Origin: Microbotryum violaceum
Taxonomy: Eukaryota
Length of the DNA stretch: 64,000 nt
Assembly: GCA_001244265.2 (NCBI GenBank)
Contig: CDLV01000011.1
Location: forward strand, 496,001 to 560,000
Direction: 5' to 3'
Part shown: piece after piece, positions 1-64,000 of the stretch
How the letters are laid out: every line of letters begins with the position of its first letter
How positions within the stretch are numbered: the first letter of the stretch is position 1
Notes under the pieces: generated by a model
Databases searched by the model: none
What the model saw: the letters and a program-made list of their open reading frames with translations, nothing else
What the model was told of the DNA's origin: nothing
Program-made: the position numbers and the translations under genes

Positions 1-102
1 TTCTCGATCATCCCTCCCCATTCTCCAACTTTTGTGAAACCCTCACTGAAATTCACTTCGTTTGCCACAATATAAACCAAGCAGGATCGTACCGATCATA
101 TC

Positions 103-384
103 ATGAAGCTCGTCCTCGGAACCTTCTTCCTCATCTCGATTTTGATTCTTACCGCAATCGTCTTCACCGAACTAGGACACGACATATGGCCCGACCGACC
201 TTCCTCAGCTCCTCTTCACCCCGTCTTAGGGGACATCCGGACTTCAGATGGCGGTCAAGACTCGGTTTTAGACGCGGTTGTGACGACGGATATAGAAGGG
301 GATCTCGTCGTCGTGCCTATCGAGCAAGGAGGCGCGGAGAATCGTTACGGCCGTAGACTAGGAGCGAGGTCGTGGAAGGGCTGA
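103..384 (+). CDS. Small orphan protein (93 aa) with N-terminal signal peptide/membrane anchor
   Basis: ATG ORF starting MKLVLGTFFLISILILTAIVF (hydrophobic), TATAAA at 71-76; no recognisable family. Confidence 0.5.
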   Translation: MKLVLGTFFLISILILTAIVFTELGHDIWPDRPSSAPLHPVLGDIRTSDGGQDSVLDAVVTTDIEGDLVVVPIEQGGAENRYGRRLGARSWKG

Positions 385-584
385 GGAGTAGCTGTAGTAG
401 TTGGTTTCGTTTAAGTTGTCCTTCGTCACTCATTCACCCTGCAGTTTTCGTACTTTATCGCATCACCTGTCGTTTGGCACAATAGGAAGGACTTGCAATC
501 CCAGTATACCCCTCGTTCTTTCGCTCTCAGGAAATTGTTTCGCGCCAGAGAGAGCTGCCCATTCCAATCAAAGTTTTGACCAAG

Positions 585-2055
585 CTACATCAGATCCGCA
601 GCCCTTTCCCTCGGCCTCGTCTCGCCCGTATTCCTACTCGCTTCATTGACCGCGGCGGTGATACCTCCCACCTCTTGCTCTGGCGCGTTCTTTGGGATCT
701 CGACGCGGTACTGCGCCAGACGCGCACGCTTCTCCTCGATCGAAACTTCGTTGTCGCCATAGACGAGCAGTGTCCCCGGCTTGAGCTCGACGGCCGACGA
801 CGGCAATCTTTCTTTGGGTTTCGGGATGGGGACCGCGGCGAGGGCAGGGTTGAAAGGTGGCGGCATCGGCATGCCTGGGGGTAAGGGCATGCCAGGTGGG
901 GGAGGCAAGAAGGGGGGAGCGGAGAAGCCGGGTGGGGGGAGGAACCCGGAAGGAGGGGCGACAAAGCCAGGGGGCGGTGCGGGGAGTCCAGGTGGGAAGC
1001 CGGGGAATCCAGGAGGTGGTAATGGTATTCCTGGCGGGGGTGGGATGAAGCCAGGTGGGGGCGCAGAGAAGTTCGGGGGCGGGCCGCCCGAGTAGTTGTG
1101 GGGCGGTTGGTGCTGAGGCGGCGGCGCTCCGTACGAGGGGCCATTGAAGAAGCCCTGCGGCATCATCGGTTGCCCATGCGGTTGCATTTGCATTTGAGGA
1201 GGTGGCCCCATGTACTGCCCCGGCATGGGAGGCAACGGTTGACCGGACATGAGGGCCTTGTGCTGGGCGAGTTGGGCTCGGATCTCGCTTGCGGACAAGG
1301 GTCGATGGTCGTATTTGGGCTTCTTTGACCGTTGTTGCTCGGCCGTGACACCCAGTTCCTCTTCTTGCTTTTTCTTCCACTCTGCGAGATCGGCGGCGGG
1401 GATACCTTCCATACCGTAGATTTCGACCTCGAAGGTGTCGCGACCCGGAAGCGCATTCTCGATCCTGCAGAGCGTGGGCGCCGAGGCCAGTCAGCTCGAT
1501 TGTATGGCATGCCGTATCGCAGCACACATTGCTCCAAGTAGAAGAATCCGTTCTGGCCCGCAGCGCCACATGGCAAAGGGATTGTGGAGATGGGGCGAGG
1601 GGAAGGGAGAAGCTCGAGGCACGTACTTGTCGGGCTGACCAAGCTTGTGCACTTGGTCGATATGGACCGTCAATCCACCGGCCGTGTTCAATCGACGAGG
1701 ACAGTGCGGGCATCTGCGTGTCACCATACCCCTCTTCAACGTCAGTATTCGTGCTCAGAAGGAGCGCAAGGTGGGACGGGATGGGATGAACGCACCGGAA
1801 ATGCTTGGACTTTTGGTGTAACAGCAGCACCTTGTCATCTTCAAAAGTACGATCACAGTACCAGCCTGTTGCATATGCCAAGGGCTGGGTCAGTGTGGTA
1901 CGATGTGAGTGCGGTCAAGCGTGCGACTGACACCACGACTGCGCCGTCGACCTGCAACAAAGACAAACACCTTGGTCAGCCATCACGCAGCTTGGAGGGT
2001 GGAACAAACTCCTCGCCTAGACTCACTTCTTGTTCTTTTTGCTCTTCTTGCCCAT
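585..2055 (-). CDS. ZNF207: BUB3-interacting C2H2 zinc-finger protein (ZNF207/BuGZ family), spliced
   Basis: Spliced MGKKSKKNKKSTAQSWCWYCDRTFEDDKVLLLHQKSKHFRCPHCPRRLNTAGGLTVHIDQVH; Pro-rich middle; GLEBS-like LVYGDNEVSIEEKRARL at C-terminus. Confidence 0.92.
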
Positions 2056-2327
2056 GTTCGGTCGGTCCTTTGTTCCAGGTCGAATCGAGGTGAGCTGAGC
2101 TAGAGCCGAGCCAGGGCCGGGGCTGCCCAGCCAGCGATGGTCATCGCTCGCGCACGTCAAATTGCGCTCGGACCCCCGAAAAGTCAACAATCTTAGGCCA
2201 ATGCATTCGTTGTGGTCCCGTTTCCGAGCAAGGCCAGCGGAGATCCGTCAAAAAAGAGTTGAATCGTATAGTGCGTAGTACAGTGACAAGGGTTCATATT
2301 AAACGAGTTTCGAGACTCGCCCTACAC

Positions 2328-4570
2328 TCAAGTCACGATTCGGAATACATCGACTTTCGGCTTCCCACCTGTCCTCCCTCGCTGGAGACCAACTAAGCCT
2401 GGCTGCTCTTCACCCCCACCCAACTCCTTCCCGGGCATCGCCTACTTCTTTTGCTTCTGCTTGGCAATCTCGGCCGGACTAGGCTTGTTCTTCATCACCG
2501 TCTTGCCATACTCCACCGCCTTGATCTTTTCCTTCTTCTTGATCGTCAGGCAACTGGGGAAAGTAAAGCAACACGAACCGACATCAGCGACGAAAATATT
2601 TCACCGCACTACCGAAAGCATAGCGTGCTCACTTCATGTCGTAAAAGGCGCAAATGTCACCAATGACTTCCCATACAAAGTGCGCATAGACCATGATCGC
2701 GAGCACGAGACCGCCGAGTACGGTCCACTTTGTCCTCTCGTGTGTGGTCTGCAAATAGGTCGTATATCGTGCATTCGTCAACCACGAAGCGTTGGCATCC
2801 ACGGCACCCACGAGTGCGATGATAATGAGCGGGTGCTTCCACGTCGCCGGAAATGCCGACGCGGTCAGATGCGACAGGATGAGCAGTTGCACATGGTGCG
2901 CAAACGAAATGCCCCAGAGGAACATGAGGGGGACCAAGAGCGTCGAGTGCAGAATATCCGCCTTCCTGCCCGTCAACCAGAAGATCATAATCGAGGTGTG
3001 GATGATGTAGGGACTGAGGCGCGACAAGGGCTTGAGCATGGACGCCGGCGTTCGCCCTTTCTTGGGCAACGATGCGTAAACGTTGCGAGCGGCCGACGCG
3101 ATGTTGAAAATGAGTCCGACAAGAGAGAAAACGATCTAATGGACAGGCGGCATCAAGTCAATTGCGTGGACGCTCACGCCAGTTGATCGCTTCTCCGACT
3201 CACGAAGCAGTCGTTCATGGGCAGATCCTTGAGCTTGAAGGGGATCGCCTTGATGATTGCGCTCGACTTGAGGCCAGTGACGGTCAAAATTCCTTGGTCC
3301 CAGTAGCTGGGGCCTGTGAGAGGAATGCAGGGACTGTCGATGAGCGGAAAGTAGGATATCTCGGTTCGACGCCGTGCGGCTCACCAACGAATCCAGTTGC
3401 GATGAACACGCCCACGACGAGGAGAATGCCCTCGACAGGTCCGGAGAAGGCAGACAAGAAGAGATTGCCCGTGTGGAACTCTTCCCAAGTTGTCAAGTAG
3501 AAATTGGCCGAGGTCGCGATCAGCGCGGCCACGGTCCACCAGTCGAGTCCAAGGTTGAGTGCCGAGGCGGTAAGAATAACGCCGAGCTGTCACGGTATGA
3601 GCACACGGGTCAGCTATGGAGCCTGAAAATATGGTTATCAGATGTAACTTACTGTTGTGTTGATCGCTGATGAAGGCACCAGCATGTGCGGGATTTTACA
3701 GCCTAGGGTTAGTTTCTGCGCAGATTTCCACCAGGCCACACATTCACATTCCTGCTCACCATCACAGCCATGATCGAAGAGCTGGAGACAGATGAAACTA
3801 ACATAATCAGCTTCATTTTGAGAGATATAAGTACCCTACAACATCAGCGCCAAGATGAAACGTACCTCTCCGAGCGGGCCACTGGTGCCGGTCCTCCGAG
3901 CCTGCTTGCCGTCGATCGCATCCAAGCTCTGGTACATGAACAAGCCCGCGGCAAAAGTCCAGTAGAGCCATCTCGGTGCGCAGTTGCCGGCCAGCTCATC
4001 GGCCTTGTCCACGACCGATCCGCCGAGCCCGAGCCAGCTCGCCCACCCTCGGAAGTGGTGTTGCTCGGTGAGTTTGGCCGGAGCGAGCAGAGGGTCCCAT
4101 GCACCGCCGAGCGAGACGTGCAGGGGCTTGGCGCCGCAGGAGAGCGTCGGATTGAAGTAGACCAACGACAGGAAGTTGGCAAAGACTAGTCCCAGACCCT
4201 TTGTACATCAACCACAGTCGAGGTCAGCCGAGCCGTTGGGCGATGCGACAGGAGGGAAGGCTGCGAAAGTGCGTATGCGTACGAGCAGTGTGATGGCATT
4301 GGGAGCCATGCTCTCGGGGAACAACGTGACGAGCCATGACCAGTACGGGTTAAGCACGTATTTCTGCAGAGAGATTGCGCTCGAGAGTCAGCTTGTGGGC
4401 GGCATACAGCGACTCATTGCGCGGTCCCCACGTCAAGTTGTCAAGTGGGGAGCGCGCCGTGGCTCCAGCGGCGTCGGCAAGGCGACCGGACTGACCGATG
4501 TCAACGACTTGTCGGTCGAGCTGTATTTGTATTTGAGCAACGCGGTCGGGTTGCGGATGTAGATACCCAT
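2328..4570 (-). CDS. CDP-alcohol phosphatidyltransferase (choline/ethanolamine phosphotransferase, CPT1/EPT1 family), spliced
   Basis: [49 protein letters not shown] signature, TTWEEFHTG. Confidence 0.93.
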
Positions 4571-4915
4571 CGCGGCTTGGACGATCGAGACGAGGATGAG
4601 AGAGCGTGAACGTGAACGTGCGAGAGGGAGGGTGAGGCCGGTGAGGAGGAGCGCGACAGAGTCGGCTACAAGTTTCGGTAAAACGTCATTGCACATTCAG
4701 CGAGCTCGCTTCCAAGGCGACTCAAGCTCGCCTGAGGGGCCAAGATTATCGGCGTTATTCACGCCCTTTTCATTTCTTCACTGCTTGGGGATGATCCATT
4801 TGCTTGTGATGCGACTGAGGTAATATGCATTCGACATCATATACTGCATTGCAAGGGTTCTAAGTTCGTGTACAGCTCCCTCATGATTCCGTCACTACGA
4901 CAGCCCCAACTGGTT

Positions 4916-7531
4916 TTAACCCGCGATCGATTCCTCGGTGGGAGGCGCCACATTAGGCACATTCAGAATGGCCGCCTCGGGGCGAGTGCTACCACGGGCC
5001 TCATCAAAAACTTCATCCAGCACGGGTTCGACGATGGCCGGATTGACCGGCGTTCCTTCGACGGGCATGGTCGCCATCTCATCGACCGGGGCCACCTGGC
5101 TATCCTGGCTCGTCGAGGCTTGGGGCACCGTCGCTTCCGGCTCGGCGTGGATGGGTCGTCGCCCTTCGATTCGAGCGATCAATCCCTCGGTCCTCTGGAC
5201 CGCATCGACTACACCAGCCACCCGTCTCTCCTTGGGCAAGATACGTTGCGCTGTAGCTTCACCATAGATGCCCACATCGAGACTACCTTCGATCCAGGGC
5301 ACGACCCATCGTCCGAACCAGGCAATGGAGGTGACGATTAACCGCTTCTCGTCCGCGCGCAGCGCCTTGATCTTGCGTTCGTCGTTCGACAGGTGCGCAT
5401 CGTCCTCTTCGCTATCGATTGAGTCGCGACCGGACGCAGCCGCACCATGGGACGAAGCGAGCCAAGCATCGGTGAAGGCCGCAAGCACTTGGGTCGCTCG
5501 GTCGAGTTCGCGCGCTTGCGCGACCCGCAACGACGGGTATAGCGCCAGAGGGGGGAGGAACCGCAGTGAGTTGAGTGCGTTCGAGTGTGCGTTAAGGAAG
5601 CGAGCCAAAGGCGGGAGGAGCGCGACCGCGTGTGGCGGTTGATGGTGGAACGTCGACGGCGCAACACCGGCGGGTAAGGCAGGCGGCATCGTCGTGGTGA
5701 ACACCTGCGTAAGGCCTTCGGGCACCGCTAGCCAGTCCGACATGGGTGCTCGTCCGCCCAGAAGAGAAGCTCGTCGAGCAAGCGATATGGCATGCGAGCC
5801 CGTCCCCTCCCATCCATCTCGCCACTCCTTCTCCCATGCCCGCCCAGCGGCTTCCCACTCGAGTACGACGATGCGTCCGACGCGTGCCTCGATGCGCTCG
5901 CGAAGTTGCTGCAGCTCCCGGAAGTCGAGACCGTATCGGGCGAACGAGTGCGAGCAGTAGGAGAGCTGGGTCAGTAGTCCTGCGAGATACGCGGTTGAGG
6001 TCAGGGAAGGGATAGCGCGAGCCAAGATGCCGGATAGCGAGGTCAGAGAGGACGTGGCGAACAAGGCCAACGAGGCAGCGGCGGGGAGCGTGCAATTAAG
6101 CGGGTTCGATGTCGATTCCGATCCGTTCGAGGCGGCCTGGTTCGAAAGCGCTGACGAAGAGAGGAATACGTCGGTGTACATGCCCAGTGTCTCGCCTACG
6201 ACTTCTCGCCATACGTCAATCCATTGTCGGGTCCACTTCATGCGTTCTTCGTTCTCCTCGGCGCTCGTCTGATTCGGCATGGCCTCTGGCGGCTCGCCTC
6301 CCGCATCGTCGATCTTGATCCCACTTGCCGCCATCTGTCCTTCCACCGCCTCGAGCTCACTGCGTAAGCATCGCCACCGCGCAGCGAGGAAGACGACACG
6401 CAGTGCATTCTCGTCGAGCTCTTGCGGTCCGTCCGAGCTATAAGCTTTGGGGTCGGAACCGCTCATGGCTCTGCTCCCGATCCGCCGCAGTGTGCCAATC
6501 CCTCGCACGGCGCCAGGCAGTTTAAGTCCTCTTTGGAGGAGCGAGTCAATGACTCGGGCACGCAGCGATAGCAGTGCGATGGCGACGTCGTCCCTGACCT
6601 TTTGCAGCAGCCGTAGCGCGCCATCGCCATCGCTTGTGGCTGTTGAAGTGAGGGCGGTCCCGTTGACCAGCACAGCCTTAGCGTTAGTAGATATGTATCG
6701 CTTGGACTCTTTCGAGGCCTTGAGGCGTGCGTGCAATTCCGATAGCCTCGCGGCGACGTCGATGGCTTCGCCCCAATAGCCTGCTCGGACGCAAGCCTCG
6801 ACGACGGCAGGTGCCTCGAGTAGCTCCTCGACCTCATCGATACGTTCCTGCACACGACTCGTACGGTCTCGTTTCCTCCTGACATCGTCGACGCGTTGTT
6901 CGAACGTCGCCGCGGCGGCTTCGAGTTCCGAGGTGCTTTCGAGCAGAGCCGTGAGCGAATCCGCGAGCGTGGTGAACGATTGAGAGATCGACTGGGTCGC
7001 CGAGTGAGTGAGCAGAAACGCAGAGTAGCGAGTGAACGCCAGAGACGATAGATCGGTATCGAGTGACTTGGACAGTGCGGCGAGCGTCGCTGGAAGTGAC
7101 TGCAGTGTCGACAGTGGCATCGCGAGCAGCGACGCGAGATACTCGTTCGACGACGGATCGCTGAGCAGCGCGACGGGGTTGTGATGGAGAGCATCAAACG
7201 GCGGTGATGTTGATGACGTCGTGGGCTTGGAAAAGGACGCTACAGGTGACACTCCCCCCGGTGGTTTGAGCGTTGTCGCGGAGGTGGAGGCGGTCGGGCC
7301 GGTGCCACGCGACGGCTCCGACTTGATCGCGTCGGTGCGCTCGAGGAGCGACTTCGCCGTCGACAACAGCAAGGTCGAAAGGGTAGGCAGTGGCTCGACA
7401 CTGTTCGTGTCTGTCGTTGCTCGTGCGTCGAGTTCCCCAAGCGAGGGTGAAGTCGACGCGAGCTGTGAGCCCACGGGCGACTCCTCGAGCCACGAGCCCA
7501 GCTGGGCACTCGTTGAGGCTACAGCAGCCAT
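4916..7531 (-). CDS. COG8: Conserved oligomeric Golgi complex subunit 8 (Dor1-like)
   Basis: ~870-aa ORF with LAFTRYSAFL, ELLEAPAVVEACVRAGYWGEA, LKLPGAVRGIGTLRR, LLTQLSYCSHSFARYGLDF, PPLARFLN; ATG follows a branch/acceptor (gctgac...ccaccag), so the true start could lie in an upstream exon. Confidence 0.85.
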   Translation of the reverse strand: MAAVASTSAQLGSWLEESPVGSQLASTSPSLGELDARATTDTNSVEPLPTLSTLLLSTAKSLLERTDAIKSEPSRGTGPTASTSATTLKPPGGVSPVASFSKPTTSSTSPPFDALHHNPVALLSDPSSNEYLASLLAMPLSTLQSLPATLAALSKSLDTDLSSLAFTRYSAFLLTHSATQSISQSFTTLADSLTALLESTSELEAAAATFEQRVDDVRRKRDRTSRVQERIDEVEELLEAPAVVEACVRAGYWGEAIDVAARLSELHARLKASKESKRYISTNAKAVLVNGTALTSTATSDGDGALRLLQKVRDDVAIALLSLRARVIDSLLQRGLKLPGAVRGIGTLRRIGSRAMSGSDPKAYSSDGPQELDENALRVVFLAARWRCLRSELEAVEGQMAASGIKIDDAGGEPPEAMPNQTSAEENEERMKWTRQWIDVWREVVGETLGMYTDVFLSSSALSNQAASNGSESTSNPLNCTLPAAASLALFATSSLTSLSGILARAIPSLTSTAYLAGLLTQLSYCSHSFARYGLDFRELQQLRERIEARVGRIVVLEWEAAGRAWEKEWRDGWEGTGSHAISLARRASLLGGRAPMSDWLAVPEGLTQVFTTTMPPALPAGVAPSTFHHQPPHAVALLPPLARFLNAHSNALNSLRFLPPLALYPSLRVAQARELDRATQVLAAFTDAWLASSHGAAASGRDSIDSEEDDAHLSNDERKIKALRADEKRLIVTSIAWFGRWVVPWIEGSLDVGIYGEATAQRILPKERRVAGVVDAVQRTEGLIARIEGRRPIHAEPEATVPQASTSQDSQVAPVDEMATMPVEGTPVNPAIVEPVLDEVFDEARGSTRPEAAILNVPNVAPPTEESIAG

Positions 7532-8256
7532 GCTGGTGGATGCAAGATCATACATACTATGTCAGCATGTGAGCTCCTGCTGGATTGCGTGCTCTGTGAA
7601 AGTATGGCTCACATCAACCGGGCTGGGCGGATTTGTCGACCTGAACGAAGCTTGCAGAGGCGTGCCTCCCGGTGCCTCCCCCACTACCGCGAGTTGGCTG
7701 CAAGAGCGCCTGGCCGCCAACACACGTACTCACAGGCGTGGCCTCTGTGCAGCCGGCGTCCGAGTCAGGCTGTGGACCGCGAACAGCTCCTGGCAGAATC
7801 GCGCCAGACACGTTCTATCATCAAAACATCGTCCAGAAGCTCTCAGAATGGACGAACATTCCAAACCGGCATAGAAATACCACCAAAGCAAAGTACAAGG
7901 AGGACGGAGGAAGAAGTCACTTTTCCGAGGAATCTTGACTGCTCGGCACTCACCCTCACTCTGTGAACATGTCCGCGAACCGGGCGCTCGATGTTGTCGA
8001 CTTTGGGGTCTGACCAAGCCTTCACTGCCCTGATTCGACCTCTAAATCGATTACAGTGTTCTGCAGCTCTGACGACACCAACGATTGGGCAGAAAGTGCT
8101 CGTATTGCGACAGAAGGAAGTGCTCCTGCGGGGAGGGTACATAACAAAGGCGATGAGGCACTGGAGCAATTGCAGAATCGATTGGGAGCAGAGGGCTGGG
8201 GGTGAAATATCGCAGCCCTGACACGAACCTACAATTATAAACAGTACATCGATACG

Positions 8257-9227
8257 CTAGTCACTGCAGGTCTCCTGCGAGCTCTGCGAGCCGCTACTAG
8301 TAGTATCTGTCTCTTGCGACTCGTATTCGGGGCCAGTAGGGAGGAGGGCCGGGATCCCCAGGATTTCGTCATCTGCTGGTAAGAAATTCAGCCTCGCATC
8401 AACGACGACGTCGAAGTCGACGGGAGTTCCCGGACCGTCGAAACGAATGCCGCGTACTTCCAATCATCAGTGAACGGTGAGACCCTGGGGTAAGTCAAGC
8501 ATTCCGGCGCGGTGCAGGATCCCCACCCCGAGCGACTTACTCTTGAGGTTCAACCTCGTCTACGAAGAATCCCGAGGGTCCAGGCGTTGCTTCCACGATC
8601 CCTTGGAAGTAGACCACACGATCCCGCCGAAACGATGGGAGCGCTCCCAGACGATGAAGCAGATTGTCGGATCGTCGAAGAGGGGGGGGCGGGCTCGGGG
8701 TGCTTCGAGTTGTAATACGAGATGAATTTGTTGCGCAGATGGTGAACGTCTGGTGCGCTCGAACGTGAGTTTAGTTTGAGTCAGAGTTAGAGCGTGCCGC
8801 AGCAGATGCAATGGGCAGATCACGGTCATTCATAGATGAGAACTCACAGAAGCCGGAGTATTTGACGATCCTCCAGTAATCGGACCAGACGCTGCGGTCT
8901 CCATGATAGAACTGCCACGGTTCTCGCCAGACTGCTCGTACATCTGGAGAGAAGATGTTCCAGCTCGACCGTTGCTCCAGCCAAATTCCGATCTGTAGGC
9001 AGCACTCTCGCAGTTCCTCGATGTAGGCCTCAAGCCGTCGCCACGTGTTGTCGGAGACGGCTTGCCAAATAACTTTATTCCGCCTCCTTGTAGTAGTGGA
9101 CTTCCGGCTGGTAGGCGGCAACATAGAAGAAGCGAAACATCGTATGGGAAAGGAAGTGCTCCCGTCGGTCGATCAGTACTCGCAGTGGGATGCCCTTGGA
9201 GCGGGTTGGAGCTGGCGGTTCGGGCAT
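8257..9227 (-). pseudogene. Disrupted copy 1 of a duplicated orphan gene (paralog at 15216-16528)
   Basis: Shares KGIPLRVLIDRREHF, LEQRSSWNIFSPDV, DYWRI.KYSG and DDEILGI.ALLPT with copy 2; 4-nt insertion at 9074-9077 creates TAA and a frameshift. Confidence 0.7.
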
Positions 9228-9961
9228 GGTTATGCTGATGGGCAGGGTGAGCGAGCATGGTCAATCGATGGTGGAGGTTGTAAGACGCACCTTGTGCTTG
9301 CTCAGTAACAAGGCTTTGGCCACTTCTTCCCTCGTCCCCTGATCAATTCGATACACCTCCAAGGAGCTGGTCAAGATCGTGAACGAGGTCTGCAGTGTCT
9401 TGACGAGGTGGTGGAAGAAAGGCTCGGTGGGTGTCCGGCTGGAGTGGCGTTTTGAGGTCAATGAGCAAATCAAAACTGCACCCAAGCAGACGAGAAGACG
9501 TGGGACGGACCTGCACAGCCAGTGGATGAGCACGAGCAAAGGGTTTAGCAGTGAAAGCGCCACCGGGTAGCGACATCAGACCAAGAATACACGAGGGAGA
9601 ATTCACATCTCCCAAGGCCGCCAGATTTACGTCATTTTTTGCATGAGAAACTACGAATCGCGGACTGTAATTTTTTACACCGGAAATACCACCCAGCATG
9701 CACGAAGGTGACTACAACCGTCGGCTTGCTGCGTGTAGTAGTAGCTAGTAGAACAGACCTGAATCCGTGGGTCACTTCACTGACCGGCGACTTGATAGTA
9801 CATAGCAAAGACCGCCCGGTTCATTGAGATCCAATTTGGGTACCACTCTCAAGATGCGCCCACTGTACTGGGCCGCAGCGCAACTCGCAGGTGCCGTCGG
9901 AGTGTGTGTTTAACATGTTTGCGAGCCCGCAGTGCAGACTCGAGTCGTTTGCCGGGCCACT

Positions 9962-11352
9962 AGGACCCCCGAAAGCCCGGACTGAGGCGCGTAGCGCCCG
10001 ACTGGACAAATTTGGGGCCTCAGATGGGCTAAAATCGCCAAGGCGCGTAGTCGGGGGTGGACAAATCATGGTGCGCCGGTGTGGGTGGGGTCCTAGGCCC
10101 GTAGGTTTCAGTGGACAAATCGGGACCCATTTCGGCCACGTTCGGCTTGGAAAGCCAAAGTTTGCCGACCCTCAAGAGCAGCGGGAGCGCGCGCGAAACA
10201 TTCCGGGCTGTACCGAATTCACAACAACGGCTCTAATTGATGGATATTTTGCACTTCCAACATTTATTCTTACAAATCTACAATTAATTTGATCGACTTG
10301 CTTTTAACCTTCGGTTTTCATGAATTATAACCTCTTGGCTAGTTGAACGAAGCGTTTGAAAATTTGAACGTTTGAGTGCGCGCGTCTCTTGCCTTCCCCG
10401 CCACGTCGCGTCGACGTCGTCTGTGCCATCATCGCCAATATCCTACATTCTCGGCACGGCTTGCTTTGACGAAACGTAGAGGTCCGGATATCGATCTCTT
10501 TGACGATGATTTTGAGCGAATGGCACCCCTCTTGGACGTGAGGGTGTCTGAGCTTTTCGCCTCCAGCTTTGACAAACCAGCCAATGCACCCGGATTCAGC
10601 TTAAACAGCTTTCATGGTCGACAGACGAGCCTCTCGAGTTTGAATCCCTTGCTAGGCCGCTCGATGCTTTGAGGGACAAGTTGAAGATCGTGGAGCAATC
10701 CTTGCGGCACGTAGGCAAGGCCACCCGTCTATCATTATCGGCTGCCTTTCGACGTCGAATCTGGCGGCATATGCATCACGCTGAGCGCATGCGTTCGGTT
10801 GTTCTCAGTAGCCAAGAGTTGGTGAAGTTATCCGCGTGTCGGCATCGAAGATCAACGTCCCTTCGTTAGAGCTCTGGAAGTGATGCCGTCACTGCTCGTT
10901 GAGGAGCAATTACCCCCCCCTCAATGAACCTGGGGGTTCGTAGATCTCACTGTAGCTAGCTTACTGCTTCGTAGAGTGACTGCAATCGATCTTACCTCTC
11001 GTGGTTCGTTACATGTATACTATGGCCACGTTAAATCATAGGCAAAGAGGCAGGCAGTAAGTGCAGGTGGGGAGCCCTCGGCGAAGCAGAACCAAAACGG
11101 CTGACGCGCGCGCGGGCTCCGCCGATTCGGCCCGAGCGAAAAACGTCCGGACGGCGTTTTCGCGATTTTTAAAGATGTTTTAGAGCATTTGAAGCAATTC
11201 TAGAGCTATTTTTTGAGGCGCGTAGATGGACTGGACATTTTGGGGACATTTTTGGGCCAAAATTCCAAAAAAATGGTGGACAAATGAGGTCCAAAATCGG
11301 CGATTTTCCCGGATTTTACCTACGCGCCTCAGGCTGGGCTTTCATGGGTCCT
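9962..11352. mobile_element. Non-autonomous TIR DNA transposon, 1391 bp, 8-bp TSD
   Basis: Left end AGGACCCCCGAAAGCCCGGACTGAGGCGCGTAG; right end reverse-complements to AGGACCCATGAAAGCCCAGCCTGAGGCGCGTAG; GGGCCACT at both 9954-9961 and 11353-11360; subterminal TGGACAAAT repeats. Confidence 0.85.
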
Positions 11353-12022
11353 GGGCCACTGCAGCGGCTGCCGGCGGTATGTCTCCGAGTGTATACATCT
11401 GCTCGTCATGGTCTCGTTACGTCTTGCAATGATCTTGCTTCTCGCTTCAATATCTATCAAATGAGTCACGCAAGTGCATACTTTACTACTACATCCGCTC
11501 GTCGTTCAGGTTCGAATTCGCGTAGCTCCTCCTGCCAATTGGTGTTCATCCGCAACGAGCCTCATGACGATACCTGTCGTATCCTGAAAACGTGGTGGGC
11601 TCGAATTGCTATGCGTTGTAGAGCGGTGCGCACTGCGATGGCGCTTGTTCTCGTATCAACTTGTCACCTCCACCGTGACGGGGTCACCATCACGGTAGGC
11701 CGGTGCCCAGTCATGTCCAATGGCCCGCCCTGCGGCCCAGGCTTCCTCCCCTCTTGCCTCCGCTTGCACACCCTGCAGCACTCCGCCGTCCGATGTCTTG
11801 CGTTTATGATTCCCCGTATCACAGCGACGTGATCAAAGCAATCCGACACCCAGTACTCCAGAACTTCTCGGCTACGCTCAGTTGAAACCATTCTTCACGA
11901 TTACAACGGTGATTCGTCAGCAGCGTGAGGTCGCAGTGTGGAGTATGCACCGCCCTCGCCAAGGCTGATGACGTCTGATCTGAATAATCATGCGGTTTCA
12001 GCCAGCACGATGTTTCACTGCG

Positions 12023-12413
12023 AGATGTGGTCGATCGTGCTCTTGTACACAACACTGTACGCCATCATGGAGGCTACCCGCTTCCTGTCCGGCGCAGTCC
12101 CTCTCCTCGTCGGTGTTGCTTCCGAAACCCATCTTCCATACGCTGTTATATCCCCAGTCCAACAACACTCAGCCTTGCGTTCCAAGACCGTACGAGTTCA
12201 GATGTGTTAGTGGTCTCTTCTCAATCCTGTGAGGTCAAACTCACTTGGTCTTGGACAATAAGACCGAGCGTTGTTGCACCGGCGATAACACAGCGTGGGG
12301 AAAATGGGTTGCGGAAGCAACACCGATGAGGAGAGGGACTGCGCCGGACAGGAAGCGGGTAGCCTCCATGGTGGCGTACAGTGTTGTGTACAAGAGCACG
12401 ATCGACCACATCT
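12023..12413. repeat. Foldback/MITE-like long inverted repeat (~165-bp arms, ~57-bp spacer)
   Basis: 12023-12189 is the reverse complement of 12247-12413; outer ~100 bp nearly identical, inner part more diverged. Confidence 0.85.
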
Positions 12414-12559
12414 TTCGGTCCGGTTTGGGAGGGTTTGGGCCCCCGAATTTTCTGCGCGTGACTCCCGCGCTACTCTCTGTTTAATTTTCGCCTTTTCCTC
12501 CCACTCTCATCGAATTCTCGTGACAACCGCGCCGAGGCTTTGGCGCGAGGGTCACCACC

Positions 12560-14250
12560 ACCTCTTCCTGCGCAGAGCAAGTGCACAGGCCTCGAATCGC
12601 GCTCAAACCATTCAGGCCTCACGTTCCCATCCGCGACTACCTCGGCCCCAGATGGCCGTATGTACCCACTGCAGGGCTCGACACTGGGAGTGCGAAGGGA
12701 CGAAGTCGACCGGAAACTTCAGCACGTGCTGCTCGCAGGGCAAGGTGCAGCCACCTCCCTCTCTCCGGCCCAATCCCAACTTTCAACAGCTACTTGAAGG
12801 CTCGGATAGCGGTCAGTCTTTCCGTCCAACGACATTCGTCTGTGGTAGACCCACATGCTGAACTGTGCGACCCACCTACATAGAAGCTAAGGCATTCCGG
12901 CGTTCCGCGAGAATACCCGGTCGTACAATAATGCGCTGTCGTCCACTTCGCTCGCTGCCCACTTTGACTAGACTCGACCAGGCACTCAAGGACCCCGCAT
13001 GTTTCGGGTATTTCGTCGTCTTTACCATCGACTCGGCGCACTCTCGGCGCCATGATTCCTGCCGTCAATCAGCGCCCAACCTTGCCGAAACATGCCAGCT
13101 TATCTGCCCGGCCGAGGCCACCGACACTCAACTTGGACCCGACGGCGCGGACAGTCGCATACAAAGATCTTGACGAAGCTTGAGTCCATGTTGGGCACAG
13201 ACAATCGCTTTGTGGGGGAGTTCATATCGGCCAAAGCCCGCGCAGGTTGGGGTACGGCCAAAGAGTGGGTCTGCGCCTCTTGTCTACCACCTGGCCGGGA
13301 CCGACGCACCCACAACCTTCCTACGTGGAGCACAGAAATGGCGATGCTTATCCGCGATTCCGTCACCAACACGGGAAATCATGGGAAGACTTTATCCTCC
13401 AGATGCTCGGTGATCGATGTTCAGACGGTCTGCCCAAGTACCAAGTCATCAGCTCGCTCCATCCGTCAGCGTTGTCTCTCCGGTACCCACTACTATTTCC
13501 TGCAGGGCAAGATGGCTTCAAGCCCAACGTTTCTCTTTGCGGATTTCAACAAGCTGGGCTGCCAATTGCCCTGAGAGCAGATCGGCAATGGTGTCCAATT
13601 GCGCGAGGTACTTACCGGTCTCGGTCTTGATGACGAAGGCGAAGAGGAGGACGAAGACTGCGACGATGAGGATGAAGACGGCGAGGAAGGAACGAAGAGA
13701 ATGGTCACGGTGAACGTACGCGTCTTCGGCTCTTTCTCGGATGTCCCCTTATGTTTAAGGCGCAAGCACAGACTGACATTGAACTTTTGAACACCTAGGA
13801 CGAAGGTCAAGTAAAGGGGTCTCGCCTTCACAATTCTTTGCCCACTACCTGCCAAACTCGACGAGTACTTCTCAATCCCGCATTGCACCCAACGTCCCTT
13901 CCTGGAGTTTGTGATCGACGGATACTCCCAAGTCGAAACCGATCGACTCAACACATCCGGTTGCATCAAGAGAACCTATGCCTCACCACGACCCAAGGCA
14001 TCAACGGCTTGACCCCGAACCAAATTGGACGTTCGACGACCTTGGGCTCGACGTTCAAGAATAGACCGCGCGACATCACGCAGCGATACCAGAATGCGAT
14101 GGCGTGCGTTGTCAAACATGGAAAGCCTCCGCTGCTCATCACGATGACGTACGACCCCGAAGCACCGGAAATCAAGGCTGCACTGGGGCCGAATGACAAA
14201 GCATGCAGCCGTCCGGATCTCATTGCACAAGTGTTTGAAGCCAACTCCGG
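12560..14250 (+). mobile_element. Degenerate, 3'-truncated Helitron Rep/Helicase coding relic
   Basis: CTHCRARHWECE..FSTCCSQGKV Zn motif; ENTRSYNNALS; LYHRLGAL; LHPSALSLRYPLLFPAGQDG; GSTFKNRPRDITQRYQNAMACVVKHGKPPLLITMT..RPDLIAQVF (Helitron_like_N); stops and frameshifts present; no helicase seen. Confidence 0.9.
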
Positions 14251-15215
14251 CAACAAGCGACATGCAGGCTGTTTCGGCGATGAATGTAGAATGAATGGAT
14301 TTCATTTCTTTGCTGTATTTCGTATTGCGTTTTCTTAACCTCTGTGCTGAAATCATGTAGACTGTACGATTATCCTGCTATTTGAATTTCATCCTCCTGT
14401 TTGACGGGTTCCCACTGGTTTCTCAAAACAAAACAGGGGGATATCAAATGGCACACTCCGAGGGAGTGTAACGAAAATTGAATTGCGGATTTTGAAGAGT
14501 AACTGAGGATCGACTGATGGATCTGAGGTTTTGAGGATTTGCTTGAGGAGAATTGGGGGATTGTATTGGATATAGATCAAGTTTTAAGTCATAAAATTCA
14601 GCTAGTCTTGTTCAAAGACAGAATCTAACAAACGCTAGATCCGCTGGACCACCATACGATGTGTCATATATCATACACCCATATTGTATACGGGCCATTA
14701 CCTCGCTGGGAGGGCACACTTCTTTGCATGCATGGAGCGCCCCTCTCTCTAGGCGGACCAAGGTGATGCTTTACAAAATAGCCCATAAGTAGCCTCTGAG
14801 TAGCTAGAACTATCGAGTTCTAGTTACGGCTTGCTTTCAGCCTGCGTTCAAGAACGACGGATTGCATCTCATGCATTCCCAGCCACTTCTAGTGCTGGAG
14901 GCTGTGCGAATGTTCCTTAAGTTACTTGCCGATCTGCGACTATCAACGACGATCAACCTAATCCACCGTCCCAAACCCGAGGAAGGACTTGAATAAAAAA
15001 GACTATTTCACAGATCACGGAAACGTAAACCTGTGAAAAGAAGTCTCGGGCGTGAGCGTCTCGTGTCGGCCAAGCGGCCAAGGCCTTGGCCAAGGAATAC
15101 GACGAGCAGTCTCCGACTGAACGACGATTGTGCCGATCTCTGCTGATGTATTTGAATGGTGAGTATATCCCTTTAGTCACTTGATGATAATTCCACATTG
15201 TTATCTATTCTTATA

Positions 15216-16528
15216 TCACTTATTCGCATGCGGGTCAATACATACACTATCGCTTAATAAATGGCTTTGGGTTGAGCTTGGAGGCAAACTCCCCCACCGA
15301 GATCGAGGGAGCGAGTCGGTGCGGTCGACGTCGGGGTGAGAGCGGCTCCTGATCCGACTTCTGAATTGACTTACAGTGTAGTGCAGTTTGACTACAGCAA
15401 CAAGCGGGCAGATAGTGGTCCTATGCGGACGAAAGGAAATGCTGCTGCGAAGGGTAGTTAATAAACAAGACAACATAACGCGAGCATGCAGTTGGGCCAT
15501 CCATCTCAAGCAGCAGGCCAGCGGTGACGAACCGCAGCCCTCACACAAACCGAGGCTTATAAACGGTGCATCGGTCCGTCCCTGCGAGCCGTGCGAGCCG
15601 CTATCCGTCTCTTGCGACTCGCTGTCGGTACAAGTAGGGAGGAGAGCCGCGATCCCCAGGATCTCGTCGTCTTTAGGCATGAAATTTGGCCTCGTGTCAG
15701 TCACGACGTCAAAGTCGGTAGGAAAAGTTTTACCGTCGAAAACGATGCCACCGCGTCCTGCAAATGTACACGTTCACGTTGGGACGCAACCTGGGTTCAG
15801 TCGAATGTTTCCCATGCGGCGATCGGTAAGAATCCAGAGACCTACTCTTGAAATGGTCCAGCTCGCCCCATAGAAACCCGGAGGGTCCAGGCGTTGGATC
15901 GGGGGTTTGGAAGTAGGCCACGCGATCCTTTCGAAACGACGGCAGCGATCCGAGACGAAGGATTAGATTGTCGGATCGTCGAAGAGGAGGGTCGAGCTTG
16001 GGGTGCTTAGCATTGTATTGGGAGATGAATCTGTCCCGGAGGGCGTTTATGACTTGTAAGATCAAATGTGAACACGGGCTGGGGCGAGTCAGACAGTACG
16101 CAGCAGCTACAACGCGGACGTCACGGGGACATACAGAAGTACTTACGGTAGCCAGAGTACTTGATGATCCTCCAATAATCGTTGCAGAGGCCACGCTCAC
16201 CGAGATAAAACCTCTTCAACTCTAGCCAAGCCGCCCAAACATCTGGAGAAAAGATGTTCCAGCTCGAACGTTGCTCAAGTCGAGTCCCAACCTGCTTGCA
16301 GTAGATTGCGCGTGCCTTGGTGTAGGCCTTGAGCTCTCGCCACGTCGTCTCGGAGACGGCCTGCCAAATGATCTCGGCTTCCTTGTAAAAGCGGGCTTCC
16401 GGCTGGCGAACAGCGTACTCGAAGAAGCGAAACATCATGTCGGGAAGGAAGTGCTCTCTTCGGTCGATCAGTACTCGCAGTGGGATGCCCTTGACGCGGG
16501 TTGCAGCTGGCGATTCGGGCACGGTCAT
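15216..16528 (-). CDS. Copy 2 of duplicated orphan gene (possibly intact, about 3 exons; 3' end uncertain)
   Basis: MTVPESPAATRVKGIPLRVLIDRREHFLPDMMFRFF...WRIIKYSGY, gtaagt intron, INALRDRFISQYNAKHPKLDPP, last exon DFDVVTDTRPNFMPKDDEILGIAALLPT. Confidence 0.55.
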
Positions 16529-16802
16529 GCTGGTGCGGAGAAGTGGCTGCGGTAGCAAGTGCTACGCTGGAGTGACGCTTTGAGGTCAACGAGCAAGTCA
16601 ACAATCGAACAACGACACCCGCACGGACGAGAAGGCGTGGGACAGACCAGGACAGGAAGGGACTGAGCACGAGCAGCAAAGTCAGTAGGCTAGGAGCGAA
16701 CACGCCCATGAGGTACTTAAGAGGGAGGCGGGAGGCACACGCCGCTGGATCAGGCCCTATTAGGCCGGGTGCACACCGTTCTTTTGTGGGAAAATAGTAG
16801 AT

Positions 16803-16955
16803 CAATTTGCGAACCGGGATCGATATGACGCTGTGTTCGTCACAGCGCCAACAGGTTCAGGCAAAAGTGTTATTTTCGAAGCAATGTATCTCATTTATGG
16901 ACGCCGGGCCGTCACCATTGTTGTCAGTCCACTGAATGCACTGAGCAATCATCAG
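16803..16955 (+). pseudogene. RecQ-like SF2 helicase fragment (motifs I and Ia)
   Basis: DAVFVTAPTGSGKSVIF...TIVVSPLNALSNHQ followed by an intron gtgagt...gctgat ttccag, then truncated. Confidence 0.8.
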
Positions 16956-17004
16956 GTGAGTTTTTCTGCCGACTGGGCTTGCTGGACCGACATCCGTGCT
17001 GATT

Positions 17005-18110
17005 TCCAGCGCCGGCAATATCTTCGTTCTGAATGTGGGCGTAACCAAAAGTTCCATGAAGCAGCTCGGTTCGTCGATATAATTGCTGATCGTTGACGTG
17101 ATGTGTGACGTCAATGTTGTCGACGGTCACATGGAAGTACTTGTTCGAGCCAATCTCCTTCAGTTTCGTCGAATTCGCCTTCGTCAAGCTCGCAGCTGCC
17201 TGTAGAGTCGCCCAGCGAGATGTCGTCAAGCCGCAATCGTACAGAAATGTTGTCAATCGGTCGTTCGCTCCACATGCGAGAGTCATGAGACCGTTGCGAT
17301 ACTGCATGGCGTTGTTCCTTCGGTTGCAAGCGAATGCGATCTGACCCATGACACTGCGGTAAAGCTGCGGCCAGCGTGTTGATCTTTGGTGTCAGTTCGC
17401 TGCGATACCCAGCCGGGTCAGAAATACTCACAAACTCGATACGCCTTTTTTCGTGACCAGGCTCTTGCTCTTGCTCTGGATTGGAACCATTCTCCGGGGT
17501 GGCTTCTTCCATCTCGACATCAGTGGAGGCTGTTGGGTCCTTGTCGCAATTGATTGGCTCAGCCGGTGGTGGGTCTCCGCACTGTGATAGCAAGTTACGA
17601 ATCCGTCCGCTGATAAAAAGGGTTGTCTTCGGCGATTGCATCGAGCCGGGCGTCGATGTAATCGGATGCGAGGACTTCGGGAGTCAAGTCATGACTAGCG
17701 ACGAAGGCGGACTTGGTTCGCTTCATCTCTTTAACGATGAACGAGTCGGCCTGCACTCGGATAAGGCAAGTATTCAGTAGCTTTTTCGAATCCGGAGAAC
17801 CAATCCGAGAAGTACGAAATGCTGCCCACCTGCTCGGCGATCCAGTCATTGATTCGGCTGCTTGACTCTGCGCCATCCTCACGTGCAAGTCGTATAATGA
17901 GATCAAGTACACGCTTGAGGCTGGACTAGTTGCTGTTGAACAGCTGTGGTCGGTGTGTTTGAACGCCTTCAATCGTGTGGATGGGCTGAAGTACCACGAC
18001 AGGTATTGACATAACGAGAGATCGCGGCTACAAAATTCAGCGAATATATAGATCCGCCTCGCGGCGGTTGTTCTGGCGAGTTGATGAGGTATAGCGTCTG
18101 CTTGTTCGGG
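17005..18110 (-). pseudogene. DUF6589-type (Academ-like) transposase fragment, frameshifted and C-terminally deleted
   Basis: QIAFACNRRNNAMQYRNGLMTLACGANDRLTTFLYDCGLTTSR...VTVDNIDV..H....LLHGTFGYAH resembles rust-fungal DUF6589 proteins; frameshifts near 17615 and 17355. Confidence 0.7.
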
Positions 18111-18654
18111 TCATTTTTGGTTTTAGATATTGTCGCGCTTAATGTGGTTGACGGTGATCGTGAAAAGAGGAGAACAGCGAAGCGTACGCAAGGTGATCAA
18201 GCCGAACGGAGCAGGCTCGCCGATGATGAGAGCGCCAATTACACGATGCGCTCGGACCATCTGAGGCCCGATCGACCGAAGTCGCAGACTTTGGATCGCT
18301 GTAGCTCCACCCACAGCTTATGAAAGCTCTCGCCACTTGGGGTATGTCATTTTTAGAGCATAAAGAAAAATAGAGTCCCTCACTTTTGCATGAATGTAAG
18401 TATTTGCCAAGTTACAGAGAATCACCCCAAAATGGCCCTGAAATCTCGGAGGGCAACCGGGCCAAGCACGCCGATAACTCGTAAGCCCCTCCTAGAGGGA
18501 GGGCTTAGTTGAGTTTAGCCCAAAGGGAGGGGCGTCGAGCTTAGCTCGCACCCTTGTTCGAACTCGCGCGTGCCGGCTCCGAGTAAGCTCTCACTACTCC
18601 GAACAACGGAGGCGAGTCGCACCTCACAAGTGCAAGGACTCACAGCGGCTTCCG

Positions 18655-18693
18655 CGGGGGGGCGGGGGGGGGGGGGGGGGGGTGGGGGGTGGG
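18655..18693 (+). repeat. Poly-G tract (G-quadruplex-capable)
   Basis: ~39-nt almost pure G run. Confidence 0.9.
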
Positions 18694-18819
18694 ACTGTAG
18701 GGAGATAGGTATCTGAGCACCTAGAATGGGAATGGGTAGGTGGGATTTGCATTGCATCGCTTGGGCCTGGCGCCCTTTCGGGAGCTTACTTGATCCTGGA
18801 AATTATCCCCTCAAGATTC

Positions 18820-18905
18820 CTCTTCCTTTCTCTCTCTCTCTCTTTTTCTCTCTCTATCTTCTTCTTTTTCTCTCTCTATCTTCTTCTTCATCCTCCATCC
18901 CTTCA
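18820..18905 (+). repeat. CT-rich microsatellite/pyrimidine tract upstream of membrane-protein gene
   Basis: (CT)n and TCT repeats. Confidence 0.8.
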
Positions 18906-19031
18906 TCTCCATCACCAAGTACCACCGAGACTTGCAGCAATCACTGCCCTGCTCTTTTTTTTTTTGAGCATCTTCAATCTCCTCCACCGATCCTCATTCG
19001 CTCCCAATAACCCTCGCATCGCACGTCCACC

Positions 19032-20375
19032 ATGCCTTCGGCTCCAATCGGAATCGCTCTTGTGGGGGGTATTCCAACGAAATCCCAAGATCTCCCAAGG
19101 TGGGTAGGATCTGACCCCAAGTGTTGCATCATACGTCCGACCAGACTACAGAGACCTGATGAATCGTATTTGCGTACCCGCATTCTGAAGCTCCATCATC
19201 TTCGCCATCGCTTTCGCGATCCTGGCTCCGTTGGCGATCTATCGATTCTTGCAGCCGTCATCGCGCACGACGACCTTGATCCGACCGGCCATCTTCATCG
19301 TCGCCCGTATCGCTACCTATTGCATCCGAGCCGTCATCGCGGATGGTGACTACGCGATCGGTCTTTTCACCGCTGAACTTGCAAGTCCCTCGCTCGCTAT
19401 CAATTCCGAGCTCGAGCGGTACCCTTTGGCGCCAGTCGAGTCAGGGTCAGAACGAACGCTAATTTTGACCACATTCCCTCGCTTGTCATAGATCCTCCTT
19501 TTGACGGGATTCATCCTCCTGTGCGAACCTCTGCTCAGTATGCTCGAAGCGCATGTCACACGGCACCGTGAACCTTCAATCTACAACAAAGACTTGATGG
19601 ACCGTGCGGTGCGTTTGCTCAAGTTGGCGCTCCTCATCGCCCTGATTCTCGGCATTGTCGTGAGTTCCCCTTGCGCCTTTGCTATTCGTATGATATGGTG
19701 ATATCTAATGCGCTTTCATTCTACTCCATGTCCAAAAGGCCGGTTCTTCCGTCAGTGGTGTGGAGGAAGGAACGGGGAGTCTCTCGTCGTACAAAGCCGA
19801 GCGGTGAGTCACCTACCACGCCTCCTATTCCCCTCTCATCTCCCGCTCGATCTCGTTTGCTCATCCGATGTGTCCCTTATCTTTTTCTCGTCCGCAGCAA
19901 CGCGAACGTCATCATCTGTCTTGCCGTTGTCGTTCTCACCATCGCCGTCTCTTTGATCGCACAAGCACAACAATCCCTCCCCATGACCGCGACTCTGCAC
20001 CTGATCGTTTGCGCGGCGCTGCTCGTGAGTTTTTGCGTTGTCCCCTGTTCCCTGTGTCTCCTCGCCACGCGGAACTCAATAACTCAAATCACCCTTTATC
20101 TTTCCCTTCAGGCTTTGAACGCCATCTTTAAGCTCTACACCTACCTCAGCCCCGGCGACCCCTTGTCTACTAGCACCAAAGTGCTGTTCTACGTCCTCCT
20201 TTCAACGCCCGAGTGGATCGCAACCTTGCTCTACCTCGTCTTCAACATCCAGGAGTTGTACCAGCTGCAAGACCACTCCAAGAAGGTTAAGGAGGAGAAA
20301 AGACTGAAGAAGGCGGCCAAGAATGGTGGGGGAGCTTACGATTTGGAACAAGGCAAGAGCTCTCTATCCCGATGA
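19032..20375 (+). CDS. Multipass membrane protein (RTA1-like fungal family), spliced
   Basis: GGIPTKSQDLP/SSIIFAIAFA, FIVARIATYCIRA, ILLLTGFILL, KVLFYVLLSTPEWIATLLY; about 7 hydrophobic segments. Confidence 0.75.
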
Positions 20376-20523
20376 GAATGCTGTGATGGTCAGTTCCCGC
20401 TCTCTCTGAGCTTGTATCACTTTGTCAGTTTCGTGACACCATTCTGGAAGTAGTAATTTACTATTGGTTGTGCTTGGTACTCCTTTTGGCACATGCAACT
20501 ATAGAAGTTTTGATTTCGACGTT

Positions 20524-21507
20524 TCAGGGTTTCTCGGCCTGCTTGTCCACGTCATCGACGGTCAAGATCCCTTCTCGGACATTGTCCACTCCACACGCGC
20601 GACAGACGACCTCGATCTCCTCGTGCAATGATCGCACTTGCTCGCGAGGGATCCCACGTCGGATCGCGCCACCTGCGAAAACCTTGGATTCTCAGTAAAC
20701 GAGCGCCTTCAACCGAGCAGAATCTAAAGCCGACTCACGGAGATGCCACAAGATTTCCCTCGGTGTTCGTTGCGGTACGATCGTCGATAAGGTCAGAATG
20801 CTCAGCAAGGTCGAGTCCTGATCGAAAGGATCTGGCGAGGTGTCCGGTGTCTTGTCCGCGTGAGGGACTAGGTAGGTACCATAGGTGATGTTCTGGGCGA
20901 ACCAACCTGCGCAACTCGGAATGCTCGATCAGTTTCGAAGGAAGGACGACTTCTTAATTAGGGACGCGGGGAACTACTCACGAATGTCTTTCAGATACGG
21001 ATCCATCGTGTTGAAGATGCCAACAATGTCCTTTTGGTACACGGTGCTGATCCCTTTCATCCCAATCTCGGCCCTCTCCCGATTCGACCTTGAGCGGTCC
21101 AACTCGTCCCTGACGAACGAATCATCCTTGGCTTCGACGGGGACGACTTTATCCAATTCGAGCAAAGCCTCGAACGCTCTTGGTGCACCGATCACGCACG
21201 ATGATTTGGTCAGCGCTTCTTTCATGTAGCGGACGACGAGACGATGAGGGTTCGTTTCGTCCTTGGGCAGAGGAGGGCTAGCTGCGACGGCGGAGGGCGG
21301 GGAGGGAAGTTCAGAGGTCGCAAAGGCGTAGATGTGTGGGACCCATTGGTGGGCATGTCCTAGGGTCGTTGATACGAGGAGAGGGACGAGGAAGAAGGCC
21401 GGCGAGGAACGTTGCAAGGTCGGGATCCGCCGGCGAGCTTGGGTGAGCAGCTCGGGCAGAAACGACGAGGCGAGCGAGGAAGCGTCCAAAGGGGTGACGT
21501 AGCGCAT
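20524..21507 (-). CDS. AhpD-like/carboxymuconolactone decarboxylase-fold protein, spliced
   Basis: MKEALTKSSCVIGAPRAFEAL, ERAEIGMKGISTVY, WFAQNITYGTYL, PREILWHLR/GSIRRG motifs typical of the fungal AhpD-like family. Confidence 0.7.
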
Positions 21508-22073
21508 AGCGCGGGAGTAGTCCGAGGCGAGGAGGTTATGGAGTGAATCTAGAAGAGAAAGGAGGGTCACTACGATGATCAGCTGCGTAGTCCCCGACCA
21601 AGTCGCGTCAAGGCTGTAGGCGGTGTAAAGACCGAGCCGACGAGGCCATGACTCGGAGCTGTGTCTTTTGTGGGGGCCGCTGTGCGCTGAATTGGGAAAG
21701 TGAGCTTGCGGTGCCTCGGTTGAATTCGAGCTCGGGACGGCATAATGCGACAGCACTTTCGCGTGGAACAATTCGGAGTGAATCCAGGACAGGAGACAAT
21801 CTCCGGATAAATCTGCACATTGAACCGAGTTGTCACATGAGTCGGTACGAGGTGCTGCCAACGCTGGGCGTGCGACCGTGGCCCGCGTAACTTGGGTGAA
21901 GTCGGCTGGCTTGGCAAGTCACGTGCTTCGCAACGGTTGCGGCGTCGGCGAGTAGAGCTCCGGCTTGCCGTCGGCTTCGGCTTCTCATCGCGCTGCTCAA
22001 GCGCTCAAGACTGCACAGCGGATCCACACGAGTCACTCGCCGACCGCTCGAGGGGCACAGCATTTATCGCAAC

Positions 22074-23681
22074 ATGTATCGAACATCACTAGTATCGTAT
22101 CTGCCAAGAACCCGCGGCACTACCTCCGTTCGGTTGTCAGTCGGAGCCGGCGGTCGGCAAGCAGTGTCGGCATCCTTCTCCACCAGCTCGAGCTCGCAGG
22201 CCCAGAGGACCGTAAAGGTGCGCACTTGCTACCGTACTCCTTCCAGCATATTCCACTTGAGATGAGCGGTTCTGACTTGCTGCACCCCCTACTACATCGT
22301 CTTTGCGTGCGTGACCGTTCTGGGCCCCACCTTTGTGTCGTCGTGCGATTCACCGCCGCCAGCTCATCGAAGTTGGCCCTCGGGATGGGCTGCAGAACGA
22401 AAAGGCCGTCCTGACAGCCGACCTCAAGACATCGCTCATCACCAAATTGGCCAATGTGGGACTGAGGACGATCGAAGCGGGCTCCTTCGTCGCTCCTAAA
22501 TGGGTAGGCTCGAGTTCTCACCAGCTCCTCTGCGTTTGCTGATTCGGGGTAATTTCATCCCCCAAGGTGCCCCAAATGGCTTCTACGAGCCAAGTCATGA
22601 CCTCAACTGCGCTCGATGCTTTGCGCGAACACTACGGCGATTCGCTCTCGCTGCCCGTCCTCATCCCGAACGCCAAGGGCCTCTCGACCTTCCTCTCCCT
22701 TCTCGAAGCCCAACCCCGTTCATCCGTCCGCCTCTCCAATGAAATAGCGCTCTTCATCGCCGCCTCCGAAGGTTTTTCCAAAGCGAACCTCAATACGACC
22801 ATTCAAGCCTCCCTCGATTCTCTCCCACCGTTGATCGAACAAGCCAAAACCAAAGGGCTCAAAGTCCGAGCATACATTTCGACCGTCCTAGGTTGCCCTT
22901 TCGACGGTCGAGTCGACAAGACCAAAGTCGCGGATTTGAGTAAGAGTTTGTTGGATATGGGAGCCTATGAAGTCAGTTTGGGGGATACGATTGGGGTCGG
23001 GACGCCCAAGGGATGGGAGGAGTTAATCGAGCTGTGTCGGACGAAAGGGGTCGATGTCGACAAGTTGGCGGTGAGTGCATCAGAGTTTGTCGTCTAGATT
23101 TTCGATGCAGACCTCTGACCATCGCTTTCTCGTTGAACGAGTTACTGCTTCCCCGATAGGCGCATTGTCATGACACGTACGGAACGGCCGTCGCGAACGT
23201 GCTGAAATGTGTCGAGGTAAGTTTCGCCAGTGGATCCCAAGCTCGCTTAGACTCAGGAGCACATCGTGCTGCTCGCTCGAATCAAACAACATTTCCATTA
23301 AAAGTGCAACATGACTCATGAACCTTGTATTCCATCTCCCAGCTCGGCATTTCGTCCCTCGATACCTCGATCGGCGGTCTAGGAGGTTGCCCCTATTCGC
23401 CCGGTGCGACAGGCAACGTCGCGACTGAAGACGTAATATACGCCCTCGAAAGCTCGGGAATATCAACCTCACTCTTACCCTCCCCTCTATCTTCCTCCGC
23501 TCCTGAAGATCTGCTGGATCTTGGAAGTGAAAGGGCCAAAAAATTCGTCGAGATCGCGGAGGTGGGAGAATGGGTCAGTGCGGAGTTGGGGAGAACGAAT
23601 GCGAGTCGCGCGGGGGCGGCGGCGGTCAAGAGGATGAGGTGGTTGAGGGAGAAGGAGGAGAAGAGAAAGGCCAAGTTGTAG
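22074..23681 (+). CDS. HMGCL: Hydroxymethylglutaryl-CoA lyase, mitochondrial, spliced
   Basis: [70 protein letters not shown]; Arg/Ser-rich presequence. Confidence 0.95.
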
Positions 23682-23848
23682 CTCAAGTGTGTAATGGAAG
23701 TACTGTGTAGCAACTGGTCACCTCGCGAGGATGCTCGTTCGAGGGCTGCGAGACCCTCTCCGGAACTGCACCGAGTATTCGGCATATAACGATTCAATGC
23801 GATAGGATTACACTGCTGGTACAATAAAGCTGCGTTCTTTGATCCCGT

Positions 23849-24542
23849 CTATACAGCCACTGCTGATGATTTGCTCTTGACTTCGGCTCCGCCGCCCGTG
23901 AGCAACTGCTGCTGAGTTTCTTGCTTCTGTTTGAGCTGCGTCTGGATGTACACAAGATCCATCTTCTTCTTGTCCAAGTTGGCGTCCAGCTCCTTCAAAT
24001 TCCCTTCAACGCGTTCACTGTTTGAGTTGATGTCCAAACGATGCGAACGATCAGACTGGGCAATCGATCTAGGCCGAAGAGATTGACCCCGCGAACGTAC
24101 ATCTCCGAATTGATGAACTGCAACCTCTTTTCGACGTTGGCCTTGGCCTCTGTCGGGTCCTGTTTGAGCAAGACGGGGCCGACGAGCTTGTAGACCGAGT
24201 TGTCCGGTGTCAGAGTCGCAAATTCCTGGGGTTTGAGATGGAAAGGGTTCATTCAGTCGAAGCGAGAGGTGAAGCTCGTGGGTTTGATCGCACACCTTTT
24301 GTACGGCTTGGGATTCGGATTGTTGAGCATCCAGCCTTTGACGATGGGCGACCGCTTTGGAGTAGTCTGGAATGGATGCTCAAGCACTTGATCAGCCAGT
24401 CGAACGAGGGGAAGGTTGGGAGGATCGTACGCGACGAGCTGCGCGATTGAGAGCGTGTTCTTGTGGAGGTGGTCGACTGACCGGCTTGTAATTTCGAGTA
24501 TTCGGCTGTGCCGGCTTGGTATTGCGCTTCGAGAGATGCCAT
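23849..24542 (-). CDS. PFDN6: Prefoldin subunit 6 (YKE2/PFDN6), spliced
   Basis: VYKLVGPVLLKQDPTEAKANVEKRLQFINSE; LDAQQSE. Confidence 0.9.
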
Positions 24543-24983
24543 CTTGCTGCCTCTCTCGAGGAGTGTGTGTATTTGTGCGAGCTGGAAGTAGTCAACTGGT
24601 GCAAGCGGAGCTCTGGGCGATGTGAGGTGCGGGTGGGGGAGGGGAGCCCAGTGAAACTCTCGATTACAGTTACAGTTAGCAAAGTGGTCTCAAAGTCGGT
24701 TGAAAGGGTAAATTCGAAAAGGTTATGCGCTCGCCGGTGCGCCTCTCTTTCACTCCCACACATACACCTCGAAGGTACACAACAGCAACCCGGTGATCAA
24801 ATCAATTTCTGGTAGCGCCAAACGGTTTTCCAGTGCACGACCCTTAACTATCGCCTCTCGTCCACCCCGCGCCCTTCAGCGACTTGCCAGCCCGGTCAAC
24901 GTCATCGATCGATCAAGCGCTTGAGCAACGCCCCATCTCCTCCCAGGACCCCTGCACCCCTGTACCCCACACTGCTACCTAGT

Positions 24984-26244
24984 ATGGCCAGCTCATCCTC
25001 GGAAACATGCGAGATCTCCCCCCGTGATCAACTCAAGGTCGGCTTCATCGGATTGGTCAGTCGCAGCTTTGGCTCTTCGCCCCCAAGTGGGGAAACCGTC
25101 TCATCAGTCTGATTGTGGGCTCACCCACCCGACTGATCCCTATGCTCGCAGGGCAACATGGGTTCGCACATGGCCCACAACTTGGCACGCTGGCTCTCGG
25201 CCAACGACTACCCCGCTCTGTCCCTGTGGAATCGCACCAGCTCCAAGCTGCCCCCGGTGTCCAACTCGATCGCCCACGCCGAGTCCCCGATGGCCATGGC
25301 CGAGGCCTGCGACATCGTCATCACTTCCCTCAAGAGTGACGGTGTGGCCCAGGAGGTCTACGCTCAATTATTGGAAGGCGCCAAGAAAAAGGACAAGAGC
25401 AAGGGTACGATCTTTGTCGAAACCTCGACCTTGTACCCGACCACCGCCGGAGAACTCGAACGAGCCGCGTCGGCGATCCCGCACTCCTACTACCTCCAAT
25501 GCCCCGTCTTCGGCCCACCCCCGATGGCCAAGGAAGCCAAACTCGTGATCGTGCTGTCGGGACCAAACTGGGCCAAAAAGATCGCCGAACCGATCCTCGT
25601 CCCCGCCGTCGGGCGCAAAACTGTCGACGTCGGCAGCAACGTCGAGCGCGCCGCCGCGTTCAAGTTGACCGGCAACATGCTCATCCTCGGGTCGATCGAA
25701 TTGTTGTCCGAGGCCATGACCCTCGCCGACAAGACGGGTGTCGGAAGCGATCTCTTGCTTTCTTTCGTCAAGGACTTTGTTCCCGCACCGAGTTGGATCG
25801 GGTACGGCACCAAGATCGCGACCAATTCGTTCGAAGGCGATTCGGGCTTCACCGTCGAAGGAGGACTCAAGGATGCAAATGTGAGGACAAGGCCGTGCAG
25901 AAGATGCCTTGCCACCATCGACGACTAATCGATATTTGCATTCTTCCCCACAGCATCTGAGGCATCTTGCCGCCTCCGTCGACGCGACAATCCCTGTCAT
26001 CGACGTCGCCCACCGTCACCTCATCACCTCGCGAGCCCACGGCGGTTCCCAACTCGATTGGTCCTCGCTCGTTTCGGGTCCTCGTCTCGCAGCGGGCTTG
26101 TTGCCCTTTACGGGTCAAAAATCATTCCCCAAGGATGATGGGTTCGGGTCCAAGGTGGAGGTGGGGGGAAGGTACTCGGATGCGGATACCGAGGTCGAGG
26201 CACCGGTCAAGAGTGGCGGGATCAAGACCGTGCAGAACTTTTGA
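24984..26244 (+). CDS. NAD-dependent beta-hydroxyacid dehydrogenase (3-hydroxyisobutyrate/6PGD family), spliced
   Basis: KVGFIGL/GNMGSHMAHNL, WNRT, QCPVFGPP, AAAFKLTGN, GLKDA. Confidence 0.88.
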
Positions 26245-26443
26245 GCCGTAGCAAAGTATCCAGGGTAGAAAGGTCGAGCTTGTGAGCATGGAATTGGATG
26301 AAGCTCTTGACAGTTGTGGTTCGACATGAGATGGATCAGCTCAAAGAGAAATGCTTTGCGTGCGCTGAGAGGAAGAAGAATTACAACAAGATATGTTAGG
26401 GAAAGAAACGGAGGTTGTGGAGATTGCGTACGATGAAAAGCCT

Positions 26444-27780
26444 TCATCGCCCCAGATTCGCGGCTGGTGATCTTGGAGAAGCGACCAGTTCTCGATGCAG
26501 ACAAGGCCACGTCGGATTCGACATGATCGCTGCAGGGATCGTAAACGGTACGGAAGGGGGATCGATGCCGATCTGTGAGGAAGGACGTATACTTCAGACT
26601 ATGTCCCCTCAGCGGTTCAAAAGTACGTCTTCCACTCACCAAGACCCCGTGTGGTAATGTATCGGACGAGGTGATGGGTGGGATATGCGCCGTCTTGTCC
26701 ATGACAAACGTCAGACTCCTCAAAAGGAAATCGTTCAGCTGACTTCTCAAACCTGGGTGCCGGAGGGCCACCATCTTCAGCGAGTGAGACAGCTTCGATT
26801 TGCGTATCAGATGACTCACGATCCTCTCCTACCCCCCTTCTCCCATCCCCGACCGCATCCATCTCGACGATCCAAGCTTCCCAAGGTGCCCCGAACTGCT
26901 GCAGATCATCGACCTGCTCGTTTGTAGGTTCGTCCATCGTCCCTCCCACCAACGCGGCTTTCGCCGATGCCGAAAACCATCCCAAGGCCGACGTGACGGG
27001 TGCTGTGATGTTCCTCGATGGAGATGTCGATTTCGAACCGCTATGCCCTGGTGACGGAGGGATCGCTTGGGAAGAAGGGGAACGGAACGAGCGAGGCGAT
27101 TGCGGGGTTCGGTAGAAGCAGATGACCATCTAGCGAGAGAGCCAAGGTGTCAGCTTTCCGAGCTTGCGGACCGATTCCGTCTTCAATTTGACGTGTACTG
27201 ACCCTGCTTGGTCTCGGAGGTGTATTCCCCGCTCGTTCCAAAAGTGCCCTTGTGTAGGTGTCGACGTGGGCACTGACCAGTGCTTCGATCTCCGGATCAC
27301 TCGCCGACGGCTAGTCGATGCAACGCAGGAATCAGGACATACGTCTAGCATTACCGTCTTATTGAATAAGCTATATGACGTACAAACGTGACGCCACAGA
27401 CCTCGACCGCGCGCGGCTTGAGGTTGCCCAACACCCGATGAAATAGGATCGTGCCCAGGATAGCTGTGGGTTTATTGCTGAGTATTAGCTCGAAAAGCAG
27501 AGCAGGGGCTCACAGTCGCAGTGGTCGCCCACCTTTTGCTACTTCGCGTGCCCACTGTCGTTCGACGCTCTATACATACGCCATCGCGCAGTCCGTGGTG
27601 GCGTGGTGGTCGTCCGGAGGAGATCCGAGAGGGACGTGGTGCGACGCGTCGTCAGCGAGTCAGGAACGATTAACGATCATCTTGCAGAGGGGAAGGTAGG
27701 GTACACAGACTCACTAAGGATACCTGGAATACCTCGGTCTTGCGTTCTGCAGCCGCCGCAGCCGCAGATGACGACGGCAT
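26444..27780 (-). CDS. ATG101: Autophagy-related protein 101 (HORMA), spliced
   Basis: AILGTILFHRVLGNLKP, DPEIEALV, ICFY, PWEAWIV, HIPPITSSD; ends approximate. Confidence 0.8.
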
Positions 27781-28046
27781 CGATCGTCGATATGGAGGTG
27801 ACAGAGTCAATTCGAACGATTCGGACGATTCGGACGATTCGGTCTCGGCATCGCGAGTGGCCCCCCTGCCGAGCCGATCGCGTCACGGGACGACTGCATT
27901 CCAAGCACATCGATGGGGATGAAATATTAATGCGTGTGAAATAGTCACAACTTGGAGGATCATATAATAGGTGTACATACGGCCATTTGGCCCGTGAACA
28001 ACGAACATAAGCGTCAACAAATCATGGGGTAGGTAAATTTGGCCTT

Positions 28047-30570
28047 TTAGCGGCTCAGGTTGTCGATACCATCGTAGTAAAAGATGACCAAGGCGATGAT
28101 GACATAGATACACATCAATGTAAGCCCTTCGAACCAACTGCAACACGAGAAATGAAAAAATTGGCCCAGGTCAGAATCGATTCCCAGGTCTGAGCACAGG
28201 GACTGGGGACAGGGACGACTCACTTTGTTCTCGAATCCGCAATCGCCCAATTGACCGAAACAACCGCAAGGAACAAGATCAATGTCTCGAACGGATCAAA
28301 GTAGAGCGACAAGGGTTGACCGATCGCCCACCCGAGTAGGATCAGGATCGGGATCACGAGGAGAAGGATTTGCAACGACGAGCCGACGGCGACGCTCATG
28401 GCGAGATCGAGCTTGCCTTTTCCCGCGACCGTCACGGCTGTGACGTGTTCGGCAGCGTTACCGACGAGGGGAAGCAGGATCAACGAGACAAATTCGACCC
28501 CGACGGCTCCCGTCGCGGTGAGGCCTTCGATAGCTCCGACGAGCTGCAATGGGACGCGCAACGAGGGTTTCATCAGCCTGTTGCTGCTATCCGATACACG
28601 TCTAGGATCACATACCCATTCAGCGGTGAACCCAGCTAGTATGGTGACGGTGAACAGCAAAGCCAGAGCGCCGTAAAGACTCAATTTGGGGGCGTGCTCG
28701 TCTTCCTCGTTCGACACGGACGAGATCGACGACTCTCCATCCGAGGATGAGCCCCACGACGGCATACGGAAAACGGCCGTGTTGGCAGGTGGTTGCGGCC
28801 CGTCCTGAATCGTCGGGGAGGCCATGTCGATGGGAGCCGAACTTGGGTCGGTGGGGGCGTAGAGGTACTGTGTCACGTGAGCGTAGGCATAGGGATCAGC
28901 AACTCGCGCTCAGTGGGAAGGATGGCTCAAGTTTCGCGCACAGAGTGGGTCCAGAACTGGAACATCATGTATCCGAGGTAAACAAAGAGCAAGATGATTG
29001 CGATGCCGTGGCTGATGTGCAAAACGTCAGTGTCGGCAGTCTGTGCGTGGTGGCGGACAACGCTTTCGGCTCAGCAGCTCGTCTCGAAAACGTCGTGATC
29101 GTCTCGCGAACGCACCGTGAGGTTCGTCCCAGTACCACCTGCCAGGTCGCGAAAGACGTGAAAGGCGACCGGAATGACGATCGCGTTGATCGCCAGTCTG
29201 TATATCGAGTGACAGAGGCAATGAGCAACTCAATCTTTCCGGATTTTCACTCGGACTGCGGTGCTCACCCGAGCGCATTGATGTTGACTTGGGCCTGTTT
29301 CATAGCGTACGGCTGCTCGTGAAACCTCAATCCTCCGACGAATTGACATGTGCCCAGCACGAGGAGCGAGTTGGAGAGCACCGAGCCAATCATGGCGGCT
29401 TGAACGACCCGAACCTCGCCCTTGACCAGGGCGAGAATCGCAATGATCAACTCTGAAAAGTTTAGAAATGCGTGGTTATAACATCAGTCGATGGGAAGCA
29501 CTGTCGATGGCTTGTCGTACTCACCGACAGCATTACCAAATGTACCTGTTTTTGATTAGAAACAGAGTTAGCAAATCAGTTGTTAGAGTCGTCGCCAATA
29601 CGAAGGTGCGGTTAGAGCTGGACAATCTCCTCTCTGCATGGCATGCAGTTTGCTTACAGTTCATAAGACCGCCGATCGTGTCACCGACCTGCGTGGCGAA
29701 AAAGAATCGCGCTCGCCAGAGTCAGGGGCAAATTCGACGGTCTCTGAGCCGTGGCGACGACGACGACGTACCCTCAATGCAAGCTCTTCTGTAGCAAAAC
29801 CAAGCAACGCGGCCAAGGGAATGATGGCCAAGAACGACATGACAAAAGTGATGGTCGAGCCCTGGTGCGAGAAGTGCATGGCCCAGGAGACCTACGGAGA
29901 ATTTCCTTCGGCCAGTCGCCGGGCTGATCAGTTCATTGTTCATTTCAGTCGAAAGTCGACGGGCGCGCCAGACTCACCGGAATGAACACGAGCAATACGT
30001 TGAGCCAGGAGTACTTGATGATGTTCATTCCACTCGTTCTCCATCCCGGAGGTTTGCCAACCGGAACCTGGGAACACAAGTCAAGCGCAGACGCGGATGC
30101 TGATCAGCTGAGGTCGGAGCTTTATACGGGACACCTCTTGCCCGACGACGCGTAGGCGCGCTTCAATTTGAGTCGAGATGCGAGAGCGGGCTGGCTACTG
30201 GCTGGCTAACCTTGGGGACGAGCAACTCCTTGGTGAACAGTGGCTTGGTCGGCTGTGTTTTCGGTTGAGGTCGATAATGTAAATCTCTCTGACCCAAGTT
30301 GGGAGCGGTCATACTCCTCAGCGGCCGCTGTCGTAGCTCGTTCGCATCGCCATTCGCGCCGGTCGACGTCGACCTCGCAGCCAACCCGGAGCTGGCCCTC
30401 CTCGATCCCGATCGTGCCGTCGTTACCGCAGGTACTGGCATCGATGTCGCCCCTCGAGGTATCCCCAGTTCGGCTCCATTCTCATCCAGGCTAAAGTCGG
30501 CCGTTGAAGCGGGCTCAGCGACGAACGTAGTCGCCGGTGGTGCTGGATGGTCATCGGTCGGGGCCTGCAT
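28047..30570 (-). CDS. VCX1: Vacuolar Ca2+/H+ exchanger (CAX), spliced
   Basis: SFLAIIPLAALLGFATEELAL, FGNAVE, GSVLSNSLLVLG, LILLPLVGNAAEH, GKLDLAMSVAVGSSLQI, WFEG. Confidence 0.93.
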
Positions 30571-31618
30571 TCGTCGTCGCGCCAAAGTGACGAATTGTTT
30601 GGTCAGGACCACGAAAGGGCACACGGGCACCACCGATTTGTACGCCGTCGCCCTGCTTCTCTGCGCAGTCGAGCAGAGTCTCGAGCTCGAAGGGAGCAAC
30701 GCCAAGCCTTTTTTCCGCGATAAAGATAGAATCTGCGATTCAGCAAAGACCATTGTAGCAACTTCAACACTGTTTCTGATAATTGTTCCGACTCCGATGC
30801 AGCTATCTTTAGCGATTGTTTGAGGAAACAGTTGATGTGATCGCTGTCGCCATCTTCCCGGAGCCATCGAGGGCAGCTGCAGTAGCTAGTACGAGACTCC
30901 TTGAGGCTGGCCTCAGCGCTAGCGATCGGCCGCGGAGGTTTTTTGAACGGTCGACTCTCGACGTCACGCCGCCGCGACCCTGCACCCCCTGTATTTTAGC
31001 CCACTTAGGCTCGCCGAAGACCGGCCACGGTTCACACCCGCTCTAGCCTCCGAGACAACCGCCATCGATGATTCGGTCACCCGGTCAGACGTACCTGAAG
31101 TGAGTATCTTTCGTGTTAGTGCTATGGTGCGTGTTGAGCAAGTGACTTGGCTGCAGGTGAGATTTCGGCTTGGACGGCCTCGAGCCTGTCCGTACGGCAG
31201 TAGGCGGTGGTCGTGTCCCCGCCGGACCGTCGGGATACGTTTCCAAGCGAGGACTCCGATCAGCAGCAAAATCAGCAAGAACAAATGGGGTGAACGTCTT
31301 CAATCAAGACACATAAAGCATCGAGGAGAGCTTTTATTGTTGCGTGAGGGCTTTTTGTCTTGCTTTATTGGCGGTGCAGTATTGTCGAAACGAGACGGCC
31401 TCGGATCGCGTTCGGATGCGGGAGGCAGACCGGCAGACGCTACCGAAGTCTGCCGAGCGAGTGCTGAACGAGTCGCCACAGACTCGGGGCTGACACCGTG
31501 TGGAAAGCTCTGTTCGCTTTTGACCTCTTGCAACTCGTTGTCGCACTTGATTCTCTCGACCTACCGCCTTTTCTGTGTGTTACTCTCCAAACCTACAACC
31601 CCTCTCTCGATACGCCTC

Positions 31619-33221
31619 ATGTCGCACCCTTCCGTCGTTCACGACAACGTCCTCTCGTTGATCGGTCACACGCCTCTGATCCGACTCGACAAGATCGCGG
31701 CCGAGGAGGGACTCAAGTGCAACCTCTACGCCAAGGTCGAGTTGTTCAATGCTGGAGGTTCAGTCAAGGTTAGTTGCACCCCATGGCTATCGTTGGGTGG
31801 TGGTGTTGGCCCCGTGGCGGTCGTGCTGCACGACTTTGATGCGGTCCACACATGGCGACGCGACATCAGTCCGAGCTGGGTGTCGCGACAGGTTGAGAAT
31901 ACCAGTTTCGGCGTGCCGTCGGTTGGTCGGCGATGGCTGGCACAATCGATCACGACACGAAGCCCAATCCCACGAGCAGCTCAGGCTGATCGCAAGTGCA
32001 TACACCACAGGACCGCATCGCATTACGTATGGTCGAGCAAGCCGAGAAAGAAGGTCGATTAATTCCAGGCAAATCAGTGCTCGTTGAACCGTGTACGTTG
32101 GTCGTCTTCCACCTCAACTCGAGGCGCCGATTACGTTCGTGCGCCACTTCCCCACTTGGGGCGTTTTGCCGACAAGAGCTGTGCGCTGCCCGCGCTCGGT
32201 GACTGAAAGTCGACGGCGCTGATATTTAGAGTTGTATCGCGATCTTGCCCTACAGCGAGTGGTAACACGGGAGTCGGACTCGCATTAGTAGCAGCCGTCA
32301 AGGGTTATCGATGCATCATCACCATGCCAGAGAAAATGTCGATTGAAAAGGAGAACACCATGGTCGCGCTCGGCGCAGAACTGATCCGAACTCCGACCGA
32401 AGCCGCTCACGATTCGCCCAATTCCAACATTGGCAAAGCAAAGCAACTTCTGAAAGAGATCCCGAACGCGGTCATGCTGAACCAGTACGACAACGAAAAT
32501 AACCCCGACGCGCATTACCACGGCACGGCACCCGAGATCATCGAAGCTTTGGCGTCAACTTCGAGCTCGACAAATTCGGCCGGAGCATCGAAGCCTTCTA
32601 CGGGCAAGTGCGACTTGATGGTTGCTGGAGCAGGTACGGGTGGGACGGTCACGGGCTTGTCGAGGCGATTGCACGAGTCCAACCCGGACGTGGTGGTGCT
32701 GGGCGTCGACCCGCGAGGCAGCATCCTCGCTCGCCCCGAAAAATTGAACGAGCTCGCGAAGGGAGAGACGGATCAGTACAAGATCGAAGGGATCGGATAT
32801 GATTTTGTAAGTTTGTGAGTATTTGGAGCAGCTTGTATCGGGAACTGAGACGGTATGCCCGTCCGGAAACTGTCAGATCCCAGGCGTACTGGAACATTCG
32901 ACCGTCACGCGATGGATCAAGTCAAACGATTCCGAGTCCTTTGCAGCAGCGAGGCGGATAATCCGAACAGAGGGATTACTGTGCGGTGGGAGTAGTGGGA
33001 GTGCTCTCTCCGGCGCGCTTGGGTTCCTCAAGAGCGAAGAGGGAAAGAGGAACTTTGCCGATGTCGAAGGAAAGAATGTCGTCGTTCTGCTGGCCGACGG
33101 GTGAGTTGCCCCAGCTCACCTCTTCGTCCACGATTGAACTTATATCAGACGTTTTTATCCTCGCAGCATTCGCAACTACATCTCATCACCTTGGCTCGGA
33201 GCCGACTCGGGAGCGAAGTAA
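31619..33221 (+). CDS. CYS4: Cystathionine beta-synthase (catalytic domain only), spliced
   Basis: IGHTPLIRL, KVELFNAGGSVK/DRIA, SGNTG, MPEKMS.EK, NQYDN.NNP.AHY, GAGTGGT, YKIEGIGYDF, EGLLCGGSSG, D.IRNY. Confidence 0.93.
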
Positions 33222-33574
33222 GCACCCCGATTGAACTTCGTTCCCATGCAAGGCGCTCTGCTTCCGTCTAGAATGGGCGGTGCATACGATCTAATCGCAT
33301 CTGTAATTTTACTGCGTCGCATTCTCGTTGGATCAATACAATATCTGCTTGTGGGGGCTCACTCGAAGACCTAGCGAGAGGAAGGATGCTATGGTTGATC
33401 TGCCATGCCCACGATCCAGCACCAAGACGACTTCATTCTCGGACCCAAGCACTTAAAAGGTCAATATGTTGTTACATCACATTGGAGAGAAAGCAAGCCA
33501 AGCGCCCTGTCAATATCGTAACAATCGGAGGTGTTGATCACCCAGCTCGGTCGTTCACTGCAGCCCTTTGCCGT

Positions 33575-35230
33575 TTAACGCATCGGTGAGAAGGGCAATG
33601 CCCTCAACACATTGGCGTGCATCTTTTCCGTCAGCTTGACCGTCTGCAGGCCAACCGTGAAGACGCATGTTCAGCAATCGATCTGAAACACGACAAGCCT
33701 AGTGTTTTCGATCAATCCCACCTTTGTCACCGTTCCTGACCAGGTATCGATCGTCCAGGCCTTTTCCCGCGTCGCGCGGCGTTCCTCGAGCGTCGCGTAA
33801 TGCCACATGTGGTGCACTTGGTGTAGTTCACCGAGTTGGGAGAACCAAGCGCCTAAAGGCGAATGACCCGATCGGAGACGAGCTTCGAGGCCGACTCGCC
33901 TGTTCGTTCACGACCGGGCCGGGGAGAGTGGAAGAAATTCCGTCAGCTTCTTCGCGGATGAATCTTGCTTCGTTGTGGCACGATTCAATCAACTGACCAT
34001 TGGTTCTCCCACTCCAACAAGGCTCCCGGCTTGAGCGAATACGTCCTCAGTTCGACGATGCCGCCCAGATCGGTGCGTGGTTCGGCACATTGCCAAAAGG
34101 CGAATTCTTGGTTCAGTTGCGAGGTGCGCGTTTGAATCAGAGGTAAAATCTCATGGTTGAAGAACTCGAGGTGGCCCTGTGAGAATGAGGGGAATGAGGT
34201 CAAGATTTAGTCTTCGCTTAGATACAAGGGAGATGGGGGAGAGTAGACTTGCGTGGGATGCCTTGATTTGAGCTTTGGTCTTTTCGAAGCCAGTCAGTCC
34301 CTCGTACTCAAATATGTGGACTACTCACGTTGGAACGAGAATAGAATGCAAGCGAGGTGAGCTGCATGTCCTGATACGTAATTGATTCGGAGCGGACTGA
34401 CCAAACGTGTCGACCTCGCCGACGACAATTTCCCAACTGCCGGTCAACTTGGCATGGAAGTCCTCCGACTCGTGGATGCCCTTGTAGTAGCCAGCAATGA
34501 GCTCCTTGTACTGTTCGACATGTTGGGGCAAGACCTTGTGTTCTGTTGGATGGTCCAAGGCGGAAGCGGGGCGGTCGGGGGGAGAGGTGGGGCACCGATG
34601 TGAGTGGGGGCCGAGGTCAGTACCTAGCTCGACGGGGAGAGATGTAGGATGCCACGCATGGTCTATTACTTACTTTGGAACTCGTGTACGCTCCGCTGTC
34701 CGGGCGATAGGCCGAGAGGGAGGACGAGGCAATGTCAGCACCTTATGAAACCACAAAACCGTTCCTGAACAGCCGGAAGTGGGGCCGCGCCCCGGCGTCT
34801 TCGGCAACGATCGAAGGATACACCTTTCGGGATGATTGCTACCTGCACCATTGAAACATCTGGTTGACCATACTTACGTTACGGCCCACTAGTTTGGAGT
34901 GTTGCCCTTCCGCTTTCTCGCCCTCGGCCTTGGCCTCGGGTGAACCGTGCAGCAGTGCCTGCCCGCGAAGAACCCAGGTATATCAGGACCATAGAACGTT
35001 GTCAACAGTGCTAATACTGTACTCACCGAGAATGCACCCTTTACAGGTCGCGAGCACGAGGTATGGAAAGCGGAACGGGCAGCGGCGGGGCAGAGGCGCC
35101 GTGACGCGTGGCGGCGGAGACTCGAGTCAGTGCAGCAGTTGTGTGCGCGAACGAGCGGGTCAGAGATGCCACTGTGGAGGAGGTGGGGGATCGATTAGTC
35201 GAGAACTCCGGTCTCGTATGGCCATGTTGC
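33575..35230 (-). CDS. NIPSNAP family mitochondrial protein, spliced (5' end uncertain)
   Basis: LLHGSPEAK..QHSKLVGR, KLTGSWEIVVGEVDTF, HIFEY, GGIVELRTYSLKPGALLEWE, LRALPFSPMR*. Confidence 0.85.
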
Positions 35231-35694
35231 CTGCGAGTCAGCTCGAGCGCTTACTTTCGAGTCAGCAGGCGTCGATGCACGATGTGGGGGGGGGGGGGAA
35301 CGCAATCAACTGCGGGGCCGGCGAGCGATCGAGCACAAGTTGCCGGCGGCGCAAGCCGTTGGAAATAGCCGACACAAGCGGCGCCTGTTCGAGGGCAAGT
35401 AGGCTGCATCCAGAAAATGGTGGAACCGTTTTGAGGCAAGTCACCCTTCCCAACATCCTCCTGCTATCAAAAAACGGGAACAACTGAAAATGATCCGAAA
35501 ATTCTAGTGACGATGCAGTGCCGAGCGAGCCGAGCCTGAGGCCGACGGTTCCGTCGGATGCGCCGAACGCCCACACGGCGTAGCACGGCGTGCCGTCTTC
35601 GAGCGGGGTCTTCAGCATCCCAGCCGAGCGCTTTCACTCCGTCCTCCGACAACCCACCCGATTCTTCGCAGCTTTCGATCTCATCTCAGCTAGG

Positions 35695-38346
35695 ATGATG
35701 TACGCACGCTCGATCGGCTCCAGGCGGGCTCTGCTCTCGTCTGCGACCCGTCGTTCGGCATCGTTTGTCGACTCGGCGCGGTCGTCCTCGTCGCCGTCAC
35801 TTCGGAATGGCCTCGCCAGTGTTCAGCACCGCCGGATGCATGGCTTCCCAGTGCTGTCCACCGCCATCGACACCTCCGATCCCGAATTCAAGGAGCGCGC
35901 CGAGGCGATGCTGGTCGTCGAACAGGAGATGCAGACCTTGCTCCGAACGATCGAGAACGGAGGTGGGGAGAAGGCCAAGCAAAAGGTCAAAGCCGCCGGC
36001 AAACTCTTGGTGCGAGAGAGGTCAGTCCTAGACGGACTGTCACACCGATCGGTTAGCGTATCGCGTGTTCAAGTGAAACTGAAAACTCCGGACTGTAACA
36101 CTTACGTGCACAGGATCCAAGAGCTGCTCGATCCGTTTTCCCCGTTCCTCGAGCTGTCCCCACTTGCTGGGTATGATATGTACGATGGACCTCTACCCGC
36201 AGCGGGTATTGTCACCGGTATCGGAAGAGTGCATGGGTCAGTTCGAGACCTCGTCAGGTGATGCAGAAGGCTCCGCTATAAGATCCGAGCTCATCCGGGC
36301 AAATGCCACTTCCCCACTTGTTCAGAACCGAGGTCGTCGTTGTCGCCAATGATGTGAGCAAATCGGCCATGCCGAGGTCGCCGAGAAAGGTCCGGCTTTC
36401 TAATCTCATTACACATTTCTTTGGGCCTAGGGTACAGTCAAGGGTGGATCCTACCACCCGGTCACGGTCAAGAAGCATCTCCGAGCGCAAGAGATTGCCC
36501 TCGACAACCGACTCCCCTGTGTCTACCTCGGTCAGTCCACGTCGGGAGAAGGGACACGGGCTTCGAGCCTCAGCTGACCAATGGCTCGTTGAAAAATTTC
36601 CAGTTGAATCCGGAGGCGCTGCGCTGCCGTACCAGGCCGATGTGTTCCCCGACCGAGAGCACTTTGGTCGAATTTTCCGTAACATGGCACAAATGAGCGC
36701 TAAGGGCATCCCGTGAGTGTGGGGCCTACACGCTAGAAGGCTTGAGAATTTCAGTCTGACTTCGCTTTTTCGTCACAGTCAGCTGGCTGTTGTTCACGGT
36801 ATTTCGGTTGCTGGGTCAGTTTGCTTTGCTCTTGGCGCCTCTAGCGATTATCACCAATGCTGAACTTTGGTCCTCAATCTTTCCGCACAGAGGGGCGTAT
36901 GTACCTGCCATGGCCGATGGTGAGCTTCCTGTGCTTTCTTATGCGTTTCAATTCACCTTAATTGATGCACGCTCTTTCTCTTGTCAGAAAACATCATCGT
37001 CGCCAATCAGGGCACCATCTTCCTCGCTGGTCCGCCGCTCGTCAAAGCTGCCTTGGGCGAAGAAGTCGATTCCGAAACGCTCGGTGGTGGTCTGATGCAC
37101 TCTTCCGAATCAGGTGTGACCGACCATCTCGCGCAGTCTGATTCGCATGCGATTGCCATCGCACGATCCTCGATCAAGGCCCTCAACTACAAGCCTTTGC
37201 CGTGGAAGAGCGAGTACGCCGAGCCGGCAACGACGGAGGTGGATGAGCCCTTATATGATCCCAAAGAACTGGGCGGAGTCGTAGGGACCAATTTGAAAAA
37301 GCCTTGGGATATGAGGGAGGTGATTGCTAGGACCGTCGATGGGAGTCGGTTCCAGGAGTGGAAGAAAGACTATGGCTCAACCATCGTCACTGGATTCGGT
37401 CAGTGCACACTTCTTAAGACGGGAACATAGACCTAGAACTGATCATACTTGATCATTTGACTTGGGCAGCTCACATCCACGGGTATCCTGTCGGCATTGT
37501 AAGCCACCGAACGGACGTGACAATACCTTTGGGCACGGAAGCTAAGACCATTCATTCCTAATCCACCCAACAGATCGCCAACAATGGGGTCATCCTCTCA
37601 CCCTCGGCTCTGAAGGCAACCCAGTTCATCCAGCTCTGCGAGCAACGAGGCATACCTCTCGTCTTCTTGGTCAACATCTCTGGATTCATGGTCGGCAAGG
37701 ATGCCGAGAAGGGTGGTATCGCCAAAAACGGCGCAAAGATGGTGCGAGCCGTCGCTGCGACGACGGTTCCCAAGCTCACGGTCATCGTTGGTGGATCCTA
37801 GTCAGTACCTCGAATTGCTTATGGCTGTGCCGATGTGCTGTGGCTGAAGCGTCTTTGCTCTCCTTGCAGCGGCGCGGGTAACTACGGGATGGCCGGGCGA
37901 GCGTGAGTTCGACGAATTTCTCGCCGTTCCACTTGGAATGACACCATGCTAAAGTGTGTCATCCATCTCCGACACGCAGATACGACCCCAGGTTCTTGTG
38001 GATGTGGCCCAACGCCCGTGTCTCTGTCATGGGTGGTGATCAATTGCAAGACGTCATGTCCACAGTGTCCAAGTACGTTTCATTGTTGCGCATCATTCTC
38101 GCACACCAGATTGGTATGCTAACCACCTCAATCAATCTTCACAGGGACACCTCCAAAACCTCCAAACTTAAGGCACAGATCGAATACCAATCGACACCGG
38201 TCTACGCCTCCGCAAGGTTGTGGGACGATGGTGTCATCTCTCCCTCCGATACGCGATCGTGCCTCGGTCTCGGTCTGAGCGTCGCGATGAAGAGCTGGAA
38301 CCCCGAGAAGAGGGACAGGGGCAACTTTGGCGTGTTCAGGATGTGA
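35695..38346 (+). CDS. MCCC2: 3-Methylcrotonoyl-CoA carboxylase beta chain, spliced
   Basis: [87 protein letters not shown]. Confidence 0.96.
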
Positions 38347-38511
38347 TCGCCCTTGCCGATGCATGATTGAGTATTCCAGTCTTGTAGTAGCTATATTGGG
38401 TATTTCTCCTCGGTTTCGGGACTGCAAGCGGTACTGATGCTGCGCACGCTGATGATACATAAAAGACCCATCCAACTACCTGATTGGACCCCACTGTCAC
38501 ATAAATCTCGT

Positions 38512-40530
38512 TTAATTTGTCTTGAGCTCCTGAAGATCCTTCTGAACGTCCTCAACCTCTTTCGGCGTTGTCTTTCCAGTCGTCTCATGCAACTTTCGCA
38601 GTAGTTCATCATCACCTTCATCCGCCGTCCCGAACCCATCATCCCCACTGCTCTCCCCCGTCGATTCCTTGGCCTTCTGAGCAGCCATCACCATCCTCCT
38701 CGTCGCGATCAACGTTCCAACCGTCGACTTCCACTTTTTCCTCGAGTTCCAATTCTCCCTCAAGCCGCCCAGATCATGTTCCTGGCTCGGTTCGTGGGAA
38801 GTGACCCATCGGTGCTTGAGCGCTTGTTCGGCCGTCGGTCTTTCGGCGGGGTCGGGGCGTATCAGCATCTTGATGAAATCTTTGGCTTCAAGCGATATTT
38901 TGCTCCAGTATTGTTCGTGGCTGGTGAAAGCCAAACGATTCGATCCCGGCGATTAGTTCAGGCTCAGCGGTGACCGATCGAGACGGACGGTCGACCTCAC
39001 AATTGCACGTTAGCGGCCTTGCATTCCTCGATCAAATCGCGTATCTCTGTTCTTCTCCAAGGCCCATAACCGCACAGCAAGGTGTAACAGATGACACTGC
39101 GAACGGTGCTAGCGATTCGTCAGCGCCCCCGCGGGCCTCGAGTCGAGTCGGTATGGCTCACCCAACAGACCACAGGTCGACTGCCGGGCCGTGACCGGTC
39201 TGTGTCAATACTTCTGGCGCTAGATATGAATCGAGAAGGACCCTGTAGTTAGTGACGCTACATCTTCGCCTGCTTCCCGGTCGCACGAGGGGCTTACCGG
39301 CATATCCGGGCGACCCAGCAAGACTGGTCAAAATCTCGCCGTCATCCCAATGCTTGGCGATACTGAATTGAGAAGGAGGTTCATATAGGTTTTTTGACCG
39401 ACGAAAACCGGGCTCTCGACTCACCCAAAATCGGCAATCACCAAATCGTCACCATTCGGCTCCAAGCTGTCAAGGAAGAGTGATGATGCAATGAGCACGC
39501 GTAGTGTTACGCAGATCCGCTCCAAACAACGTACTATATGAGATTCTCGGGCTTGAGATCGCGATGTACGACGTGATGGGCATGCAGGTACTTGACGCCT
39601 TCGAGGATCATGCGGACGATTTTGACGGCGTCGGCCTCTGTAAATTTGCCTTGTTCGGCGATGCGCTCAAACAGCTCTCCCCCCGATGCGAGTTGGAAGA
39701 CGAGATAGAACTTCTCTCGCGACTCGAAGGATTCGTAGAATTTGACTGTGGGCCGGTGGAGTTCGTGGTTTAGAGCCCCGGCTGCCGACCTGAGAGATCC
39801 AGGAAGGTGTGTACTGACCAATGTTGGGATGGTCCAAGCCATCGAGTAGTCGGATCTCATCGAACACGTCGCCAAGGTTTCCCTTGACCTGTTTCTTTCT
39901 GTGAGCGGATGAAACGGTAAGGCCGAGGCTGGTCAGTGATCTGGTGGGGGAAGTTTCCGATAGCCGACGGGTCTTGCGGGACGAGACTGACTTGATGACC
40001 TTGACGGCTACTTCGAGCTTGGTACCGTCCTGTCGAGTCCATGTTGCTTGCCTGACTTCACCAAATGCACCTTGTCCCTGCGATGAAATGAAAACCAACA
40101 CGATGGCGCGTGAATTGGGTAGGCACGGCTTTATCGTCACGCGTGAGAGTCGCAGCAAGCTCCGACGGAACTCTACCCCGAGAGGTCAGAGGGGAGGATA
40201 GAGAGCATGTGGACGCACAATGACCTTGTGGAATTTGTAGTTGGCTTTCAGCTTGAATGATTCTGCTCGAGTGACAGACGAGGAGCGTGCGGGTTTAGCG
40301 ATAGATCGCACGAGCCTGTAGGAGGTGCAGCCGCAGCGTGTGGGGGAGGTTCGCCCAAGTGCTGACCGCGTCCGCCAGGCCACGCGATGGCAGCCACCTC
40401 AGAGGTTCCCACCGGCACGTCACTGACCAGGCTGTACAGGAAAGAGACAGTTATGTCAGCTGTAAGAAGGCCGGGGTGCATGATGCGGTCGTGTACTGAC
40501 CTGCTTGCCAAGACCTTCGAGGAGACCCAT
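38512..40530 (-). CDS. CMK1: Ca2+/calmodulin-dependent protein kinase (CMK1/2-like), spliced
   Basis: [40 protein letters not shown], basic CaM-binding NSRKKWK. Confidence 0.92.
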
Positions 40531-41500
40531 CGAGATACGAGAACGAACACGTGCTTGCTTCTTGAGGACGAGAGGAGGTGCTTGCGTCGAATACGCGTTC
40601 AGGGTCGTATTTCTGGACTCGTAACCTGTCGGGGATGTAGGCGTCGTGACTGAAGTGGAGACGAGGGTGAAGAGACTGGGCAGATGCCGATATCGGTAGC
40701 GGGAAATGATTATTCACGTTACGGCCTAAAACCGAGTACGCGATTGGCCCGCTCACCCGCTCAGCACACGGCAGTGGGAGCTTTCTTGGGGGCGGTGCTG
40801 CAGCTGCAGATGCACTGCGAGTGCGTGATCGTCATGGCGTCTTATCTACTCCCAGTCCCTGGAAGAAACTGTTCGTGCATGAAGCGTACAAGCTCTGCAC
40901 ATGTCCCAGCGTTCATGGCAACTCCCCGTAGAGGTCCAAGCTCACAATTCGGGCGGGTGATGAACGCATGAGTGCTGTGTGCTTTAAGCTCCAAGCCACA
41001 GCAACGGGGCTTCTCGCTGGAAAAGGCCCTTCACATTGGCTATGTGGCTTGTGATTGATCAGGAGTGAGCGACCCTCCTTTTTCGTGTACATAACCAGAG
41101 ACTTCGAGCTCGTTTGATCAAAAAGTTATGCCTTTTTGAGATAAGAAGTACAATTCCAGCCTTTTTGCAATAGATCGCTTCGACGGAATTGCATCGGGCC
41201 CCTTTCTTGAGGCCGAAGCTCTGGGCCTGAAAATGCTAATATTTTTATAAAAGCTATGAAGCAGAAAGTAGACATATCATGTCGATGGCGATATTCTCTT
41301 GGACCCCCAGACGGACCGCTGAGGTGCGAAAATCGACGCTTAAACGAGATCGTCGCTCGGTGCTCGGTGCTCAGCGCTCAGCGCCGTCCAGCGTTGCTCT
41401 CTCACCCCTGCCACTCTCGGGTCCCACATCACTCGAAGGCCGCAAGGCAACGACGTCCATCGAACTTGGTTCCATCACTATCGCCATTACCTACTCCGAG

Positions 41501-43638
41501 ATGTCGCCAGCCCCCCATGCCTCAGCTCCTCGTGGCCAAGCGTCTGATGCCGAGGTCGACCATCCGACGGGAGAGGAGACCCCCTGCATCTCGAAAGGAG
41601 CGTCTATCTCCGAGGGCTCGAACGCATCAATCAGTGATCCAGCTACCAACACCACACCAGCCAAGAAGAAGCCCAAGACCGATTCTACCGGACATAATGG
41701 GGGCAGGCGCAAGGGCAAGCTTCGAGCGTTTCAGAATATGCCGATCGACATCCTTCTTGAGGTGAGTGGTTGTCGGATGCGCGTGTACGACATAAAGGCG
41801 TTAGCGTGTTCAACCGAGGAGCCCGTTGAGTCGAGTTCGACGCTCGAGACGTGAGAGCTCCCTAATACTACCGCGATCGTATATTTTCCAACCACTGAAT
41901 CATTGAAGCACACCTGGTCCCAAATCGCTTGCCAGATCGTGCTGCATCTCGATCCCGCCACGTTGATCTCACTTGTTCGCGCTGCTCGAATCTTCGCCCG
42001 CTTGCTGCTGCACGACGCCCACCGCCATGTCTGGCTCGCTGCGATGGAAAGGGCCCAGTTCCCCCACTTGGAGTCTCACGCCACGAGAGCGAATCCGCAC
42101 TCGATTCGCTATATTGCGCGAATTGTGTTCGACCCTTGCTGTCGTAAGTTCAGCTGCATTCAGGGTGGCAAAGACGCGCCCTGACTCTCGGATCTGGCCC
42201 CCTGTTGACGCCGCTCGATGCAGAGTTCTGCGATCGTCATCGCAAAGCACCCCTCGACCGCGCTCTATTAATCCGCGTCTGTAAGGAGTGCCGACATGCT
42301 CAAGTCAAGTCGCCCAAAAGGCTATCGTGCTATCATTTGCATCCTCGCGCCGAAGCTTGCTCGCTTGTCGCCTACGACTTCCCAGTTCCCAGACGCGGGC
42401 CTCAGGCTGTGTACAATCTCGACGAGATTTCGACCGTCAACTCAACCCTATTTCAAATCGACACATCGAGCACCCTCCAAAGCTCGATTGACCAAAAGTC
42501 GTTGCCCCTCGACAGGGCCTACTACCTGCCCAAACCCTCAGGAGACCCGCGCTCGGCAAGAGGGCTCGAAGACTACCTCAGGGACCGCGCAGAATATGTG
42601 GATGCGGTACAATCTGACGAAGCAAGTCTTGCTAGGTACGAGAAGGTATTGAAGGCGTTGAAGAAGCAAGACAGTGTGGACCTAGCGACTGTAAAGTCAC
42701 AATTGAAGGTACAAAGGCTCAAAGACATCACCCAAAGACTGGTCGCGGCTGGGGTGGACCCACGGGACGTCCCTGTCGAGCATTCGTTCCTGAACATTGC
42801 TCGACGAATGCCGGAAGCGAGTTGGGTAACCGCCAAAGATCGACTATTGCAAGCTTCCGAGTAAGCTAATCGACTCTGGTCACACCAGTTTTTTTCCCTG
42901 AACTCATCATCCTTTTTCATTCCGCACAGGCACAACAAAATTTCCCGCCTTCGCGGCGAGCGAGGTCGTGGATTTGCGCAGCGTTTGGCGGATTTCCTAG
43001 CGACCCAGATGACCGACCACGCTCTGACTATGCCCACGCTAAAAGACGTGCTGTTTGATGTGCGTGTGAAAGCGATGTGGCAACCGGCTCATGCGATCGT
43101 CGACGATTCGTCCTTCACGGTGAACCAGAAAGCTCTTCGTCAAGTCGTGATCGAGCTTTGCGCACCCAGGCGTTTGAGCTATTTTTGCATGGCTGCAGAC
43201 GCCATGAATCATCTACACTGCAGCGTTGACGCCAATCTGTTCAAAAAAGCGTGCCGTCTCGAACACTTCTGCTATGCTCGGGAGGGCGGCCATCGTGGCG
43301 AGGCTTTGAGCGAAGAAGAATTGCTCGTGGTGGACGCGGTGCTCGCCAATCCGCACATTCACTTCACGTGCTGCGCCAAGTCATGGACGTACGTGGAGCT
43401 TGAGGCCCACGTTGCAGAGACCAGCGCGCATCAGATGGGGAAGGCATTATTCGGGTGGAAAAGCTTTGATGAGCGCAATCTTCCCTACGAAAAGGTCAAG
43501 GCGGAATGCTCTCGCGAAGTCTGCCGCATCGTGAAAGACGTTGCCAAGGTGCTGCGCGTCGACCGGCCTTCATCCGCGGCGCTGAACAGCTTAGGGAGTA
43601 TTTTCATTTGCTCCTGTGGTTACGGGTCAATGACGTAG
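41501..43638 (+). CDS. F-box protein of lineage-specific family, spliced; probably truncated by a premature TAG
   Basis: KLRAFQNMPIDILLE/IVLHLDPATLISLVRAARIFARLL..VW F-box; Cys/His motifs downstream. Confidence 0.75.
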
Positions 43639-44063
43639 GATGAGGTGGTGCATCATCGTCTGCATGTGCACGCAGCGTGGCATGCCCGCGACGCTTGGTC
43701 GGGGGGCCTTAAGGTGCGCGGCGCCACCGTCTGGCTTAACGTTCGCGAAAGGCCGCCACGCATCGAAGTCATCCCAGGGAGTCAGAAGATTAGGTTTGTG
43801 TCGCTTTGAAGCTTGTTCGTACAAAGGTGTGTCTTGTGTCTGCTCAGATCGCTCAGCTTGTCAGCCAGCCATAGCAGTCAAAGACTGTTCAGCCCCTTCA
43901 TGCAATGCTACTCTACCGCTTAGATAATAGACTAGCCAGTTTACTGTCCCACACGTTGTGCCTCCCACTGACGAGCCAGCAGACTCTTCTTTCTGGGGTC
44001 GTCACCCTTGGGGAATGGAAGCACGAAACGTTACAACAATATATTATTTCAGACGCAGTCCCA

Positions 44064-46068
44064 TCATTGCGAGAATGCAGTATCCCCCTTAGCGCCGGCC
44101 CTCTTGGCCTTCCTATCCTTGACCCGATCCTTCTTCAACTGTCGTTTTTCCGCATCCTTCCTTTCCTTCTCCTCGTGATGTGTGCACGCACCCCGACTCA
44201 GTTCCTCCTTCCTGATGCTAGCGCAGCATGCCGAACAAGCCGAATGCGAGCATTTGTTGGCTGCGATATTGATGCAAGGTGAAGAGTCCTTCGTCGAATT
44301 GATGCACGGCGTCGTCTTGTCCTTGATCACGGGTGGGATCACAAATGCATCTAATGTCGACTCGTCCGTCCTTTTGGAGCGTTTCGCTTCCGTCGTTTCG
44401 TCAAGGGACGAAGGCGACGCTGCTCGTTTCCCATTCGTTTCAACTTGTATAACCAATTTGTTTTCGTTCTCGGCACTCGTCGCGGTCCCGGCGACGACTT
44501 GGTCTTCTTCGGGTTTCGTCACCCGGAGGTAAGGTTGCGCGTGGGAGTAGGGGACCACGCCGCCATAGGTAGCTTGGACTTCGGCGTGGGTCAAGGGCCG
44601 GAACGAGTTGGGTGGGAGGTGGCCTTCGACAAGGTCGGCCTGGAACAGCAATGTATGGGTCAGGATAAGAAGTATTTGATTCGTCGGACCACAGCAAGAA
44701 GGACTCACTTTGAACCTTCTTACAAACTCATTCACAATTTCCTGATACTCTGTAAGTTTGGCTTGATAGTCCAGCGACCTGCGACCTCCAGCTCTGCCCA
44801 ACAACTCCCTCATATCCAAATGCCTCTCGACGGCCCAAACAGGTCGGAACAACTTGAATAGATGCGCCTTGATCGCACTAATCGAGGTCTTGGTATGAGG
44901 AATAGTACTGACAATCGCCAAGTATTGCGCCGCCAACCACGTCGAAGGGGCGTAAGCAGCCATATCCCGATCCCATTCGACACCGGCCTCGAATTGTTCA
45001 TCGCATCTCGAAATGGCGAGTCGCATCTCCTGAGGAAGTTGGGCGAAATAGTCTCGTCCGGCTTTGGCGTTCACGGGGGAGAAGATCATGGGGTTGTAAA
45101 GGTTGCCTTCGGCGGACATGATCCCTTTCGCACCCGTTTCGGCGAGACAAGGTTCGACTTCTTCGGCGCTGGGGACACCTCCGTTCGCTAGGACGGGGAC
45201 GCGGGGACTGAGCAAGTCGACGACGGAACGGATCTTAGGCCAGGAGGCGAAACCTGCCAAGCGACCTTTGGCTTCCCGCGTCCGACCGTGGACGGTGACG
45301 AGTTGGGCACCGGACAAGTAGACGAGCGAGGCGTAGTCGAGCGTCTTGTCGAGCGTCGGGAAGACCCGCAGTTTGGCGATGACGGGGATCGCGAGGTGTT
45401 CGTGCAAATGTGAGACTGTGAGGGTGCCATCGTATCAGAGGAATTGACCAGGAATACGCTCACGGTCCCGTCCACTCACTCATGCTCTTGATCAAGTCCC
45501 ATTCTTCCATGAGAAAAGCGCCATAATGCCCCTTCTTGGCAATTCCCTGCGGGCACCCCAAATTCAAATCCACCGCATCGCACCTTCCAACAACCTTCTT
45601 TGCCGCCGCCAACCACTTGTCCTTATCGTTCGCGCAGAACTGGACGATCAGAGGACGATCATAGGGCGCGACGCCTTCGATTGATTCGGGAGAGCTGTCA
45701 AACTGCTCTTGTTCGTATTTGGGGTTGGAGCTGAAGAGCGCGGCGTGGAACATGGGGGTGTACGCGAGGTTGGCTCCATGTAGACGCGAGAGAATACGCC
45801 AGGCCTGCAGTGACACGTGTGATCAGTGTTTGCTCGGGCGATGGACCTGAGATCGCGAACCCCTATCCGGTAAGAAAGGATGCGACCGATGTGTAGGATC
45901 GCATGGAGTAGCGGATCGCATAGAGTACACACGTACCAATTCTGATTGGTCTACCATAGGCGCTACGACATATTTGGGTTGGTGTATGGACTGCCACCAC
46001 TCGTGGCCGCTGAGCTTGTCGTGCGAAGTAGCAGGAGGAGTGGGGAGCTCAGCTGCGGTGCAGACCAT
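44064..46068 (-). CDS. DUS1: tRNA-dihydrouridine(16/17) synthase, spliced
   Basis: [65 protein letters not shown]-terminal Cys/His cluster. Confidence 0.95.
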
Positions 46069-46274
46069 GGCTCTGGAGGAGGTTAAGAAAGGTTTGCAAT
46101 TTCCAAGGGGAGTCAAGATGATGGGAGGGTGTCCAAGTGGATGATGGACTTGGCACCGACAAAGCAACTGTCGCGAAGCTGCGAAAGGCGCCAGACTGGG
46201 CAGGACTGGGCGAGGCCGACGGCCAGGAGGTGTGGCAAGGGTATGAGCTTGTGCGCGCTGTGAGCGCAGGTGAG

Positions 46275-46349
46275 ATCTGAAATCTGAAATCTGAAATCTG
46301 AAATCTGAAATCTGAAATCTGAAATCTGAAATCTGAAATCTGAAATCTG
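46275..46349 (+). repeat. Perfect heptamer tandem array (ATCTGAA) x ~10.7
   Basis: Read directly. Confidence 0.97.
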
Positions 46350-46557
46350 CATTTTGAGATTTCTTGTTGGAATTTGGGTAATTTTGGCTCAAGAGTGCTC
46401 GGCCGAAAGCGCTGCAGGGAGCCTCAAGTGGCTTGCGCACCGTATTACAACTCTCCCAACAAACAGCTCCATCAGCAGGTCGGTCATACATTGCGTCTGC
46501 ACCCATCCCCAGCGTCTACCTGTCCCGCGACTGGCCAGACACATCACGTCGGTGCGT

Positions 46558-48164
46558 ATGACGTCGATCGGCGAACGACCGAGCACCGGGGCCGCCGCAC
46601 CGCCACAGCTGCACACCACCTGACAACCAAGAGCTGACATGCTTCCTTTTACGCTGCAGACATTTTCCAATCCGCTTGGCCAGTAGCCGCGTAAAGCGAG
46701 GCGACTCTCTCCCCGGCCAGCCACGGAACTTGCCGGCTGCAGCGAAAAGTCCACCGATTTGTCTTGCGGCGCTACAAGATGCCCGTAGAACTTCTTCCCT
46801 TTCCCCCTTCCTACTGTCTGGGTAAGTCAACACGAACGTTTCGAGGATGGGCGTCATCGACTGAAGCCCTCGCCCTCCCCTCGCGAGTCGCTGAACAGTC
46901 GGAGCCTACCGTTTGCTCCATGACCCCACCTTGAACCGACCCATCTGGGCACGTTCCCAAAAGACCCTCAAGCGCTTCCTCTTCGCCTGTGTCCCCTTCA
47001 TACTCATATCCTACCCTCTCACCCGTCTCTACGTCACCTTGATCCTCTCTCGATCGCCTTTTGCACCTGCCGCGATCCACGATGCCGCTTTCCTCGGCGT
47101 CAGTCCCGCCTTCTTTACGACTGTCACCCTCGTGCTTGGTCAGGTCAACGCTTTGCTTGAGTGGGCACTCAGGAGGGAACTCGCAAAGAGTAGGAAGGAG
47201 GTTTACGAAGCGACCGTCAGGTCAAGGGCAAAGGGTTGAGTCTTCTTCGATCCTCTGCTGGCAGTCCGTGGGAGGATTAGCCACTGACGAGAAGAACATG
47301 ATCTCTGCCTGGCGATGACCCTTCAGACAGCGAGTTTTGGCAACCCTACGTAGAGGAATGGGCTAGACCGCCCGTCGAAAGGGCACAGAGGAACTCCCAG
47401 AAACGAGCCTTCTACCTTCGACTCGCCTCACCTTTGGTGCGCATGTTCGTGCTCAGGGGTACGTGTCCAAGCGAATATGCTGCAATTCGGATTTCTTGCT
47501 GTCCGCTGACAATTGGGAATATTCACTCACCCGTACAGTTCTTCTCACGCCTCTTTCTTTCATCCCCGGGCTCGCAATCGTCGTACTATCAGCTCTCCGA
47601 TGCTTGACCCTAGGTCGATCCATGCACGAGCCAGTACGTCCCCGACAAAACTTTGGGCCCAAAACCCCAATCAAAACTGATCCGGCGCGGACCCTCACTC
47701 ATCGCAGTACTTTGCAGAAAAGAAGATGACGCCCTTTCAAATCGAACTCTGGATGGTCGAACGACAGAACGAGTACCGCATGTTCGGCTTCGTCGCCAGT
47801 CTATTGGAACGCTTGCCCTTGATTGGGATCGTGTTGACGATCTCAAATCGGATGTGAGTGGAAATACACAAAAGGACGTGCGTGAAGAGCTTTTCTCCTG
47901 AAGTCTTATGGTTCATTCTTCATACCCTCTCTCAGTGGAGCGGCGATGTGGTCCCATGACCTTGAGAAACGACAGCACGCTTTCGCCACGGGTGACATAA
48001 AGCCGACCAAAGTGTACGAATCAAAATTGGCCCAGATTCCAGCCTCGGATCTACCTGATAATTTTGCAGGTGGGTTCCCGGGCAAGAGGAAAGAGGAGGT
48101 CAAGTTGGTGCCACCGCCTTTACCGAAACGATCCGGTGGTGGGGAAGGGAAGAAGGAGCTCTGA
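46558..48164 (+). CDS. EI24/Lds1-Rrt8-like membrane protein, spliced (5' end uncertain)
   Basis: PLSFIPGLAIVV..GRSMHEP/YF.EKKM, YRMFGFVASLLERLPLIG..SNR.GAAMW.DLEKRQ. Confidence 0.75.
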
Positions 48165-48605
48165 CTTCGTCAATTTGCTTGAAGTTGTGCACATTCGAAG
48201 AAATGGGAAAATATGTCATCATTTGATGGCGGCCCATAATAAACGTCAACTTCAACCTGATTTGCATGGAGAATCCGCAAAAAGGCACGTGGTGTTGTGT
48301 CTAAGCAACTGCGAGATCGAAAAACAATCGCCTCAACGACTCATCAAAAACAAAGCGCAGATCACGAATGTGTTTGTGTGGGAAGGGGTGTTAAAATGAG
48401 AATAAACGAAGTGGAGAGAACAAAGCAGAGAGATCATACCCCAGCGTATTGCAGAAGGGGTCCTTTGATATCGTCGTTATATAAAGAGAACTGAAAACAG
48501 AATAATTCGTGATGGGGCATACGTTCCGGAACAGAGAACACCAAAAACCCCGAGGCGAAACGACCGATCATCCATCCGACGTCACAAAAAAAAAAGCCCC
48601 ATGCA

Positions 48606-50767
48606 TTACTCATGCCCATCAAACCGTCTCCAAGCCCCAATCTCCTCCTTACTCGACATGGTCCTCAACCCACCCCCACCACCGATTGAGCTTGTAGCCC
48701 CCGTACTCATACTCTCCTCACTCGTCGGAATCGGATCGCCTCCATTCCCATGCCTATTCGGACTCGGGTTCGACCCACTCGAATCGTAATACTCTTTAGG
48801 GACCGAAGGCACAGGAGGGGTCGCGTCGTTGTTACCATAGTCTGGATTCGCAAAGATGCTTTGGACACCTGGTCGGTAGGTTCTAGAAGGTCGAGGTGCT
48901 TGCAGGGATTGATAGCCATGTCGAAAATTCATGTTGGATCGACGGGAGCCCGGGTGGGTGTTGGAGGGTCGGATATCCGGCATTGATTTCTTGGCGTGCA
49001 AGGAGTAGACGTTGGTTGACACTGATTTGGTGAAGGAGCCCATGGGGCCGGAGCTGTAGGCTTGGTTCGAATACGATGTCGACGAAGTCGCTGCCGAGTT
49101 GAGGTACGAGTTGAGTGTATCCCGCGAAGGCTGAGGGATCAGACTGGACGCGGCATGTCTCAAAGCCTGTAGGGATTTCCCGTGCTTTTAGTCAGCCGCT
49201 ATAAGTCTCACTAATACTGTGGATGGTAACACCTACTCTGCTCGAAGCCATACCCCTCAGTGCCGGCGACTCGGACGCGCTGGGCTTGTACACAACGACA
49301 TGTCGATCCTCCCCTACCCCAACACTACGATGACCCAATTCCAACTTCTTCGCAACAAGATGGACGATCTTGCGCTGATTCGCCGACAGGGACCGAGCAA
49401 AAGCGAATTCTTCCCTCAAAAAATCGTCCTTGAAGACGACGACGCGCGAGTAAATATCGAGCGTTTGCGAGTCGTTCATATCAAGTTCGATCGGGCCAGA
49501 ACTACCACTTCGACCACCGCCGGACTCGGACCCGCTGCTGCTCGTCGTTTGGGTCATGCGCGCAGAGATACTCGTGCCGACATCGCTCGGTGGGCTGGTA
49601 CTGTACTGGCCCGAGGATGGCGCCGGCCCACTGCCGGAGGAAGTCGGGCCCGCGGGCGAAGACCCGTTAAAGCGACCCCATACCCCATCCCCGCCGTTCA
49701 TACCCGGTGGTGGAGGTGGTGGCGCAGGGACGTACTCCCTTGCTCCGAAGGTCGAGGCTCCACCTCCGAACGTGGAAGAATACGGCCCTTGGACCGGTCG
49801 CCCGTAATCATCGTCATCGGTGTTGATCGGCGCAACGTTGCCAAAGCCCCCTCGATCCGACGCCGTATGTTCTCTCCTCATCCAGACCGGTGGCGGTGGT
49901 GGTGGCGGTGGCCCCCCATCCGGTGCAAAGCTCCCACCACCCATGCCCATCGTCATTCCCACGCCGATCCCCATTCCCATCCCGTTGTGCAGTTCCCTCG
50001 TGGACCGCATCCGCTTCAACGCCTTCTCCCGCTCAATCTTTTCCTTCTCCCCTTCCTTGAGCACCTTTTTAAACTCTGCCCGAAGCTTGCGACCTTGGAG
50101 ATCGAATCCGTTGAGTGCCGAGACGCACAACGAGGCATCCGAAGCGTTGCGAAAGTTGGCAAAAGCGAGGCCTCGGAACTGCCCGTTGTCAAAGTGGTAA
50201 TTGAACGCGAAAGGGGCGGGTAGACGAAGATCCTCCTGTGCGACGGGTGAGGAGCCTAGGCCCATCAGTGGCTGAGTCAAGCAGACGGCCTCTAGAAGCC
50301 CAACGCACCATCACACCCAGCAGTTGCTCTTTTGGCACTTGGAAGGGAATGTTTTTGATGACGATCGCGGTGGGGATACTGCGCATCGAAAAGAGGACAC
50401 GGGCACATCAGCTTGGGGAGTCCCACAAGCACACGGAGCTGAAGGCACCTACACTTCATCATCTTGTGATGGTCCCCTCATCATGCCCGCATAGTTTGTT
50501 CCATCGAATCCGACTCCTGGCAGGGGAGCCATGCTCTGCTGGTGGTGGAGGTGCTGTTGCTGGTGGAGGTGGGGGATAGCATGTGGTGGTTGCTGCGGAG
50601 GCCTGGTAAGCCACTCGAGGGATGGATCGACTCGATGCGATGCGAACGATTGAGCGACATGTCGCGGTGCGGCCGATCCGTAGAATCGAGGCGCCATATT
50701 CGCGCCGCCTGCTCCGTTCGGCATGGAGGCAAAGTCGTAATCGAGCTTCCGGTACGAAGATTGCTGG

Positions 50768-50811
<44 letters not shown>

Positions 50812-51819
50812 CTGTTGTTGTTGTTGCGCTTGCTGATAGGAAGATGGCGGCGTTTGGTGGTTCGAGGCTTGGGTATTGAGGTATTGGCCGTTCAGATTCG
50901 GGTTCGACTGAGATGCATTGATGCCACTCGATTGGTAGCGATGGTGGTCCGAATAGGGGAGACCATGGGTGAACGAGTCCTCGGACAAGGAACGCTGGAC
51001 TGGCGGTGCGGATAAGCCACTATTGAGCTCAGATAGAGTGTAGGACGACAGGGGTATGGATTGCGCTTGGACAGGGGCCGGAGCGGGTTGAAAGGCGAAA
51101 GAGCTTGAGAGCGGCAGACTTGGCTGTGATGGTGGCGCCTGACTAGTCGCTGCTGAAGGTTGCGACTGCTGAGCTAGGGACGAGTCGGACTGGGATGTGG
51201 GTACCGAGAATCGTTGCGAGCGTTGCTGTTGAAAAGGGGGATATGAGCGGACGTTAGCTGGGCGCTTCAACTCACAGGACTGAGCAGACCATGGAGCCCA
51301 ATGTTGGCGCCATGTGACCACACGTGCAGATCCTTGGCGATCGCACGTGATCGATGGGCGACGTGTTTTCTGGTCGCTGACAAGCAGGTCCATGCAGGCC
51401 AGTCCATCGCACGTGATCGGCGAGGGGCGTCTTTTCTGGTTGCTGACGAGAGCTGACGAGCAGGTCCATGCGGGTCAAGCGCGGGTCCGCTCGCTCGCTC
51501 GCACCCTCGCATGCGCTAAAACACAGGAGGCTCTGTGCCCCTGGGGAGAGAAACGCGACATAGCACACACAAGCAAGAGCCCTAAGGCTTCAAAGCCGCA
51601 TGGTACATGATGACTGACCCTTCGCATGTCCGGGACAGCCAAGTTGTCGGCGTTGGAGCTGCTGGTCGGCAGTCGTGTGCCATGGCTCGGACTGGCCGCG
51701 GGCTTGTTGTTGGTTGACGAGCTGCTGGGACTGGCGCTGCTCGACGCGTCGATCGAGGCGTGCGCGCCGTGGTGCTGGTGCATCGACAGTCGGTCAAACG
51801 TCGACACCAGTTCCGTCAT
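48606..51819 (-). CDS. PIN4: RRM + R3H RNA-binding protein (PIN4/Cip2 family), spliced, poly-Q
   Basis: IPTAIVIKNIPF, PFAFNYHFDNGQFRGLAFANF, ELDMND, QRKIVHLVAKKLELGHRS. Confidence 0.92.
50762..50826 (-). repeat. CAG/CAA coding microsatellite (poly-Gln)
   Basis: Translates [22 protein letters not shown]. Confidence 0.95.
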
Positions 51820-53046
51820 ATCGGGCAGGGTACCGTCTTAGAGTGACTTGCTGGTGGAGAGGATAGGACGCGTGCAACGGTCGACGTTGCAGCGTGATCG
51901 ACGATGATGTGCAGCCGCGCCGCGACGATGACCCTCTGCAGCAGCCGTGTGCGAGTGAGCTGACGGTGACAGACGGGTTGGCCACAGTTGAAGGGGATGG
52001 GGTCGATGGCCAATGAGCACTAGCTACACTGCAACAGCTCGGGCGCGTAGTTGCTCGAGAGCAAGGTCGTGAAGGTCGTCAATGCAGCGCCAGGGTCGTC
52101 AGAAACGTCAGTCGTCGTCGGTCGGGTCGTCGCTTGTGTCGGTCGCAGCCTGGCGAGAGGCACAAACCACGGCGACCAGGCCGGCGCGAGGCAGCAGCTC
52201 GCGAGAGGCCAAAGTGCATACACCCACCCACCCCACTGAATCCTCCGAGTCCCACGCCGGTCTACGCCGGTCGCACTCGCGAGTCGCCGAACCAGTCCAC
52301 GACTCCACGTACACGAACGAATCAACGACCTCGCACCAGCACCGCCGCTTCACTGCTACGCCCGACTCGGGCCAACGACGACTGATGATCTTCCCCGTGG
52401 GCCGATATACTCATCCACCTTAAGCGACACGTAAACCTACCGGTCATCGCTCAGACAAGCCACTGTCGCTAACAGTTAACGGAAAGCTGTCACTCAAGAT
52501 TTCCTGATTCTTAATTACATCCACATCGATGTCAGCGTAACACAAAAAGCTCGGCGACAATGACGGATGGTCGTCTCGAGGATCGTCTTAAACTACGGTC
52601 ACCAGCTCACCAAGCTTTCAATGGCAATCTCTGCAGATCCTTCAAAAGCCTTTCAATCCAGCGGACCGAGCCATCAAAATGACAGAGAGCTACCAGTGCC
52701 ACGAGGAGTACAAGTGGCTGCACCACAAAGGCGTGTGCAAGCTGCAGCTGGGCCGGAAGAGGGACGGGTCTTATCACGTGACCTCGGTCGTCCATGCATG
52801 CTGTTGACCTGTGGGTCATCTCAAAACGGCTCACAAACGATAGAGGGCTTATTGACATCCCAGCACTCATTAATTCCAGATCTATTCCAGATCTACTGGG
52901 ATACATCCAGGTCAGGCCTGAGCTAAGGTGTGGCAATATGGCGGCCGGGAGAAGCTGATGGAAGAATCGTGCTAGCTATAGCGGGCGAAGTAGAAGCGAC
53001 CCAGATACCCTCGCCTTGCTGGGGAGACCGAACAACGTGGAAGAAA

Positions 53047-53128
53047 TTCGATTATTTCTTCGAGTTTCCACGAGCGCGTGTGCGGTCGGGAGATTTCCGA
53101 ACTTTCGACGACCTTCGATGGAATCGAA
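53047..53128 (+). promoter_or_regulatory. Putative heat-shock elements upstream of HSP20
   Basis: GAActTTC at 53099-53106 plus TTC at 53114 (gap type); TTC-N7-TTC at 53056-53068. Confidence 0.5.
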
Positions 53129-53457
53129 CGACCTCGAGCGAACGCGCGCGCACTCTCTCTTCCTTCTTCCTTTCCCATCACCACCACCACATCAAACTAC
53201 TCTGCACACACTGCACATCCCACGCTCGGCACAGTAAGACCATCTCACCTCTCCCTTTACCTCATCTGCCCTGCTTCCTTCCCATCCTAGTTCACCGCAC
53301 TCACCTCGATCGATCAAGGCTCGCTGCCATTGACCCCTTTAGCGAGCTCGGCCCATCTCCCTCGTACGTCGGACGTAGCTGACGTGTGCTGCTCGCACCC
53401 TTTGTAACCACTTCACAGAGCCCTAAATCACCCCAAGGTAACACTCATCGAACAAAC

Positions 53458-53910
53458 ATGTCCTTGTCGCTCTTCCCTCGCCTCACCCACACGGACGATG
53501 ACTTTGGCTTCGCCCCCTTCCACTTGCTCGGCCTGCGCCCCAGCGGCCAGAACACGGGTGCGACACGCGACCAAAATGAACTCGGCTTCTCGCCACGCGT
53601 CAACATTATCGAAAAAGGTGGAAAAGCCGAAGCCACGTTCGAACTCGCCGGCCTTACCAAGGACCAAGTCAAGATCATGCTCGACCGTGGTCTGCTCACC
53701 GTCTCTGGCACGGTCCAGTCTGAGGACACGAAGGAGGAGGGAACCTGGCGCGTACACGAACGTCGCACGGGCTCATTTGAGAGGAGCATCCGCGTTAACC
53801 CGTCGCTGAAGGAGGAGGACATCAAAGCGAGCATGGAAAACGGCATTCTCAGGGTCGAGTACCCTCTCGAAACCAAGGAGACCAAGGCGAAGGCTATCAA
53901 GATCTCGTGA
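53458..53910 (+). CDS. Small heat-shock protein (HSP20/alpha-crystallin)
   Basis: FSPRVNI, ELAGL, LTVSG, ERRTGSFERSI, IKASMENGILRV, KAIKI. Confidence 0.95.
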   Translation: MSLSLFPRLTHTDDDFGFAPFHLLGLRPSGQNTGATRDQNELGFSPRVNIIEKGGKAEATFELAGLTKDQVKIMLDRGLLTVSGTVQSEDTKEEGTWRVHERRTGSFERSIRVNPSLKEEDIKASMENGILRVEYPLETKETKAKAIKIS

Positions 53911-54351
53911 ACTGGCCGGCCACACTCGCTTCCTGTCTCTTGTTTTCGTTCGCAGCTCGCATGGTTTCCCGAAGTATCTAGATCGGTCTCAGTTTGTCTA
54001 TTTGTTCTTGCATCGTAATTCAGTGAAGATCGGGTCCCAATCTGAGCGAATGTCCCTCGTGCGACGAAGCGTCGTTGTCAATGCGCAGCAGCCAAGGTGT
54101 GCGAGTCCTCTGAAATCCACGAATCATCGACGACGGGGATTACAGTGATAGACCGGACCGATGAAATTACTACCCTTAAACATACATATGAACAGCTCTT
54201 CCACTCTGCCATGAGGCCATGAAACCTTGCACATATCGACTGTCGAAGCGCTCATGAAGCTCGCCCGATCACCAATGACGATTACAGACCACTACCAACA
54301 ATCCAACACCCAGTCAATACATAGCCAATCCAATCTTACCCTATAAACGCA

Positions 54352-56906
54352 TCACACCAAGTGAGTTTCCGACACGGGCGAAGTCCAACACACCCCCTGC
54401 GGCGGCAATCCCAACCTCCCCCACGGCTTTCCCTTGACCTTTGACCTGATCTGCACGCACCTATCCCACTCATCAAAAGCAACGATGACCTTATGAGCTT
54501 CCTGCTGCCAAAGCTTTGGTCCATTCAACGGCGTTTTTTCGAACCGATCGACGAGCGCTTGTGCGCGATGCAAGATGACGGAATTACCAATCAACCCGTA
54601 GGCTCCTCCTCGCATTATGGGTCCTCTCCCGAGGATCCACTTCAACATCGCTGCGTCTTGGTCGATTGTAGGTTTGGCTCCTCGTTTTGGTTTCTCTGCA
54701 GTCGGGAGAGCGGGTAGTTTGAAAGGCTTCATTTCCCGCATGACCTCCTGGCCTTTCTTGCCTGATCGGGTGGTTCGGCCGTTGCTTCCTTCGGCTTGAT
54801 CCTCACCCTCACCATCGTGATCGTCGTTGTCGTCGTCGTCGTCGGAGAAGACCTCTTGATCCAATCTTGCGAGCCCCACTGATCGACTCAGAGGAGCGAT
54901 TTTGCCGTACGCGATAAGATCGTCAACATCGTACCACCCTCCGTTTCCTTCGTTAGAGAAGATTTGCACGTTGCGTGGGTTGTAAGGCTCGCAAGTAATC
55001 GAGTGGAGCTTCAACGTCTATCCAAAAAGAATTGAGGATGCGTTCGTTACCATCAGCTCAGATGCCCAACTGCCCAGCCCGAACCAGGGTACCTTAGGGT
55101 ACTCACCAATGGCGGACCTCTCGGCAACCGAGCCTTCTTGTTCGCCTTCGACACCGCCGCTGACGTCGAAGCTTTCCTCTTCCTCCCTTTACCCTTCTGA
55201 GCCGGTTCCACCACCACCTCGACCTCTTCCTCGACCTCACCGACATCAGGATCAAAGTCGAAATCGGTGCGTACATACGGCGTCTGATCCGAACCTGGTC
55301 CTTCGTCGCCGAAGAAGAAGAGAGGTAGATTGTCGTCGAGCTTGGGCTTGCGGAATTGAGTCAAGGCGTGGTCAGTTTGCTGCTCGGGATGGTCGGGGTT
55401 CTGAGCGGGGAAGGTATCGTCGAATCGGTAGACACTGTACCGAGTCGAGTTTTATTTGTGAGTTTAGCTCGCTTCGTGTTCAATGCGGTTGTTTGGGTAA
55501 CTCACACTACGGGTTCATCTGATGAGGCCAAGCGATAATTAGGGAGCGTCAATTATCATCTGGGAGCGGCAGGCTCAATCGATGTTGATCAGGACTGACC
55601 GATCGACTTGATTTTGGACTGCGAGTACCAGTCAGCATGAGAAGTTTCGACCCGCTCGTAGTCCCCAAGACTGTTGATCGTCTTGGTAATCCGTCTGCCC
55701 CATTCGCGTCACACTCATAAGCAGTCCCAAATCCTCAAACACGCACTGAGACCAGGTTTCCCTACTCACGACTTGTCCTGCACGTCTGATTCGAACATCT
55801 TCTTGGTGTAGAGCCAGTGGATCTGGACGTAGGACTCCTTGCTTTGCAGTGCTGGTTTGCCGCGACTGTTCTTTAAGGGGTCACCCTTTTCATTCAAGAC
55901 GTTGGTCAAGCCGGACTTCAATGTGCTGGAGAGGGAAATGAGAGGCTTGAGGTTAACAAACGCGCGAGACTAGTATCACTTTGTAAATGTGCTGCACACA
56001 CTAACCGGATTTGCACAACTTTGCCCAGCCAAGGTTCCTTCTCTCCGCTCGTCAATTCGATGGGATCCCCGATCTTGAGCTTGATACCGGAGGAGACTTT
56101 GGACCCAAAGCCGCCGACGTCAGCAATGAACGTCGGTCCTTGAGCCCAATTGCTTGAGGTTACTCACGCAATAGGCTGGGGAATCGCTGCGACTTCAAAT
56201 CGTCGTTAAGCTGCTTGAGGACCTTTGCACTCGGCGGCGTTGCCAATTCCGGTCCTTCATTCGACTCTGACTCTGACCCTGATTCCGTCCCCGAATCTGC
56301 CTCGGACTCTGACACTTCTCGTCTCACTTCCTTCAATACCGCATCCTCATCATAATCCGTCTCGTCTCCTTGCAAAGCCAACTCGTCCATGTCATCTCCT
56401 TCATCATCGTCGGACTCGGCTCCGGCTGTTCGTGTTGGTCGTTTCCGGTTCATGTACGTCTGTTTGACGGGTTTCACGCGTCGAGCTAGGGGCCTCTTCT
56501 TCGTCTTGTCCTCGGTTGAAGCTTGTGTGGATACTCTTGTGGGTCTGGCGGCTGCCTTTGACGTCGTCGTCGATGCCTTCTTGGCTTGTGGGGTCCTTCT
56601 CGATGCCGGTCCTCTAAGTTTGGCGACGGTGGGTTCAGGTTCGGGCGACGCTCTCGAAGAAGCATCCGCACTCCCCTCGTCGGCCTCGAACTCATTTCCA
56701 TCCTTGCCCTCGTCAGATTCTTCTCCCTCCTCATCTTCATCATCAACCAACCCTCCCTCCTCCTCCTCCTCCACCTCCTCCTCCCCCTCCTCGTCCTCGT
56801 CATTCATCCTCCCCCCCACCAACGATCCCTTCCTCTCTTTCCCATCCTCATCCTTCCCTCGATTAGGGGAGGAGAATAGAGAAGTGGCGAATTGAAGAAC
56901 TTGCAT
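54352..56906 (-). CDS. BAH-domain chromatin protein with degenerate PHD-like segment, spliced
   Basis: Acidic N-terminus; KIGDPI..EPWLGKVVQIR, YVQIHWLY, ERVETSHADW (BAH); CEPYNP..Q...WY; PIMRGG.YGLIGN. Confidence 0.65.
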
Positions 56907-57452
56907 CTGAACGGCTGAGGTCAAGCAGGTCGAATCCGAGAATGAAGTGGGTGACTACGCGATCGCGCTCGTGCTCGTGGGTGGTGGGTGTGTCAGACTG
57001 GTACTGGTACTACTACTAATTGTGTTATATCGGACGCGTGGCTTGACGTAAAACCGAAACCCGTCGGAAGGGGAGTGGGTATATGCGCTCGACGTCTATG
57101 CTCAGGACAGGGGAAAGGAGGAGGGTGTAGATGAAACCGACGCGTCGAGGCGCGTCGCCGAGTGTTGTGCGCGTGGAACTGGCCTCGGCAACATTGCGAC
57201 GTCGTCGGCCAATCGTCGGCTTCAGGACCAACAAAGTTAAAACTTGCGCAAAGCCTCCTCTCGTTGTGCAAGCTGCACCTCGAAGAAATGAAAAGAAGTG
57301 ATCGGAAAATGCATGATTACACAACGAAAACGTGATAGAGGACGAAACAAAACTCCTCAAAAGCACCTTCCCCGTAGTTCGAAATCGTCGCCAGTGCGAA
57401 TGATGATGATGCTAACACACGCTGCACTACGTCCCGGTCCTCCCGTACTCGC

Positions 57453-58355
57453 CTATGCTCCAACTCGAACATCATCAAACTTCTCGTCTCCGACGTAGCC
57501 TCCCCTCATGCTAGAACGAACGTTTTGTGCAAACCGTGATCGGTTCTCCCGCAGATCCTTGGCCGCTTCTGTGGGATGTCAAAAGAAGCAGTCCCCGAGT
57601 CAATTTCCAAGTTATTCATCCTAGGCGTCCGAGTGCGCCACGTCAACGACATACCTTTGTTGAGCGGATCATCGGCATTGGGTTCGAGGAAGAGGTACTG
57701 CAATCCGACCATGACGGCGTTGAGACTGAGCACGGGCTTCCAGTCCTCACGCAGGATGTTGAGGCACACGTTGCCTTCGAGGTCCAGATTGGGGTGATAG
57801 ATCTGCAAATACGAGCCAAAGGGTTAATTCCAGTTATAGGTTTAGGAACTGAAGTCTGCAAAGACCTACTTTGGGTACGCATTTGACTTTTGGGGGTTCA
57901 TGTGGGTAGTTGGCGCTGATCTTGACAGTAAAGAGGAATTTGCCGCCCTTGTACATGCCTGTGCTGAGGTTCCGCGCTTGATGAGTATCCTCTTTGTTGA
58001 ACATGTATTGCAATACTGACCGTCGTCGGGGGTGATGGTAAGCTCAAAGTTAAGCAAGTCCTCGGCATCGGCGAAATGGGTCTTCATCGTTGGTGGGAGG
58101 TCAAGCTCGGTGAGATCTGAGGGAGGGTCAATGGCAGATGAGTCTGAGAGCTCTGGACGATATAAGAAAGCCGCGCCTACCTTTCTGTACTCGAATCTGG
58201 GCTGCTGAGGTCTTGGGCTTTTTCTTTGCTGCGGCATCCTCGTTCTTCTTCATGGACCAAATCTGCGATCACAAAGTCAGTCAAGACGGTCAGCTCGGCT
58301 TCGGCTTAGACGATTCGCGTGATGTGGCGATTGGGTAAAAGCTTACTTTGATCAT
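57453..58355 (-). CDS. UBC12: NEDD8-conjugating enzyme, spliced
   Basis: [64 protein letters not shown]. Confidence 0.96.
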
Positions 58356-59177
58356 CTGTGGCGAATAAAGTGTGAATTAAGGTAAGAGTCAGGTCAGCAT
58401 TGACGCCGGGGTGTTTTGCCAGTGAATAAAGGGGGTCGGATCGAGATCGGTCGTGCACGGGTCGGTTTTCCCGGGTAAACGGCCGCCGTCCTCGTGCATC
58501 GTAATGGCATGGTGAGACGCGGAAAGTTTCGAGGGGTTATATTCGAGGCTTTGGTCTGCCCAGCGTGGCTTCCCGCGGTCGATGGGATGGAGACTCGGAG
58601 TCGTGGGCGAATCGAATCACGTCGCATCGTCGCCAAATGCTCGAACTTCGCAGACGCGTCGCTCACGCCGACAAATTTGATCCTCCGCAAAGACAGACAC
58701 GCGTCCAGGACATTGTACGGGTCCGACATCATGTGCCCGAGCGTACGCGTGTACCGGTGGCGATGGTTCCTCGACTCTGCCAAGCTCTGCGATGGAGTTG
58801 GGGTAGGGGAACGCACCTTGGGGGGGATGTAGGAGCTCCTAGTGGTGTACGAAGTGTCTAGAGTCAACGGACTGAGATGAACGATCCGATCCGAAAGCGA
58901 GCGAACAGGTGAACTCGGTTGCCCAGTGGGACGGGACAGGATGGGATGATGATGGACAAGTAGCGAGCGGCGAGCGCCGGCGGGAGAGGCACGCTCGATC
59001 GCGGTTCGTAATGGCTTGATTAGTAATCAGCCGTTCACCGCGGCGAAGGCGATAAGGAACGAGCCGAGCCGAGCCGAGTCAAGCAAGGTCCACGACGCTG
59101 CCTGGGTCCGTTCGGCTCTTGTTCTTGCATTCGCACTTGCACTTGCACTCGACAACGAGCGACGGCTGACCTCACCG

Positions 59178-60969
59178 ATGCCTTCGAGGCCGCTGATGTG
59201 CATCGCCACGGCCAAGCCCCTCTCGGCATGGTATGAGCGCACCTCTCTTCTGCGTGGGGCGGCCGTACGCCATCACTCGTCTACCTCCGAGTCGGCCGCC
59301 TCCAGCTCGTCCTCGACCTTGACTTCGCTCACCGGCACATTCTCTCTCGGCTCAGAGCCATCGTCCGCCACCTCCGATCATACTGCACTGTTATCTACAA
59401 GAGCAAAGGTGGGTGGTTCACCCTTCTCACTCGAGTTGGCCTGTCCTGTCCTTGCTCATCTACTCGACTGAACCCACAGGCACAGGCTCGTATCGCTCGA
59501 GTCGACTCGACCTCGCCTTCCAAGGTCTCGCCTTTTCTCATCGACTCGTTTGGTCGAAAACATGACTACTTGCGCATATCCTTGACGGAGAAGTGTAACC
59601 TGCGATGTGAGCTGGACTGCACTACACCGTGCATGGCTCAAACCCCAACCATACGTAGTTTATCGGATTCCGACGACTCGGCCGAACTTTGGGGCTAAGG
59701 AGCTCCACACTTTCAAAGCACCCTGCTGACTTGTATCCTACCGACCGACGATTAGGTACATACTGCATGCCCGAAACGGGTGTCAAGCTCTTGCCCCGCG
59801 ATGACCTGTTGACCACGGACGAGATCGAACGAACGGCCAAGATCTTCGTCACGAATGGCGTAACCAAGATTCGACTCACCGGCGGCGAACCTACCGTACG
59901 CAAAGATTTGATCGATGTTGTTAGTGAGTCGGTAAAACCCGTATCGGTATCGCACATCGAAAAGCTACTCGCTGATCGAAGAATCCTCGCGCGCAGCCCG
60001 ACTCGGTCGACTACCCCTCGACTCCCTGGGTATGACCTCCAACGGCATTTCCCTCAAGAGACGACTTCCGCAGCTCGTCGAGGCCGGCCTTACTCACCTC
60101 AACCTGTCGCTTGATACGCTCGATCCATTCAAGTACGAGCTCATGACGAGACGGAGAGGCTTCTCAGCCGTCATGGAATCGCTTCAAGTCGCTCGGGGGT
60201 TGGCCAGTCAGGGGCTCAAGACCAAGATCAATGTCGTCGTCATCAGAGGTGAGGACAAAGCTCTAAAGACTGAGCACAGAGCGCAATATCTCATTAACTT
60301 CCTCTCCTTCGTCATTCCACAGGGCTCAACGACGACGAGGTCCCACACTTTGTTGAATTGATCAAGGACATGGACATTACCGTCCGCTTTATCGAATATA
60401 TGCCCTTCGAAGGTCAGTACGAGGGACGCGGCTCAGACTCAAAGGAAGTAGCTCATCGCTTGATCCTCCATCCCATCGCCCAGACAACCGATGGTCAACC
60501 ACCAAACTCGTTCCCTCTGCCCAGCTCGTAGCCAAATTACAAACGATCCATCCGACCCTTGAGAAGCTCATCGACCCCCATAGCGATACGACAAGATCAT
60601 GGCGAGTACCCGGGTATCGAGGCAAGGTCGGCTTCATCAGTTCCATGTCGGACCATTTTTGTGGGGAATGCTCGAGGTTGAGGATCGGGGCCGATGGTCG
60701 AGTCAAGGTAAGCTAGTCCCATACCTTCATTCGAAGCTTACTTCGCAAACTTACTCACTGTTGATGCACTTTCCTAGGTTTGCCTCTTCGGCCCTCCCGT
60801 GCTATCCCTCCGACCTCTCCTTCGATCCCCCGAAACAACAGACCAAGACCTGATGGAATCTGTCGGCCGTGCTGTTTGGGGCAAGAAATTCGCTCACAAC
60901 GGCTTAGGTGGAGCAGAGGGTATCAGGGAGAATGGCAAGATGGGTCCGATGGTTGGTATTGGTGGATGA
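59178..60969 (+). CDS. MOCS1A: GTP 3',8-cyclase (MOCS1A/MoaA, radical SAM), spliced
   Basis: [66 protein letters not shown], terminal PMVGIGG*. Confidence 0.96.
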
Positions 60970-61000
60970 GATGTAGAGGGGCGCGAGGTGGATCTTTCGA

Positions 61001-61804
61001 ATGGTCGGAGAATTCGGAGTGGAAGTGAGTGCATTGCGTTCGCTTTCGGAGGACAACCGTGTTGGCCGTGTTGATTCAGTTCCTGACGCGCTGTGGGCCG
61101 AATGGATAGCTTTCAATCCGAATTGGCTCAGACCACAAAGACCTCGGCAACCCCTCTTTGCAAGAGTACCGCTACACCTCTTGGCTCGATCGACCCCGTA
61201 TGCTCCCCGTCTTGCCACTCGCCTCTTCTCATATTCGGTTCGATCCAACCATGCGGAGGATGATTCGAAGCCCGTGGACACGCTCACACACATCGACTCC
61301 CGAACGGGCAAAGCATCCATGGTATCCGTCTCTTCCAAAGCCATCACTTTCCGATCCGCCACGGCTGTCGGTCGGATTCGCTTGAACGAACAAGCTTGGT
61401 CTCTCATCGATTTCAGTACCACCTCAACCGACCAAGTGGACCGTTCCTCCCCTCCGACTATGCGCACCAAAAAAGGCGACGTCCTGACAATCGCCCACCT
61501 AGCCGGTCTCATGGCGACCAAACAAACCTCTACCCTCATACCCCTCTGTCATCCCCTCCTCTTAACCAGCATCAAACTCACCCTCGAACCTCTCTTCGAA
61601 AGCACCTCGATTCAAATCACCTGTCGAGTCGAATGTGAGGGTAAAACCGGGGTCGAGATGGAGGCTTTGATGGGGTGTCAGGTCGCTTTGTTGACGGTTT
61701 GGGATATGTGTAAGGCCGTGGCGGGGAGGGATATGGTTATTGAGGGGGTGATGGTGGTGGAGAAGAGTGGGGGGAGGAGTGGGGATTGGAAGAGGGAAGA
61801 CTGA
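61001..61804 (+). CDS. MOCS1B: cPMP synthase (MOCS1B/MoaC); second cistron, 5' end depends on splicing
   Basis: LTHID..GKASMVSVSSK, KKGDVLTIAHLAG, LIPLCHP, GKTGVEMEAL, WDMCKAV, EKSGGRSG. Confidence 0.95.
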   Translation: MVGEFGVEVSALRSLSEDNRVGRVDSVPDALWAEWIAFNPNWLRPQRPRQPLFARVPLHLLARSTPYAPRLATRLFSYSVRSNHAEDDSKPVDTLTHIDSRTGKASMVSVSSKAITFRSATAVGRIRLNEQAWSLIDFSTTSTDQVDRSSPPTMRTKKGDVLTIAHLAGLMATKQTSTLIPLCHPLLLTSIKLTLEPLFESTSIQITCRVECEGKTGVEMEALMGCQVALLTVWDMCKAVAGRDMVIEGVMVVEKSGGRSGDWKRED

Positions 61805-61930
61805 AGGATGTAATCTCTTGTATGCGATGGACTGTGATGTTGTCAACTCTCGAGTATTATAAGACAAGCAATTTCATTACAGAGAAACCTAGAACGTAAG
61901 ACAACGCAACCACTACGGACTATCTTCAGC

Positions 61931-63539
61931 TCAAGGCGCCCTCCCCAATACGATCCTCCTTCTCACCAACGCCGCCAGCGCCGTCAACACCAACACCTTT
62001 GCCCAAAGTCTCTTGGGACTCCAATACTTGATCGTCGCACCCAGGATCAAGCCCGCGTCCTTGATCTTCCTCTCCAACTTGATACTCGCAATAGCCCGGT
62101 TACCAAACTCGGCGTAATAACCTTCCGGACCGATCGAGGTCGCTTCGAAAGGGATGGCGAGAATTCCGTTCGCATCGATGGCGACTTGGTATCCATGGAA
62201 AGAAGGGTCCGAAGCGGATTTTAGCATGCCTGCTACGACGTCTTCAATCTTGCCCAAAGGGATACCGAAGAGACCTGCGCGGTTCAAAGGCGCGATGATA
62301 CTGGTGTCGATGAACCAAGGGCAGATGATGTTGCTGCGGATGTTCGCGGCTTCACAGTCGTAGCTGAGAGGTTGGATAGGACCATCAGCTGCTGAACATC
62401 GACACAAATAGAGGCCTCGGCTGAAGATTATAATTGAACTCACTAAATGGATCGGAAGAAGCCCAGAATCCCATGCTTGGCCATCCCGTACATCGGACCT
62501 TTGGGCAACCCATTCTGCGACGCCATCGACCCAAGGAAGACGAGCGCCTTGGACTTGTTCTTCAAGTTGCGCGCCAAGTGGTAGAATCCGATACGGGCGG
62601 TGTACATCGCTCCGAGGAGGTTGACTTCGATCGTCGTTAGGACGGGTTCCTATTGGGGATGATAAAGGAGGATCAGCACGTCACTTTAGACAGCATAAGT
62701 TCAGATGGTGGATGAAATTTCCTCACCTTGAGCTTGCCCTTGGAATCGAATTCATCATGCATCAACTCGCCACATTCACCCACACCAGCATTCGCAACGA
62801 CGACGTCAATCACCCCATGGTGTTTGATCGCGAAATCGAACATTTCGATCTGCGAATCCCACGAAGCGGTGTTGCACGGTTTCGGGTACACCTTGACGAG
62901 GCCGCCGTTGGTTTGGATCCTGTGACCGGTCTCTTGGACGGCTTTGATGTTTAGGTCAGAGATGACAACGTGGGCGCTGTAGAGTTTAGAGAGTTTGTAT
63001 AATCCGATCAGTAAAAGATTTGGAAGTTTGATGCTGAAAATGCGATGATGGTGGAACAACTGACCCATAGCCCGCGGCTTTCTCGGCGAAAGCTCGGCCA
63101 AACCCAGACCCGGCGCCTGAGCCGGCGAAGACATCAGATGATCCGATCCGGGGTAAAGGCGAAGGCAAACGCGACAAGGGCGACAAGAGATCAGTTACCC
63201 GCGAAGCTAATTTTCACAAGAACATAACTTCCCTCTCGTGCACTTACCGGTGATGACGACGGTCTTGCCCTTGAGGTTATGACCGGTCTTCTCTGTCGAG
63301 GCCGCGTCGATCGCCTCGGCATGCTTTTGAATCGCCGCCCTGAATCCACCATGAGCGGCTTCGTACGCCCCAAGACTAGGGTTGGACTTCTCGAGGTCTT
63401 GTTCTGCGATCGTGGTGACGCCTTCGACTTCGGCGGGACTGGATGATCGGGTAGCGCTGGAGCCGGACCCGGTCGAAGTGGGGGCGGCACCACTGGAGGA
63501 GGATGACGTCTTGGCTTTGGAGGAAGTGGGCTGGGACAT
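61931..63539 (-). CDS. Short-chain dehydrogenase/reductase, spliced
   Basis: LKGKTVVIT/GAGSGFG, IDVVVANAGV, VNL, LGSMAS, MYGMAKHGILG, NIICPWF. Confidence 0.92.
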
Positions 63540-64000
63540 GTCGTTGAGGTTGAAGTATTGCAGTGACTGAGATTAAAAAGTGGGTAGTCGGGGAAGTTGA
63601 GAGGACAGAGTTGAACCGTCTGGGGACACGGGTCTCCCCAATGTGATCGACTTCGTGAAATTCGACGGCGACGGCGACTTGGTGAACGCCGGTGGGTATA
63701 TATGTTCCGGCCGGGAGGCTGCCGGCTGCCGTCTACCACGTCTGCCGGCTGCTCGGTGGCCAACCTGGGGCGCGTGGTCTGTCGAAAGTCTATCACAAAA
63801 AGAGAACGATGGATAAAATTTTGACAGAGATCGTGAAATATATTATTGAGATGTAGGTAACAGAGAAACACCCACGACAATCATTAGTTGTCTAGCTGCT
63901 TCTGCCAGGTCTGGACAAAAGAAAATGCACGCACACATAACCGCTCTACTCGCTTGTCACTTTGGGCTCACATAAGGTCGGCTTTTGGGCCCGCGTCGGA

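What the first reader, a model, noticed from the sequence alone, without database searches (positions are those of the whole stretch)
60900..61804. Animal-style bicistronic MOCS1A-stop-MOCS1B locus in a basidiomycete
Seen: MOCS1A ends PMVGIGG-TGA (60967-60969), leaving the free C-terminal GG that MoaA needs, and MOCS1B follows with no room for a promoter. The frame after TGA stays open (DVEGREVDLSNGRRIRSG). A predicted 85-nt intron (61025 gtgagt...cctgac...atag 61109) joins it in frame to MOCS1B (A|CT TTC AAT), so one stop codon separates the two enzymes. Upstream phase-1 donors (G|GTATTG at 60956; also 60920 and 60908) spliced to the same acceptor would delete GG-stop and give an in-frame A-B fusion. 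Intron retention instead leaves an ATG at 61001 in the B frame. Established: vertebrate and invertebrate MOCS1 is bicistronic and uses no-nonsense splicing, whereas Aspergillus cnxABC is described as a fused ORF. Inference: this fungus makes both enzymes from one locus by alternative splicing, stop readthrough or reinitiation.
Basis: partly seen in the sequence, partly recalled or inferred. Interest (0 to 1): 0.85.

Follow-up and report, generated by a model that had tools for sequence, protein, structure and literature searches.

The report
Fungal MOCS1-type two-enzyme gene
A smut-fungus gene carries the first two molybdenum-cofactor enzymes on one spliced transcript with a stop codon between them, a layout already known from humans and Neurospora, so it is real but not a new kind of system.

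Summary
A seven-exon MoaA-type gene (427 aa) ends ...MVGIGG-TGA at 60967-60969. A complete MoaC domain follows on the same strand. The main RNA therefore reads A, TGA, 18 codons, then linker and MoaC in one frame. A DNA-type run shows the same TGA and no splices.

The interpretation needs trimming. Alternative splicing at such a locus is already described in a fungus (Neurospora nit-7) and in humans (MOCS1 types I-III). The protein is 100% identical to annotated Microbotryum models. Across fungi, 112 of the 120 listed long MoaC relatives are fused A-B models, and all 11 A-only models end in GG.

In six related metagenome loci GG-TGA and a downstream donor recur. The "in frame through one stop" relation does not: three are out of phase, two have TGA-TAA, one is ambiguous. 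No relative has a usable ATG for MoaC.

Best reading (about 0.6): the main mRNA makes active MoaA. A minor upstream phase-1 donor joined to 61110 makes an A-B fusion that supplies MoaC. That isoform was not seen. Verdict: new member of a known kind, interest 0.3.

The parts
59178..59408 (+). MoaA-type (MOCS1A-like) exon 1 from ATG 59178; N-terminus with 5 R+K and 2 D+E in the first 40 residues
   Evidence: the contigs of X11 and X12 begin at 59114 and 59111
59409..59479 (+). intron 1 (GT..AG, 71 nt)
   Evidence: joint 59406>59478 read with cut +2; sequence
59480..59606 (+). exon 2 (start of the radical-SAM cysteine motif region)
59607..59755 (+). intron 2 (149 nt)
59756..59923 (+). exon 3 (Radical_SAM)
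59924..59996 (+). intron 3 (73 nt)
59997..60248 (+). exon 4 (Radical_SAM)
60249..60322 (+). intron 4 (74 nt)
   Evidence: cut +2
60323..60412 (+). exon 5
60413..60483 (+). intron 5 (71 nt)
   Evidence: cut +2
60484..60707 (+). exon 6 (Mob_synth_C); ends in phase 0
   Evidence: exon lengths sum to 1092 nt
60708..60777 (+). intron 6 (70 nt)
   Evidence: cut +2
60778..61024 (+). exon 7: MoaA C-terminus, double glycine at 60961-60966, TGA at 60967-60969, then 55 nt after the stop; holds weak phase-1 GT sites at 60908, 60920, 60944, 60956 and 60962
60967..60969 (+). TGA stop of the MoaA-type reading frame
   Evidence: no differing letter in X7, X11 or X12
61025..61109 (+). intron 7 (85 nt): GTGAGT donor, CTGAC at 61083-61087, AG at 61108-61109; removed in the contigs
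   Evidence: joint 61024>61110 in X11 and X12, absent from X7
61110..61282 (+). start of exon 8: linker with no in-frame ATG; a 37-residue core has 7 R+K and 0 D+E (presequence-like composition)
   Evidence: conserved in the Microbotryum intermedium model P0003 from the first residue after the acceptor
61319..61774 (+). MoaC (MOCS1B-like) domain
   Evidence: PF01967, E 4e-47, residues 115-266 of the frame that opens at 60977
61802..61804 (+). TGA stop of the MoaC frame

Best explanation
This is the fungal counterpart of human MOCS1 and Neurospora nit-7: one locus for both enzymes that make cyclic pyranopterin monophosphate.

Shown: the main mRNA has eight exons. Its first reading frame is a 427-aa MoaA-type GTP 3',8-cyclase that ends in the free double glycine, with TGA inside exon 7. 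An 85-nt intron 58 nt after the stop is spliced out. Exon 8 carries a linker and the MoaC domain. This matches the human 'type I' bicistronic form.

Inferred: only MoaA is translated from that mRNA. MoaC would come from a minor isoform in which a weak phase-1 donor upstream of GG-TGA (60962, 60956, 60944, 60920 or 60908) is joined to the same acceptor at 61110. That gives an A-B fusion without the terminal GG. The fusion would be imported into mitochondria and cut in the arginine-rich linker to release MoaC, as reported for NIT-7AB and MOCS1AB.
For: -: seven GT..AG joints lie on one contig in each of X11 and X12, including 61024>61110. None is present in X7.
- Radical_SAM, Mob_synth_C and MoaC domains are all present.
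- after splicing, no ATG is in the MoaC frame before 61319, which already lies at the start of the MoaC Pfam match. ATG 61001 then reads the 61110-61385 frame.
- the M. intermedium model P0003 continues in protein-level similarity from the residue right after the acceptor (AFNPN...). Translation therefore has to enter exon 8 from upstream.
- six distinct related metagenome junctions all have [VS]IGG-TGA, MoaC 219-379 nt downstream and a donor-like site 38-90 nt after the stop. All six also have at least one phase-1 donor before the stop that joins in frame to an acceptor with an open MoaC frame. These are GTGCGT at -56 in 4 loci, GTGCGG at -56 in 1, and GTGGGT at -5 in 1.
- in the 10 annotated fusions cut just before GG, the next residue is A, V, D or E in 10 of 10. 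That is what a G|GT phase-1 donor gives.
- four uninterrupted A-B ORFs of 576-605 aa (P0066, P0076, P0100, P0102) lie on contigs of only 2099-2489 nt. This fits spliced fusion mRNAs in other basidiomycetes. It is weak support, because the origin of those contigs was not checked.
- Literature: PMC7232280 (abstract and passages) and preprint 10.1101/429183 (passages) show this logic experimentally in N. crassa and in human cells.
Against: - The fusion junction was not seen. X11 and X12 show only the 61025 donor. Contigs drop rare variants, and no raw reads were available.
- The window's upstream donors are poor, matching 1-2 of 4 consensus positions.
- The only two 100%-identical fused proteins in the database are NCBI gene models. 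Their junction (60962 to 61080) is not the one in the contigs.
- All fused models in relatives are predictions, and they disagree on the junction: 33 keep GG, 32 cut after the first G, 10 cut before GG and 37 cut further upstream.
- The same contigs run on past 62100 into the neighbouring region. Contig continuity alone therefore does not prove a single transcript.
Confidence: 0.62

Rival explanations
1. Programmed readthrough of the single TGA on the main spliced mRNA makes an A-GG-linker-B polyprotein. That polyprotein is the source of MoaC.
For: In the spliced RNA of the contigs, the MoaA frame, the 18 codons after TGA and the MoaC frame are continuous. TGA ends the MoaA frame in 7 of 7 loci compared.
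Against: - The relation has a chance probability of about 0.20.
- It is not conserved. In L001, L008 and L002 the good downstream donors are in phase 2, 2 and 0, while every usable acceptor needs phase 1.
- L003 and L007 have tandem TGA TAA, and L009 is ambiguous.
- Indels of 2 and 5 nt separate close relatives between the stop and the donor. That pattern fits untranslated sequence.
- The base after the stop is G here. The C-starting context recalled as leaky (from memory, not from a call) is absent.
Confidence: 0.08
2. MoaC is translated on its own. The routes would be a minor intron-retaining or internally started transcript using ATG 61001, a non-AUG start in the linker, or ATG 61319.
For: The frame 60977-61804 is open through the intron, and ATG 61001 is in it. 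Several annotators split the locus into A-only and B-only genes in Sporobolomyces and Rhodotorula.
Against: - The intron is removed in both contigs, which puts ATG 61001 out of frame.
- In L001 and L008 the MoaC frame is closed inside the putative intron. None of the six relatives has an ATG in an open MoaC frame between the stop and the donor.
- Of 7 NCBI B-only models inspected, 3 start at the methionine inside the MoaC domain and the rest start at unrelated positions.
- Ribosomes would first have to pass a 427-codon ORF, then ATG 60971 and ATG 61001.
- In N. crassa a separately expressed NIT-7B was not imported into mitochondria (PMC7232280 passages).
Confidence: 0.12
3. The public fused gene model (donor 60962 joined to acceptor 61080, giving ...MVGI|VPDALWAEWIAF...) is the true and only product, and the stop is irrelevant.
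For: P0001 and P0002 are annotated this way. GT and AG are present at those places.
Against: The contigs of X11 and X12 use 61025>61110 instead and keep GG-TGA. No CTRAY branch motif lies in the 32 nt before 61080, whereas CTGAC precedes 61109. The M. intermedium model uses the equivalent of the 61110 acceptor. A fusion-only gene would leave no MoaA with a free GG. The preprint 10.1101/429183 (passages) reports the GG as essential, citing earlier work.
Confidence: 0.05

Closest known systems
Human MOCS1 (splice types I, II, III)
   Same: MoaA-type ORF ending in GG plus stop inside the last A exon. An intron separates that exon from the exon that carries a linker plus MoaC. The main form is bicistronic, with only A expected to be translated. 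The linker has presequence-like composition (preprint 10.1101/429183 passages).
   Different: The fusion isoforms (types II and III) are documented in humans but were not observed here. Skipping exon 7 entirely (type III) would be out of frame here, because exon 6 ends in phase 0 and the acceptor needs phase 1. Here the post-stop frame happens to be continuous with MoaC.
Neurospora crassa nit-7
   Same: A fungal single locus. GG plus stop gives the active A protein. Removing them by splicing gives the AB fusion, from which B is released after mitochondrial import (PMC7232280).
   Different: nit-7 has two exons, and GG-stop lies inside the one intron, so the A message is the unspliced RNA. Here the A message is itself spliced at a donor 58 nt after the stop. 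The fusion would need an alternative upstream donor, not simply splicing versus retention.
Aspergillus nidulans cnxABC
   Same: One fungal locus with both catalytic domains.
   Different: Known to me here only through one sentence in PMC7232280, which says it was discussed as a bicistronic transcript with both domains translated separately. The primary papers were not seen.
Plant cnx2 / cnx3
   Same: The same two enzymes and a mitochondrial first step (PMC7232280 and PMC9370521 passages).
   Different: Two separate genes, so no stop-bridging problem. The MoaC-only proteins of 429-483 aa in Ustilaginomycotina may be a fungal parallel. This was not followed up.

Membership tests
MOCS1 / nit-7 type single-locus cPMP synthase gene | Upstream ORF is a MoaA-type radical-SAM enzyme (Radical_SAM plus Mob_synth_C) | tested here: met
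   PF04055 on exons 3 and 4 (E 4e-7 and 1.5e-8); PF06463 on exon 6 (E 2.8e-16)
MOCS1 / nit-7 type single-locus cPMP synthase gene | The A reading frame ends in a double glycine directly followed by a stop | tested here: met
   Also 6 of 6 related loci and 11 of 11 A-only models
MOCS1 / nit-7 type single-locus cPMP synthase gene | MoaC domain downstream on the same strand and joined to the A exon in RNA | tested here: met
   (PF01967, E 4e-47); joint 61024>61110 in X11 and X12
MOCS1 / nit-7 type single-locus cPMP synthase gene | A splice form that removes GG-stop and fuses A to B in frame | tested here: inconclusive
   Not present in the contigs of X11 and X12, but contigs drop rare forms. In-frame candidate donors exist. 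Raw reads were not available.
MOCS1 / nit-7 type single-locus cPMP synthase gene | Linker before MoaC that mediates mitochondrial import or cleavage | tested here: inconclusive
   Composition only: the 37-residue core has 7 R+K and 0 D+E. An HLL ... R.FS[ST] pattern recurs in relatives. No targeting predictor or experiment was available.
MOCS1 / nit-7 type single-locus cPMP synthase gene | Both activities are needed for cPMP synthesis in vivo | not testable with these tools
   needs genetics or biochemistry
Programmed stop-codon readthrough gene | The in-frame extension beyond the stop is conserved in relatives | tested here: not met
   out of phase in 3 loci, tandem stops in 2, ambiguous in 1; non-triplet indels lie between the stop and the donor
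Truly bicistronic mRNA with an independently translated second ORF (MOCS2-like) | An accessible start codon for the second ORF on the mature mRNA | tested here: not met
   in the spliced RNA the first in-frame ATG is 61319, at the start of the MoaC Pfam match; ATG 60971 and ATG 61001 precede it in other frames

The most novel reading that the evidence does not exclude
In Microbotryum specifically, the main mRNA places MoaA and MoaC in one frame across a single UGA. Low-level readthrough, rather than alternative splicing, would supply MoaC as an A-GG-linker-B precursor. The A:B ratio would then be set by termination efficiency. This would be a lineage-specific, splicing-independent solution to the MOCS1 problem. 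The evidence does not exclude it: the frame is truly continuous in the observed RNA, the upstream donors here are unusually weak, and no fusion junction was seen.
Probability: 0.07. Interest if true: 0.65.

Novelty: new member of a known kind. Interest (0 to 1): 0.3.

Why it matters
The 'GG-stop, then MoaC' gene logic known from humans and one ascomycete is also present, at the RNA level, in a basidiomycete, with the human-like exon layout. This supports an old, shared origin in fungi and animals.

In practice it exposes inconsistent public annotation:
- The two Microbotryum models that are 100% identical to the window (P0001, P0002) are fusions with a junction the RNA-type contigs do not support.
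- Those models lack the free GG that active MoaA is reported to need.
- In related yeasts the same locus is annotated either as a fusion or as an A-only gene plus a B-only gene, and 3 of the 7 NCBI B-only models inspected are truncated.

Pathway reconstructions and orthologue tables for molybdenum-cofactor synthesis in fungi inherit these errors.

Tried and rejected
- Whole genome: none is held for this window, so no genome-wide splice-site model or search for a second MoaC gene was possible.
- The look-up of sequencing runs: no RNA holder listed. The kinds of X11, X12 and X7 are not on record. I infer that X11 and X12 derive from RNA only from the seven GT..AG skips that X7 lacks.
- X1 (guessed RNA) gave five short pieces at depth 3-4.2. 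One of them runs through intron 1 unspliced, and nothing lies beyond 60872, so it is uninformative.
- Alternative donors 60908-60962, acceptor 61080 and retention of intron 7 were not seen in any contig.
- Type III-like skipping of exon 7: rejected by arithmetic (phase 0 into an acceptor that needs phase 1; the resulting frame ends at 61385).
- Gray and Nicholls 2000 (PMC1369970) and Mayr 2020 JBC (PMC7062190) are not held. I used the preprint version and citations instead. Reference 7 of PMC7232280, the first nit-7 splice description, was not seen.
- Literature on a basidiomycete locus. One search (mocs1, bicistronic, fungi) found 6 papers. One search (molybdenum cofactor, basidiomycet, alternative splicing, cpmp) found 19 papers with 3 or more terms, and the 12 listed all have 0 occurrences of 'basidiomycet'. 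One search (cnxabc) found 4 papers. By title or abstract none describes a basidiomycete locus. Subscription journals are largely outside the library, and supplements were closed.
- The search of earlier findings returned nothing.
- Pfam on the long minus-strand frame 61934-62680 returned nothing.
- The acceptor in the L003/L007/L009 clade could not be fixed. The MoaC frame is open throughout, and AG sites of every phase exist. Only their tandem stops were used as evidence.
Full report
**What is in the sequence**

- A frame from 60778 ends ...[13 protein letters not shown], with TGA at 60967-60969.
- The same frame continues open for 18 codons to a GTGAGT at 61025.
- CTGAC lies at 61083-61087 and an AG at 61108-61109.
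- A second frame, open from 60977 to the TGA at 61802-61804, contains a complete MoaC domain (PF01967, E 4e-47, profile 1-136 of 136).
- Upstream exon-sized frames match Radical_SAM and Mob_synth_C, the two domains of MoaA-type GTP 3',8-cyclases.

**RNA-type evidence**

No run is on record as RNA. When four runs were laid on 58900-62100, X11 and X12 (two runs of one study) each held a single contig of 3588 and 3610 nt. Each contig starts at 59114 or 59111 and shows seven GT..AG skips. X7, a DNA-like run from another study, covered the region without any skip.

After the '+2' shifts the tool indicates, the introns are:
- 59409-59479
- 59607-59755
- 59924-59996
- 60249-60322
- 60413-60483
- 60708-60777
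- 61025-61109

The exon lengths give a 427-aa MoaA-type protein from ATG 59178. This matches the A part of the public model P0002.

None of X7, X11 or X12 differs from the window at the TGA, so a sequencing error is excluded. X7 may be the window's own source sample.

One caveat applies. The same contigs continue about 1.2 kb past 62100 into the neighbouring region, so contig continuity is not proof of a single transcript. The link between A and B rests on the two splice joints that flank exon 7 (60707|60778 and 61024|61110).

**Consequences for translation**

In the spliced RNA, the A frame, TGA, 18 codons and the linker-MoaC frame are continuous. ATG 61001, which is in the MoaC frame in genomic DNA, is shifted into the 61110-61385 frame by the splice. 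The first in-frame ATG for MoaC is then 61319, at the very start of the Pfam match. A conventional second start for MoaC therefore does not exist on the observed RNA.

Skipping exon 7 would be out of frame, because exon 6 ends in phase 0 and the acceptor needs phase 1. Phase-1 GT sites upstream of the stop exist at 60908, 60920, 60944, 60956 and 60962. They match only 1-2 of 4 donor consensus positions, against 4 of 4 for 61025.

**Whose gene it is, and how relatives are annotated**

The MoaC-plus-linker exon is 100% identical to fused models from Microbotryum silenes-dioicae (P0001, 675 aa) and M. lychnidis-dioicae (P0002, 666 aa). It is 81% identical to M. intermedium (P0003).

Of the 120 best proteins longer than 403 aa, 112 carry Radical_SAM, Mob_synth_C and MoaC together. 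They come from Basidiomycota, Mucoromycota and Glomeromycota.

The Microbotryum models P0001 and P0002 join ...MVGI to VPDALWAEWIAF.... This corresponds to donor 60962 and acceptor 61080, a junction the contigs do not show. The M. intermedium model joins ...MVGI to AFNPN..., which is the equivalent of the 61110 acceptor.

Across 132 proteins:
- 11 are A-only, and all 11 end in GG.
- 33 fusions keep GG.
- 32 fusions cut after the first G.
- 10 fusions cut before GG, and the next residue is A, V, D or E in all 10. That is what a G|GT phase-1 donor gives.
- 37 rows end the tail match further upstream (36 of them carry MoaC).
- 9 have no A tail.

In several Sporobolomyces and Rhodotorula genomes the same locus is split into adjacent A-only and B-only genes. 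Of the 7 NCBI B-only models inspected, 3 start at the methionine inside the MoaC domain. The annotation is therefore inconsistent, and the underlying GG-stop arrangement is general.

**Genomic DNA of relatives**

A scan of metagenome contigs with an alignment of the last A exon gave 11 loci with 6 distinct junctions. All six have [VS]IGG followed by TGA, and MoaC 219-379 nt downstream on the same strand. All six have a donor-like site 38-90 nt after the stop, often inside a conserved GC(A)ACAG|GT motif. A post-stop intron therefore looks like a class-wide feature. It is predicted, not RNA-verified, in these loci.

The in-frame relation is not conserved.
- In L001 and L008 the good downstream donors are in phase 2, and the only acceptors with an open MoaC frame need phase 1.
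- In L002 the donor is in phase 0, and the acceptors need phase 1 or 2.
- L003 and L007 have TGA TAA.
- L009 is ambiguous.

Close relatives differ by 2-nt and 5-nt indels between the stop and the donor. That pattern is typical of untranslated sequence.

In the window itself, 'no stop in 18 codons and matching phase' has a chance probability of about 0.20.

No relative has an ATG in an open MoaC frame between the stop and the donor. In L001 and L008 that frame is closed inside the putative intron.

In contrast, every locus offers at least one phase-1 donor before the stop that joins in frame to an acceptor. These are GTGCGT at -56 in four loci, GTGCGG at -56 in one, and GTGGGT at -5 in one.

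**What is known**

For human MOCS1 I read passages of the preprint 10.1101/429183.
- Type I mRNAs keep exon 9 with the double glycine and stop, are bicistronic and yield only MOCS1A.
- Type II lacks 15 nt of exon 9 and type III lacks all of it. Both give MOCS1AB.
- A 95-residue linker encoded at the start of exon 10 carries an internal targeting signal and a cleavage site.

For Neurospora crassa nit-7 I read the abstract and passages of PMC7232280.
- The unspliced mRNA encodes NIT-7A, with the double glycine and stop inside the single intron.
- The spliced mRNA encodes NIT-7AB.
- NIT-7B is released after import, and a separately expressed NIT-7B was not imported.

The Microbotryum layout resembles the human one (a spliced bicistronic main form with an intron between the A and B exons) more than the Neurospora one (retention versus splicing of one intron). 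I found no description of a basidiomycete locus in the held library. That library omits most subscription journals.

**Most likely mechanism**

Shown: the main mRNA structure, the GG-TGA end of A, and the MoaC exon joined to it.

Inferred: MoaA is translated from this mRNA. MoaC comes from a minor isoform that uses an upstream phase-1 donor and the 61110 acceptor. The fusion is imported and cut in the linker. The linker core has 7 R+K and no D+E over 37 residues. An HLL ... R.FS[ST] pattern recurs in relatives.

I put this at about 0.62. The alternatives are:
- independent translation of MoaC, about 0.12
- readthrough, about 0.08
- the public fused model as the sole product, about 0.05
- the remainder is unassigned

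The main weakness is that the fusion junction was not seen, and the window's candidate donors are weak.

**Verdict**

This is a new member of a known kind (MOCS1/nit-7-type locus). Its value lies in annotation and in showing the human-like layout in Basidiomycota. Interest 0.3.

Noticed in passing
window 59607-59755 and 60962-61079: Public model P0001 (M. silenes-dioicae) carries residues translated from intron 2 ([16 protein letters not shown]) and lacks a Ser-rich stretch that is present in the window and in P0002. Both P0001 and P0002 use an A-B junction that the spliced contigs do not show.
   Followed up: partly
window 61805-62100 and beyond: The X11 and X12 contigs continue about 1.2 kb past 62100, beyond the MoaC stop, into a region whose long open frames are on the minus strand (for example 61931-62680). 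This is either overlapping convergent 3' ends or an assembly merge. Pfam found nothing on that frame.
   Followed up: partly
P0058, P0068, P0103: Ustilaginomycotina hits (Pseudozyma, Sporisorium, Melanopsichium) are MoaC-only proteins of 429-483 aa with a long acidic N-terminal extension. In that subphylum the two enzymes may be separate genes.
   Followed up: no
P0016: A 1223-aa Pseudohyphozyma model adds PF01794 and PF08030 in front of the A-B domains. It is probably two neighbouring genes merged by the predictor.
   Followed up: no
window 60967; L001 3684; L008 3693; L002 3430; L003 3699; L007 1600; L009 1886: The MoaA frame ends with TGA in 7 of 7 loci compared. Two of them (L003, L007) have TGA TAA in tandem.
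   Followed up: partly
L003 3729-3745, L007 1632-1648, L009 1913-1929, L002 3509-3525: A GGCGCAACAG|GT-like motif after the stop is conserved at the DNA level across otherwise diverged loci. It is probably the exon end plus donor of the post-stop intron.
   Followed up: partly
window 60967-61024: The stop lies 58 nt upstream of the last exon-exon junction, so the main mRNA could be open to junction-dependent mRNA decay. In relatives the distance is 38-90 nt, so no fixed rule is apparent.
   Followed up: no
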